Shown here one piece after another: positions 1 through 64,000 of a stretch of 64,000 nucleotides of DNA. The notes under the pieces were generated by a model. The model worked only from the letters and a program-made list of their open reading frames with translations, searched no databases and was not told where the DNA came from. The stretch is taken from assembly GCA_948472955.1 (NCBI GenBank), contig CAOKVW010000001.1, forward strand, positions 40,226 to 104,225, given 5' to 3'. Positions within the stretch are counted from its first letter, which is position 1. Each line of letters begins with the position of its first letter. The position numbers and the translations under genes were made by a program. This stretch comes from an uncultured Clostridium sp. Its GTDB lineage: Bacteria; Bacillota; Clostridia; TANB77; CAG-508.

Positions 1-7
1 AATTTTG

Positions 8-35
8 TTGACTTTGAAAAAATTATTGATATTAT
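8..35 (+). promoter_or_regulatory. Near-consensus sigma-A-type promoter (TTGACT, 16-nt spacer, TGnTATTAT extended -10) at the window edge, reading into a 1.1-kb non-coding stretch
   Basis: TTGACT at 8-13 and TATTAT at 30-35 with TG at 27-28. No downstream plus-strand ORF. Confidence 0.3.
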
Positions 36-1148
36 GAGACCAGTTTTGAAAAGAGAATAAAAAAATGCCCACGAGGTTCTGGTAAAACCTATTGTGAGCC
101 GTTGAATTGTTTCCAACCAATTTCTAGAATAGCATGACTGTCACCTATTACAATTGTACTTGCAAATACTAGTGTAGTTTCCTCAATATTTTCAAAATAG
201 AAAAGAAGACCTCTCTGAGATATCGCTCTCTGATTGGTCTTCCTTAAGGAAAGTCTATTTATGGTAACAGATAAACTTTTCGTTTATCTGAATTTTTCAA
301 AGTCATTCTACTCTCTACTTATGTTCGTGCATTTCCATCTACTTAATCTATTTTATTTTCTTATCCATAATCAATATCAAAATACTGTATTTATTCAAAA
401 ACAATTGCTTTTTCCTAAATCCCAGTGCGAAATACCTATTGTTGTTAGATTTAGACGTCTGTCTATTACAATCTAATACAAATAAATATTTCATTCTTCT
501 AGAATTTATCTAAAGTTACATCTAATTAACTACTGTATATACCTTGAGCTCCGCTCTCTAGCATACACCGCAATTAATCAAACTTGGCTTCAAATAATTT
601 CTAAAAAAATTTATTTTGATATTTTCATACGAATTACATTCCTATCATTATCATCATAAATTTCAAAGCTGTCATTCTGATTTCATCTTATATTATCCAC
701 CTCCTTGTGTCAAATATAAAAATTCATCAAAACTCCATCCTCAAAACTTACAATAACAACAATATTCCTGCATTCCAATAAAAATAGATTATTTTCGATT
801 TCAATGTTCCGAACTTTCGATTTCGATTTTTTGAAAAAACAACACAAACATCTGTTGTCTTTCTGCTACTTTCGTAGCTTTCCTGTTGCAGTTGACAAGT
901 AACATTTGGAAATTAACTCTCTCTTCCTGCCCGTTTACGCTCAAAGATTCCGCACATGAAAGCACAATTTCCTACTTTTCCCTATTCGCATAAATATCGT
1001 CTTTCGTTCATGAAAAGCTTAACTGTCTGCTTTCCATCCCATTTACGCATTTTACTTCGTTGCCTGATTTGGTTTACCGTTACATGGAAGCCCAAACTAT
1101 CTGCTTCCTTTCCTATTTACGCTTTCGGTTACACGGGATTTATTTCAC

Positions 1149-2213
1149 TTATTTCACTTTTTGTCCTTTTTTCCAACGGGTATAGACATCAATTTTACCA
1201 TATCCACAACCTGTGTCATATACTTTACTTGGTCCTCTACTTGTCATAAGTTTCGTACCATATTTCTTGTACCCTTTATGAGCTGCTACACAGATATAGC
1301 CATCCTTATCTCGAATGGTTCCATCTTCTGCGACATGTCTTCCCGGTATCTTCAATCCTCCACCAGGAAGCTTTAATTCAGAATACCATGTTTCTTTGCT
1401 TCCGTTATACTTCTTTGTTCCCATTATAGGAGTAAGCGGGCTTTTTGTTACATTATATCTTTTACTGTACTGCATCTGCACGCCTTTATAGGAGTGCTTC
1501 GATGCTTCTTCCTCCAGTTTCTTCTCTGCTTCCCTTCGAGCTTTTTCGGCTCTTTGAGCAGCTTTTATCTTTTTTTCTTGTTTTTCCTGCTCTTTTAAAG
1601 CAGTTCTCTCGCTAACTTCTTTCATGTACTGACCACTAACGTAGCCAGTACTACCAGTGGATGATTCCTTCACATGGTACCAACCAGACTTTGTACGTGA
1701 TAAAATCTCACATACACTTCCTTTAGTTAGAACCTTTTTTATCTGATGCTTTACACTTGGTCCTTTTCTAAAGTTGAGCCTCTCACATGTCACCATGCCA
1801 TAACTCTTAACCTCTTCTATCTCTTGTATTAAATCAGTTCTTTCGAGGTCTGTCACCTGTTCAATTTCTTGTGGCTCGGTTTCTTCCCGCCACTTTGTTT
1901 CTAATTTCGGGGCATCATCAATTACCCACCCCATCTCTGTCTCTGCTTTTTCAAAAAATTCAAAAAACGTATTTTTTTCCAAACTGCCTGTTTCAACATC
2001 TGCTAACTGCAGAATTGCTGTCTCAAGCTCTGCCCGAACTTCTTCTTGGACCGCTACCGCAATCCCTGTATCATAATTTTTCGCCATAACTTCCTGTGTT
2101 GGTTTTATTATCCCCAACACCATTCCAACCATTAAAATGGTGGAACAAATTACCTTCTGGGTTCGTCCTATCCGGACCCCCATTACTTTTACTCCAAAAA
2201 TTTTTTTCTCCAT
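1149..2213 (-). CDS. Secreted SH3b plus C-terminal 3D-domain protein (YuiC/YocH-like putative cell-wall-binding lytic-transglycosylase-like protein) with a Lys/Glu-rich coiled-coil linker
   Basis: N-terminal signal/TM. SH3b-like 'GYVSGQYMKE' region. C-terminal 'VAEDG..YDTGCGYGKIDVY' matches the 3D-domain Asp triad. Confidence 0.55.
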   Translation of the reverse strand: MEKKIFGVKVMGVRIGRTQKVICSTILMVGMVLGIIKPTQEVMAKNYDTGIAVAVQEEVRAELETAILQLADVETGSLEKNTFFEFFEKAETEMGWVIDDAPKLETKWREETEPQEIEQVTDLERTDLIQEIEEVKSYGMVTCERLNFRKGPSVKHQIKKVLTKGSVCEILSRTKSGWYHVKESSTGSTGYVSGQYMKEVSERTALKEQEKQEKKIKAAQRAEKARREAEKKLEEEASKHSYKGVQMQYSKRYNVTKSPLTPIMGTKKYNGSKETWYSELKLPGGGLKIPGRHVAEDGTIRDKDGYICVAAHKGYKKYGTKLMTSRGPSKVYDTGCGYGKIDVYTRWKKGQKVK

Positions 2214-2258
2214 AATATATACCTTTCCTTTCTGCCCTACAGGGCTTTTTTAAAATTT

Positions 2259-2287
2259 AAAGTATAGCACACGCAATGCTATACTTT
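2259..2287 (-). terminator. Perfect 10-bp stem hairpin followed by a T-run on the minus strand, downstream of the Rec-GGDEF gene
   Basis: aaagtatagc / gctatacttt inverted repeat. Confidence 0.5.
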
Positions 2288-2335
2288 AATTATACTAGAA
2301 TTTTACATAATAGTCAAACATAAACATTTTACCTT

Positions 2336-3260
2336 TTATTTTCTTCTATCAACAGCATAACTGCTTCCCATAACTGACTTAGCTGCATGTTTCACTTGAG
2401 CTCCCGCTTCTCCAATTTCCAAAATATTGCTAAACCTTCCTACATCAGCTATAACAACTCCTATTGACAAAGAAGTTAACGGGAATTGTTCTATAATCCC
2501 CTTTCTATTAGCCACTTCAATATATCCCCTATCTAAATCATCATCTGTAAAATATCTTCCCACGTTGTGGTCAAAATAAGCTAATATATTCTGGCATAAT
2601 TTATCACAGGAATTTCCAGGAACCAATGCCACAAAATCGTCTCCGTCCGATATGTCCAATAAAAGTATCATCCATTCCACTTTCATGAATACATCGAATG
2701 ATAACCTGTGCCGTAAATTCAATAATCTCGTCTCCTTTTAAAAATCCATATATATCATTATATGCTTTAAAATTATCTAAATCCAGATACAACACACAGA
2801 AAGCTTCCTTTTTTAGGATTCGTTTTTTTAGTTCAGCATGTATTTGTACATTTCCTGGTAATCCTGTTAATGGACTTATTCGCCTATTCGTAGAAAGAAG
2901 TCTACTAAGATTCTTTACCGTATGATACAAATATTTTTCATCCACTGGTTTTTTAATAAAATATTCAATGGATTCATGTAATATTTTTAATCTATGTTCT
3001 CTATCTCCATTAGATGATACAATAATAACTGGTGTTATGGTATTATCCTCATCTTTTCTTATTTTCCTACACAAATCCACAACATCACGGTCGATAGCAT
3101 CTTCATTAATAACAATTAATGATGGTATATTTTTTAAAGCAATATCTATTTGTTCTGTTTTCACACTCGTAAACTTATATTCTGGGTCATTTCTAAATAA
3201 CTCTCTAAAAATAACAATTGATGAATCATCATCATCAATAATATAAACATCTTGCATCAT
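2336..3260 (-). CDS. Response regulator receiver plus GGDEF (diguanylate cyclase-like) protein, interrupted by a single-nt frameshift near 2650. Removing one C restores a GGDDF motif.
   Basis: N-terminal REC domain (DDD...K). 'RISPLTGLPGN' and 'LDLDNFKAYND' GGDEF-domain motifs. The 3' ORF continues the GGDEF domain in a shifted frame. Confidence 0.7.
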
Positions 3261-3310
3261 CTAACTGATTCCTCCCTTTACTTTTCTTCATTATATACAA
3301 AAAGACTTGA

Positions 3311-4126
3311 TTATTTCAAGTCCTTTTGTTTGTTTTTTACTCTTTTTTTTCTAATTTCAATTTTGTGGTTTAAAATTTCTGTAATCTCATTGGTATTAAT
3401 AGCTGGAAAGGCTTTTTTCAAACGAGACACATTTTTATATAAATGCAAAATGATTTTGTTTCTTCTTTTCTTCAATTGTTCCACCATTTGTTGAATATTT
3501 TCCGTTGTCGTAATTTTCTCTTGTTTTTCCTTTTTTAACTTTCTAATTTCTTTTAATTTCTCTTTGATTTCTTTATTAATATTTTCTATTTTTTCTAAGG
3601 TTGTTTTTATATTTTTTACACGAATAATAGATGATATGGTATCCACTATAAAAACCATAAATAAAATAGCCATAATATAATTTAATAAATTAGTATCCAT
3701 TTTTTGTACTATTTCTTGTATAAATGGATGAATATAGATTACAAATAAAACTCCTAAAACTCCCCAATAAATTGAATTTGTTAAACAGATACGTCCTTGA
3801 AAATTAAACTTATGGTTAGAATAATCCCAATATTTTGTATGAAACATTGTTTCCAATAATACTCCTACTAAGTATTCCCAAATTGTTAATATACTAAGAG
3901 CTATAAAAAATAACAGTATGGGTCTATTCTCAAAGCCTTTTAAAAAGACAATCATAATAGCACAGCCAATTCCATATATGGGGCAAAACGGGCCTCTTAA
4001 AAAGCCCGTATTAATTAATTTCCTTTCACAAATAGAGCGAAAAACTGATTCCATAACCCATCCTAAAGATGAATATATAATAAAATATTTTAATAGTTCT
4101 AACATATTCACGTGCATTGTTCTCAT
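3311..4126 (-). CDS. Polytopic membrane protein (DUF1113 / 'putative ABC-transporter type IV'-like N-terminus) with a Lys/Glu-rich coiled-coil C-terminus
   Basis: 4-5 predicted TM helices, a 'GPFCPIYG' motif, and a C-terminal KKEKQEK coiled coil. Confidence 0.4.
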   Translation of the reverse strand: MRTMHVNMLELLKYFIIYSSLGWVMESVFRSICERKLINTGFLRGPFCPIYGIGCAIMIVFLKGFENRPILLFFIALSILTIWEYLVGVLLETMFHTKYWDYSNHKFNFQGRICLTNSIYWGVLGVLFVIYIHPFIQEIVQKMDTNLLNYIMAILFMVFIVDTISSIIRVKNIKTTLEKIENINKEIKEKLKEIRKLKKEKQEKITTTENIQQMVEQLKKRRNKIILHLYKNVSRLKKAFPAINTNEITEILNHKIEIRKKRVKNKQKDLK

Positions 4127-4138
4127 TCCTTAAAATTG

Positions 4139-5086
4139 TTATTTATTAAATCGTGCCTTAAATGTTTCCGTTACATCGCTTTCATTATACACGGTTATCT
4201 CTAATTTGTTTTCTCCATCCTGTAATGGATATTGATATTCAAACTGTTTTCTCTCTTCTAGTGATAATTCAGCTTTTAAGTCTAATCTGAATTTCTGCGT
4301 CTCATTAATAATAAATTCTACCTTTGTAAGACCTTGCTCATCAGAAGCTTTGATGAAAAACGCTAAACCATCTGTTGTTACTTCTAATTTTGGTTTTGTT
4401 ACTCCCTTTACCTCTTGCTCTTTTTTCTCTGTTTTGTTATTCTGGTCAACTACAATTACTGTTAAGGTATGTAGACCTTTTGGTATTTCTATCGTTTGTT
4501 CAATTTGGCTATTATTAATATCTACTTTTGTTTCTTCCTCTTCATCCCATCTGTATGTCATATATTGAAGCTGATTTTTTCCATTGGCTGTTATTTTTAA
4601 ATTATTTCCTTCTGGTTCAATATTGATATTAATATCTCCTTCTACTGTGTATGCTTTCTTATAATCAATTTCTTCTCCATTGATATCACTGGCATAAACA
4701 GTTAGTGTGTTCGTCCCTGTTGGTATCTCAATTCTAGCTTCTATCTCTTTTTTTCCATTAGTTGCTATTTCAGTTGCTCCTTCATCATTCCAATGATAAG
4801 TAATTTTAGTTAATTCTTTATCATGTGATACTTTTAATAATATCTCTGTTTCTGTTGTTTGCTCAACGTAAATAACAGGTTTGCTACCTACTACCTCTTT
4901 TGTCGCTTCTTTGTACATGGAATAAGAACCTGAACTAATCATAAATATACCAAATACTAATAGGGTAATTGAAAAAAATTTTAATATACTTTCGATTTCT
5001 ATTGGTCCTGTGCTTCTTCTTTTCGTTTTCTTTGTTTTTCCTATTTTACTATTATCTACACTTAATATTTGATTCAATATTTTCAC
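4139..5086 (-). CDS. N-terminally membrane-anchored protein with three roughly 85-aa Ig-like repeat domains. Function unknown.
   Basis: Single TM after a basic N-terminus. Three internally repeated beta-rich modules. Confidence 0.5.
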   Translation of the reverse strand: MKILNQILSVDNSKIGKTKKTKRRSTGPIEIESILKFFSITLLVFGIFMISSGSYSMYKEATKEVVGSKPVIYVEQTTETEILLKVSHDKELTKITYHWNDEGATEIATNGKKEIEARIEIPTGTNTLTVYASDINGEEIDYKKAYTVEGDININIEPEGNNLKITANGKNQLQYMTYRWDEEEETKVDINNSQIEQTIEIPKGLHTLTVIVVDQNNKTEKKEQEVKGVTKPKLEVTTDGLAFFIKASDEQGLTKVEFIINETQKFRLDLKAELSLEERKQFEYQYPLQDGENKLEITVYNESDVTETFKARFNK

Positions 5087-5155
5087 CTCTTTAGTCTCTG
5101 CCTTGATTATATCATATGGTTTTGGGGTTGTAAATAATTTTTAAATAGAAAAATA

Positions 5156-5184
5156 GAAAACCGTTGCTATTTCAACGGTTTTCT
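5156..5184 (-). terminator. Rho-independent terminator downstream of rpsR
   Basis: aaaaccgttg...caacggtttt stem followed by a T-run. Confidence 0.6.
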
Positions 5185-5201
5185 TTGTTTATAAATTTAA
5201 T

Positions 5202-5480
5202 TTAATTTTGTGTATATGGTAATACAGCAATATGTCTAGCTCTTTTAACTGCTGTTGTAATATCTCTTTGATGTTTCGCACATGCTCCAGTTGTTCTTCT
5301 TGGTAAAATCTTTCCTTTATCATTGATAAATTTTTTCAATTGTTCTGGATTTTTGTAATCTAACACAAAGTTTTTATCACTACATAAAACACATACTTTT
5401 TTTCTTTGTTTTCTGAATCTTGGATTATAATCCTCATCATAATTTTTGTTATTTCTTTTATTTTGTTTTTTGTCTGCCAT
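5202..5480 (-). CDS. rpsR: 30S ribosomal protein S18
   Basis: '[31 protein letters not shown]' S18 signature. Confidence 0.95.
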
Positions 5481-5504
5481 CTTATTATTTCCCCCTTTGG
5501 CTAT

Positions 5505-5942
5505 TTAGAATGGTAGGTCATCACTAGAAGACACTTCAAAATCGGAACCCATGTTGCCAGGTGCTGTATTTCCAAATGTATTTTCAAATGAGCCTGTACC
5601 TGTATCTCCTTCTCTTTTACTATCTGCAAAGTAAGCTTCCTCAGCTACTACCTCTGTTACATAGTGTTTTGTTCCTTGATCATCGTCCCAAGTTCTGGTT
5701 TGTATTCTTCCAATCACGCCTACTTGTTGACCTTTCTTAAAGTATTTGCTGCAAAATTCTCCTAGCTTGCTCCAGGCTACTATATTAATAAAATCTGCTT
5801 GTCTTTCTTCTCCTTGTCTAACAAATCTTCTATTAACTGCTAAACTGAAAGAAGCTACTAGAGTATTGTTCGTTTGTGTGTATCTTACTTCTGGGTCTCT
5901 TGTTAATCTTCCCATTAATATTACTTTGTTCATTTCTATCAC
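5505..5942 (-). CDS. ssb: Single-stranded DNA-binding protein
   Basis: OB-fold N-terminus 'VILMGRLTRDPEVRYT'. Gly-rich tail ending in DDLPF. Confidence 0.95.
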   Translation of the reverse strand: MIEMNKVILMGRLTRDPEVRYTQTNNTLVASFSLAVNRRFVRQGEERQADFINIVAWSKLGEFCSKYFKKGQQVGVIGRIQTRTWDDDQGTKHYVTEVVAEEAYFADSKREGDTGTGSFENTFGNTAPGNMGSDFEVSSSDDLPF

Positions 5943-6005
5943 CTTTCTTTACTTTAAATAAAGGCCCCTCTCTTTATTTAATTTTTCATTATTTTTGCTT
6001 ATTCA

Positions 6006-6299
6006 TTAAGCTTCTTTTCTTACCACGATAAATTTCATGATTTCATCTGTAATTCTATAAACTCTCTCAAGTTCTTTAATAGAATCTGGTTTTGCCTCAA
6101 AGTTGAATAATAAGTATGTACCTTCTTTGCATTTCTTAATTTCATAGGCTAATTTCTTTTTACCCATATTTTCAACTGATTCAACTTTTCCGTTTTCATT
6201 GATTAATCCTGTGAATTTTTCTTCTAAAGCTTTTAAACCAGCTTCGTCTAAATTAGGATTAACAATGATAATACTTTCGTATTGGTTCATTATTTTCAC
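6006..6299 (-). CDS. rpsF: 30S ribosomal protein S6
   Basis: 'YESIIIVNPNLDE...KLAYEIK' S6 signature. In the rpsF-ssb-rpsR operon. Confidence 0.95.
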   Translation of the reverse strand: MKIMNQYESIIIVNPNLDEAGLKALEEKFTGLINENGKVESVENMGKKKLAYEIKKCKEGTYLLFNFEAKPDSIKELERVYRITDEIMKFIVVRKEA

Positions 6300-6366
6300 C
6301 TCCCTTTGGATTGATAACCTACCTAATTTCTTTTTGGTAAGTAGAGATTGTTAAATCTTTCTTCAA

Positions 6367-6394
6367 AAAAGCTATGCTTTTCTAAAGCACAGCT
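6367..6394 (-). terminator. Hairpin plus T-run downstream of ispD
   Basis: agctgtgcttt / aaagcatagct imperfect inverted repeat followed by a T-run on the minus strand. Confidence 0.45.
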
Positions 6395-6400
6395 ATTCTA

Positions 6401-7102
6401 TCACATTTTCTCTTGTTTGGCAAGCTTTCTCATAATCTTTTTCATAATTTCTAAATCTTCATAAGTTGTAATCTTAATATTGGTGTAATCTCCTTCCAAA
6501 ATTTTCACTTTATTCTTATTTTTTTCTAATAACATGCAATCATCTGTCATTTCCTCCTGTTTGCATTTTTCATGCATGTCCAATAGAATCTTTCTTTCAA
6601 AGCATTGGGGCGTTTGAACAATCCATGTATTACTTCTTTGTGTACTTTGTATCACGATATTATTTTCATCTGTTATTTTTATGGTATCTTTTGACGGCAC
6701 TCCTACCGTTGCTCCTTCGAATTCCTTCATACTTTCTATACATTGATTGATATATTCTTGTTTAATCGCTGGTCTTGCTCCATCATGAATTACTACAATA
6801 TCTGCCTCTGTTTTTTGAATACAATGATATACCGTCTCTTGTCTGCTATTTCCCCCTACTATCATATCGATTGGTTTGGTAAATTGCTCTTTTAGAAGGA
6901 TATTTTTGATGATTGGAATTTCCTCTTCTTTTGCTCCTATTATGATATTGTCGATATACCTATTTTTATGGAATTCTTCTAAACTATATAACATAACTGG
7001 CTTTCCCTGTATGTTTTCAAAATTCTTATTTCTATTTTGTCCATATCTCGTACTATTTCCTGCTACCAATATTACGGCTGTTACTGTCTTTTCTTCTACC
7101 AT
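6401..7102 (-). CDS. ispD: 2-C-methyl-D-erythritol 4-phosphate cytidylyltransferase
   Basis: 'AVILVAGNSTRYG' nucleotidyltransferase P-loop and IspD family similarity. Confidence 0.9.
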   Translation of the reverse strand: MVEEKTVTAVILVAGNSTRYGQNRNKNFENIQGKPVMLYSLEEFHKNRYIDNIIIGAKEEEIPIIKNILLKEQFTKPIDMIVGGNSRQETVYHCIQKTEADIVVIHDGARPAIKQEYINQCIESMKEFEGATVGVPSKDTIKITDENNIVIQSTQRSNTWIVQTPQCFERKILLDMHEKCKQEEMTDDCMLLEKNKNKVKILEGDYTNIKITTYEDLEIMKKIMRKLAKQEKM

Positions 7103-7147
7103 GATTTCTCCCTTCTATTCTTAATTACCTTCCTTGCCAAAATTGTA

Positions 7148-8028
7148 ATTATTTTTCAACCCTTGACTCTCTGGATGATTGATAGGAACTACATAGATAA
7201 ACTTGATATTTATTTTTTAAGGCATAATAGGCTGATTTTGCTGTTTTTTTATCTTGAAATATGCCATACACACAGGAACCTGTACCAGTCATTAAGCTAC
7301 CGAAGAGCTCCTTGCTCCGTTAGCTCTTCCTTCAATTTTTGGATGGTGCTTTTTTCTTCTATGACATTTTCAAATACATTATATAAATTATCAGCTATTT
7401 GCTCTAATTGATTTTGTTCATATGCTTGCCTAATTTTTTGACTATTATTAGGTTGGTCGATAGCTTTGTTTTCATCTATTTTTTGAAACATTTCCTTGGT
7501 ATTGCAAGATATTTCTGGTTTAATAATGACTAAATAATATTTTAAATTGGTACAAATTGGGGTTATGATTTCTCCTATTCCTTCTGCTATTATGGCTCCC
7601 TGATAAAAACAAGGAACTACGTCTGCTCCTAAATTTTTGCCAATATTTTCTATCTCTTGTTTTGATAATTTTAAATCAAATAAACGATTCATTCCTATCA
7701 GAAAACTCGCACAATCTGTACTCCCCCCAGCCAAGCCAGCTTGCATTGGAATTTTTTTATTTAATATTACTTTCACACCAGTTATGTTTTTATATTTTTG
7801 TTTTAATGCTACATAGGCTTGATAGATGATATTTTCTTTGTTGTTTAATGTTAGGATATTACTTTGAATTTCTATGTCATCGGTTTCGGTTTTTTGTATA
7901 TATAGTTCATCATATAAATTAATTTTTTGGAAAACAGAGCTTAGATTATGATAGTTATCTTCTCGTTTTCCTACTATTTCTAAATTCAAATTGATTTTTG
8001 CTCTGGCTTTTATATAGATTGATTCCAT
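7148..8028 (-). CDS. ispE: 4-diphosphocytidyl-2-C-methyl-D-erythritol kinase. A frameshift near 7297-7310 places the C-terminal roughly 50 aa in another frame.
   Basis: 'KINLNLEI', 'PMQAGLAGGSTDCASFL' GHMP-kinase motifs. A shifted frame downstream encodes 'SLMTGTGSCVYGIF', the conserved IspE C-terminus. Confidence 0.85.
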
Positions 8029-8087
8029 TTTTTATCCCTTTCCTACAACTCAATCTTAGTTTGAAAAAGAATAGTTATATTGCTAGG

Positions 8088-8150
8088 CAAAATTGGTTCG
8101 AAAGGTAAGGGCGCATACGCGTTGTATGTAACCGCGTTTCGAACCAATTT
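8088..8150 (-). terminator. Strong hairpin (15-bp stem, 33-nt loop with a nested hairpin) between ispF and ispE. Possible internal terminator or attenuator.
   Basis: aaaattggttcgaaa ... tttcgaaccaatttt perfect inverted repeat with an inner catac/gtatg hairpin. Confidence 0.4.
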
Positions 8151-8182
8151 TAACAACGCAAGATGGCTATTATTTTTCAAAC

Positions 8183-8659
8183 TTATTCTACTGTCAAGCA
8201 AACAAACACACTAACTCCATTCCCCTTTCCAAACTCCGTCAATCCCTCTCCTGTGGTTGCTGTTATTCCTACACAATTCTCTTTTATTTCCAAAATACGT
8301 GCTATATTATTTCTCATTTCTTCTATCTTAGGCGTTATTTTAGGTTTTTGGCATTCAATGGAGATAGAAATGTGTACAATTTCTTCTTGTAAATATTTAA
8401 GTGCTTCTTTTACATATTCTTCACTATCTATAATTCCATTTTTACACATATCGTCTGCTACTTTTCCTAATATATTTTTGCAAGTAATGCCTGAAATCGC
8501 ATTGGTAATCGCATGTAATACAACGTCTGCATCACTATTTCCTAATAAGGAATAGTCTTCTTGAAATTCTATGCCTCCTAGTAATAGTCTTTTTTCTTTA
8601 TTTTGATAGTCAATTCTATGACTGTCTTGCCCAATTGCTACTTTCATATTTAATCTCAT
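8183..8659 (-). CDS. ispF: 2-C-methyl-D-erythritol 2,4-cyclodiphosphate synthase
   Basis: 'IGQDSHR', 'GNSDADVVLHAI' IspF signature. Confidence 0.9.
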   Translation of the reverse strand: MRLNMKVAIGQDSHRIDYQNKEKRLLLGGIEFQEDYSLLGNSDADVVLHAITNAISGITCKNILGKVADDMCKNGIIDSEEYVKEALKYLQEEIVHISISIECQKPKITPKIEEMRNNIARILEIKENCVGITATTGEGLTEFGKGNGVSVFVCLTVE

Positions 8660-8711
8660 TCCTTTCTATGTGCTTATTTTATCACTTTTTTTTTTTTATT
8701 GCAATATTTCA

Positions 8712-8752
8712 AAAAGAGTAACGTCAAAACAAAGTTTGAAATCGTTACTCTA
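8712..8752 (-). terminator. Hairpin plus T-run downstream of the pilin-like surface protein gene
   Basis: agagtaacg / cgttactct stem followed by TTTTT on the minus strand. Confidence 0.5.
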
Positions 8753-8766
8753 TTACAAAATTATAT

Positions 8767-10656
8767 TTATTTAAATTTGTATTCATATCCAGTTATTTTT
8801 GACCTAACACCCATTACACGCCAATTTTCACCTACAGATTGACCATATGCATTTTCTGGAAGTTTTAGCTTAAACTCAAACAATCCTCCCTTTGTAGTAT
8901 CGAAAACCCAGATACGCGGAATACCAGTCCCTGACTCAGACTCAGAAATATGATTTAACTTCACACCATTAAGATAGGCTCCTTCAACCATACCACCAAT
9001 ACTACTGGAACTAGATTTCCAATATAATCTAATTTCAGTATTAGCAGGAAGATTAGCACTTAATGAATCTCTATATTGGTTGGTATTTTGACCACTTATA
9101 CTAACTTCCGTTTTAGAGAAAATAATCGGTTTTTCTTCCCAAATTGCGTACAAAGTAGTATTCGCATTTGCAGTATATACCGTACTAACGGCTGTTGTTG
9201 CATTTGGACTTGTTCCCCATCCTTTAAATACATGTCCTTCTTTTGTAGGTACTGTCGTAGTATTTAATGTTAAATCTGTTCCTTCTATTTTTGTATCAGG
9301 ATTTGGTGCTCCTGTTCCTCCATTGGCATTATACGTCACTGTATAAGTTGCTTTTATTTTTGCTGTCACAGTTCCTATTGTTCTATTTCCTGCTTTATCT
9401 TTTGCTTCAACTGTTATGGTGTAATTGATATCTTTATTTAAATTACTATCAAATGTATAATTTCCATCTGCCTGATATGATGTCCAATCTCCATCTCCTA
9501 ACTTAAATCTGTATCCCTCTTTTTCATGGATTCCACTACATCCACTTAGGTTTGTTTCTTCCTGGTCTGTTGTATTTGCTGTTACTGTTATACTATTGGT
9601 TGTACTTTCTGCTGTTAGCGTCGTCTTATTAAATGCCACTGGTGGTAAAGTATCTATATTTTTTACATTTATTGTTGCATACCCTCCCACTTGTTTTGCA
9701 CTATCTTTCAATCTAACATAGATTACTCCATTATTGCTAAATGTTTTCCCCTCTGTATATGGTTTCCAATTGCTTTCTACGGTTGGGTCTCCTATTGCAT
9801 ATTCCATTGTGAATCCTGTGATTTTTGTATTGACTGTTACCGTTACAGGATTTGGGGTCCATGCTTTTGTAGTATAGTCTACCTCTATATTATTTTTGGT
9901 TGGATTTTCCTCATCATATATTAAACCTTCTATATTTCCTATCTTTATTTCTTTGCTATATTCTGTTGTCTTTCCATTTTTGGCTTTTGCTATGATTTGT
10001 ATTTGATATGTCTCTCCTTGTACTAGTGTATCATACGTATACGTATATTGTCTTCCTGTTTGTGTCCCTGACTCTGTGTTTTTTAAACTGTATTCTGTAT
10101 CCTCTTTTCCTTTTAGATAAAATTCTAATACTCCTCCATCATTTCTTCTTGTTGTTACTTCTACTGTTATCGAATTGGTTGTATTACTTATTTTTGCTAT
10201 TTCTACTGCTGGTGGTAATTCCTTTGGATCATTTCCTATATAGTCTATCTTTATGTCTCCATCTTCTGTTTTATTAATTCCATATATATATTTCCCTTTT
10301 GCTATCACAACTGCATCCGCATTGTATGTTTCATAAGTTGACTTCTCATATTCTGTTACAATGTCATTCATTCCTGATTCTTTTAATTTATTTACTTCAG
10401 TTAAATATTCTTCTATTGTAATAGCTCCTCCTGATTTTTTTATTTTGGCATTTAATTGTGCTATTTTTAACTGCTCCTCAATTTCTGCTTTTTCTGTCTC
10501 TTCCTTTGCTTCTTGTGCTTTTGTCAAAATTCCATTATCTCCTGTTAAAGTTGCCATACTTACTGCTGCTAAAATTAATAATATGATAATCGTTATTACT
10601 AAGGCAATTAATGTGATACCATTTTCATTATTCGTTTTATTTGCTTCTTTTTTCAT
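8767..10656 (-). CDS. Large (629 aa) surface protein with a type IV prepilin-like N-terminus and Listeria-Bacteroides (Flg_new) repeat / FN3-like beta domains
   Basis: N-terminal 'NENG|ITLIALVITIIILLILAAV' prepilin cleavage/methylation-like segment. 'TYTVTYNANGGTG...GHVFKGWGTSPN' Flg_new repeat. Confidence 0.6.
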   Translation of the reverse strand: MKKEANKTNNENGITLIALVITIIILLILAAVSMATLTGDNGILTKAQEAKEETEKAEIEEQLKIAQLNAKIKKSGGAITIEEYLTEVNKLKESGMNDIVTEYEKSTYETYNADAVVIAKGKYIYGINKTEDGDIKIDYIGNDPKELPPAVEIAKISNTTNSITVEVTTRRNDGGVLEFYLKGKEDTEYSLKNTESGTQTGRQYTYTYDTLVQGETYQIQIIAKAKNGKTTEYSKEIKIGNIEGLIYDEENPTKNNIEVDYTTKAWTPNPVTVTVNTKITGFTMEYAIGDPTVESNWKPYTEGKTFSNNGVIYVRLKDSAKQVGGYATINVKNIDTLPPVAFNKTTLTAESTTNSITVTANTTDQEETNLSGCSGIHEKEGYRFKLGDGDWTSYQADGNYTFDSNLNKDINYTITVEAKDKAGNRTIGTVTAKIKATYTVTYNANGGTGAPNPDTKIEGTDLTLNTTTVPTKEGHVFKGWGTSPNATTAVSTVYTANANTTLYAIWEEKPIIFSKTEVSISGQNTNQYRDSLSANLPANTEIRLYWKSSSSSIGGMVEGAYLNGVKLNHISESESGTGIPRIWVFDTTKGGLFEFKLKLPENAYGQSVGENWRVMGVRSKITGYEYKFK

Positions 10657-10868
10657 AAAAATCTCCTCTATTTTTTATTATTCTCTCTATATTCTAAAAT
10701 ATACACAACATTTTCATCGTATTTTTAAAATTATTTTATACCTTATTAAATTTTAAGTCAATATGTAACAACAAAAATATTGCTCTTTTTTGATTTGTTT
10801 TGTAATATAATAATAAAAAATAGCTTAAATTGAGGTACTCTTATTTTAAAAATAAAAGTACCTCTATT

Positions 10869-13517
10869 TTATATTTTTTTCGCCATAGACATGGCACTTA
10901 TTTTTTCTTCATAAATTATATTCTTACCCTTTGACTCATTTAACTTTTTCTGTAATTCCATAATCGGAATTGGTAACAAAGAAATGATAATGGTAATCAT
11001 CCATTGGATTTGATTTAGCGGAATTAATTTGAAAATTTCTGCTAATGCTGGTATCAGTACAACGGATATTTGTACAAGAGTTCCAATGATGAAACTTCCG
11101 ATTAAAAATTTATTTTCCAAAATACCTATTTTAAAGATAGATTGTTCACTTTTTATATTAAAACTGTGGACAAGTTCTAGTAATCCCATACAAAGGAATG
11201 CCATCGTTCTTCCTACTTCTAAGCCAAAAAATTTATTTCCTAGACTAAAGGCAACTAATGTCAACATACCAATCATAATTCCTTCTACCACAATTTTATT
11301 CCATAAGCCATCCGCAAAAATTCCTTTTTGACGACTCACTGGTTTTCGACTCATAATGTTTTTTTCCGGTGGTTCTAAACCAATTGCAATAGCTGGTAAC
11401 GAATCGGTTACTAGATTAATCCATAATAATTGAATCGCAAGTAAAGGTGATTTTAATCCTAATACTAATCCCATAAATATGGTTACAATTTCTCCTATAT
11501 TGGTAGCAATTAAGAAATGAATCGCTTTTTTGATATTATCATAAATATTTCTTCCCTGTTTTACGGCTTCTACAATGGTTACAAAATCATCATCAGCTAA
11601 CACCATATCTGCTGCATTTTTGGCGACATCTGTTCCATTCTTTCCCATTGCGATTCCAATATCTGCATTTTTCAAAGCTGGGCTATCATTGACCCCATCT
11701 CCTGTCATGGCTACTACCGCTCCCGTACTTTGCCATGCTTTGACAATTCTTACTTTATGTTCTGGTGTCACTCTTGCAAATACCGCATAATCCGCTATGT
11801 TCTTTTGTAATTCTTTTTGTGGTATTTTATCTAACTCTTGCCCTGTGATGGCTTTATCTTTTGCCTTTAAGATGTTTAGGTCTTTTGCAATTGCTTTTGC
11901 TGTCGCTATATGGTCACCTGTTATCATAACGGTTTTGATGCCTGCTTTTTTACAAGTCTTTACCGCTTCTTTTACGCCTTCTCTTGGTGGGTCTATCATA
12001 CCAATTAATCCCACAAAAATTAGGTTACTTTCAATGGTATTGGTATCTATTTTTTGTGGCAAAGAATCTAAATCTTTATAACCTACTGCTATCACTCTTA
12101 ACGCTTTTTGTGCCATTTTTTCATTTTCTTTTTGTATTTGTGCTTTTTGTAGAATGGAATTTTGTCCCAATTTTCCATTGATTTGCTTTTGACATCTTTC
12201 TAAAAGAACATCTGGTGCTCCCTTTGTAATGATTCTATATTTATTTCCTATTTTATGGATGGTAGTCATCATTTTTCGATTAGAATCAAAGGGAATTTCA
12301 TTGACTCTTGGCATCGCTTGATACAATTGATTTTTGTCTTTGCCATTGTGAAAACCTTCTTTTACAATAGCTGTCTCTGTTGGCTCGCCACTTATTTCTA
12401 GCTTTCCTTCCCTGTATAAAAGATGACAATCCGTACACATACAGCTAAGTTCTCTCGTTAAATTGACATCTTCGCTATGGATTTCTACTACTTTCATTTT
12501 GTTTTGCGTTAAAGTTCCTGTTTTATCGGAACAAATTACAGAAGAATTTCCTAAAGTTTCTACTGCTGGCAACTTTCTAATAATACTATTCTTTTTTGCC
12601 ATTTTGGTAACGCCAATGGATAGCATAATGGTTACAATAGCTGGTAATCCTTCTGGTATTGCTGCTACAGCTAATCCGACTGACGTCATAAACATTTCAA
12701 TTGGGTCAATTTTTTTGATTAATCCAATTCCAAAAATGATAAAGCAAATGACTAAACATACAATTCCTAATATTTTTCCCACTTGTGCTAATTTTCTCTG
12801 AATCGGCGTTTCCGGTGCTTCATCTTCTATTATCATATTGGCAATTTTACCAACTTTTGTGTTCATTCCTGTTTCTGTTACAACTGCTTTCCCATGTCCA
12901 TTGACTACAATGCTTGCCATAAATGCCATATTATTTCTATCTCCCAATGGGATATCTGGTTTGCAAATTTTGTCCGCATCTTTTAGCACTGGCTCAGTTT
13001 CTCCTGTTAGGCTAGACTCTTCTATTTTTAGATTAAAACTTTCTAAAATTCTGCTATCAGCTGGCACATAGTTTCCTGCCTCTAATAAGATAATATCTCC
13101 TGGTACGATTTCATCTGCATGAATTTCATTGGTAATGCCATCTCTTATTACCTTTGCTTTCATAGGTGTCATCTCTTGCAAAGCTTCTATCGACTTTTCT
13201 GCTTTGGCTTCTTGTACTACTCCCATAATAGCATTTAAAACGACAATGGCTATGATTATAATCGAGTCTATGTAATCGTTTTCTCCTTGTATATTGGAAA
13301 TAACAGCTGAAACAATAGAAGCAATGATGAGAATGATAATCATAAAGTCATTGAATTGTTTGATAAATTTCATAAAAATACTTTCTTTCGGCTTGTCTTC
13401 TAATTTGTTTTTTCCATATTCTTGTTGTCTTTTTTTGACCTCTTCCTCACTTAGTCCTTCTTTTCTGTCTGTTCCTATTTTTTTTAGAATTTCTTCTTTT
13501 CTTAACGTTTCCCACAT
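10869..13517 (-). CDS. Calcium-translocating P-type ATPase (PMCA/SERCA-type, IIA/IIB)
   Basis: 'CSDKTGTLT', 'TGDGVNDSPALK', 10 TM helices, N-terminal cation-ATPase domain. Confidence 0.9.
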   Translation of the reverse strand: MWETLRKEEILKKIGTDRKEGLSEEEVKKRQQEYGKNKLEDKPKESIFMKFIKQFNDFMIIILIIASIVSAVISNIQGENDYIDSIIIIAIVVLNAIMGVVQEAKAEKSIEALQEMTPMKAKVIRDGITNEIHADEIVPGDIILLEAGNYVPADSRILESFNLKIEESSLTGETEPVLKDADKICKPDIPLGDRNNMAFMASIVVNGHGKAVVTETGMNTKVGKIANMIIEDEAPETPIQRKLAQVGKILGIVCLVICFIIFGIGLIKKIDPIEMFMTSVGLAVAAIPEGLPAIVTIMLSIGVTKMAKKNSIIRKLPAVETLGNSSVICSDKTGTLTQNKMKVVEIHSEDVNLTRELSCMCTDCHLLYREGKLEISGEPTETAIVKEGFHNGKDKNQLYQAMPRVNEIPFDSNRKMMTTIHKIGNKYRIITKGAPDVLLERCQKQINGKLGQNSILQKAQIQKENEKMAQKALRVIAVGYKDLDSLPQKIDTNTIESNLIFVGLIGMIDPPREGVKEAVKTCKKAGIKTVMITGDHIATAKAIAKDLNILKAKDKAITGQELDKIPQKELQKNIADYAVFARVTPEHKVRIVKAWQSTGAVVAMTGDGVNDSPALKNADIGIAMGKNGTDVAKNAADMVLADDDFVTIVEAVKQGRNIYDNIKKAIHFLIATNIGEIVTIFMGLVLGLKSPLLAIQLLWINLVTDSLPAIAIGLEPPEKNIMSRKPVSRQKGIFADGLWNKIVVEGIMIGMLTLVAFSLGNKFFGLEVGRTMAFLCMGLLELVHSFNIKSEQSIFKIGILENKFLIGSFIIGTLVQISVVLIPALAEIFKLIPLNQIQWMITIIISLLPIPIMELQKKLNESKGKNIIYEEKISAMSMAKKI

Positions 13518-13576
13518 AATCTTCTCTCCTTTGTGCTTGATTTTGTTACTTCTCAGTCTTTCTCTATTTTGGTAAC

Positions 13577-13708
13577 AAAAGTTTATCTATTTTTTATGAA
13601 GTAACAATTCGGGGGGACCAACAAATTATAGACTGTTACAAAATTAAAAATTTTGTTTACAGTCTGTTATGCAGTTGAGAGTTACAAATAAAAAATAGAT
13701 AAACTTTT
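13577..13708. repeat. Palindromic MITE-like repeat element, copy 1 (21-bp perfect terminal inverted repeats, internal hairpin)
   Basis: aaaagtttatctattttttat...ataaaaaatagataaactttt. About 85% identical to 20014-20132. Confidence 0.7.
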
Positions 13709-13819
13709 GTTATTAAAATCAAATTGACTTATTGTAACTAAAATTTATTAAATTCTATGTGGCTTGTACTAGTTTTATGATAAAATTAAAAAAGAAAAAT
13801 ACAAAAGATTTTTCTTTTA

Positions 13820-15088
13820 TTAATCTTTTAGACAACCTATTGGGACAATCATTATTCCATTTTCAGTGGTATAGGCCATATCTGTACCTGTTATTATCAT
13901 TAAAAATTCTGGTTCTCCTATTTTAGGCTGATTTTCTAATATTAATTTTTTTAATGTTAGTAAATGTTCTTCTGCTTCTTTTATTCTTGTTCCTCCAAGT
14001 TTAGTTTCTACTAGTGCATATTTACCATTATCAAAATGAATAATATTATCACATTCTAAATTATACCTATCTCTATAATGTTTTAAAGTTCCTCCTATTG
14101 CATTAACATATACACTTAAATCCCTATTTACTAAATTTTCAAATAATAGTCCATATGTCCTAATATCTAACATAATCTCTTTAGGAGAACAATCTAAAGC
14201 TGCTACTGCTAATGATGGATCAATCATGCTCTTTTTAGATGAAGTCCTTATTGCTGTTTTACTTCTTATATTTGGATTCCAAGCCTCTATCTCTTCTATA
14301 ATATATAATTTTTTTAAGGTCTCTAAATAATCCATGATAGTTCTATCGCTTATATCTGAATAATTTGCCTTTACATCATCATATAAAGATTGATTAGAAT
14401 CAATTGTTGATACTTGTCTTGCATAAGATTTTAAAATAGCTTTTGCAAGTATTGGGTTTCTTTTTACACCATCTATTCTTGAAATATCTGAATGGCATAA
14501 TACGTCTATATAATTTTTTGCTATTTGTAAGGCCTGTTTTTCTGGTAAATTGATTGCATTAGGCCATCCTCCACGGCAAAGAACATAGGCAATTCTCTCA
14601 TATGTTAAATCTGTTTTTATGCCATCAATATTTCTATTTCCCTTCACTATATTACTTAAAGATATTTTACCATTTGAATCTCCACTTTCAAATAAAGTCA
14701 TAGGCTTCATTGTTATAAACGCAAATCTTCCAACACCGCTATGAATGGTATCATCTTCAGTAGGGGTGGCAGAGCCTGTAAGAATATATTGATTGGGAAG
14801 ACCAATGTTATCAACTGAATATCTAACTGCATTCCATAATTTAGGAACTAATTGCCATTCATCAATTAATCTTGGTTTATCTCCTTCTAGTAATAAAGAT
14901 GGTTTCGTATTAGCAAGTTCTATATAATTTTCTTGTAAATCAGGATTTTGCATTTCCAATACACTTTTTGCAATTTGCTTGGCACTTGTAGTTTTACCAC
15001 ACCATTTTGGACCTTTTATAAGGATTGCTCCCATAACTGATAACTTTTCTTTTATTTCTTTATCAATGATTCTATTAATATATTTCAT
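13820..15088 (-). CDS. AAA-family ATPase with C-terminal DUF4143
   Basis: 'ILIKGPKWCGKTT' Walker A. C-terminal 'FLMIITGTDMAYTTENGIMIVPIGCL' typical of DUF4143 ATPases. Confidence 0.8.
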   Translation of the reverse strand: MKYINRIIDKEIKEKLSVMGAILIKGPKWCGKTTSAKQIAKSVLEMQNPDLQENYIELANTKPSLLLEGDKPRLIDEWQLVPKLWNAVRYSVDNIGLPNQYILTGSATPTEDDTIHSGVGRFAFITMKPMTLFESGDSNGKISLSNIVKGNRNIDGIKTDLTYERIAYVLCRGGWPNAINLPEKQALQIAKNYIDVLCHSDISRIDGVKRNPILAKAILKSYARQVSTIDSNQSLYDDVKANYSDISDRTIMDYLETLKKLYIIEEIEAWNPNIRSKTAIRTSSKKSMIDPSLAVAALDCSPKEIMLDIRTYGLLFENLVNRDLSVYVNAIGGTLKHYRDRYNLECDNIIHFDNGKYALVETKLGGTRIKEAEEHLLTLKKLILENQPKIGEPEFLMIITGTDMAYTTENGIMIVPIGCLKD

Positions 15089-15238
15089 AAACTTTCCTCC
15101 TACCTATATTATACACATATTTTAATATTATTTCAATGTTTTGTGGTTATTTATTTTAATATTTTGTGGCTATTTACTTCAATATTTTGTGATAACAAAT
15201 TTCTTTTTTCGACATATGATACTTTAGGAGGTGTTTTT

Positions 15239-15883
15239 ATGTTAATCAATTCGCTAATTTTAGCACTTTCTAGTAGCATTGATTCTCTTGGCATTGGAAT
15301 TACATATGGAATTAAAAATACTAAGATTTCTTATATGGGAAAAGTTGTATTATTTGCCATTTCGTTTTCAATTTCTATTCTAGCTGTTTGGTTTGGCGAT
15401 GTAATGAAAAATATTTTTTCTGATTTTACAACTAAATTAATGGGAAATATCATTTTAATTGCTATGGGTGGATTTATTTGCTTTCAAGCAATTCATAAAA
15501 AAGAAATCAAAAACAAAACGAATAAAAAAGATGAAAAAATCTATCATTTTTTTATTGATTTTTTAGGGATTACCATCAAAATTATTAAAAATCCTTCTTC
15601 TTCTGATTTGGATTCTTCTAATTCAATTGATAGTAAAGAAGCACTGTTTTTGGGTGTTGCCCTTTCTTTGGATTGTTTTTGCATTGGTATGGGAGGTAGT
15701 ATGATTGGAGTAAGTCCTTTGCTTTTTCCTTTGTTTATTTCTATTTTTCAACTCGTATTTTTAAATATGGGTCATATACTTGGAAAAAAACTCTACCAAC
15801 TAAGTGATTTGCCAGATAATACTTGGTCTGTTATTTCTGGTATTTTATTGGTTTTTATAGGTTTACTGCGATTTGTTTTTTGA
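15239..15883 (+). CDS. MntP/DUF204-repeat membrane protein (sporulation protein YtaF-like, putative Mn2+ efflux family)
   Basis: Two DUF204-like halves ('SIDSLGIGITYG' and 'SLDCFCIGMGGS'). GGAGGTG RBS 7 nt upstream of the ATG at 15239. Confidence 0.65.
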   Translation: MLINSLILALSSSIDSLGIGITYGIKNTKISYMGKVVLFAISFSISILAVWFGDVMKNIFSDFTTKLMGNIILIAMGGFICFQAIHKKEIKNKTNKKDEKIYHFFIDFLGITIKIIKNPSSSDLDSSNSIDSKEALFLGVALSLDCFCIGMGGSMIGVSPLLFPLFISIFQLVFLNMGHILGKKLYQLSDLPDNTWSVISGILLVFIGLLRFVF

Positions 15884-15926
15884 CTTTTAATTGTTTTATG
15901 TTACTATAAAAGTATATTTATTGCTA

Positions 15927-15998
15927 GGTTGGGTAGCTCAAAAGGTAGAGCATTGGATTGCAATTCTAAGGTTATAGGTTCGATTCCTATCCCAGCCA
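15927..15998 (+). tRNA. tRNA-Cys (anticodon GCA). CCA not encoded.
   Basis: Manual cloverleaf: acceptor ggttggg/cccagcc, D-arm gctc-aaaaggta-gagc, anticodon loop ttGCAat, T-arm atagg-ttcgatt-cctat. Confidence 0.85.
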
Positions 15999-16000
15999 TT

Positions 16001-16022
16001 ACCAGATGTTTTTTTATCTGGT
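16001..16022 (+). terminator. Hairpin plus T-run immediately after tRNA-Cys
   Basis: accagat gttttttt atctggt. Confidence 0.45.
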
Positions 16023-16044
16023 AAATAAATAAAAGGAGGACTTT

Positions 16045-16233
16045 ATGATTTTTCATGATGGCAGAGGAATTGCAATTTCTGCAAATCCTGTTAGCTTGCA
16101 AAATGCTGCTGACCATCTTAATTGGTTAGCAAAAGGTTCAATTAATACGGAGACTTCTGCCTTGTATTTACAGGCAAGGAATTCTTATTCATTATTGAAC
16201 AATTGTAAGCACACTATTAACGGAACAGCATAA
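16045..16233 (+). CDS. Small hypothetical protein (62 aa) with a strong RBS, followed by a bidirectional terminator
   Basis: AAAAGGAGGA RBS 7 nt upstream. Sits between the tRNA and the terminator. Confidence 0.4.
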   Translation: MIFHDGRGIAISANPVSLQNAADHLNWLAKGSINTETSALYLQARNSYSLLNNCKHTINGTA

Positions 16234-16240
16234 TTCCTCA

Positions 16241-16283
16241 AAAGACCAGCTTATAACATGCAAATGTTGTAAGCTGGTCTTCA
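16241..16283. terminator. Bidirectional rho-independent terminator between the small plus-strand ORF and smc
   Basis: About 16-bp stem aagaccagcttataac / gttgtaagctggtctt. Confidence 0.6.
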
Positions 16284-16317
16284 CTTAATTGGTTATTTCT
16301 TATATTTCACATTCTAT

Positions 16318-19300
16318 CTACCCCAATTTCATAGACAATAACTTTGAAATACCATTCTCCTCCATTGTCACACCATATACCGTATCTGCTGCTTCCATAG
16401 TACCTTTTCTATGGGTAATCACTAAGAATTGTGTATCCTTCGAAAATTTCTTTAAATATTCAGCAAATCGATATACATTCACGTCGTCAAGTGCTGCCTC
16501 AATTTCGTCTAATACACAGAAGGGAGCAGGATTGATTTTTAAAATGGCAAATAGCAAAGCAATTGCTGTAAATGCTTTCTCCCCACCAGACAGTAGCATC
16601 ATATTTTGTAGTTTCTTTCCTGGTGGTTGTACATGAATATCAATACCACATTCTAAGATATTTTCCTCATCTTCTAGTTTTAAAGAAGCATTTCCTCCAC
16701 CAAACAATTCCTTGAACACTTCTTCAAAATTTTGGTTGATGATAACAAATTGTTTTTTAAACTGCTCCTTCATGGTAGTTGTCATTTCTGTAATGATTTT
16801 TCTCAACTTACTCAATGTATCTTCTAAGTCTACTCTTTGTTCACACATAAAGTCATATCTTTCCCTCATTGCTTTATATTCTTCTATCGAATCTACATTA
16901 ACACTTCCCAATTCTTTGATTTCTGTTCGTAAGCCATTTACTTTTTTCTGGGTGAAAGCTACATTATCAGGCTTTTTGTATTCTCCCACTTGGTTTGGCG
17001 TTAATTCATATTCTTCCCACATCTTATTAATAATCATGTTGATGTCATCTTCTAATTTTGTCTTTTTGACATCAATTTTTACAATTTGTGCTTTTAAGTC
17101 CTCTATTGTTTTAAATTTGCTAGTAATTTCTTCTTCTTGTTTAGAAAGTTTCTGGTTTTTATCGACTCTTTCTTGCTTTAGTTTTTCGATTTTAGCTCCG
17201 CTATTTTGTACGTCTTTTTTAATGTTAACAATTTTATCGTTAATTTCTTCAATAGACTCTTTCAATTCAAAATTATCATGAATAATTTGCTCAATTTGTT
17301 CTTTTTTATTGGCAATACTTTTGTTAGCTGTTTCAATTTCTTGTTTGATTCTTTCTTGTATTTCTTCCATTGATGCTTCACTTTCGTCAAAAGAAGAAAC
17401 GGAAATTTTTAAATTCGTAATATCAAAATTCAAATCATCTACATATTTTTGATTGTCTTTATTTAATTCTGCAAATTCAGAAATAATGGTGGTTAGCTTT
17501 TCGGTCTCCTCTGTTAATTCTTGTATTTTCTGATTGATATTTTCTTTTGTTTCAGTTGCTCCTTGTTTCTGTTTTTCTAAGTTTTCCTGCTCTTCTTTTA
17601 ATTTGTTTAAACGGGTTTCAATTCTAGTAATATTTTCATCTATGGCTATTACTTTTTGTTTTTCTGTCGCATACGTAATGTCAATTTCTTGCAATTCTTT
17701 TTCTAAACTAGTCGCATTTTCTAAGGTCTCTTCGATAGAATCTTCGTAGTCCTTTTTTTCTTTTTCCAATTGTTCAATCTTAGTCTTTAATTTCTTGATT
17801 TCTTTTTCTAATTTTTCAATTTCTCTTCCTCTTCCTAGAATATTGACTGTTTTTTTCGCTACTGAACCTCCTGTAATGCTACCAGAAGCATTGATAACAT
17901 CTCCTTCTAAAGTGATAATACGGAAGGAGTAACCATTTTGTTTTGCCACTTTAATGGCTGTATCCATGTTATCTACAATAATCGTTCTTCCTAACAAACT
18001 AATTACAATTTGTTCATATTTTTTGTGATAATTGATTAGGTCTGAAGCAATACCAATTAAACCTTTTTCGTTTCCTTTGATTTTGTCTAACTTTTTCCCT
18101 CTAACGGATGTAATTGGTAAAAAAGAGGCTCTTCCCAAATTATTTTTTCTTAAATGCTCTACTAATTTTTTAGCATCGGTTTCTGTCTCTGTTACAATAT
18201 TTTGTAAGCTTGCTCCTAAACACATTTCAATCGCTGTTTGGTATTCTTCTGGCACTTCAATAACATTGGCTAATACCCCATGCATTCCTTTTCCTAAGTC
18301 TTTGATAGTTTCACAATCTTTTAAAAGAGATTTTACACTTTTGATATATCCCTCTTTTTCTTTTTCGGTTTCGATTAAAAATTTTAATTTTGATTCCTTA
18401 ATTCTCATTTCACTTTGATAAGCATGAATGTTATTTTGATAGTTCTCTATTTTTTTGTCCGCTTCTTCTTTCATTGTCTGGATTTCTTCCATCGATTTTA
18501 CAACTTTATTTCTCTTACTATCAATTTCGTAAAATTCTTTTGCGATTTCATCTTTTTTCAGTCTTGTATTATCCAATTCGGATATGTAATTGGCAATTTC
18601 TGTTTTGATTTGATGTTGTCTCTTTTCGTAGTTTTCATAGTTAATGTCTTGCGTATGGCTATCTGCCTGTAACTCGTATTTTTGGTCTGTATTTTTTTCT
18701 ACTTGTGCTTTGTAACCTTCTATTTCTAGCTCTTTGCTTGATAATTTTTGGGTTATTTTCGCTAATTCTTCTTCTTTTTCTTGCAATTCTTTTTCAAATT
18801 TTTCTTTATTTTTCTTTAAATTAACCTTTTTTTCTTCCCTTTGCTTCCTTTCTTCTTCTAATTCTTGTTGCTTTAACGTGGCTTCTTGTATTTCTTTTTC
18901 AAATCGTTCTTTGTTTTCTTGGTTATTGTGAATTCTAGTATTGGCTACATTAATGTCTGAATGTAACATCTCAATTTCTTTTTGACTAGCAAACCCTGAG
19001 TTTGACATTTCTTCGATTTGGTTGGTTATTTCTTCTACTTGTGTTTTTAATTCTTCTTTTAATTGTTTAATTCTTTCGAGTTTTTCTTCCTCTTCTTTAC
19101 ATTGAGAGTTGTAAATTTCTTCATCCTTTACAATTTCTGCTAAACTAGTTTTATATTTTTCGATGTTATATAAAAATAGCCCTATTTCGATGCTTTTTAA
19201 TTCCTCTTTTAAGCTGAGATATTTTTTTGCTTTTTCCGCTTGTGCTTTTAATGGTTCGATATTACTTTCAATTTCTGCTAAAATATCATTGATACGAAGT

Positions 19301-29638: not shown

Positions 29639-30139
29639 TTATTTATCCAAATAATGACTGATTTCTTCTAATCCTTCAAAATTTTTCTGTCGATAAACAT
29701 CGTATACAACAATATTAACAGAATTAGCAAGATTTAAGGACCTTAATGTCGGTCTCATTGGAATGCGAATCGTCTTATCAATATATTTATGTAATAAATT
29801 CTCTGGTAAGCCTTTTGTTTCCTTACCAAACAACAAAAATATCTCCTCCTTATCTTTATAATTGGGAGCAGAATAAACCTGTTTTCCCTTTGTTGTCACA
29901 AAAAACATCTCATTTTCTTCTGGCTTATATTTCTTTAAAAACTCATCTAACGATTTATGCTCCTCCAGTTCTACCTTATCCCAATAATCCAATCCGGCTC
30001 TTTTAACAGCCTTATCTGACACGTCAAATCCCAATGGATGTATTAAATGCAATTTAGCCCCTGTTGCTGCACAAGTTCTTGCAATATTTCCTGTATTTTG
30101 TGGTATCTCTGGTTCCACCATAACAACATGTATTCTCAC
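29639..30139 (-). CDS. trmL: tRNA (cytidine/uridine-2'-O)-methyltransferase TrmL (SpoU family)
   Basis: 'PEIPQNTGNIARTCAATGAKLHLI' SPOUT motif. 166-aa length. Confidence 0.85.
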   Translation of the reverse strand: MRIHVVMVEPEIPQNTGNIARTCAATGAKLHLIHPLGFDVSDKAVKRAGLDYWDKVELEEHKSLDEFLKKYKPEENEMFFVTTKGKQVYSAPNYKDKEEIFLLFGKETKGLPENLLHKYIDKTIRIPMRPTLRSLNLANSVNIVVYDVYRQKNFEGLEEISHYLDK

Positions 30140-30217
30140 TTTTATTCCCTCTTTCTTTTATCATAGCGAGTTTTGGACTATTACAAACTCGCTATTCCCA
30201 AACTCGTGATTTCAATT

Positions 30218-31009
30218 TTACTTGAATTGTTTTTGTCTTACATATTCATATAATATAATTCCTGTCGCTACAGAAGCATTCAAACTTTCTGTTCTTCCCA
30301 GCATTGGTATCTTTATTTTTTCATCAGCAAATTCTTGAATCTCTTTTTCCACTCCATTTGCTTCATTCCCAATAACAACTACTTTTTTATGATAATTAAC
30401 ATCATAAATGGTACTTTCCGTTTGTAAAGATGATACCATGATTTTAAATTTATGTTTTTTGATTTCTTTTAGCGTTTGTTTTAAATCTTCACACTCTATG
30501 ATTTTCACTCGAAAGATAGCTCCCATTGTAGAACGTACTACTTTTGGGTTGTAAGCATCTGCCGTTCCCTTCGATACTAGTATTTGTGTTAACCCTATAC
30601 TATCAACCGTTCTTAAAATCGCTCCTAAATTTCCTGGGTCTTGTATATCATTTAACGCTACTATCAAATCCTGTGTGTAATCCATTTGTGTATTGGCATT
30701 TGTTTTTTCTATAACCGCTAAAATCCCTTGTGGTGTCTGCACTTCTGATAAATACTTAAAGATTTTTTGCGTCACATAGATGCATTCATATTTAGCAATT
30801 TCATACATCACATCTTTTGGTATCGCTTCATTTCTCTCACAATCATCACACAAAATAATTTGTTTAATTGGTGCTTTTTCTTGTACTGCTTCTTCCACTA
30901 ATTTAATTCCCTCTATCACATATTCATGATTGATATCTCGATATTTCTTATCTTTAAGCTTTTTTACATGCTTGATAAATTCGTTCTCTTTACTGGTTAT
31001 TCTTTGCAT
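30218..31009 (-). CDS. TrmH-family RNA 2'-O-methyltransferase (RlmB/YacO-like)
   Basis: 'DPGNLGAILRTVDSIG', 'GNEANGV', 'SLNASVATGIILYE' SpoU motifs. Confidence 0.85.
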   Translation of the reverse strand: MQRITSKENEFIKHVKKLKDKKYRDINHEYVIEGIKLVEEAVQEKAPIKQIILCDDCERNEAIPKDVMYEIAKYECIYVTQKIFKYLSEVQTPQGILAVIEKTNANTQMDYTQDLIVALNDIQDPGNLGAILRTVDSIGLTQILVSKGTADAYNPKVVRSTMGAIFRVKIIECEDLKQTLKEIKKHKFKIMVSSLQTESTIYDVNYHKKVVVIGNEANGVEKEIQEFADEKIKIPMLGRTESLNASVATGIILYEYVRQKQFK

Positions 31010-31067
31010 ATTACTCTCCTTTACTAGTTAAGTACTTAACCCTCTTTTGCATTTCTTTAAAAACTTA

Positions 31068-31115
31068 ACCTGTCCCAAAAGTAGCCAAAAGGGGTATGAT
31101 GGTGCCTGTCCCAAA
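31068..31115 (+). repeat. 48-bp repeat, copy A (contains an internal 11-bp direct repeat CCTGTCCCAAA). Inverted partner at 44302-44350.
   Basis: 47/48 identity to the reverse complement of 44302-44350. Confidence 0.7.
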
Positions 31116-31127
31116 CGCACCCCAAAG

Positions 31128-34100
31128 TCACATCCTTAAAAATTCTGTTACGTCATTTAAAATTTGTCTTTCGTCGTCTTTTTCTATTTGTAGTGTTATC
31201 ATAGGTTTGATGCCTGCTGAGAATTTGATTCTGTTTCCATATTTTTTGACTAGTTTAGTGATGTCTAAGTCAAATTGATTTGGTTCAAAGGTAAATACGA
31301 CTGCTGTTTTCTTTTCTGTGTGTTTGCTTGCTATTTTACTGATTTTTAGTTGTTTTGCTAAATATTTAATTCTAGCGATGGCAATTAGATTTTCTACTTC
31401 AACTGGCATGTTACCAAAGCGGTCAATGATTTCATCTGTAACATTTTGTATGTTTTCTTCATTTTGACAAAGTGCAATATTTTGATAAATTTCTATTTTT
31501 TGATTGGCATCTGGTATATATTCATCTGGTATATAACTGGTTACGTTTAAGTCTATTTGAATTTCTATGTCTGGTTGGATTTGAATTCCTTGCATTTCTT
31601 TTACCACTTCGTCTAGCAAATGGCAATAGGTGTCATACCCCACTTGTTCTAAGTGACCGGATTGAATTTCTCCGAAGTAAGCTTCCTGCTCCTCTGATTT
31701 GCAGGTCTCTCATGGCTATTTTAAAGCCTGAACCAAATTCAGTAAATTCTTTGATGGCTTTTAATCTTTTGTCTGCTATTTCGGTTAATAATTTGTCTTT
31801 TTTATAAGTAATATAGGCATATGCCTGTCTGTCTGCTCTTCCTACTCTTCCTCGTATTTGATACAATTGAGCTAATCCCATTCTATCTGCATTTTCCACA
31901 ATAATGGTGTTGGCATTTGGTATGTCGATTCCGGATTCTAGTATGGTGGTACAAACTAATACATTGGTTTTTCCTTCCATAAATTCCTTCATGATTTCTT
32001 CGATTTTAGTTCCTGTCATCTTTCCATGTGCATAGACTACATTTGCTTCTGGTACTAGGCTGGCTATATTATTTGCCTTCTTTTGAATTCCCTCTACATG
32101 ATTGAATATATAAAATACTTGACCATTTCTTTCTAATTCTTTGGTAATCGCTTCTTTGATAACCTCTTCATCATATTCTAACACATAAGTTTGAACAGGT
32201 TTTCTGTTTTGTGGTGGTTCGTAAATGACTGACATATCTCGTATTCCTACGATTGACATGTGCATCGTTCTTGGGATTGGTGTTGCTGTCATGGTTAAGA
32301 CATCAACATTTGTTTTTAATTGCTTGATTTTTTCCTTGGCTTTTACTCCGAAGCGATGTTCTTCATCAATAATTAATAGTCCCAAATCTTTAAATTCAAT
32401 ATCTTTACTCAAAATTCGATGCGTTCCAATTACAATGTCTACTTCGCCTAATTTTAATTTTCTAACGACTTCGTCTTGATATTTCTTACTTTTAAATCGA
32501 TTTAAAATTTCTACTGTAATCGGAAAATCTTTCATTCTTTCTTTGAATTCTTGGTATTGTTGTTCTGCTAAAACAGTAGTTGGTGCTAGGTAAGCAACTT
32601 GCTTTTGGTCCATAACTGCTTTAAAAGCTGCTCTTAGAGCCACTTCTGTCTTTCCATATCCTACATCACCACATAATAATCGGTCCATTGGTTTTACGGT
32701 TTCCATATCTTTTTTTACTTCTTCAATACAACGCAACTGGTCATCTGTCTCTTGATAAGGAAATTTTGCTTCAAATTCATTTTGCCAAGGGGTATCGTGA
32801 CTAAATGCAAACCCTTGCATTTTTTCCCTTTTGGCATATAATTCGATTAACTCTTTTGCTACTTCTCGTAAATTATTTTTTACTTTTGTTTTCGTATTTT
32901 CCCATTCTTTGCTTCCTAAACGATTTATTTTTGGCTGAATGTTATCTCCACCAATATACTTTCGAACAGAGTCTAAATCATTGGTTGGTATATATAAAAT
33001 ATCATCATTTTTATATTTTATTTTAATATAATCTTTTATCGTTCCATCTGCTTGGATAGTATTAACGCCAATATAAATACCAATTCCGTATTTTTTATGA
33101 ACAACGTAATCTCCGACTTTTAAGTCGGCAAAGACTATCTTTTCTCCTTCTTTAAACTCACTGCTTACCAGTCGTCTTTTTCTTTTTTCTCCATCCATTA
33201 AGTCATCTGCAACAATAACTAATTCTTGTAACTCATAAGCTTCCCATCCTGCTGATAAAGTTCCAATGGTAATGGTTACAATCGATTGATTTGCTTTTAC
33301 GATAATGGTTTGATTTAATTGTTCTTCTATTTTGTTTATGATATTTTTGTCATTTAATAAAGCTTGTAGCTTTTTTGCTTTTTCTTTCGTAGATACTAGC
33401 ATATATATTTTTTTCTTTTCTTGGATTGCCTTTTGTAAATCTTCTATTAAATTATCTAGTTCACTTTTGTAGTAATTTACCTCTCTGTATGCAAATTTGT
33501 ATTTCTCATTTGCTAATTTATTTTCCCTATCTTGTTTTTCGATATAAACAATTTGCCTGTTTTGCAGTTTTTCTTCTATTTCTTCATAGGTTACCAAATT
33601 GGTAATGGCATCTGGTATGATTTTTTCTTTTTCTAATAAAGCTTTTCTTAAATTGTTGTTATCGATTGCGAGGTTCGTTGCTCTTTGTTTTATTTTCCCA
33701 ATTTCTTCTAAAAATATACAATAATGCGTAGATAAATAGTCTAGTAAGGTTTCTTGTTTTTCATAAAAACAGTTAAAATATTTATCTATTTTACTGATAT
33801 AATTTCCTGCTTTTATTTGTTCGATATCTTCTTCTATTATTTCCTTTTGTTTCTGGTTACTAACTGTTTCTTCTATTTTTTGACAGATTTTTTCAATGGA
33901 TTTTTCTAAAATGTATTCATGGGCTGGATAAATGGTAGCTTTTTCTAATGTGCCAACTGACCTTTGACTGGTAATGCTAAAGTTTCGGATAGAATCGATT
34001 TCGTCTCCCCAAAACTCAATTCTAACACCTGTTTTTTCATTGGTAGCAATATCAAGAATACCTCCACGAATACTAAATTGTCCTCTTCCTTCTATTAAAT

Positions 34101-34590
34101 CGTATCTTACATATCCTAGTTGAATCAATTTTTGCTTAATTTCATCTAAAGAATAGGTCTCTCCTATTTTGAAATTTAATTCATTGGCATATAGCATTTC
34201 TTTTTTGGGTAGCTTTTGGGTGATAGCTTCTACGGTAGTGACTACGATTAAATTTTTTCTGGATTTTATCTGGTTGAAAGCTTCAATTCTTTGATAGGGA
34301 AGCTCTTTGCTTTCTGCTATATAGTCATAAGTTACAATCTCCTTTTTGGGAAATAATACAATATTGTCTGTAAAGTATTGAATGTCTTGATATAATTTTT
34401 TTGCTTGGATTTCATTGTAGGTAACAATGCAAATTGGCTTTTTTCCGAATTCATGGATGGCTGTTCCGATTTGTATCATTCCCACGTCAGTTAAGCCCGA
34501 TATGGCTATCGGACTTGTTTTGTTTTCGATTTGTTTTAGTAAATCAATGAATTTTTCTGATTTACCAAGCTCTCCTAAAATGGTATTCAT
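31128..34590 (-). CDS. mfd: Transcription-repair coupling factor Mfd. A frameshift near 31640-31700 separates the C-terminal TRCF domain.
   Basis: UvrB-homology N-terminus. 'LLCGDVGYGKTEVA' and 'IIDEEHRFGV' helicase motifs. C-terminal TRCF domain in the downstream ORF. Confidence 0.9.
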
Positions 34591-34599
34591 TTTTTTCTC

Positions 34600-36582
34600 C
34601 TACATTTTTATCACTAATTTATCAAACTTAGCATGAATATAATTCTTTAATTTGGTCATAAACTCCTCTGGTTTAATTTCCTTTTTAGCTACCAAATCTA
34701 AGCCTTTTTCCCAACTAGCAGTAAGTTTTGGATTTAGCATATCTGGCATAGAGCCATACACAATATCATAAATTTTCTCTCCTTTCTGAGTTGGTGTAAT
34801 AATCTGTGTTTTATTATTTACCTCAATATATTTGATTTTTTCTAACTTTTTCATGATTTCTGCTCTGGTTGCACTGGTTCCAATCCCAGCTCCTTTAATT
34901 TGCTCCCTTAATTCCTCTTCTTCAATCAGTTTTCCCGCATTTTCCATGGCTAAAATAATGGAACCCGAATTATATCTAGTTGGTGGTGAAGTCTCGGCAT
35001 CTTTTATCTCGAAATTTTTAATTTCAATCGTTTGACCTTTTTTTAAATTTTTTAAAATTTCTATGTTATCATCTTCTTGCTTTTTATTGTTGTCATTTTG
35101 TGTACTTTCCATTCTGTTTTCCACATTTTCTTCCTTTTTTGTGGATTTCTTTTCTCCTTTTTCAATCGGTTTCAAAATTTCTAGAAATCCTTGTTTCACA
35201 CAAACCTTTCCACTGCAATGAAATGTCTCATTTTTTATGCTGACGGTTACTTGCATTTTGCTATATTCTGCTGGGGGATAAAAAATGGCTAGAAATCTTT
35301 TTACAATTACTTTATAAACTTGCTTTTGTAAATCTGGCAATTGATTGTAATTTTCATATCCTTGTCCCGTTGGTATGATAGCGTAATGGTCCGTAATTTT
35401 ACTGTCATTGACATATTTGGTTTTTATCAAATCGGTAGCATATTTTTCTTCCACCATTTTTTTAATATACCCTTGTATTTCTTCGTCTTGGAAACCTCTT
35501 GCTATTCCATTCAAATTTTTCGTTATTTCTTTTGCAACTGCTGTTGAAAGTACTCTTGCATCTGTTCTTGGGTAAGTTACTAACTTTTTTTCATATAAAT
35601 TTTGTATGATTTCTAAGGTTTCATCTGGTTTGATTTTAAATCTTTTGGTACATTGATTTTGAATCTCTGCTAAGTTGAACAAAAGTGGTGCATTCTCTTT
35701 TTGCTTAGACTTTTTTAATTCCGTTATGGTTGCTTGTTTTCCCTTTAAACTTGCTATAAAATCTTTAGCATCTTGTTCTTTCTTAAATCCTGTCTCATTA
35801 TATAGTTTAGTAGATTCATACATTTCTGATTTTTCATTGACTTTCCATTCTGCCTTAAAAGAAGCTATTTCATCACCAAACTGTCCTAAAATTTTATAAT
35901 ATTTTGTCTTGACAAAATTTCTAATTTCTCTTTCTCTTCCTACAATCATACCCAATACGCATGTCATAACTCTACCAACTGATATAGAAGCTTTGTCTTC
36001 CTGAATGCTTTTCGCTAATTGTCTTCCATAAATAATGGATAATAATCTTGAAAAATTAATACCAATTAGATAATCCTCTTTTGCTCTTAGATAGGCACTA
36101 TCAGACAGACTATCATATTCTGATAAATCTTTGGCTTCTCGAATTCCTCTTGTAATTTCTTCCTCTGTTTGGGAATCAATCCATACTCTTTTCATTTTAG
36201 CTTTTGGATTCGGTTTTGCCATCATAAATACTAATCTTTGTATGTACTCTCCTTCACGTCCAGAGTCTCCTGCATTATAGATTTCTTCAATGTCTTCTCT
36301 TTGCATCAATTCTTTTACAATGTTAAATTGATTTTGTACGGCTGGAATGATTTCATATTTCCAATCTTCTGGAATAAAAGGAAGCGTTTCTAATCGCCAT
36401 AATTTTAATTTTTCATCGTATTTATCTGGATAACTCATTGTCACTAAATGTCCCACACACCATGTGATAATCCATTTCTCTGATTCTAAATATCCATTTC
36501 TTCGATTGGTGGTTATTTTTAATGCTTTTGCAAATTCCATAGCAACTGATGGCTTCTCTGTTATCAATAATTTTTTGCCCAA
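34600..36582 (-). CDS. topB: DNA topoisomerase III (type IA)
   Basis: 'LLITEKPSVA' TOPRIM and topoisomerase IA domain similarity. Confidence 0.8.
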   Translation of the reverse strand: MGKKLLITEKPSVAMEFAKALKITTNRRNGYLESEKWIITWCVGHLVTMSYPDKYDEKLKLWRLETLPFIPEDWKYEIIPAVQNQFNIVKELMQREDIEEIYNAGDSGREGEYIQRLVFMMAKPNPKAKMKRVWIDSQTEEEITRGIREAKDLSEYDSLSDSAYLRAKEDYLIGINFSRLLSIIYGRQLAKSIQEDKASISVGRVMTCVLGMIVGREREIRNFVKTKYYKILGQFGDEIASFKAEWKVNEKSEMYESTKLYNETGFKKEQDAKDFIASLKGKQATITELKKSKQKENAPLLFNLAEIQNQCTKRFKIKPDETLEIIQNLYEKKLVTYPRTDARVLSTAVAKEITKNLNGIARGFQDEEIQGYIKKMVEEKYATDLIKTKYVNDSKITDHYAIIPTGQGYENYNQLPDLQKQVYKVIVKRFLAIFYPPAEYSKMQVTVSIKNETFHCSGKVCVKQGFLEILKPIEKGEKKSTKKEENVENRMESTQNDNNKKQEDDNIEILKNLKKGQTIEIKNFEIKDAETSPPTRYNSGSIILAMENAGKLIEEEELREQIKGAGIGTSATRAEIMKKLEKIKYIEVNNKTQIITPTQKGEKIYDIVYGSMPDMLNPKLTASWEKGLDLVAKKEIKPEEFMTKLKNYIHAKFDKLVIKM

Positions 36583-36840
36583 ATTTACTACAATCCTTTC
36601 TTCTTTTTTATTACTCTATTTTTAACGAAGTTTATTATATTTTTTATATTGTAGGAAAGTTCTCCTAGTAGGAGGACTTTCTGTACAAGATAAATATGGG
36701 AATTTATAGAATTTCTTTGCGGTTATCACCGCTTAGATTTCTTAGCCGTATGAGCATTAGCGAATTACGGATAAGTTATGCGTTAGAAAATTCTTAAATT
36801 CGTTTTTTATGAAATGACAATTTCTAAAATACTAGCTTAG

Positions 36841-37020
36841 ATATCATATATTATTTGCGACACCTCGTAAGCGACCAGCCTCTGCATACTGCCACTGTAA
36901 CAAGCAAAGCTTTAACAGTGGACAGCAAAACGAGCAAAAGCGAGTGCGATTGGAGCAACCATCTGCATTTTAAATTAAGAAGGTTGCGACACACAAGGTG
37001 TAAAAAATAATATATGATAT
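36841..37020 (+). ncRNA. Candidate structured small RNA / structured repeat element, copy 1 (about 180 nt). The function call is uncertain.
   Basis: 24-bp terminal helix (atatcatatattattt...aaataatatatgatat). Conserved gcaacc/ggttgc stem with a variable loop. Extra internal hairpin ccactgt/acagtgg. Homologous to 48779-48921. -35/-10-like TGACAA-17-TAGATA upstream. Confidence 0.4.
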
Positions 37021-37050
37021 CTTAAGTTTTCAGTATGTAATGTGTAAACT

Positions 37051-37824
37051 TTATGAATGAATATTATCCTCAATATATTCATTCACTATTCTTTTTACCT
37101 TCATCATTTCGTCCCTTGTCTTTGGTATTTGGTAATAAAATTTATCAATCATCTTATTCATATTATCATTTTCTTTTAAAACTTTAAAACTATAAGAAAA
37201 ATTAATATCAAAAACATAAGAAGCAAAACGTAAAATTTGGTCTGTTTCGCTAATACGATTCCTACTATCTGCCAATTTCTTTTGATAAACATTTTCTAGC
37301 ATTTTTTCCGACAATTTGCCTTCTTCTACTTGTCTCCTTCTTTCTGGTTCTTCCCAATAAATAACTGCCCCTTCATAGATAAGGTCTAATTTATCGGCAT
37401 CTCTTATCATTTTACAAAATAGCTCTTTTTCTTGTGACAAACCTTCTGATATTTGGTATTTATTGTGTTCCTGTACAGCTGTATAAATAATATCATCATA
37501 GGTATCTTCCTCTATATATTTTCTGATATAATTGTCTTTTTTTAAGATTTCTACTCCCGTTTCTCCATGATTAAATTTTTCTTTTTGCTTTTTATCTATT
37601 ATTTTATATTGCTCAAACCTTCCTATATCATGAAGCAATCCAATTAATTCTGCTAATTGAATTTGCTCTTCTGTTAATTTTAAATGAATGGCTAATTTTT
37701 TACAATTTTCTGCCACTCTTATAATATGCCCTAATTTCATCTGTATTCTTGGATTGTCTATTGATAGTTCATTAACATGTTTTACTAATTCTTTTTTGGC
37801 ATTTTCAATATTTATCATAATCAC
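37051..37824 (-). CDS. HD-domain phosphohydrolase
   Basis: 'LIGLLHDIGRFEQY' HD motif. Confidence 0.7.
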   Translation of the reverse strand: MIMINIENAKKELVKHVNELSIDNPRIQMKLGHIIRVAENCKKLAIHLKLTEEQIQLAELIGLLHDIGRFEQYKIIDKKQKEKFNHGETGVEILKKDNYIRKYIEEDTYDDIIYTAVQEHNKYQISEGLSQEKELFCKMIRDADKLDLIYEGAVIYWEEPERRRQVEEGKLSEKMLENVYQKKLADSRNRISETDQILRFASYVFDINFSYSFKVLKENDNMNKMIDKFYYQIPKTRDEMMKVKRIVNEYIEDNIHS

Positions 37825-38037
37825 ACCTCGCTTTGCATTGTATCATTTTTGTAATATAAATTCAAGAATATTGAAAATCTTGCAAATATTTAGATTTGAA
37901 ATGTTACAAAATTTTGAATGTATCATCATATTTTACTTGAATCTCTAACAGTTTTATTGTATAATAAGTAAAATAAAAAGTGAATTCAAGAATTTATAAC
38001 ATTCGCATATTTAATTTCACGAAAGGAGTTTCAATTT

Positions 38038-40425
38038 ATGGATTATAAATTTAATGAGATTGAACAAAAATGGCAAAATTACTGGGATGAAAATAAAACC
38101 TTTTTTACTGATGTATGGGATTTTTCAAAGCCAAAGTTTTATGCATTAGATATGTTTCCCTATCCATCTGGTCAAGGTCTACATGTAGGACATCCAGAAG
38201 GATATACAGCTACTGATATTATGTCCAGAATGAAGAGAATGCAAGGTTATAATGTTTTACATCCAATGGGTTGGGATGCCTTTGGCTTACCAGCAGAACA
38301 ATATGCTATCAAAACAGGAAATCATCCAGCTGGTTTTACCGCTAGTAATATTGCAACCTTTAAAAAGCAATTAAAAATGCTTGGACTTTCTTTTGATTGG
38401 GATAAAGAGATTTCTACTTGTGACCCAGATTATTACAAATGGACACAATGGATTTTTAAACAATTATTCCAAGATGGCTTAGCAAAATTAGTGGAAATGC
38501 CTGTTAACTGGTGTGAAGAATTAGGTTGTGTGTTATCCAATGATGAAGTAATTAATGGAAAAAGTGAAAGAGGTGGCTTTCCTGTTGTTCGTAAAAACAT
38601 GAAACAATGGGTTCTAGACATTCCTCAATATGCTGATATTTTATTAGATGGACTAGATGAAATTGATTGGCCGGAATCTACCAAAGAAATTCAAAGAAAT
38701 TGGATTGGTCGTAGCGAAGGTGCTGAAGTTACTTTTAAAGTAGCCAATCATAACTTAGAATTTACTGTATTTACAACAAGACCAGACACTTTATTTGGAG
38801 CTACTTATTGCGTATTAGCACCAGAATTAGAATTAGTAAATCAAATTACTACATCTGACTGCCAAGAAGCTGTTGAAGCATACAAAAAGGTAGCTGCTAG
38901 TAAATCGGATTTAGAAAGAACCGAATTAAATAAAGAAAAAACTGGTGTATTTACAGGTGCTTATGCCATCAATCCAGTCAATAGAAAAGAAATTCCTATT
39001 TGGATTTCTGATTATGTTTTGGCAACCTATGGTACAGGAAGTATTATGGCAGTTCCTGCTCATGACCAAAGGGATTATGAGTTTGCTACAAAATTTGGAA
39101 TCGACATTATTCCTGTTTTAGAAGGTGGCGATATTACAAAAGAAGCCTTTACAGAGGATGGTCCTCATATTAATTCTGATTTTTTAAATGGTTTGAGAAA
39201 ACAAGAAGCGATTCATAAAATGATTACCTGGCTAGAAGAAAACAAAATTGGTACAAAAAAAGTAAATTATAAACTTCGTGAATGGATTTTTGCAAGACAA
39301 CGTTATTGGGGAGAACCGATTCCAATTGTATATGTAGATGATGAAATGAAAGCTTTAGCAGATAGCGATTTACCTTTAGTTTTACCCGAATTAGAAGACT
39401 ATGCTCCATCCAAAGCTGGTGCTTCTCCTTTAGATAAAGCAACTGATTGGGTAAATACTGAATTTGAAAACAAACCAGCTAAACGTGAAACAAGTACAAT
39501 GCCTGGAGCTGCTGGCTCTAGTTGGTATTTCTTAAGATATATCGACCCTAAAAACCAAGATGAATTAGCCAATAAAAAGTTACTAGAATACTGGTTACCT
39601 GTTGATTTGTATGTTGGTGGTCCTGAACATGCTGTTGGGCATTTATTATATGCTAGATTTTGGAATCAATATTTATACAATAAAGGTATTGTTCCTATCA
39701 AAGAACCATTTGCTAAACTTCGCCATCAAGGTATGATTTTAGGTACCAATGGTGAAAAAATGAGTAAATCGAAAGGAAATGTTATTAACCCAGATGATAT
39801 GATAAAACAATATGGTGCTGATAGCTTAAGAGTTTATGAAATGTTTATGGGACCAATTGAAGCTGCTAAACCATGGGACCCAAACGGAATTGATGGTTCT
39901 AAAAAATTCTTAGATAGAGTTTGGAGATTATATACCGAATCTGAAAAAATAAAAGATGAAATAAATCCAAATCTTGAAAGGGTTTATCATTTTACAGTAA
40001 AAAAGGTAACCAATGACTATGAAACAATGAATTTTAATACCGCTATTTCACAAATGATGATTTTCATCAATACTGTCAATAAAGAAACTATCTTCCCTCT
40101 TAGTTATGCAGAAGGATTTCTAAAATTATTAAATCCTGTTGCTCCTCATATAACGGAGGAATTATGGAATATGTTAGGTCATACTGATACCATTACTTAC
40201 GAAAAATGGCCTACTTATGACGAAGAGAAAACCATAGCAAATGAAATAACATTACCGATTCAATTGAATGGCAAATTAAAAGCTACCATTCAAATCATTC
40301 CTGATGAAGAGGAGTCTGTTGTAAAACAAAAGGTTCATGAAATGATTGATTCTAAATTAGAGGGAAAAACGATTATAAAAGAAATTTATGTAAAAAATAA
40401 GATTTATAATATTGTTGTGAAATAA
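38038..40425 (+). CDS. leuS: Leucine--tRNA ligase
   Basis: '[20 protein letters not shown]' HIGH region, 'KMSKSKGN' KMSKS motif, 795 aa. Confidence 0.95.
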
Positions 40426-40432
40426 TTTATTT

Positions 40433-40476
40433 AGCCTATTAGACTGTGTTTTTATCTAAGTTCTAATAGGCTTTTA
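40433..40476. terminator. Bidirectional terminator between leuS and the convergent repeat-protein gene
   Basis: agcctattag ... ctaataggct 10-bp stem followed by a T-run. Confidence 0.55.
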
Positions 40477-40944
40477 TAAACCTTGAACTTGAACTTTATT
40501 TAATAAAAAGTCAATTTCCGTGTCATGATTTTCAAGTTTTTTTTCACAAAACTTGATGTTTTCTTCTTGCTTTTCTATTTTTTGTGTGTTTGTAGTAAAA
40601 GCATCAAATAATGCTCTTAATTTGTCTCCATGCTCATGCTCGATGACAGCTACACTTCTGCTGATATTTCTTATATCTTGTTGCATTTGTAATATGTCTT
40701 TCTGCATTTGTGGTATTTTTGCTATCTCTTTTTGCATTTCTGGTATCTTTGCTATTTCTTTTTGCATTTGTGCTATGTCTTTCTGCATTTGTGGTATTTT
40801 TGCTATCTCTTTTTGCATTTCTGGTATCTTTGCTACTTCTTTTTGTATCTCCGGAATTTTCCCCACTTGTTCTTGCATAACATCTATTTTAACACTAATA
40901 TTTTGAATAGCAGCCAATATTTCATTTTTTGCCTCACTCTCCAT
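40474..40944 (-). CDS. Tandem-repeat coiled-coil protein with seven [KIPxMQKEIA]/[QMQKDIA] units. Function unknown.
   Basis: In-frame 30-nt and 21-nt DNA tandem repeats across about 40655-40880. Confidence 0.5.
   Translation of the reverse strand: MESEAKNEILAAIQNISVKIDVMQEQVGKIPEIQKEVAKIPEMQKEIAKIPQMQKDIAQMQKEIAKIPEMQKEIAKIPQMQKDILQMQQDIRNISRSVAVIEHEHGDKLRALFDAFTTNTQKIEKQEENIKFCEKKLENHDTEIDFLLNKVQVQGL
40655..40880. repeat. In-frame tandem DNA repeats (30/21-nt units) inside the repeat-protein gene. Candidate variable-number locus.
   Basis: Reiterated tttttgcatttctggtatctttgctat(c/t)tc units. Confidence 0.7.
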
Positions 40945-41175
40945 AAAATCTCCTCCTTTCCTATATTCTACAATTAATTGTGTTATTATTATACACAGCT
41001 AGAACTGATATGTCAAGAAAAATCCATAGACAAATTTCGACTTTTTGTTCTTTTCTTTTATTAACCCTTCAAACTCTTCTGTCATAAAACTGTAAATAAC
41101 ATTTAATATTCTTGAAACACATTCGCTTTATTTTTATAGTATAATAGGTTTAGATTATACTAAGGAGAATTATCA

Positions 41176-42279
41176 ATGAGTGTAGAAACAGATTTAAAAA
41201 AGGATGGAATTCAAGTAATCGAAACCCTACCCACTTTAAAAATCAATTCCATTGCACGAAACATATCACAAAAAATTTGTGATACTTTTCCTGATTATGG
41301 TTTTAATCAAAATGAATTATTTATTCGATTATCTAGGCTAAATATGTATAAAGCAAAAATGCCAGAGGGAATGGCAGAAGCAAATTATTTTTACAAAAAT
41401 ACTTCTATTTATTTCAATGACCATATTGCAGATGAAGATTTAGAAGAATTTGCCATCCATGAATGTATTCATTATATTCAAGAAATAAAAGATAAACGAA
41501 ATTATTTAATAAGAATGGGACTTTGCGATTATACCGAATTTAAAATATATGGTTTAGGCTTAAACGAAGCTGCTGTTCAATTAATTTCATCTAAAATGAA
41601 TGCCATTCCAAAAGAATATGTAAAATATTTTGGTATTAGCTTTGAAACAACAAGTCCTTCTTATTATCCTTTAGAGTGTTGTTTAGTCAATCAATTAGCT
41701 TATATTACTGGAGAAAATGTTTTATTTGAAAGCACCCTAAAAAGTAATGATAATTTTAAAAAATCCTTTTCTGAACTAACTTCTCCAAAAACATTTATGG
41801 CAATTCAAAATGCCATTGATGATATTCTTTATCATGAAGAGGATATTATTAAACTAAATAACAAAATTGCTCAAATTAACGATAGAAACAAAAGAGTCGA
41901 TGGCATGATTAAAAAGATTGACGAATTAAAAAATGAAATAACTCTAATTTTTATGCGAACTCAAAATCTTATCATCTCTAGTTACTTTGATGCCGCTTTT
42001 GATAAAATTGTAGATTTAGAAGGTGTGGAGAAATATAGACAAAAACTATATAATTTTAGAGATGTTATTGGTTTTACAGAAGGATATAATTTTTTCAATG
42101 ATTACTATGTTTCAAAAATGGAAGAGTTAGAACATAAATATAACTTATTAGAAAATGGACAATTTGAAACTGCTCTTAAATTGATTACCAAAAAAGAACA
42201 TATCTTCATTCGTGTTATCAAAACATTAAAAAAACTTATCTTTGGAACATCTAGTCAAAAAGAAAATGTCCCATATTAG
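41176..42279 (+). CDS. Hypothetical protein with an HExxH motif (ImmA/IrrE-like metallopeptidase candidate)
   Basis: 'AIHECIHYIQE' HEXXH. No recognizable partner regulator nearby. Confidence 0.45.
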   Translation: MSVETDLKKDGIQVIETLPTLKINSIARNISQKICDTFPDYGFNQNELFIRLSRLNMYKAKMPEGMAEANYFYKNTSIYFNDHIADEDLEEFAIHECIHYIQEIKDKRNYLIRMGLCDYTEFKIYGLGLNEAAVQLISSKMNAIPKEYVKYFGISFETTSPSYYPLECCLVNQLAYITGENVLFESTLKSNDNFKKSFSELTSPKTFMAIQNAIDDILYHEEDIIKLNNKIAQINDRNKRVDGMIKKIDELKNEITLIFMRTQNLIISSYFDAAFDKIVDLEGVEKYRQKLYNFRDVIGFTEGYNFFNDYYVSKMEELEHKYNLLENGQFETALKLITKKEHIFIRVIKTLKKLIFGTSSQKENVPY

Positions 42280-42379
42280 AAATGTAAAAATAATGAATTA
42301 AGAAATTCTAAATCAATTTTATGTTTTTCTCATAAACTTGATAAGATTTCTGATTCATTATTTTTTATTTGAATTCCTA

Positions 42380-43639
42380 TTAAATTTGTTCACTTATGTT
42401 TTTTGCCGCTTCTCTCCCAGAATGTGCTGCCCATGCTACCGTTGCTTTTATCCCTGCTAAATCACCACCAGCATATATTTTAGGGTTAGAAGTTTGGTAG
42501 TTTTCATTAATTTCAAGATTTCCCCATTGATTCGTTTGTAAACCTAATTCCTTTACATATGGTTCTACTTGAGAACCAAGTGCCATTACCATATAATCCA
42601 TCTTTATGGTATAATTGCTACCCTCTAGGTTAACTGGTACCAATCTAGTGTCATTTTCTTTTTGCACTAATTCCGTTTTAATTAATTCCACTTCTTCTAC
42701 TTTATTTTTTCCCTTAATTTTTACAATATTATTTTGGAATAGAAACTCAATTCCCTCTTGCATAGCCTCTTCCACTTCTTTGTCCTCTGCTGGCATTTGT
42801 TCTCTCGCTCTTCGATAAATCACCTTTACCTCTTTTGCCCCTAATCTTTTAATTGTTCTGGCACAATCCATTGCTACATTTCCACCACCAACTACAGCTA
42901 CTGTCTTGCCTTTGTAATCTGGGTGTAGCTTGTATTCTAAAAGTTCATTTCCGCCAAATACGCCTTCTAAATCTTCTCCTTCTACTCCCATCTTAGAAGA
43001 TTGATTCGCGCCAAAACTTAAAAAAATGGCATCGTATTGGTTTTCCAAATCTTTTAGGAAAAGATTTTTTCCAAGTTCTTGATGATATTTAACTTGGATT
43101 CCTAATTGCAAAATTTTCTTGATAGATTTTTGAACAATTTCCTTTGGCAATCGAAACTCAGGAATGCCATGTACTAATAATCCACCTAAATAATCATATT
43201 TTTCATATATGGTTACTTGTATTCCTTTCTTTGCCAAAAAAGCACTAGCCGTCAGTCCTGCTGGTCCTCCTCCTATCACTGCTACCTTTTTATTAGTTTT
43301 ATTTTGGTTTATCTCCTTCTGATAACAATTTAGCAAACTATTCTCCTCATCTACTATCGTATCAAAAATGAATGCTTCTAAATCTCCTATTGAAACTGCC
43401 TCTCCCTTAATACCTCTTACACAAGAACCTTGACATTGCTTTTGATGGGGACAAATTCTTCCACAAATACCTGGTAATACTGTGGTCTCTGATAATATCT
43501 CATATGCTTTTTTATAATTACCTTGCTTAATTTGTTCAATAAATTGAGGAATATGATTTCCTAAAGGACAACCCTTTATAGAACATGGCTTGGCTTTACA
43601 ATTTAAACAGTAATTAGATTTTTCGTTTATTTCTTCCAT
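42380..43639 (-). CDS. NADPH-dependent glutamate synthase small-subunit-like FAD/NAD(P) oxidoreductase (GltD/SudA family)
   Basis: N-terminal Cys cluster 'CLNCKAKPCSIKGCP...CGRICPHQKQCQGSC'. 'VAVIGGGPAGL' and 'VAVVGGGNVAMD' Rossmann motifs. Confidence 0.85.
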   Translation of the reverse strand: MEEINEKSNYCLNCKAKPCSIKGCPLGNHIPQFIEQIKQGNYKKAYEILSETTVLPGICGRICPHQKQCQGSCVRGIKGEAVSIGDLEAFIFDTIVDEENSLLNCYQKEINQNKTNKKVAVIGGGPAGLTASAFLAKKGIQVTIYEKYDYLGGLLVHGIPEFRLPKEIVQKSIKKILQLGIQVKYHQELGKNLFLKDLENQYDAIFLSFGANQSSKMGVEGEDLEGVFGGNELLEYKLHPDYKGKTVAVVGGGNVAMDCARTIKRLGAKEVKVIYRRAREQMPAEDKEVEEAMQEGIEFLFQNNIVKIKGKNKVEEVELIKTELVQKENDTRLVPVNLEGSNYTIKMDYMVMALGSQVEPYVKELGLQTNQWGNLEINENYQTSNPKIYAGGDLAGIKATVAWAAHSGREAAKNISEQI

Positions 43640-43744
43640 TTTTATTACATTCCTTCCAAATTCATATCAATTTAGTTTGTTGTTCTCTGTATTTTATTAT
43701 AGATATTACTGTCTGTCAATTTATTTGACCCTTTTGTACAATAA

Positions 43745-44292
43745 CTAACACTTATCTAAGACCAATTTCAAATCATGAATAAAATCAATCTTTTTTGTAT
43801 CATCGCGAAGCAAGGCAGCTGGATGCCAAGTTGGCATATAATAAATCCCCTTCTTTCCAATCCACTTGCCTCGAGAAGCTGTTATTCCATACTCTTTCCC
43901 TAAAATATTTTTAAGAGCTACACTTCCGAAGTAACACAATAATTTCTGGTTGTACCAAAATAACTTGATTTCGCAAATAATTCATACAAGCAAAAGCCTC
44001 ATCTTCTTCTGGATTACGATTAGCTGGTGGTCTACATTTTACAATATTAGCAATATACACATCATCTCTTTTGATACCAACTGTTTGAAAAGCCATATCC
44101 ATTAATTTACCAGCTCTTCCTACAAAAGGTTCTCCGAAGTCTATCCTCATCTGCACCAGGTCCTTCTCCAATAAACATAATTTTTGCCTTCTTATTTCCT
44201 ACGCCAAAAACAATATTCTGCCTTGTCTTACACAACTTACACTTATTACAATCAACAATTGCCTCTTCTAATTCTTTCCACGTTTCAAACAT
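43745..44292 (-). pseudogene. Family-4 uracil-DNA glycosylase (UdgA-type) split into three ORFs by two frameshifts
   Basis: 'CNKCKLC' 4Fe-4S motif, 'MFIGEGPGADED', 'PFVGRAGKLMD', 'HPAALLR' across three frames. Confidence 0.8.
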
Positions 44293-44301
44293 TTGGTTAT
44301 T

Positions 44302-44350
44302 TTTGGGACAGGCCCCATCATACCCCTTTTGGCTACTTTTGGGACAGGTC
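44302..44350 (-). repeat. 48-bp repeat, copy B (inverted relative to 31068-31115), ending 10 nt upstream of the udg start
   Basis: Reverse complement matches copy A at 47/48. Confidence 0.7.
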
Positions 44351-44367
44351 TCTCCTCCTTTTCTTTT

Positions 44368-45285
44368 TTATTTTACACATTGTTCTATTAATTTTATTTT
44401 TTTACTTTGGTTTGTATCTATTCTTGCTTTTGTTCCAATTGGGATAACGGTTTTGGTTTCAATATGTCCAAAATTGTTGGATTGGATGATTGGAAATGCA
44501 TAGTCTCCTGTTAATGTGTCTAATACGATTTGCTCTAATGTGATGTTACTTTCATGTTGGTAATTTCCAAGCCAGATTCCTTTTATTTGGTCAAAAACTC
44601 CATTTTGTTTCATATGTGCTAAAGCATGACTTACCATAGCAGGATTTGCTTCCAATCCAAGTTCTTCTATGAATAATATTTTATCTTTGAAATCAACTTG
44701 ATATTTACCACTTACTAGACTATGTATTAAAGTAAGATTTCCTCCTATTAATTTTCCTTCTGCTTGTCCTTTTTGAATCGTCACATATTCTTCGTTTTCT
44801 TTTCCTAGCTCTAAATTTCCTTCTACAAATCTTTTTATGGCTTCTTGATAACTATAATCTGTCTCATCTGTTGCAATGGTTTTAAAGTTAGTTCCACTAA
44901 AGGTAATTAAATCTGTTTTTGCATGAATGATATTAGTAAGGGAGGTGATGTCACTATAACCACATAAAATTTTAGGATTTTGCTTGATTAATTCATAATC
45001 TAAAAATTCAAATACCGTGTTGGAATTATTTCCTCCTTTTGCACACCATATCATTTTTACCTCTTCGTCTCGAAACATATCGTTGATATCTTCTGCCTTT
45101 TCTTTTGCTGTACTACTATACCCATTTGTATGAGCATAAATATTGTTAGAAAATTTCACTTGAAAGCCACTTTTTTCTACTATTTGCTTAGCTCTATCTA
45201 ACTCTTCTATATTATCTCCTATAATTGGATTCGATGGTGCTACCACTCCAATGGTATCTCCTCGTTTTAATCTGTTTGGAATCAT
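44368..45285 (-). CDS. LD-carboxypeptidase (peptidase S66, LdcA/MccF-like)
   Basis: 'GDTIGVVAPSNPI', 'GYSDITSL' catalytic Ser region. Confidence 0.85.
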   Translation of the reverse strand: MIPNRLKRGDTIGVVAPSNPIIGDNIEELDRAKQIVEKSGFQVKFSNNIYAHTNGYSSTAKEKAEDINDMFRDEEVKMIWCAKGGNNSNTVFEFLDYELIKQNPKILCGYSDITSLTNIIHAKTDLITFSGTNFKTIATDETDYSYQEAIKRFVEGNLELGKENEEYVTIQKGQAEGKLIGGNLTLIHSLVSGKYQVDFKDKILFIEELGLEANPAMVSHALAHMKQNGVFDQIKGIWLGNYQHESNITLEQIVLDTLTGDYAFPIIQSNNFGHIETKTVIPIGTKARIDTNQSKKIKLIEQCVK

Positions 45286-45291
45286 TTTTAT

Positions 45292-46584
45292 TTACCCTCC
45301 TCGTTGTTCATCATATTTTGTTTCTTCTTTCGAATATTCTTCTGGTTTTAGTCCTACACGACTACTCATATATCTTTCTGTTAGTATAAAAGCTATCGTA
45401 AAAATAACACCAATAATTATCATACAATAAGCTGTTGTCATTTTATCTAATAGGAAGGAAGCAAATAATCCTCCTATTACTCTTATTATACTACGAAATA
45501 AATTATTAGCAGCAAATATTTTAGTATCTATCTCTTTGTTGGTAAAATTTCTTAAATATTTATCAATAATTGTATAATACATTCCATTTCCAAAATAAAA
45601 AATTAAATTGGTTATAATGATAATTCCTAATAGTAAAATATATTCTTCTGCTTTTAATCCACAGATTCCTGTTATAATTATGCTAATCGATAGCATCAAG
45701 GCAATAGTAATTAAAAATTTATTTTTTAATTTATTATGAAATATTTGTTGCTTTTTAGAAGCACGAGAACTAATATACGTTCCTATGGCAGCTATAATTC
45801 CAATTACTATAGAAGATATATTTAATTCTTCTAACAAACTAATATGGTAGTTGTTTAAAATCGATAATAGAGCATAAATCAATGATGAACAAAGAATTAA
45901 TGCTTTTAGTCTTTCAGATTTTAGAACATAAATAAATCCTTCTTTTACCTCTTTTAATTGTTCACTACCTAACATTTTATTAGCATTCTTCTTTTTTTGA
46001 ATTGGTTCTATAAATCCTATTGATAAAATAGTTACAATAATTAGAACAACCAATGAGCATATTACTGGTAAATAAGTATTTATTGTAAATAGATAACCTG
46101 CTATTACTTTTGATATAGCATCTACTAAATAATACCCCGATGCCCCTTTGGCACTTATTTTGGAATATATATCACTTTTGTATTTGGAAGGAGGTATCGA
46201 TGCATTTAATAAACTTGGTTCAGCAATATTTTTGATAGAAAATGCTATTGCTGATATAAATTCTGCAAATATTAAATCAAATAAATTTCGACTTAGCATT
46301 ATAATTAGCATATAAAAGCAGTTTAAAACATTTCCTAAAATAATACTATTCTTTCTTCCTAAAAACTCTACCATGATATTAGCTGGAATTTGCATAATAA
46401 TACTAAAAAAGGCATAAAATGTGCTTTTTAATACAACATCTGCTCCACTAATTCCTTTTACTTGTGTTAAAAACAAAAATTCAACCACATAATAGAACAA
46501 GTAATCCCATGCCAATTTTTTATAAATTGGAAAGATTCTCATATTTATTTTTCTCATTTTCTGCGTTTCTTCTTTGGTACTCAT
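45292..46584 (-). CDS. MFS transporter, tandem paralog 1 (about 90% nt identity to paralog 2)
   Basis: 12 TM, 'EFLGRKNSIILGN' MFS motif A, conserved 'RVGLKPEEYSKEETKYD' tail. Confidence 0.8.
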   Translation of the reverse strand: MSTKEETQKMRKINMRIFPIYKKLAWDYLFYYVVEFLFLTQVKGISGADVVLKSTFYAFFSIIMQIPANIMVEFLGRKNSIILGNVLNCFYMLIIMLSRNLFDLIFAEFISAIAFSIKNIAEPSLLNASIPPSKYKSDIYSKISAKGASGYYLVDAISKVIAGYLFTINTYLPVICSLVVLIIVTILSIGFIEPIQKKKNANKMLGSEQLKEVKEGFIYVLKSERLKALILCSSLIYALLSILNNYHISLLEELNISSIVIGIIAAIGTYISSRASKKQQIFHNKLKNKFLITIALMLSISIIITGICGLKAEEYILLLGIIIITNLIFYFGNGMYYTIIDKYLRNFTNKEIDTKIFAANNLFRSIIRVIGGLFASFLLDKMTTAYCMIIIGVIFTIAFILTERYMSSRVGLKPEEYSKEETKYDEQRGG

Positions 46585-47879
46585 TACACAACTCCTTGTT
46601 CATCATATTTTGTTTCTTCTTTTGAATATTCTTCTGGCTTTAGCCCTACACGGCTACTCATATATCTTTCTGTTAATATAAAAGCTATCATAAAAATAAT
46701 ACCAATAATTATCATACAATAAGCTGTCGTCATTTTATCTAATAGGAAGGAAGCAAATAATCCTCCTATTACTCTAATTATATTACAAAATAAATTTTTA
46801 GTAGCAAATATTTTAGTATCTATTTGTTTATTCGTAAAATTTCTTAAATACTTATCAATAATCGTATAATACATTCCATTTCCAAAATTATAAATTAAAT
46901 TGGTTATAATAATAATTCCTAATAATAAAAAATATTTTTCTGCTTTCAAGCCACAAATTCCTGCTATAACAGTACTAATTGATAAAATCATAGCGATGGT
47001 AATTAAAGATTTATTTCTCAATTTATTGTGAAATACCTCTTGCTTCTTAGAAGCATAAGAACTAATATAGCTTCCTATAGCAGCTATGATTCCAATTACT
47101 ACAGAAGATACTTTTAATTCTTCTAATAGACTAATATGATAGCTGTCTAAAATTGTTAATAGAGAAACAATTAATCCTGCACATAATATCAACGCTTTTA
47201 ATCTTTCTGATTTCAAAACATAAATAAATCCCTCTTTCACGTTTTTTAGTTGTTCATTTCCTAATATTTTAGTAACATTTTTCCTCTTTTTTTCAATTGG
47301 TTCGATAAATCCCATTGATAAAATGGCTACAACAATTAAGGTAAATAATGAACATATAAGTGGCAAATATCCATTTATCGTATATAAAAAACCTGCTATT
47401 ATCTTAGATATGGCATTAAATAAATAATATCCCGATGCTCCCTTTGCACTTATTTTGGAATATATCTTACTTTTGTATTTAGAAGGTGGTATGGATTCAT
47501 TTAGTAAACTTGGCTCAGCCATGTTTTTGATAGAAAATGCTATAGCACATATAAATTCTGCAAAAACTAAATCAAATAAGTTTCGACTTAGCATTATAAT
47601 TATCATATAAAAGCAGTTTAAAACATTTCCTAAAATAATACTATTTTTTCTTCCTAAAAACTCTACAATGATATTAGCTGGAATTTGCAGAATAATACTA
47701 AAAAAAGCATAAAAAGTCTCTTTCAATACAAAATTTGCTGCACTAATTCCTTTAATTTGTGTTAAAAATAGGAATTCGATGGTATAAAAGAATAGATAAT
47801 CCCATGCCAATTTTTTATAAATTGGAAAAATTCTCATATTCACTTTTCGCATTTTTTGTGTTTCTTCTTTGGTACTCAT
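46584..47879 (-). CDS. MFS transporter, tandem paralog 2. Its stop overlaps the paralog 1 start (TAATG).
   Basis: Same architecture. The duplicated unit includes the RBS 'caaggagttgtgtaATG'. Confidence 0.8.
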   Translation of the reverse strand: MSTKEETQKMRKVNMRIFPIYKKLAWDYLFFYTIEFLFLTQIKGISAANFVLKETFYAFFSIILQIPANIIVEFLGRKNSIILGNVLNCFYMIIIMLSRNLFDLVFAEFICAIAFSIKNMAEPSLLNESIPPSKYKSKIYSKISAKGASGYYLFNAISKIIAGFLYTINGYLPLICSLFTLIVVAILSMGFIEPIEKKRKNVTKILGNEQLKNVKEGFIYVLKSERLKALILCAGLIVSLLTILDSYHISLLEELKVSSVVIGIIAAIGSYISSYASKKQEVFHNKLRNKSLITIAMILSISTVIAGICGLKAEKYFLLLGIIIITNLIYNFGNGMYYTIIDKYLRNFTNKQIDTKIFATKNLFCNIIRVIGGLFASFLLDKMTTAYCMIIIGIIFMIAFILTERYMSSRVGLKPEEYSKEETKYDEQGVV

Positions 47880-47895
47880 TACACAACTCCTTGTC

Positions 47896-48735
47896 TCATT
47901 TTAATTCAATTAATGCAGTATTTAGTCCATAATCTTGTTTCTCCACTCGATAGGAATGGATTAAATCTGAATGACAGACACTACAAATTTTGCTATCTAT
48001 GATATTTTCTCGCTTTAGTCCTTCCTTTTGCAAAATCTCTTGATTGATTTTTATCGTATCGATATTCCATTTCTGATTAGCCACTGTTTCTTCTATTATC
48101 TCATCTATGTTTTCCAAATCTTGAAATTCTTTTTCAAAGCTTTCTTTTACCTCTTTTTCCACTTCAAAATGGCACTTTCGAATGCTTGGACAAATACAAC
48201 ATAGAATATCTTCTGGATTACAATTCCATTCCGTTTTCATCTTTTTTATGGTTTCTACAGAAATTCTTTGCAGGGTTCCTCTCCAACCCGAGTGTGTATT
48301 GGCTATTACCTTTTTTATTGGGTCAAAAAACAGTAACAAAATACAATCTGCATTTGTGGTTGCTAACAGAATGTTTTTTTGATTGGTAATCAATCCATCT
48401 GTTTTATCATATTGTGGTAAGTTAAAATCTGGGTCATTCTTATTTATTTTTTCTTTTACTACTTTGACTCGGTTGGTATGTTCTTGATTGGTTTTTACCA
48501 AATGTTCAGGCTTAGCATTTATTGCTTGACAAAGATTTTTGTAATCTTGCATTGCTTTCTGGTAATCACTTTCTGATAATTTCTCTTTATTGGCTCTTGC
48601 CGTTCGATAATTTTTGTCAATTCCTATGCTATAAGCATGATTGACAATATCTTTATAGGCTAAAAGCCTTCTGAATTGTATATATGGCATACCATCTTTT
48701 TCAAAGTATATCACATTTTCATTTGATAAATCCAC
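47896..48735 (-). CDS. Peptidoglycan editing factor PgeF / YfiH (DUF152, laccase-domain) family protein
   Basis: 'NTHSGWRGT' and 'CICPSI..C.FEV' motifs. Confidence 0.8.
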   Translation of the reverse strand: MDLSNENVIYFEKDGMPYIQFRRLLAYKDIVNHAYSIGIDKNYRTARANKEKLSESDYQKAMQDYKNLCQAINAKPEHLVKTNQEHTNRVKVVKEKINKNDPDFNLPQYDKTDGLITNQKNILLATTNADCILLLFFDPIKKVIANTHSGWRGTLQRISVETIKKMKTEWNCNPEDILCCICPSIRKCHFEVEKEVKESFEKEFQDLENIDEIIEETVANQKWNIDTIKINQEILQKEGLKRENIIDSKICSVCHSDLIHSYRVEKQDYGLNTALIELK

Positions 48736-48778
48736 TCGTCATTTTTTCCCCTTTATCATATATTTTACAATCTACTAA

Positions 48779-48921
48779 CCTAAGATTTAATATATTACTT
48801 TTCGACACTGCGTAAGCGACCAAACGAGCATTATGCGAGTGCGATTGGAGCAACCATCCATATTTCAATTAGGAAGGTTGCGACACACAAAGTGTTGAAA
48901 AATAATATATTAAATCTTAGG
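48779..48921 (+). ncRNA. Candidate structured small RNA / structured repeat element, copy 2 (about 140 nt). The function call is uncertain.
   Basis: 31-nt terminal helix with 2 mismatches (one G-U). Same gcgagtgcgattggagcaacc...ggttgcgacacacaa core as copy 1 with a different loop. TTTACA-17-TTAATA upstream. Confidence 0.4.
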
Positions 48922-48931
48922 TTCATAGTAT

Positions 48932-50221
48932 CTAAACGATTTCCTTCATTTTATCATATTTTGTTTCTTCTTTTGAATATTCTTCTGGTTTTAGACCAAC
49001 TCTACTTTTCATAAATTTAGTCACTAATATCATTAACACGGCAAATATAACACCAACCATTATCATACAATAAGCCGTTTCCATTCGGTCCAATAAGAAA
49101 GCTCCTAAGAAACCTACTACTGCACCAGCAATTCCCTTTAAAAAATTATTCGCTGTAAAAATTTTTGTATCAATTTTTTCATTTGTAAAATTACTTAAGT
49201 ACTTTTCTATTAAAGGGTCATACATGGCTGAAAAAATATATTCAACAACATAAAACACAACAATCATACATATAACGATTGGATATTGTTTCGCTATCAC
49301 TCCTGCTATTCCTGCCAAAAGACAAGCTCCTATGATTGAGAAAGCTACAACAGAAAGTGATTTATTTCGTAATTTGTTATGGAATTGTTCTTGCTTTTTA
49401 ATAGCCATTCCTCCCACAATTCTTAGTATAGCAAATAAAATTCCTAAATAGCCAGCAGAAATTTCTAAATCCTCCAGCATACTAATTTCATAATTAGATA
49501 CTATGCCAATTATTCCTTCCACAACAGCTGAATACAATAGGAGACTTTTTATTCTCTCTGATTGTAACACAAATTTGAACGCTTCTCCGATTTCTTTTAG
49601 CTGTCCTACACTTTGTATTTTCTTTTTCTTGGTTTTTTTGATTGGCTCGATAAATAATGTTGCCATAAAAGTTACTATGATTAAAGTTGCTAGTGATAGA
49701 AAAATTGGAATATAGGGATTTACCTCATATAAAACTCCCGCTATCATAGTTGAAATCGCATTAATGATATAATATCTTGACATTCCTTTTTCATTTATTT
49801 TAGCAAAAATTTTACTTTTAAACTTAGTTGGTGGTATGGATTCATTTAATAAGCTTGGTTCGGCACTTTCTTTAATGGCAAAAGAAATTGAACTCAACAT
49901 TTCTGCAACAATTAAATAAAATAAATGATTGCTAAATATAACAACTACCATATATACACAGCTTAAAATATTTCCTAAAATGATACTATTTTTTCTTCCT
50001 AGAAATTCTATGATAAAAGTGGCTGGTATTTGCGAAAACACGGTAAATAGATAATAGAAAGAATCAATTAATACAACATCTGCTGGATTGATATGTTTTA
50101 CTTGGGTCAAAAATAGGAAATTTATCGTATAGAAAAAGATATAATCCCAACTTAATGTTTTATAGGCTGGAAATAGCTTCATATTTCGTTTTCTCATTTG
50201 TACTTTATTTGCTTCTTCCAT
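48932..50221 (-). CDS. MFS transporter, diverged third paralog (about 50% aa identity) with the same C-terminal tail
   Basis: 'EFLGRKNSIILGN', 'RVGLKPEEYSKEETKYD'. Confidence 0.8.
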   Translation of the reverse strand: MEEANKVQMRKRNMKLFPAYKTLSWDYIFFYTINFLFLTQVKHINPADVVLIDSFYYLFTVFSQIPATFIIEFLGRKNSIILGNILSCVYMVVVIFSNHLFYLIVAEMLSSISFAIKESAEPSLLNESIPPTKFKSKIFAKINEKGMSRYYIINAISTMIAGVLYEVNPYIPIFLSLATLIIVTFMATLFIEPIKKTKKKKIQSVGQLKEIGEAFKFVLQSERIKSLLLYSAVVEGIIGIVSNYEISMLEDLEISAGYLGILFAILRIVGGMAIKKQEQFHNKLRNKSLSVVAFSIIGACLLAGIAGVIAKQYPIVICMIVVFYVVEYIFSAMYDPLIEKYLSNFTNEKIDTKIFTANNFLKGIAGAVVGFLGAFLLDRMETAYCMIMVGVIFAVLMILVTKFMKSRVGLKPEEYSKEETKYDKMKEIV

Positions 50222-53200
50222 TGTTACTCCTTTTACTAACTCTAATCATGTCTTGTTTCATCTTCTGTATCATATCATCTTTTGACTTTTTGTCAATATA
50301 ATGATACGTATTATGATTTTGCTTGGTATTAAAACCACAAATTGCCTTATACTCACAATACTCGCAAGGTGTCTTCCCATTTTTATTGTATGGCTTTAAA
50401 TCAATTTTACCACTTAAAATCTCTCTTGCTATTTGTTTGATAATAAAATCAATATAATCTTGTAAAATCTTAAATTCTTCTCGGTTCACACCATTGGTCC
50501 ATTTTTCATTTACACTACCAGATATTGTAATAGCTGCTGGTACTAACTTCGAGCTTCCAGATGTTAACGTATTATCATTCATTTTGATGATTTTAACATC
50601 TGCTAAAATTAGACCTTTCATTTTAAAATTCTTTTGGATAAATGCTTCAATCTCTTCTTCTGAAATCTTTTTATCTGCTTTAATCATTTGTTCCAATAAA
50701 GAGAAATAGAAAATTCCTGCTGGTATCATATCTTCCTCTTTGCAAATGGCATCTGAATAAGTTAATAACTGAATTTGAAGTCCTGCATATACTTCGTTTA
50801 AATCAATATTTTTACTAGAAGATTTGTAATCAATAATTCTTAAATAGTTTCCATCCTCTCCGTACAGCTGTATCAATTCTGTCAATTTTACCGGTAATTT
50901 CTACTCTTTTTCCATCTTCTAAGGTTAATACAATTGGTGGATAATCTCCCTTTTTACCAAATTCAACCTCTGTTCCTTGTACAGAAAAATCGCTATGAAT
51001 TAAGGTTTGTATGATATATTTCAAAGCTTTGCTAACAATTCTTTTTAATCTCTTAACAAGTACTTTGTATTTTGCTGTTGCAGTAAAAATAAAATTTTTA
51101 CTTAATTGCAAGTTCTGGTCAATGATATGGGAAACCATTTCACTAATTTGCTCCTCTTCCAATTCTGCTAATGCTAATTCTTGTTCTCTAACTTGTTCAA
51201 AGAATTCATCTATGGTCTCATGCATAAAAGAACCTGTCTCAAAAGTATGTATCTTCAAATTCTCTTTTTCTTTTAATTTTAATCCATATTGTAAATAATA
51301 GGAAAAGGGACATCTTCTATATTGTTCTAATCTCGATACACTGGTATTTAACGTGTTTCCATATAATTTTTGTATGTTTTCCTTTTTAATATCTTGTGGC
51401 AAATTGGTATAAGACAATCCTTGTAAATCATCTTGTAGCTTTACTTGCCAGTCTATTTTTTGTTTGTAATATTGATAGATAGCATACCAAATTTCAGAAA
51501 TGGTTTCTTTTTCTCTTAGTTTTGCTATATTTTCCAATAATTCTTCATAGGTAACTTGCTCATTCACCATTCCATATTCTTTACGAATCATGTCACTTTT
51601 TTCTTTTAGATGAGGATATAACTTTTTCATTTTATGGATTAACATAGACGGTCTTAACGATTTCCCCTCTTTGTCTGATGACGTATAAGATAGAAAAATT
51701 CTATTTTCTGCTGTTGTGAAAGCCTTATAAATATTAAAATTATCCTCATATAATCTATCTAATGTCCCTTTGGCTAACTCAATGCCATCTTCTTTTAGCT
51801 TTTCTCGGTCAGCATCATCCAAAAATCCTTCGTCTTTATTCACACTTGGAAAACTACCATCATTTAAACCAATCATAAATACTGTTTTAACTTTATGACT
51901 TCTTGACCTATCAATGTCACCAAATGTTACTTGGTCTTGTGTCCCTGGAATTTTTCCTAATTCACTATTTTTTAGCCCTATTTTTAGTATTTTACTATAT
52001 CGGTCAATCGTAGTTTTATCCTCTCCAAACACTAAAATCATTTCATCTAATAATTCTAGTATGATTTTGTAACTCGTTACCTGTTCTTTGGCTAACTCTA
52101 GCATAGACTTTTCTTCTAATTCATGCACTTTTTTGGCTATCTTTTCTTCGATTTTTTGCTCTTGTAAGAAATAATAGAAACATTTTGTTATATTTTCTAC
52201 TGTTTTATTTTGATTCATTTTTTCCTTTAATGCTAAGATTGGTTCTATTATTTGCTTTCTTAATTGATTATATCTCTCGACTTTCTGCTTTTTTTCTTCT
52301 TTTTCTAGTTCGTAAACAAATTCTTTTTTCCATTTATTTTGTTGGATGCCCCATTTGTTACAATAATTCTCTAATTCAAATATTTCATCTGGCTCTATCT
52401 CCGAAAATCCTAATTTTAGATAATTAAAAACTGCCTCTGTGGAAAAATTTTTGCTCATGATTTCTAATAGAGAAAGCACATATTGTATGATAATATTTTG
52501 ATTGACATCTCTTTTTTCATCGATAAATACTGGAATTTTATATTTGGGAAAAATGGCTCTTACCAAAGAAGCATATTCCTCTATATTTTTGGTAATAATG
52601 GCGATATCTTTGTATCTCATATTTTGGTTTTTGATTAATTTTGTGATTTGTTTTGCCACATTTTCTATTTCGGAATATGGATTTTGTGCTAAGAATAATT
52701 CTATGTTTTCCACATTTTTCTCATATTTTGTGGATTTTGGGTTATTTATGTTTTCACTTAAATGTTTCAATTCTTCTGTTTGAAAACGATATTGTTTTTG
52801 TAAGTGTACTGGTTCTTCCAACGTAAAATCGTTTTCATTTACCATATTCCAGATTTTAGCTATGGTAGTTTTATTGGCATAAAATATGTCTTTATCGGGA
52901 TTGGTATTGATGTTTAGGTCATCTGTGCAAATTGTGATATTTACTTGTTTGGCAAGCTTCACAAATTTTTCGATTACGGTATATTCTTGCTTGGTAAATC
53001 CTGCAAATTCGTCAAAATAAATGATACTATTTTGAACCAAATTGGTTTCTTCTATGTGGTTAGCAAGTATGGTCAAAAGGTCGGTTTCTTCTATGTATTT
53101 TCCTTGTATTTGTTCTTCAAATTTTTCATAAATAAAAGCCATATCTTGTAATTTCGCTTGTAAGTAATGGTCTTCTATTTTTGCTATCTCTTGTTGTAAA

Positions 53201-53598
53201 TCTTGAACGGTAATGCCATGCTTCTTGAACTCTGTTATTGCTGTCATACTTAAGTCAACATTCTCATCTGATTTTCCTAGAAATTTTAATTCTTTTTTGT
53301 GTTGATTTAAAATGGAGTAAATTAGCATGGCTTTTCCTTGTTTGGATAACTGTGTTTTGATATTTCCTCCAGTTTCATTTAAAACTCGATAAGCCATTCT
53401 ACTTAGTGTTATGATTTCTGCATTTAAGACAGCATGAGAAGCAACGGTTTCCATTAGCTTTGTTTCAGCTGTGAATGAAAACTGCTCTGGTGTTATCATA
53501 TATATTTTTGTTTCTTTTTTGATTTGATTGGCGATCTCTTGAAAACAGTACTCACTTTTTCCGCTTCCTGGCTTTCCATATATGATTCTTAGTCCCAT
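50205..53598 (-). CDS. addB: ATP-dependent helicase/nuclease subunit B (AddB/RexB). A frameshift near 50830-50885 separates the C-terminal Fe-S nuclease domain.
   Basis: 'IIYGKPGSGKSEYC' N-terminus. C-terminal 'CEYCEYKAICGF' Cys cluster. Total about 1130 aa. Confidence 0.8.
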
Positions 53599-53662
53599 TG
53601 CTCCCTCCTTTTTTCCACTATATTTTATAGGAAAATCGGAAAAATAGCAAGCATGTTTCCAT

Positions 53663-54532
53663 CTATCCTATTTCTCTTCTCCAATAAAACAAATACTGTT
53701 GCGCAAGACCTGCTAAGTCGCCGAATTTTTCTGTTGCCATTCTCTCAATCTGTCTTTTACTCACCTTATCTTCATTTGGCGCTTGTATGTATAAATCATT
53801 CATGACTCTTCTTACCCACACATCAATCGGAAAAACTTCCAATCGTTTTAGCATTGAAAACAGAAGAATGCAATCTGCCACTTTTGGTCCTACACCAGAC
53901 AAAGTTAATAATTGTTCTCTTACTTGAAAGGTATTTGGATTTTGTTGCATTGCCTGTAAATTTACTTGTTGATTCACTATCATTTGCGTTGTTTCGTACA
54001 ATCTTTTATCTCGAAATCCTAAACCTAAATCTCTAAATTCTTTGATTGTAACATCTTTTAACTGCTCTGCTGTTGGAAAAGTGTAATAATTCTTTCCTCG
54101 CCAATTGATTTGATTCCCATAGGTTTGCGATAATCTTTCTATAATGCCTTTGATTCTCGGTATATTATTATTCGCAGAAATAATAAAAGAAACAATAGTT
54201 TCCCACAAATCTTGATTTAGTAATCGAATTCCTTGTCCATATTGAATGCTGATTGCCATATTTTTATCAATTTTGGCTAACCTTTCTTTTATTTGTTTAT
54301 AATCTCGTTTTAAATCAAAATATTTCTCTACCGTTTCTTTGATGTCATGTTTACATAGCCCTTCCATGATAATGGTTTCCTTTTCTTTTTTTATCTGTAA
54401 AACATTTTCACCGAAAACACCTAGATAGCTTCCATTTTCTTGTAAATTCCAACGAAAACATTGTCCGCATTCAAATATATCTGTTAGTTCAAATGAATCT
54501 ATATTTTTTAATATTATTTTTTGTTCTTTCAT
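53663..54532 (-). CDS. ogg: 8-oxoguanine DNA glycosylase / DNA lyase (Ogg, HhH-GPD with OGG_N-like N-terminus)
   Basis: 'FECGQCFRW', 'LSGVGPKVADCILLF' HhH-GPD with catalytic Lys/Asp. Confidence 0.8.
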   Translation of the reverse strand: MKEQKIILKNIDSFELTDIFECGQCFRWNLQENGSYLGVFGENVLQIKKEKETIIMEGLCKHDIKETVEKYFDLKRDYKQIKERLAKIDKNMAISIQYGQGIRLLNQDLWETIVSFIISANNNIPRIKGIIERLSQTYGNQINWRGKNYYTFPTAEQLKDVTIKEFRDLGLGFRDKRLYETTQMIVNQQVNLQAMQQNPNTFQVREQLLTLSGVGPKVADCILLFSMLKRLEVFPIDVWVRRVMNDLYIQAPNEDKVSKRQIERMATEKFGDLAGLAQQYLFYWRREIG

Positions 54533-54623
54533 CTGTTTCTCCTTTAGTTTACTACATTTATTATACTATGTTTTTTTAGTTTTTTATAGTATTTTTATGT
54601 AATTATCAAGTTTATTTTATTTT

Positions 54624-55921
54624 TTATATTAGAAAGGCTGCATACAAAGGTACAGATTTTATATTATTTTCAAATCCAAAATTCTTAGTTGAAATTCTAA
54701 TAGCGTATTGGGGTTTATTTTCTCTTATATAGGTATTTAAGCTAGTAGATTTTACACTGTTTCCACTTTTTACTTCTACTGGTATGATTCCATCTTCATT
54801 ATAAATTATAAAATCCACCTCTGCATTTCTTCCGTATGTCCAATAGTACAATGACGTATCTTTAGCAATAAACTCTTGGGCTATATAACTTTCAGTAATT
54901 GCACCTTTAAATTCGAAAGATTTCTCTAACATAATATCTGGATATTTTATTTCCGAAATTGAAGTTAATAAGCCTACATCACTTAAGTATAATTTAAACA
55001 TATCTTCATCTATATAAACTTTTAATGGTATTTCTGGCTTTTTTATTTTATAACTTGCTAAAACCATTCCTGCAGAAATTAACCATTCAATTGGTGTCTC
55101 ATATTTTCTTTTTCTTCCATCTTTATCTATTAAATTATATCTAAATGCCTTCTTATCTTTTGCTAATTGACTTGGTATATTTTTATATACTTTTTCAATT
55201 TTTACAGATTCAATATTACCTTTTACATATTTTTTCATATCGGCAATATACATTTCAACAATGTTAGATATTACATTTGAATCATATTTCAATATGTCTA
55301 AATCATTTTCTATAAAATTATTTATTGACTCTGGCATGCCTCCTACGCATAAATATTGCTTATATGATGTCAACGCTTGTTCATGAGTAAATGAAGGCAT
55401 TGCTTCCATCTTAGAATAACATTCTTTAATCTTGCCCAATAGTATTTCTTTTTTAGTTGCTATTAGAAATTCCTCAAAATTCATGGGATACATATATTCC
55501 ATTCTTATTTTTCCGACTGGAAATGAACTGTTAAATCTATTTATTTTTACTCCGTAACAAACTACCTGCACATACAATTTTATATGGCTTTTCTGACTCG
55601 TTAAAATATTTTAGCGATACAATAAAATTTTCACTTACCTGTACTTCATCAAAAAACAATAATGTTTTGTCTAAATCTATCTTTTTACCAATATATAATT
55701 CAAGCTCTTCTAATATTTTTTCTTCATCAATTGTTTTCTCAAATATATTTCTTATTTCTTCATTTTTTTCTAAATTGAAATATATATATTCTTCAAAATT
55801 TTCTTTTCCAAATTTGTCAATTGTATACGTTTTTCCAATTTGTCTAACTCCGAATTACCATTAATGGTTTCTTCATTCCCGATTCTTTCCAATCAAACAA
55901 TTTTTTTTCAAATAATCTTAC
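54624..55921 (-). pseudogene. Second DUF4143 AAA ATPase gene, with at least 2 frameshifts in the N-terminal third
   Basis: N-terminal 'MVRLFEKKLFDWKESGMKKPL', 'GVRQIGKTYTIDKFGK' (Walker A) and 'KIVCAGSLL' lie in different frames upstream of the 317-aa ORF ending 'IPVEVKSGNSVKS...PLYAAFLI'. Confidence 0.7.
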
Positions 55922-55967
55922 CATCTTAATCTCCTTTAATAGTATTATTATCATAAACTCAAAGAAT

Positions 55968-56080
55968 AGTCAAGGTTTTTGCCACTTTTTGCGTATTTTT
56001 TCATATGTTTTTTGCCACTTTTTGTACATTTTTTGATGTCGTTTTTGCCACAAATTGTATTGCATTTGTAGAAATCGTCA
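55968..56080. repeat. Three roughly 38-bp tandem direct repeats containing TTTTTGCCAC in the yitT / DUF4143 intergenic region
   Basis: gtttttgccactttttg reiterated at about 55975, 56012 and 56051. Confidence 0.6.
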
Positions 56081-56091
56081 TATTTAATGCA

Positions 56092-56934
56092 TCATGTCTT
56101 TTTAAAGCCCAATCCCACTACTTCTCTTGAATTCGTAATCACAATAAAACTATCTGGGTCTATTTTACGTGCAATCATCTTTATTTTAGCAATATCTCCT
56201 CTAGAAGCTGCACACATCAAAACGATTTTTTCCTCTTCTGTATACATTCCCTTTCCAAAAAGACCCGTGGTTCCTCTTTTAATTTTATCTCCTATTTCTT
56301 TGGCAATCTCTTCATTTTTATCAGATACAATTAACAATAATTTTGTAAAATAAATTCCTTCAAACAAAATATCTATCATCTTTCCCATCAAATAGATAGC
56401 AATGGCGGAATACAATCCTATTTCAATTTCTCTCAAAAAAATTACATTTAAAGTAATAATGACAGTATCTATGATAATAATCGCTCTACTTAAACTAATG
56501 GTTGGTTTGTATTCTTTTACAATGTAGCTAGTCAAGTCTGTTCCTCCCGTAGAAGAATTTACTTTTAGAAGAAGAGCTGTCCCTAATCCGATAATAATTC
56601 CTCCATAAATACACGCCAAAAATCGGTCATTCGTTAATGGCTCCAATTTGTCTAAAAAATCAATAAAAACAGATAGTGTTATGGTTCCTATCATAGATTT
56701 AAAGAAAAAACTCTTCCCAATTTTAAAAATTGCCAGAATAAATAATGGCACATTAATGGCTATAATCATAATCCCCATTGGAAAATTTAATAAATAATAA
56801 GTAATGGTTGCAATACCTGCAATTCCTCCTGATGATAATTGATTGGGTAATAAAAATAGAGAAACTGCTATTGCCATAATAAATGAACCTAAAATTGTGC
56901 CAAGTATCTCAATTGTCATTTTTTTTATTTTCAT
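56092..56934 (-). CDS. YitT-family membrane protein (DUF161/DUF2179)
   Basis: 'SSGGIAGIATI' and C-terminal DUF2179 similarity. Confidence 0.8.
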   Translation of the reverse strand: MKIKKMTIEILGTILGSFIMAIAVSLFLLPNQLSSGGIAGIATITYYLLNFPMGIMIIAINVPLFILAIFKIGKSFFFKSMIGTITLSVFIDFLDKLEPLTNDRFLACIYGGIIIGLGTALLLKVNSSTGGTDLTSYIVKEYKPTISLSRAIIIIDTVIITLNVIFLREIEIGLYSAIAIYLMGKMIDILFEGIYFTKLLLIVSDKNEEIAKEIGDKIKRGTTGLFGKGMYTEEEKIVLMCAASRGDIAKIKMIARKIDPDSFIVITNSREVVGLGFKKT

Positions 56935-56991
56935 AAAAAATCACCTTTATAGCAGTATCTGCATATATTGGTGATTTTATACAAACAAACT

Positions 56992-58047
56992 TTATTCTTC
57001 CAAAAAGTCATTATAGGTTTTAGTAATTTCTATTTTTGATTTACCTTGTTTCATTTCTTCATCTTGTTTTAAAATCAAATCTACATCATAAGTATCTTTT
57101 AATTTCATAACATTTTCCTTTTGGTGACCAATAACATTGTTAGCATCCATTGGATTCACCGTAACTTCTACCTCTTTTACTTTTACATTCAACTTTTTAA
57201 TTTTTCCGACAATGGCATCATACCACATAGCAGATTCCACTAGTTGGCGGAAAGCTGGATGATATGGTCCTGCCACCACCTCACTTGCCTCTTTGCCAGG
57301 TTCTGCTATTTCGTCAGTATTTTGTAAGCCAACTCTAATAATTTCAATCTTTTTATCAGCAAACATTCGAACCAATTCTTTACATGTTTCAACTGCTTGC
57401 ACAAGTGGTAAGGCATCGTATTTCCCTTCTTGGTATTCTTTTTCTAATGGTGTATTTTTGATGACTAGTACCGGATAAATTCTTATCATTTTAGGTTTTA
57501 ATTTGATTAATGCTTTGGCTGTATTCATTTCATCAATTCTAGTACTCTCTGGTAATCCCACCATCATTTGATGTCCTAATTTAAAGCCCTTCCATCGTAT
57601 CATTCTAGATGCCTTTTTTACATCTGCAAAAGTATGTCCTCTGTTGGTTCTTTTTAAAATATAATCATTGGCAGATTGCACGCCAAGTTCTATGGTTTTT
57701 ACTTTGTATTTCTTTAGTCTTTTTAAAGTATCTTTATCAATGCAATCTGGTCTAGTAGAAATTCGAATGGATTCTACTTTTCCTTCTTGTATGTATTCAT
57801 AAGCTACTTCTAATAATTCTTCTTGTAAGTCTGTTTCTATGGCTGTAAAACTTCCTCCATAAAAAGCGATTTCTATTTGAGCCTCTTCCTCTTTGATACT
57901 GGCTAAATACTCTTCTATTATTTTTTTTGCTTCTTCTTTCGTCATCTTCTTTTTTTGTCCACTAATAGATTTTTGGTTACAAAAAATACAATCATTCGGA
58001 CATCCTAAATGTGGTACAAATATGGGGATGATATATTGTTTTTTCAT
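56992..58047 (-). CDS. Radical SAM protein (ELP3/YtqA-like family)
   Basis: 'IPIFVPHLGCPNDCIFCNQ' CxxxCxxC cluster region. Confidence 0.75.
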   Translation of the reverse strand: MKKQYIIPIFVPHLGCPNDCIFCNQKSISGQKKKMTKEEAKKIIEEYLASIKEEEAQIEIAFYGGSFTAIETDLQEELLEVAYEYIQEGKVESIRISTRPDCIDKDTLKRLKKYKVKTIELGVQSANDYILKRTNRGHTFADVKKASRMIRWKGFKLGHQMMVGLPESTRIDEMNTAKALIKLKPKMIRIYPVLVIKNTPLEKEYQEGKYDALPLVQAVETCKELVRMFADKKIEIIRVGLQNTDEIAEPGKEASEVVAGPYHPAFRQLVESAMWYDAIVGKIKKLNVKVKEVEVTVNPMDANNVIGHQKENVMKLKDTYDVDLILKQDEEMKQGKSKIEITKTYNDFLEE

Positions 58048-58066
58048 ATATTTTTACCTCTCTTTT

Positions 58067-58735
58067 CTATTTTAAATCTTCTAATGCTTTTTGGGCTGCA
58101 CTCATCTGTGCTTGTTTTTTACTATTTCCTTTCCCTTTTGCCAAAACTTTCCCATCACAACTTACTTGTGCTTCAAATTTCTTATTATGGTCTGGACCTT
58201 CCTCTTTTGTGATTTCGTACTCTATTTTTACTTCTCCATGTTTTTGTAATTTTTCTTGTAACACGGTTTTGTAATCCTTATCTCCTACATGTTTCGTTGC
58301 TTGCTCAATTTCATCTTTTAAATTTTCAACAATAAATTTTTCTGCTTTTTCTATTCCACCATCTAAATAAATAGCCGCAATTACTGCTTCTACACTATCG
58401 GCTAAAATAGCTGGTCGGTTTTCCCCTCCTGTCTTTTTTTCTGACCTTCCTAAGTACAAGAAATCACTAAAATTATGCAATTTAGCTATTTTGTATAAAC
58501 TTTTTTCACAAACTACAGCTGCTCTAACTTTAGTCATTTCTCCTTCTCTTAAATTAGGATAAGTTTTGTATAAATATTGACTAGAAATAAATTCTAATAT
58601 GCTGTCCCCTAAAAATTCTAATTTTTCATTGCTTTCTATTCTGTTTTCATAGGCATAAGATGTATGTGTTAATGCTTTTTTTAATAAATTTTTATCTTGA
58701 AATGTATATCCGTATGCTTTGTTCTACTTTATCCA
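58067..58735 (-). CDS. rnc: Ribonuclease III. A frameshift near 58715 sits just after the start codon.
   Basis: A shifted frame encodes 'ESNEKLEFLGDSILEF' (catalytic signature). The main ORF holds 'ILADSVEAVIAAIYLDGG' and the dsRBD. Confidence 0.85.
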
Positions 58736-58939
58736 TTTTATCACCTCCTCGTTTTTATATTTCTTTTACATTATATACTATTTTACAAATTTTGCAAGAG
58801 GCACATTCCCTAAAATTTCTCCGTTGTCCTTGTCTCAATTTACCAATATTTTTTTCATTATTTTTATGGACAAGTTTTGATTATTATTGTATAATAAATG
58901 TGTATTATTATAAGTAAAATTAAGAAAGAGAGAAAAGTT

Positions 58940-60292
58940 ATGTTGGATAATCATGATAACAGAAATTTATCTGATGTATTTAGAGAATTACAACAGGCAC
59001 AACAAATACAAATGAATCATTCTAATAAGCATCGTAAAAAAAGCTGTGCAACCAAAAACAGTTTTGTTTCTCATTTTCAGACCAATCATTCCTACAAAAA
59101 CTATGATTTAAAACTTTCTCATATTATAGTAGGATGTAGCATTTTAATTGTAGGCTTAGCTGTTTTGTTTCCAAAAAACACCTCTTTTACCCAAAGTTAT
59201 GCAAAAGAAGAAACCATACAAGAAATTTCAGAATACGAATTAAACCGTCATCGATTAAACATGCAAAATATTATTTCTGAAAATGCTGATATGGATAAAA
59301 TGAAAGAGCAAGTTACGGAAGAACGTGATATTGAATTCGAAACAAAATATAATAATAATCCAACGCTTCCAAAAAGCGAGGAAATTGTGACACAAGAAGG
59401 TGCTATTGGCAAGGAAAATGTAACAGCTATAAAAACATATGAAAACGGTAATTTTGTAGAAGAAATTATATTAAGTAAAGAAAAATTAGTAGAACCTGTT
59501 TCTAAATTAGTAGACATTGGTATTTCTGAATTCTTAGCAAAACATAAAGTACATATTGGTGATACCATGTATTTTGTAGATACTGTTAATTTAAAAGAAA
59601 CTGCTGATGCATCTGCTACCGATGTAGCTGAAATAAAAAAATATTTAGACGTTAAATTAATTGAATTACCAAACGAAGAATGGTGTAAAGTATCTTTTGA
59701 TAATATAGAGGGGTATGTAAAAACCACTAACTTAACCTCATCTTATACAACACCAAATATCACCGAAAAAAATAGAATCGAAAAAATATTAATCAAAGTA
59801 AATATTGATATGGAATTAAACAAAGCTAGTGGATTAACTTTAAATGATTATAAAAAAATATTTACAGGTATTCCAAATGATACGAATAAAGTATTTGAAA
59901 ATAATTATACAGCATTTTATAACGCTGAGAAGAAATACAATATCAATGGTATTTTCTTAGCTTCCATTGCTATTCATGAAAGTGGTTGGGCTTCTTCCCA
60001 AATTGCTAATGATAAGCACAACTTATTCGGCTATGGTTCTTATGACGCAACACCTTATGAATCTTCTTTTGAGTTTACTAACTATTCAGAAGGAATTGAC
60101 ACAGTTGCCAAATCTTTAGTCAAATATTATTTAAACCCATCTGGAACCAAAATTTATGATAACGAAGTGGCTGCTGCTTGGTATTACAATGGGCCTACTC
60201 TAAAAGGGGTAAATACAAGATATGCAAGTGATGAAAACTGGCATTCTAAGGTATTTAAGTATATGGATACTTTATATAAAAGGCTTCAATAA
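58940..60292 (+). CDS. Membrane-anchored peptidoglycan hydrolase with G5, SH3b-like and C-terminal glucosaminidase (GH73) domains
   Basis: C-terminal 'IAIHESGWASS...NLFGYG' glucosaminidase motif. G5-like 'VTQEGAIGKENVTAIKTYENG'. RBS before M at 58940. Confidence 0.8.
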   Translation: MLDNHDNRNLSDVFRELQQAQQIQMNHSNKHRKKSCATKNSFVSHFQTNHSYKNYDLKLSHIIVGCSILIVGLAVLFPKNTSFTQSYAKEETIQEISEYELNRHRLNMQNIISENADMDKMKEQVTEERDIEFETKYNNNPTLPKSEEIVTQEGAIGKENVTAIKTYENGNFVEEIILSKEKLVEPVSKLVDIGISEFLAKHKVHIGDTMYFVDTVNLKETADASATDVAEIKKYLDVKLIELPNEEWCKVSFDNIEGYVKTTNLTSSYTTPNITEKNRIEKILIKVNIDMELNKASGLTLNDYKKIFTGIPNDTNKVFENNYTAFYNAEKKYNINGIFLASIAIHESGWASSQIANDKHNLFGYGSYDATPYESSFEFTNYSEGIDTVAKSLVKYYLNPSGTKIYDNEVAAAWYYNGPTLKGVNTRYASDENWHSKVFKYMDTLYKRLQ

Positions 60293-60303
60293 AAAAGGAA
60301 AGG

Positions 60304-61149
60304 ATGCATGCTAAAATGAAGAAATTTAAAATACCAAATGAAAGATTGTTTTTTACTATCTTAATCATTGCTTTATTTATTATATTTCTTCTATATTACA
60401 ATTTAGTATTTTCTGTCGTATTTGCTAGAAATGCTTTTGCCAATGAAATGATAGAAATTGCAGATGAAAATGAAGACACCATTTTTAATATTCAGAAAAT
60501 ATTATTATATAGTAGTGCTAATGCCGTAGATAACTCAGAAGACCAATCTTTAAAAGATATGAGTATTTCTCAATTTACCGATATTTCTATTTATATCGAT
60601 AATACTAGCACGATTTCTGAATTAACAGATGAAAATACGGTTAAACAGTTATATATTGACAGTATCGTAGCAACTTCCAATTCTGATATAGGAACTAAAA
60701 TTTTAAATTATAAAAACCCTTTAAATTTTGGAAAATATAAAGCAGTTGAAGCTCCTGAAAACAATAGAATTGATTTTAATATTATCAACACAAATTCAGA
60801 AAATGAAACAAATGATTATACAAACCCTACTTTTTATACCGATTGTTCTAATCCTATTTCATTGGGTTATATGAATAAAGACATATTAACTAATTATTCT
60901 GTTTCTCAAGATGCCAATATGGTTTCTTTTAATGGAAAAGTTTTGCAAGAAGCTAATATTAAGCTAGAAGATATTAATTATGCATTGACTTTTAAAATAC
61001 ATATTGTTAATAACTTAAATCAAAAATTTGTCTATCAAATAAAATTAAATATTAATTTAGATGATAACAATGGTGGAATTTATAATGGTTATGTATATAG
61101 AGGAAAAAACACAACTGGTAATGAGTATCGATTTTTTAAAGAGATTTAG
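60304..61149 (+). CDS. Hypothetical N-terminally anchored protein, co-oriented with the hydrolase gene
   Basis: ORF with a single TM helix. No recognizable domain. Confidence 0.5.
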   Translation: MHAKMKKFKIPNERLFFTILIIALFIIFLLYYNLVFSVVFARNAFANEMIEIADENEDTIFNIQKILLYSSANAVDNSEDQSLKDMSISQFTDISIYIDNTSTISELTDENTVKQLYIDSIVATSNSDIGTKILNYKNPLNFGKYKAVEAPENNRIDFNIINTNSENETNDYTNPTFYTDCSNPISLGYMNKDILTNYSVSQDANMVSFNGKVLQEANIKLEDINYALTFKIHIVNNLNQKFVYQIKLNINLDDNNGGIYNGYVYRGKNTTGNEYRFFKEI

Positions 61150-61170
61150 TAACAACTAAATCTCTTTTTT
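61143..61170 (+). terminator. Rho-independent terminator
   Basis: gagatttagt aaca actaaatctc followed by tttttt. Confidence 0.7.
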
Positions 61171-61194
61171 ATATAATAAACTGAGGTGTTTATT

Positions 61195-61347
61195 TTGAAC
61201 TCATGTGAATTTGTTACTTTTATAACTTCTGTTGCTTGTGTTATTTCACAAGATAAATCTCCTGAAGAATTGGCTATATTAAGTACGTTTTTTACTCAAT
61301 TAGGGGATACCATTGCAACCATAGCAGCAACTAAGGCTTGTGAATAA
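61195..61347 (+). CDS. Possible small hydrophobic protein (50 aa, TTG start)
   Basis: GAGGTG RBS 5 nt upstream of the TTG. Convergent with, and overlapping, the ykvI-like 3' end. Confidence 0.2.
   Translation: MNSCEFVTFITSVACVISQDKSPEELAILSTFFTQLGDTIATIAATKACE

Positions 61348-64000: not shown

Follow-up and report, generated by a model that had tools for sequence, protein, structure and literature searches.

Two intergenic gaps of a clostridial chromosome carry, on the plus strand and amid minus-strand genes, sequences that resemble each other and fold into long hairpins. The question is what such a pair represents: genes for a small structured RNA, copies of a mobile DNA element, an invertible switch or a structural site kept by the host. 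A preliminary description of the window, that is, of the whole stretch of 64,000 nucleotides analysed here, had reported a two-copy, structured element reminiscent of 6S-like or regulatory sRNAs, with a MITE-like DNA element as the alternative. The window is AT-rich chromosomal DNA of about 30 % G+C and holds housekeeping genes, nearly all on the minus strand, among them genes for SMC, a P-type ATPase, topA, mfd, leuS, addB, ogg and MFS transporters. The first copy occupies the gap that separates the stop of an HD-domain gene from topA; the second has the stop of an MFS gene on one side and a Cu-oxidase_4 (pgeF-like) gene on the other.

Two related palindromes in the window

The 21-mer GCGAGTGCGATTGGAGCAACC has exactly two matches in the window, at 36940-36960 and 48835-48855 on the plus strand, where shuffled sequences let none be expected, and GGTTGCGACACAC is likewise present twice, so the shared core reported before was recovered. 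The long terminal helices reappeared as inverted repeats, with arms of 30 nt at 36839-36868 and 36993-37022 (87 % complementary) in copy 1 and arms of 46 nt at 48764-48809 and 48891-48936 (85 % complementary) in copy 2. Hairpin extension assigned 48764-48936 to the palindrome of copy 2, and imperfect pairing of copy 1 reaches out to about 36822-37040. The opposite strand of both copies folds about as stably as the strand listed in Table 1. The conserved 6-bp stem GCAACC/GGTTGC with differing loops is real in both copies, and so is the extra hairpin of copy 1, a self-pairing module of 51 nt that makes up the main difference between the two. A 30-mer of this module recurs in seven copies of other MAGs (L022, L030, L084, L087, L097, L107, L114). 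Copy 1 is 100 % identical in eight further contigs of the same species. No Rfam family claims either locus: at the gathering threshold the sole match in the whole window was a tRNA (15927-15998), and in E-value mode the two loci drew only generic long-hairpin miRNA models far below threshold, e.g., 34 bits versus 140.

Table 1 Features of the two copies, in window coordinates
Feature	Position	Strand	Basis or remark
Copy 1, entire palindrome	36834..37028	+	Anchored hairpin extension, inverted repeat; rod fold -65.6 kcal/mol, z = -8.6 versus shuffles
Copy 1, 5' arm	36834..36864	+	Terminates in conserved T-run, GCG internal loop and ACACC
Copy 1, conserved core	36865..36996	+	Two family alignments with covariation counts
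Copy 1, contents of core			TCGTAAGC (GNRA-like mini-hairpin), 51-nt module, P2a 36930-36945, GCGATTGGA, P3 36955-36987, GACACACAA
Optional 51-nt hairpin module (AGCCTCTGCATACTGCCACTGTAACAAGCAAAGCTTTAACAGTGGACAGCA)	36877..36927	+	Not in copy 2
Copy 1, 3' arm	36997..37028	+	GGTGT, A-run, then the complement of the 5' arm
Copy 1, putative promoter-like TTGCGA-16-AATAAT	36984..37011	+	Consensus scan; directed out of the core through the 3' arm
Copy 2, as insertion relative to empty strains	48760..48934	+	Filled/empty comparison, inverted repeat; rod fold -61.0 kcal/mol, z = -10.9 versus shuffles
Copy 2, conserved core	48810..48890	+	P2a 48824-48840; P3 48850-48881
Copy 2, putative promoter-like TTGCGA-17-AATAAT	48878..48906	+	Consensus scan; directed outward

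Copy number and distribution

The description as a two-copy element had to be given up, for the family runs to hundreds of members. A genome scan with the exact pattern TTGGAGCAACC-N10-40-GGTTGCGACAC, one genome per species, yielded at least 109 stretches, all in MAGs of uncultured Clostridia, Clostridium sp. CAG:440 among them. The guts sampled were those of human, mouse and chicken, among others. At least 40 MAG species representatives carried the pattern, with up to 8 loci per MAG among the matches listed. A metagenome scan anchored on the other half of the core, GCGTAAGCGACCAAACGAG, contributed at least 120 additional stretches, and copies occur in many gut metagenomes. The pooled and de-duplicated set comprised 200 distinct copies and was used for the analysis. 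The element was not matched in plasmid and phage collections (BLAST) or in IMG/VR (exact pattern), thus a phage- or plasmid-borne origin is not supported. A conjugative-plasmid ssDNA promoter (Frpo/ssi) and an sso origin were dropped as candidates, since the context is a chromosome of housekeeping genes. Full-text literature searches with strings of the core sequence returned chance primer matches only, and no description of this element emerged from a keyword search for clostridial MITEs. Family A, as the repeat is named here, is a large group of small, mobile DNA repeats of hairpin shape; it occurs in uncultured gut Clostridia and is apparently undescribed.

Filled and empty sites

Copy 2 is absent from seven contigs of the same species (L245-L249, L252, L254). 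Their site reads CGTTAAATCATGATAAGGAG; the neighbouring MFS protein is identical, and only 16 nt lie between the upstream MFS stop and the start of pgeF. The window has at this place an insertion of roughly 175 nt with TA on both sides (48766-48767 and 48933-48934), and the insertion provides the TAG stop of the MFS gene, whose product thereby changes at its C-terminus (429 aa versus 431). A TA duplication of the target site, if any, would also suit copy 1 and L090; it does not suit L079 and L111. In a sister species with an HD protein 89 % identical, copy 1 is missing, the spacer between the HD gene and topA being 51 nt there versus 510 nt in the window. In three further filled/empty pairs between species the entire palindrome is missing, including the arms. 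The element is, or recently was, mobile. Its termini vary (TAACTG.., GGACAA.., TTTATT..), which is a point against a mobile palindrome. An origin of the arms by copying of the local target was rejected in view of empty sites that contain neither arm; only the outermost extension in L073 looks locally derived, and this may be an assembly artefact.

Several contigs of the same species end inside copy 1. On contig L002 (10774-11066), which belongs to the window's species, the HD-gene side of copy 1 is joined to a different 5' arm (CTTAATGTGTTATTTATTATTTTT), that of a third copy, and to an ECF-transporter operon. Two explanations suit this junction: recombination between two copies, or a chimera that arose at the repeat during metagenome assembly.

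Some copies occupy orthologous sites in species with flanks only 72-83 % identical, and their cores are near-identical. Such cores between diverged flanks could instead reflect host-level selection on each copy. They would suit a domesticated structural DNA site, a cruciform or hairpin that the host has retained, that is bound by a chromosomal protein (a nucleoid, replication or repair factor) and that no longer moves: the core is conserved above the flanking coding sequence at these sites, its orientation is biased relative to gene and replication direction (see below), and its occurrence is strictly chromosomal, with none in the phage, plasmid and IMG/VR collections. Domestication is nevertheless very unlikely given the recent insertion within a species, the empty sites in related species and the existence of modular variants and deletion derivatives; moreover, no candidate binding protein is known.

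Anatomy and covariation of the core

The core of this mobile repeat is asymmetric and about 80 nt long, and optional modules lengthen it to about 130-170 nt. From the outside inward, the arms are followed by a conserved T-run on the 5' side and A-run on the 3' side, a conserved asymmetric internal loop in which GCA faces AA, five pairs that co-vary (ACACY/RGTGT) and the core. Within the core, the order is GCGTAAGC, GACCAA, P2a (ACGAGC-loop-GCGAGT, with tandem G·A), GCGATTGGA, P3 (GCAACC-loop-GGTTGC) and GACACACAA. Three modules are optional: the hairpin of 51 nt that follows GCGACC, an extended P3 and, in the loop of P3, inserts of ~90 nt; deletion derivatives have lost P3 between GCGA direct repeats. 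No ORF is present within any copy, even the large P3 inserts being only about 90 nt long.

A covariance model obtained from the genome-scan copies was used to align 105 copies of the independently anchored metagenome set. In this alignment double-sided changes were found in 21 of the 27 modelled pairs, 88 % of the cells were paired versus 26-41 % with the partners slid by 1-3 columns, and the observed covariation score was reached in none of 500 shuffles. P3 occurs as GCAACC/GGTTGC, GCAATC/GATTGC, GCAACT/AGTTGC, GTAACC/GGTTAC and GCAAAC/GTTTGC. P2a exchanges C:G for T:A (U:A) and G:C for A:T (A:U) and can be lengthened by extra pairs, and in L120 the tandem G·A/A·G is swapped for two Watson-Crick pairs. 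The junction nucleotides are nearly invariant across copies. P2 (CCAA/UUGG) and a UG/CA extension of P3 are alternatives, and each search pattern held one side constant. The inner part of P1, P2a and P3 show real compensatory changes, which indicates selection on a folded single strand. Only the plus strand has the tandem G·A motifs and the GNRA-like GCGTAAGC mini-hairpin, so it is the strand that folds.

Whether this strand folds as RNA or as DNA is a separate matter. The plus strand could be transcribed into a rod-shaped sRNA or cis-regulatory RNA of roughly 140-190 nt, whose core binds a protein or a ligand, and the family would then be a dispersed family of sRNA genes. The co-varying core helices, the variable loops and modular inserts, the near-invariant junction nucleotides, the GNRA-like GUAA loop and two tandem G·A motifs confined to the plus strand, and the orthologous copies that retain the core between diverged flanks are all in line with such an RNA. 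The core helices also have a mild G·T (G·U) excess on the plus strand (53 versus 32 A·C), which RNA would also explain and which is a point against a mobile palindrome folded as DNA. Tandem G·A pairs and GCGNNAGC-type hairpins, however, are stable in DNA as they are in RNA; these motifs therefore do not discriminate ssDNA from RNA.

Arms of free sequence and near-perfect pairing

The arms are 15 to 140 bp long, with a median of about 40. Outside the conserved internal loop, 8075 of the 8326 arm positions in the 200 copies were Watson-Crick pairs, the rest being 65 G·T, 70 A·C and 116 mismatches of other kinds. In an RNA helix under selection, one strand would be rich in G·U. A·C in the arms corresponds to a would-be G·T on the other strand. 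Wobble pairs are no commoner here than other mismatches, and a laxer earlier count agrees. This mismatch balance is the signature of a DNA palindrome, not of RNA. Between copies, identity is 0.83 in the core, 0.73 at arm positions 1-12 and 0.61 at arm positions 13-40, with 0.53 for shuffled arms; conservation peaks at the centre and decays outward. Multi-base variants specific to one copy are identical in both of its arms. The lack of a G·T excess, the near-random sequence of the arms between copies and the matched variants in both arms together point to a copying process that keeps the arms identical. One locus has arms of 72, 86 and 140 nt in different strains. The longest arm (L073) takes in, inverted, about 50 nt from the end of the neighbouring ROK kinase gene, and an assembly artefact is possible there.

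Of the structured element proposed at the outset, the small conserved stems with variable loops, the modular insertions and the compensatory changes stand, and the long terminal helices lack the wobble signature of RNA. The arms form most of the rod and do not tolerate wobble (65 G·T versus 70 A·C), which argues against a functional rod-shaped transcript. For RNA discovery in general a caution follows: near-perfect "covariation" in a long helix can arise from DNA-level template switching, and the balance of G·T and A·C mismatches offers a simple test for DNA-level copying versus RNA selection. The inverted logic of a conserved centre with free ends points to the recognition of a folded single strand.

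Core inversion and orientation

Thirteen orthologous loci, each represented by at least two contigs with flanks at least 90 % identical, were available for a comparison of core orientation at the strain level. At six of them the core has opposite orientations between otherwise identical arms. The flipped loci include arms of only 29-36 bp, e.g., the clean case of L154_679 versus L194_4524 with arms of about 33 bp, and assembly ambiguity is unlikely at this length. At arms of 70-140 bp assembly ambiguity is possible, and where the arms exceed the k-mer of the assembler the core orientation could be an artefact. Among the copies located between co-directional genes, 91 are antisense and 30 sense (binomial p = 2.5e-8), counts that include some orthologues and are not fully independent; the genome set alone has 54 antisense and 17 sense copies. 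Passive flipping alone does not predict this 3:1 bias, and this is a point against the interpretation as a mobile palindrome that we prefer below. GC skew follows gene orientation, thus replication and transcription orientation are not separable by skew. Median distances of the palindrome edge are 35 nt from the upstream stop codon and 78 nt to the following start.

A pair of -35/-10-like hexamers had been noted upstream of both copies. The consensus scan found TTTACA-18-TAATAT upstream of copy 2 only, with no equivalent at copy 1. Across the 200 copies it found no conserved promoter upstream of the element or on the other strand, and no terminator. What is shared is the promoter-like site directed out of the core (Table 1), present at the same position in about 100 of the 200 copies. 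Its consensus match is weak (9/12), and the number of promoter-like sites in the region is not above shuffle expectation.

These results complete the case against a dedicated 6S-like or regulatory sRNA gene, which we consider unlikely. A stand-alone sRNA gene is one of one or few dedicated genes with a promoter and a terminator of its own; found were instead a dispersed repeat with at least 200 copies, presence or absence by strain and species, a core that flips between strains and no conserved upstream promoter. With 75 % of the copies antisense to their neighbours, read-through would mostly yield the other strand. Insertion polymorphism at the strain level and contig breaks are typical of mobile repeats. 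Like 6S RNA and rod-like sRNAs (Rfam), family A forms an extended rod that is double-stranded over most of its length and has an asymmetric region inside. Unlike them, it has no Rfam match, 6S included, it has many copies per genome versus one gene, it is mobile, and its arms are devoid of the G·U pairs.

The flipping core is also an argument for a mobile invertible switch, a "portable inverton". An outward promoter or an orientation-dependent RNA element in the core would then toggle the transcription of a neighbour by the flip. A segment between inverted repeats that is seen in both orientations, as at the six loci with unchanged arms, is one mark of an inverton; the promoter-like site keeps its plus-strand position in the two window copies and in roughly half of the 200, has no equivalent on the other strand, and the orientation is strongly non-random. 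We nonetheless judge a switch improbable. Besides the weakness of the promoter match and its frequency at shuffle level, the neighbours are housekeeping genes (topA, the HD-domain gene, MFS, pgeF-like) and not typical phase-variable loci, and no recombinase recurs nearby. A spacer of 80 nt is very short for the synapsis of duplex sites, and in the majority orientation the promoter would read into the upstream gene from its 3' end. An element that inserts at gene ends, can provide stop codons, has a directional promoter-like site and flips may cause strain-level differences in expression. It may also be a source of assembly breaks in gut metagenomes.

Proposed mode of propagation

Taken together, both loci are probably members of a non-autonomous, mobile, hairpin-forming interspersed repeat of the REPIN/MITE kind, which resides in the chromosomes of uncultured, AT-rich Clostridia of the gut. 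Once folded as a single strand, the core would act as a cis-acting signal for propagation, most likely in the form of plus-strand DNA; only there do the GCGTAAGC mini-hairpin and the conserved tandem G·A exist, which favours this form. A trans-acting enzyme would recognise the folded core, and such recognition would keep the core constant while the arms drift. Template switching in replication, or gene conversion between the arms, would keep the arms perfect, sometimes lengthen them and flip the core. The arms would need only to pair, and selection at the RNA level would not be required. Any transcript would be a by-product of read-through or of the weak outward promoter-like site, and it may still affect neighbours, for example as a long hairpin in an mRNA or as an antisense transcript.

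Template switching at inverted repeats has been described to homogenise arms, invert the spacer reversibly and expand arms (PMC8604942, PMC13100816, PMC8794818), and all three effects are seen in family A. The reported inverted repeats are anonymous and have spacers of a few bases, in contrast to the conserved functional module of 80 to 170 nt that forms the spacer in this mobile repeat.

As to the enzyme, no recurrent protein family was found beside the 200 copies, and no Y1/HUH gene among the annotated ORFs of the window. What the window does encode is a Transposase_31/YhgA-like gene and a large serine recombinase, and no link of either to the element was established. The Transposase_31 gene (YhgA/Rpn-like PD-(D/E)XK) is located at 28380-29384 on the minus strand; the same family is syntenic in the sister species and occurs near the chimeric junction of L002. 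Integron attC sites, retron ncRNAs, IS200/IS605 ends, IS110 bridge RNAs and self-cleaving ribozymes were considered and discarded, since their architecture does not fit (the ends of family A are not conserved, and no reverse transcriptase or transposase is adjacent) or Rfam would match.

Comparison with known elements

The bacterial palindromic interspersed repeat is known as a kind. The combination of a conserved multi-helix centre, free but copied arms and a frequent flip we could not find described. Among the closest known designs are REPINs, which are mobilised by RAYT/TnpA_REP (PMC3116915, PMC8266576). Like family A, they are short, non-coding, chromosomal, multi-copy intergenic hairpins with two inverted arms and a spacer, they persist long in lineages, and action as folded ssDNA with an enzyme in trans has been proposed. 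Compensatory changes preserve the hairpin in both; those of REPINs were read as structure of ssDNA or mRNA (PMC3116915). The differences concern the distribution of conservation. In REPINs it resides in the distal REP 16- to 25-mers and the spacer is variable; family A has a conserved centre and free arms and shows no conserved distal REP motif. Its core is a multi-helix junction and not a simple loop, and no RAYT gene was found among the window ORFs or next to any family-A copy. Core flipping is, to our knowledge, not described for REPINs.

The MITE-like alternative of the preliminary description came closer to the evidence than the sRNA did, as regards the multi-copy nature and insertion polymorphism. 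As do MITEs and modular repeats such as Correia/CREE, RUP, BOX, ERIC/IRU and bcr1 (see PMC3184786 for a review), family A forms short, non-coding, interspersed insertions, AT-rich, intergenic, of 100-250 bp near gene ends, with terminal inverted repeats, presence/absence polymorphism and a possible TA duplication (as in RUP and Correia). It shares with them optional internal modules, comparable to boxB in BOX, and the ability to bring stop codons and promoter-like hexamers. MITE ends, however, are conserved, bind the transposase and match a parental IS, whereas the termini of family A differ per copy, and no parental IS and no transposase relative could be found. Family A also stands apart by its arm lengths of 15 to 140 bp and by a conserved part that is an internal, structured core with covariation.

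Parvovirus and AAV genomes end in terminal hairpins, T-shaped in the ITR, that occur as flip and flop and are recognised as folded ssDNA by an HUH nuclease. Family A resembles the ITR in its long stem, the junction with two small hairpins and the asymmetric tip in two orientations. This is an analogy only and no homology is claimed: the AAV hairpins are ends of a linear ssDNA virus genome, family A consists of internal chromosomal palindromes. It is conceivable, though we hold it doubtful, that family A stands for a new class of mobile element. A conserved multi-helix fold of ssDNA or RNA would then be the only sequence-specific part, situated at the tip of a stem of any sequence and any length; the element would be mobilised by a structure-specific enzyme, its tip would flip like the flip/flop of parvoviral hairpins, and it may carry a switchable outward promoter or an antisense signal to housekeeping genes.

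Further repeats and variable features of the window

A second repeat family, family B, has the same design as family A and occurs in the window at 13566-13719 and 20015-20143 on the plus strand. It consists of variable arms, a T-run, the core GAAGTAACAA-TCGGGGGGACCAAC-hairpin-AGTTGGGAGTTAC, an A-run and the complementary arm, and CAAC/GTTG co-varies with CAGC/GCTG. The sister species has family-B copies at other sites (L011 3782-3916 and 9780-9910), and further copies were present in L022, L026 and L067. If family A is a new class of element, the occurrence of family B in the same genomes with the same design suggests a wider superfamily. Beside the second family-B copy, a large serine recombinase of 611 aa with Resolvase, Recombinase and Zn-ribbon domains (21381-23216, minus strand) and a small unannotated ORF (20200-20490) may form the edge of an integrated element.

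A pair of inverted 61-nt sequences, 89 % complementary and 13 kb apart (31068-31128 and 44289-44349), represents a G+C-rich REP-like unit (ACCTGTCCCAAAAGTAGCCAAAAGGGGTATGATGG.GCCTGTCCCAAA). Other MAGs have REP-like units of their own (GGGGTCGGTCCC, GGGGACGTAGATAATGTCCC, TTGCCACYGGTTCCGGGTTT), often placed symmetrically within the outer arms of family-A copies.

Adjoining copy 1, about 210 nt (36620-36835) are likewise missing from the HD-topA spacer of the sister species. They hold the hairpin AAAGTTCTCCT-AGT-AGGAGGACTTT, and a part of 98 nt recurs in another MAG (L071 1508-1605) with 91 % identity. This stretch may be a further repeat or a topA leader. Near copy 2, three paralogous MFS transporter genes are encoded on the minus strand (45292-46584, 46584-47879 and 48932-50221), 92 %, 83 % and 66 % identical at the DNA level over segments of 300 nt. 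Two of the genes form a tandem, whereas the third is found past the pgeF-like gene and is followed by copy 2; the sister species has one MFS gene fewer in this block. Between the two copies, the minus strand encodes at 40474-40944 an ORF of 156 aa built of 30-nt and 51-nt tandem repeats (GCATTTGTGGTATTTTTGCTATCTCTTTTT...), a coiled-coil-like protein. The length of this ORF differs among strains, with 129, 70 and 147 aa in L001, L002 and L011.
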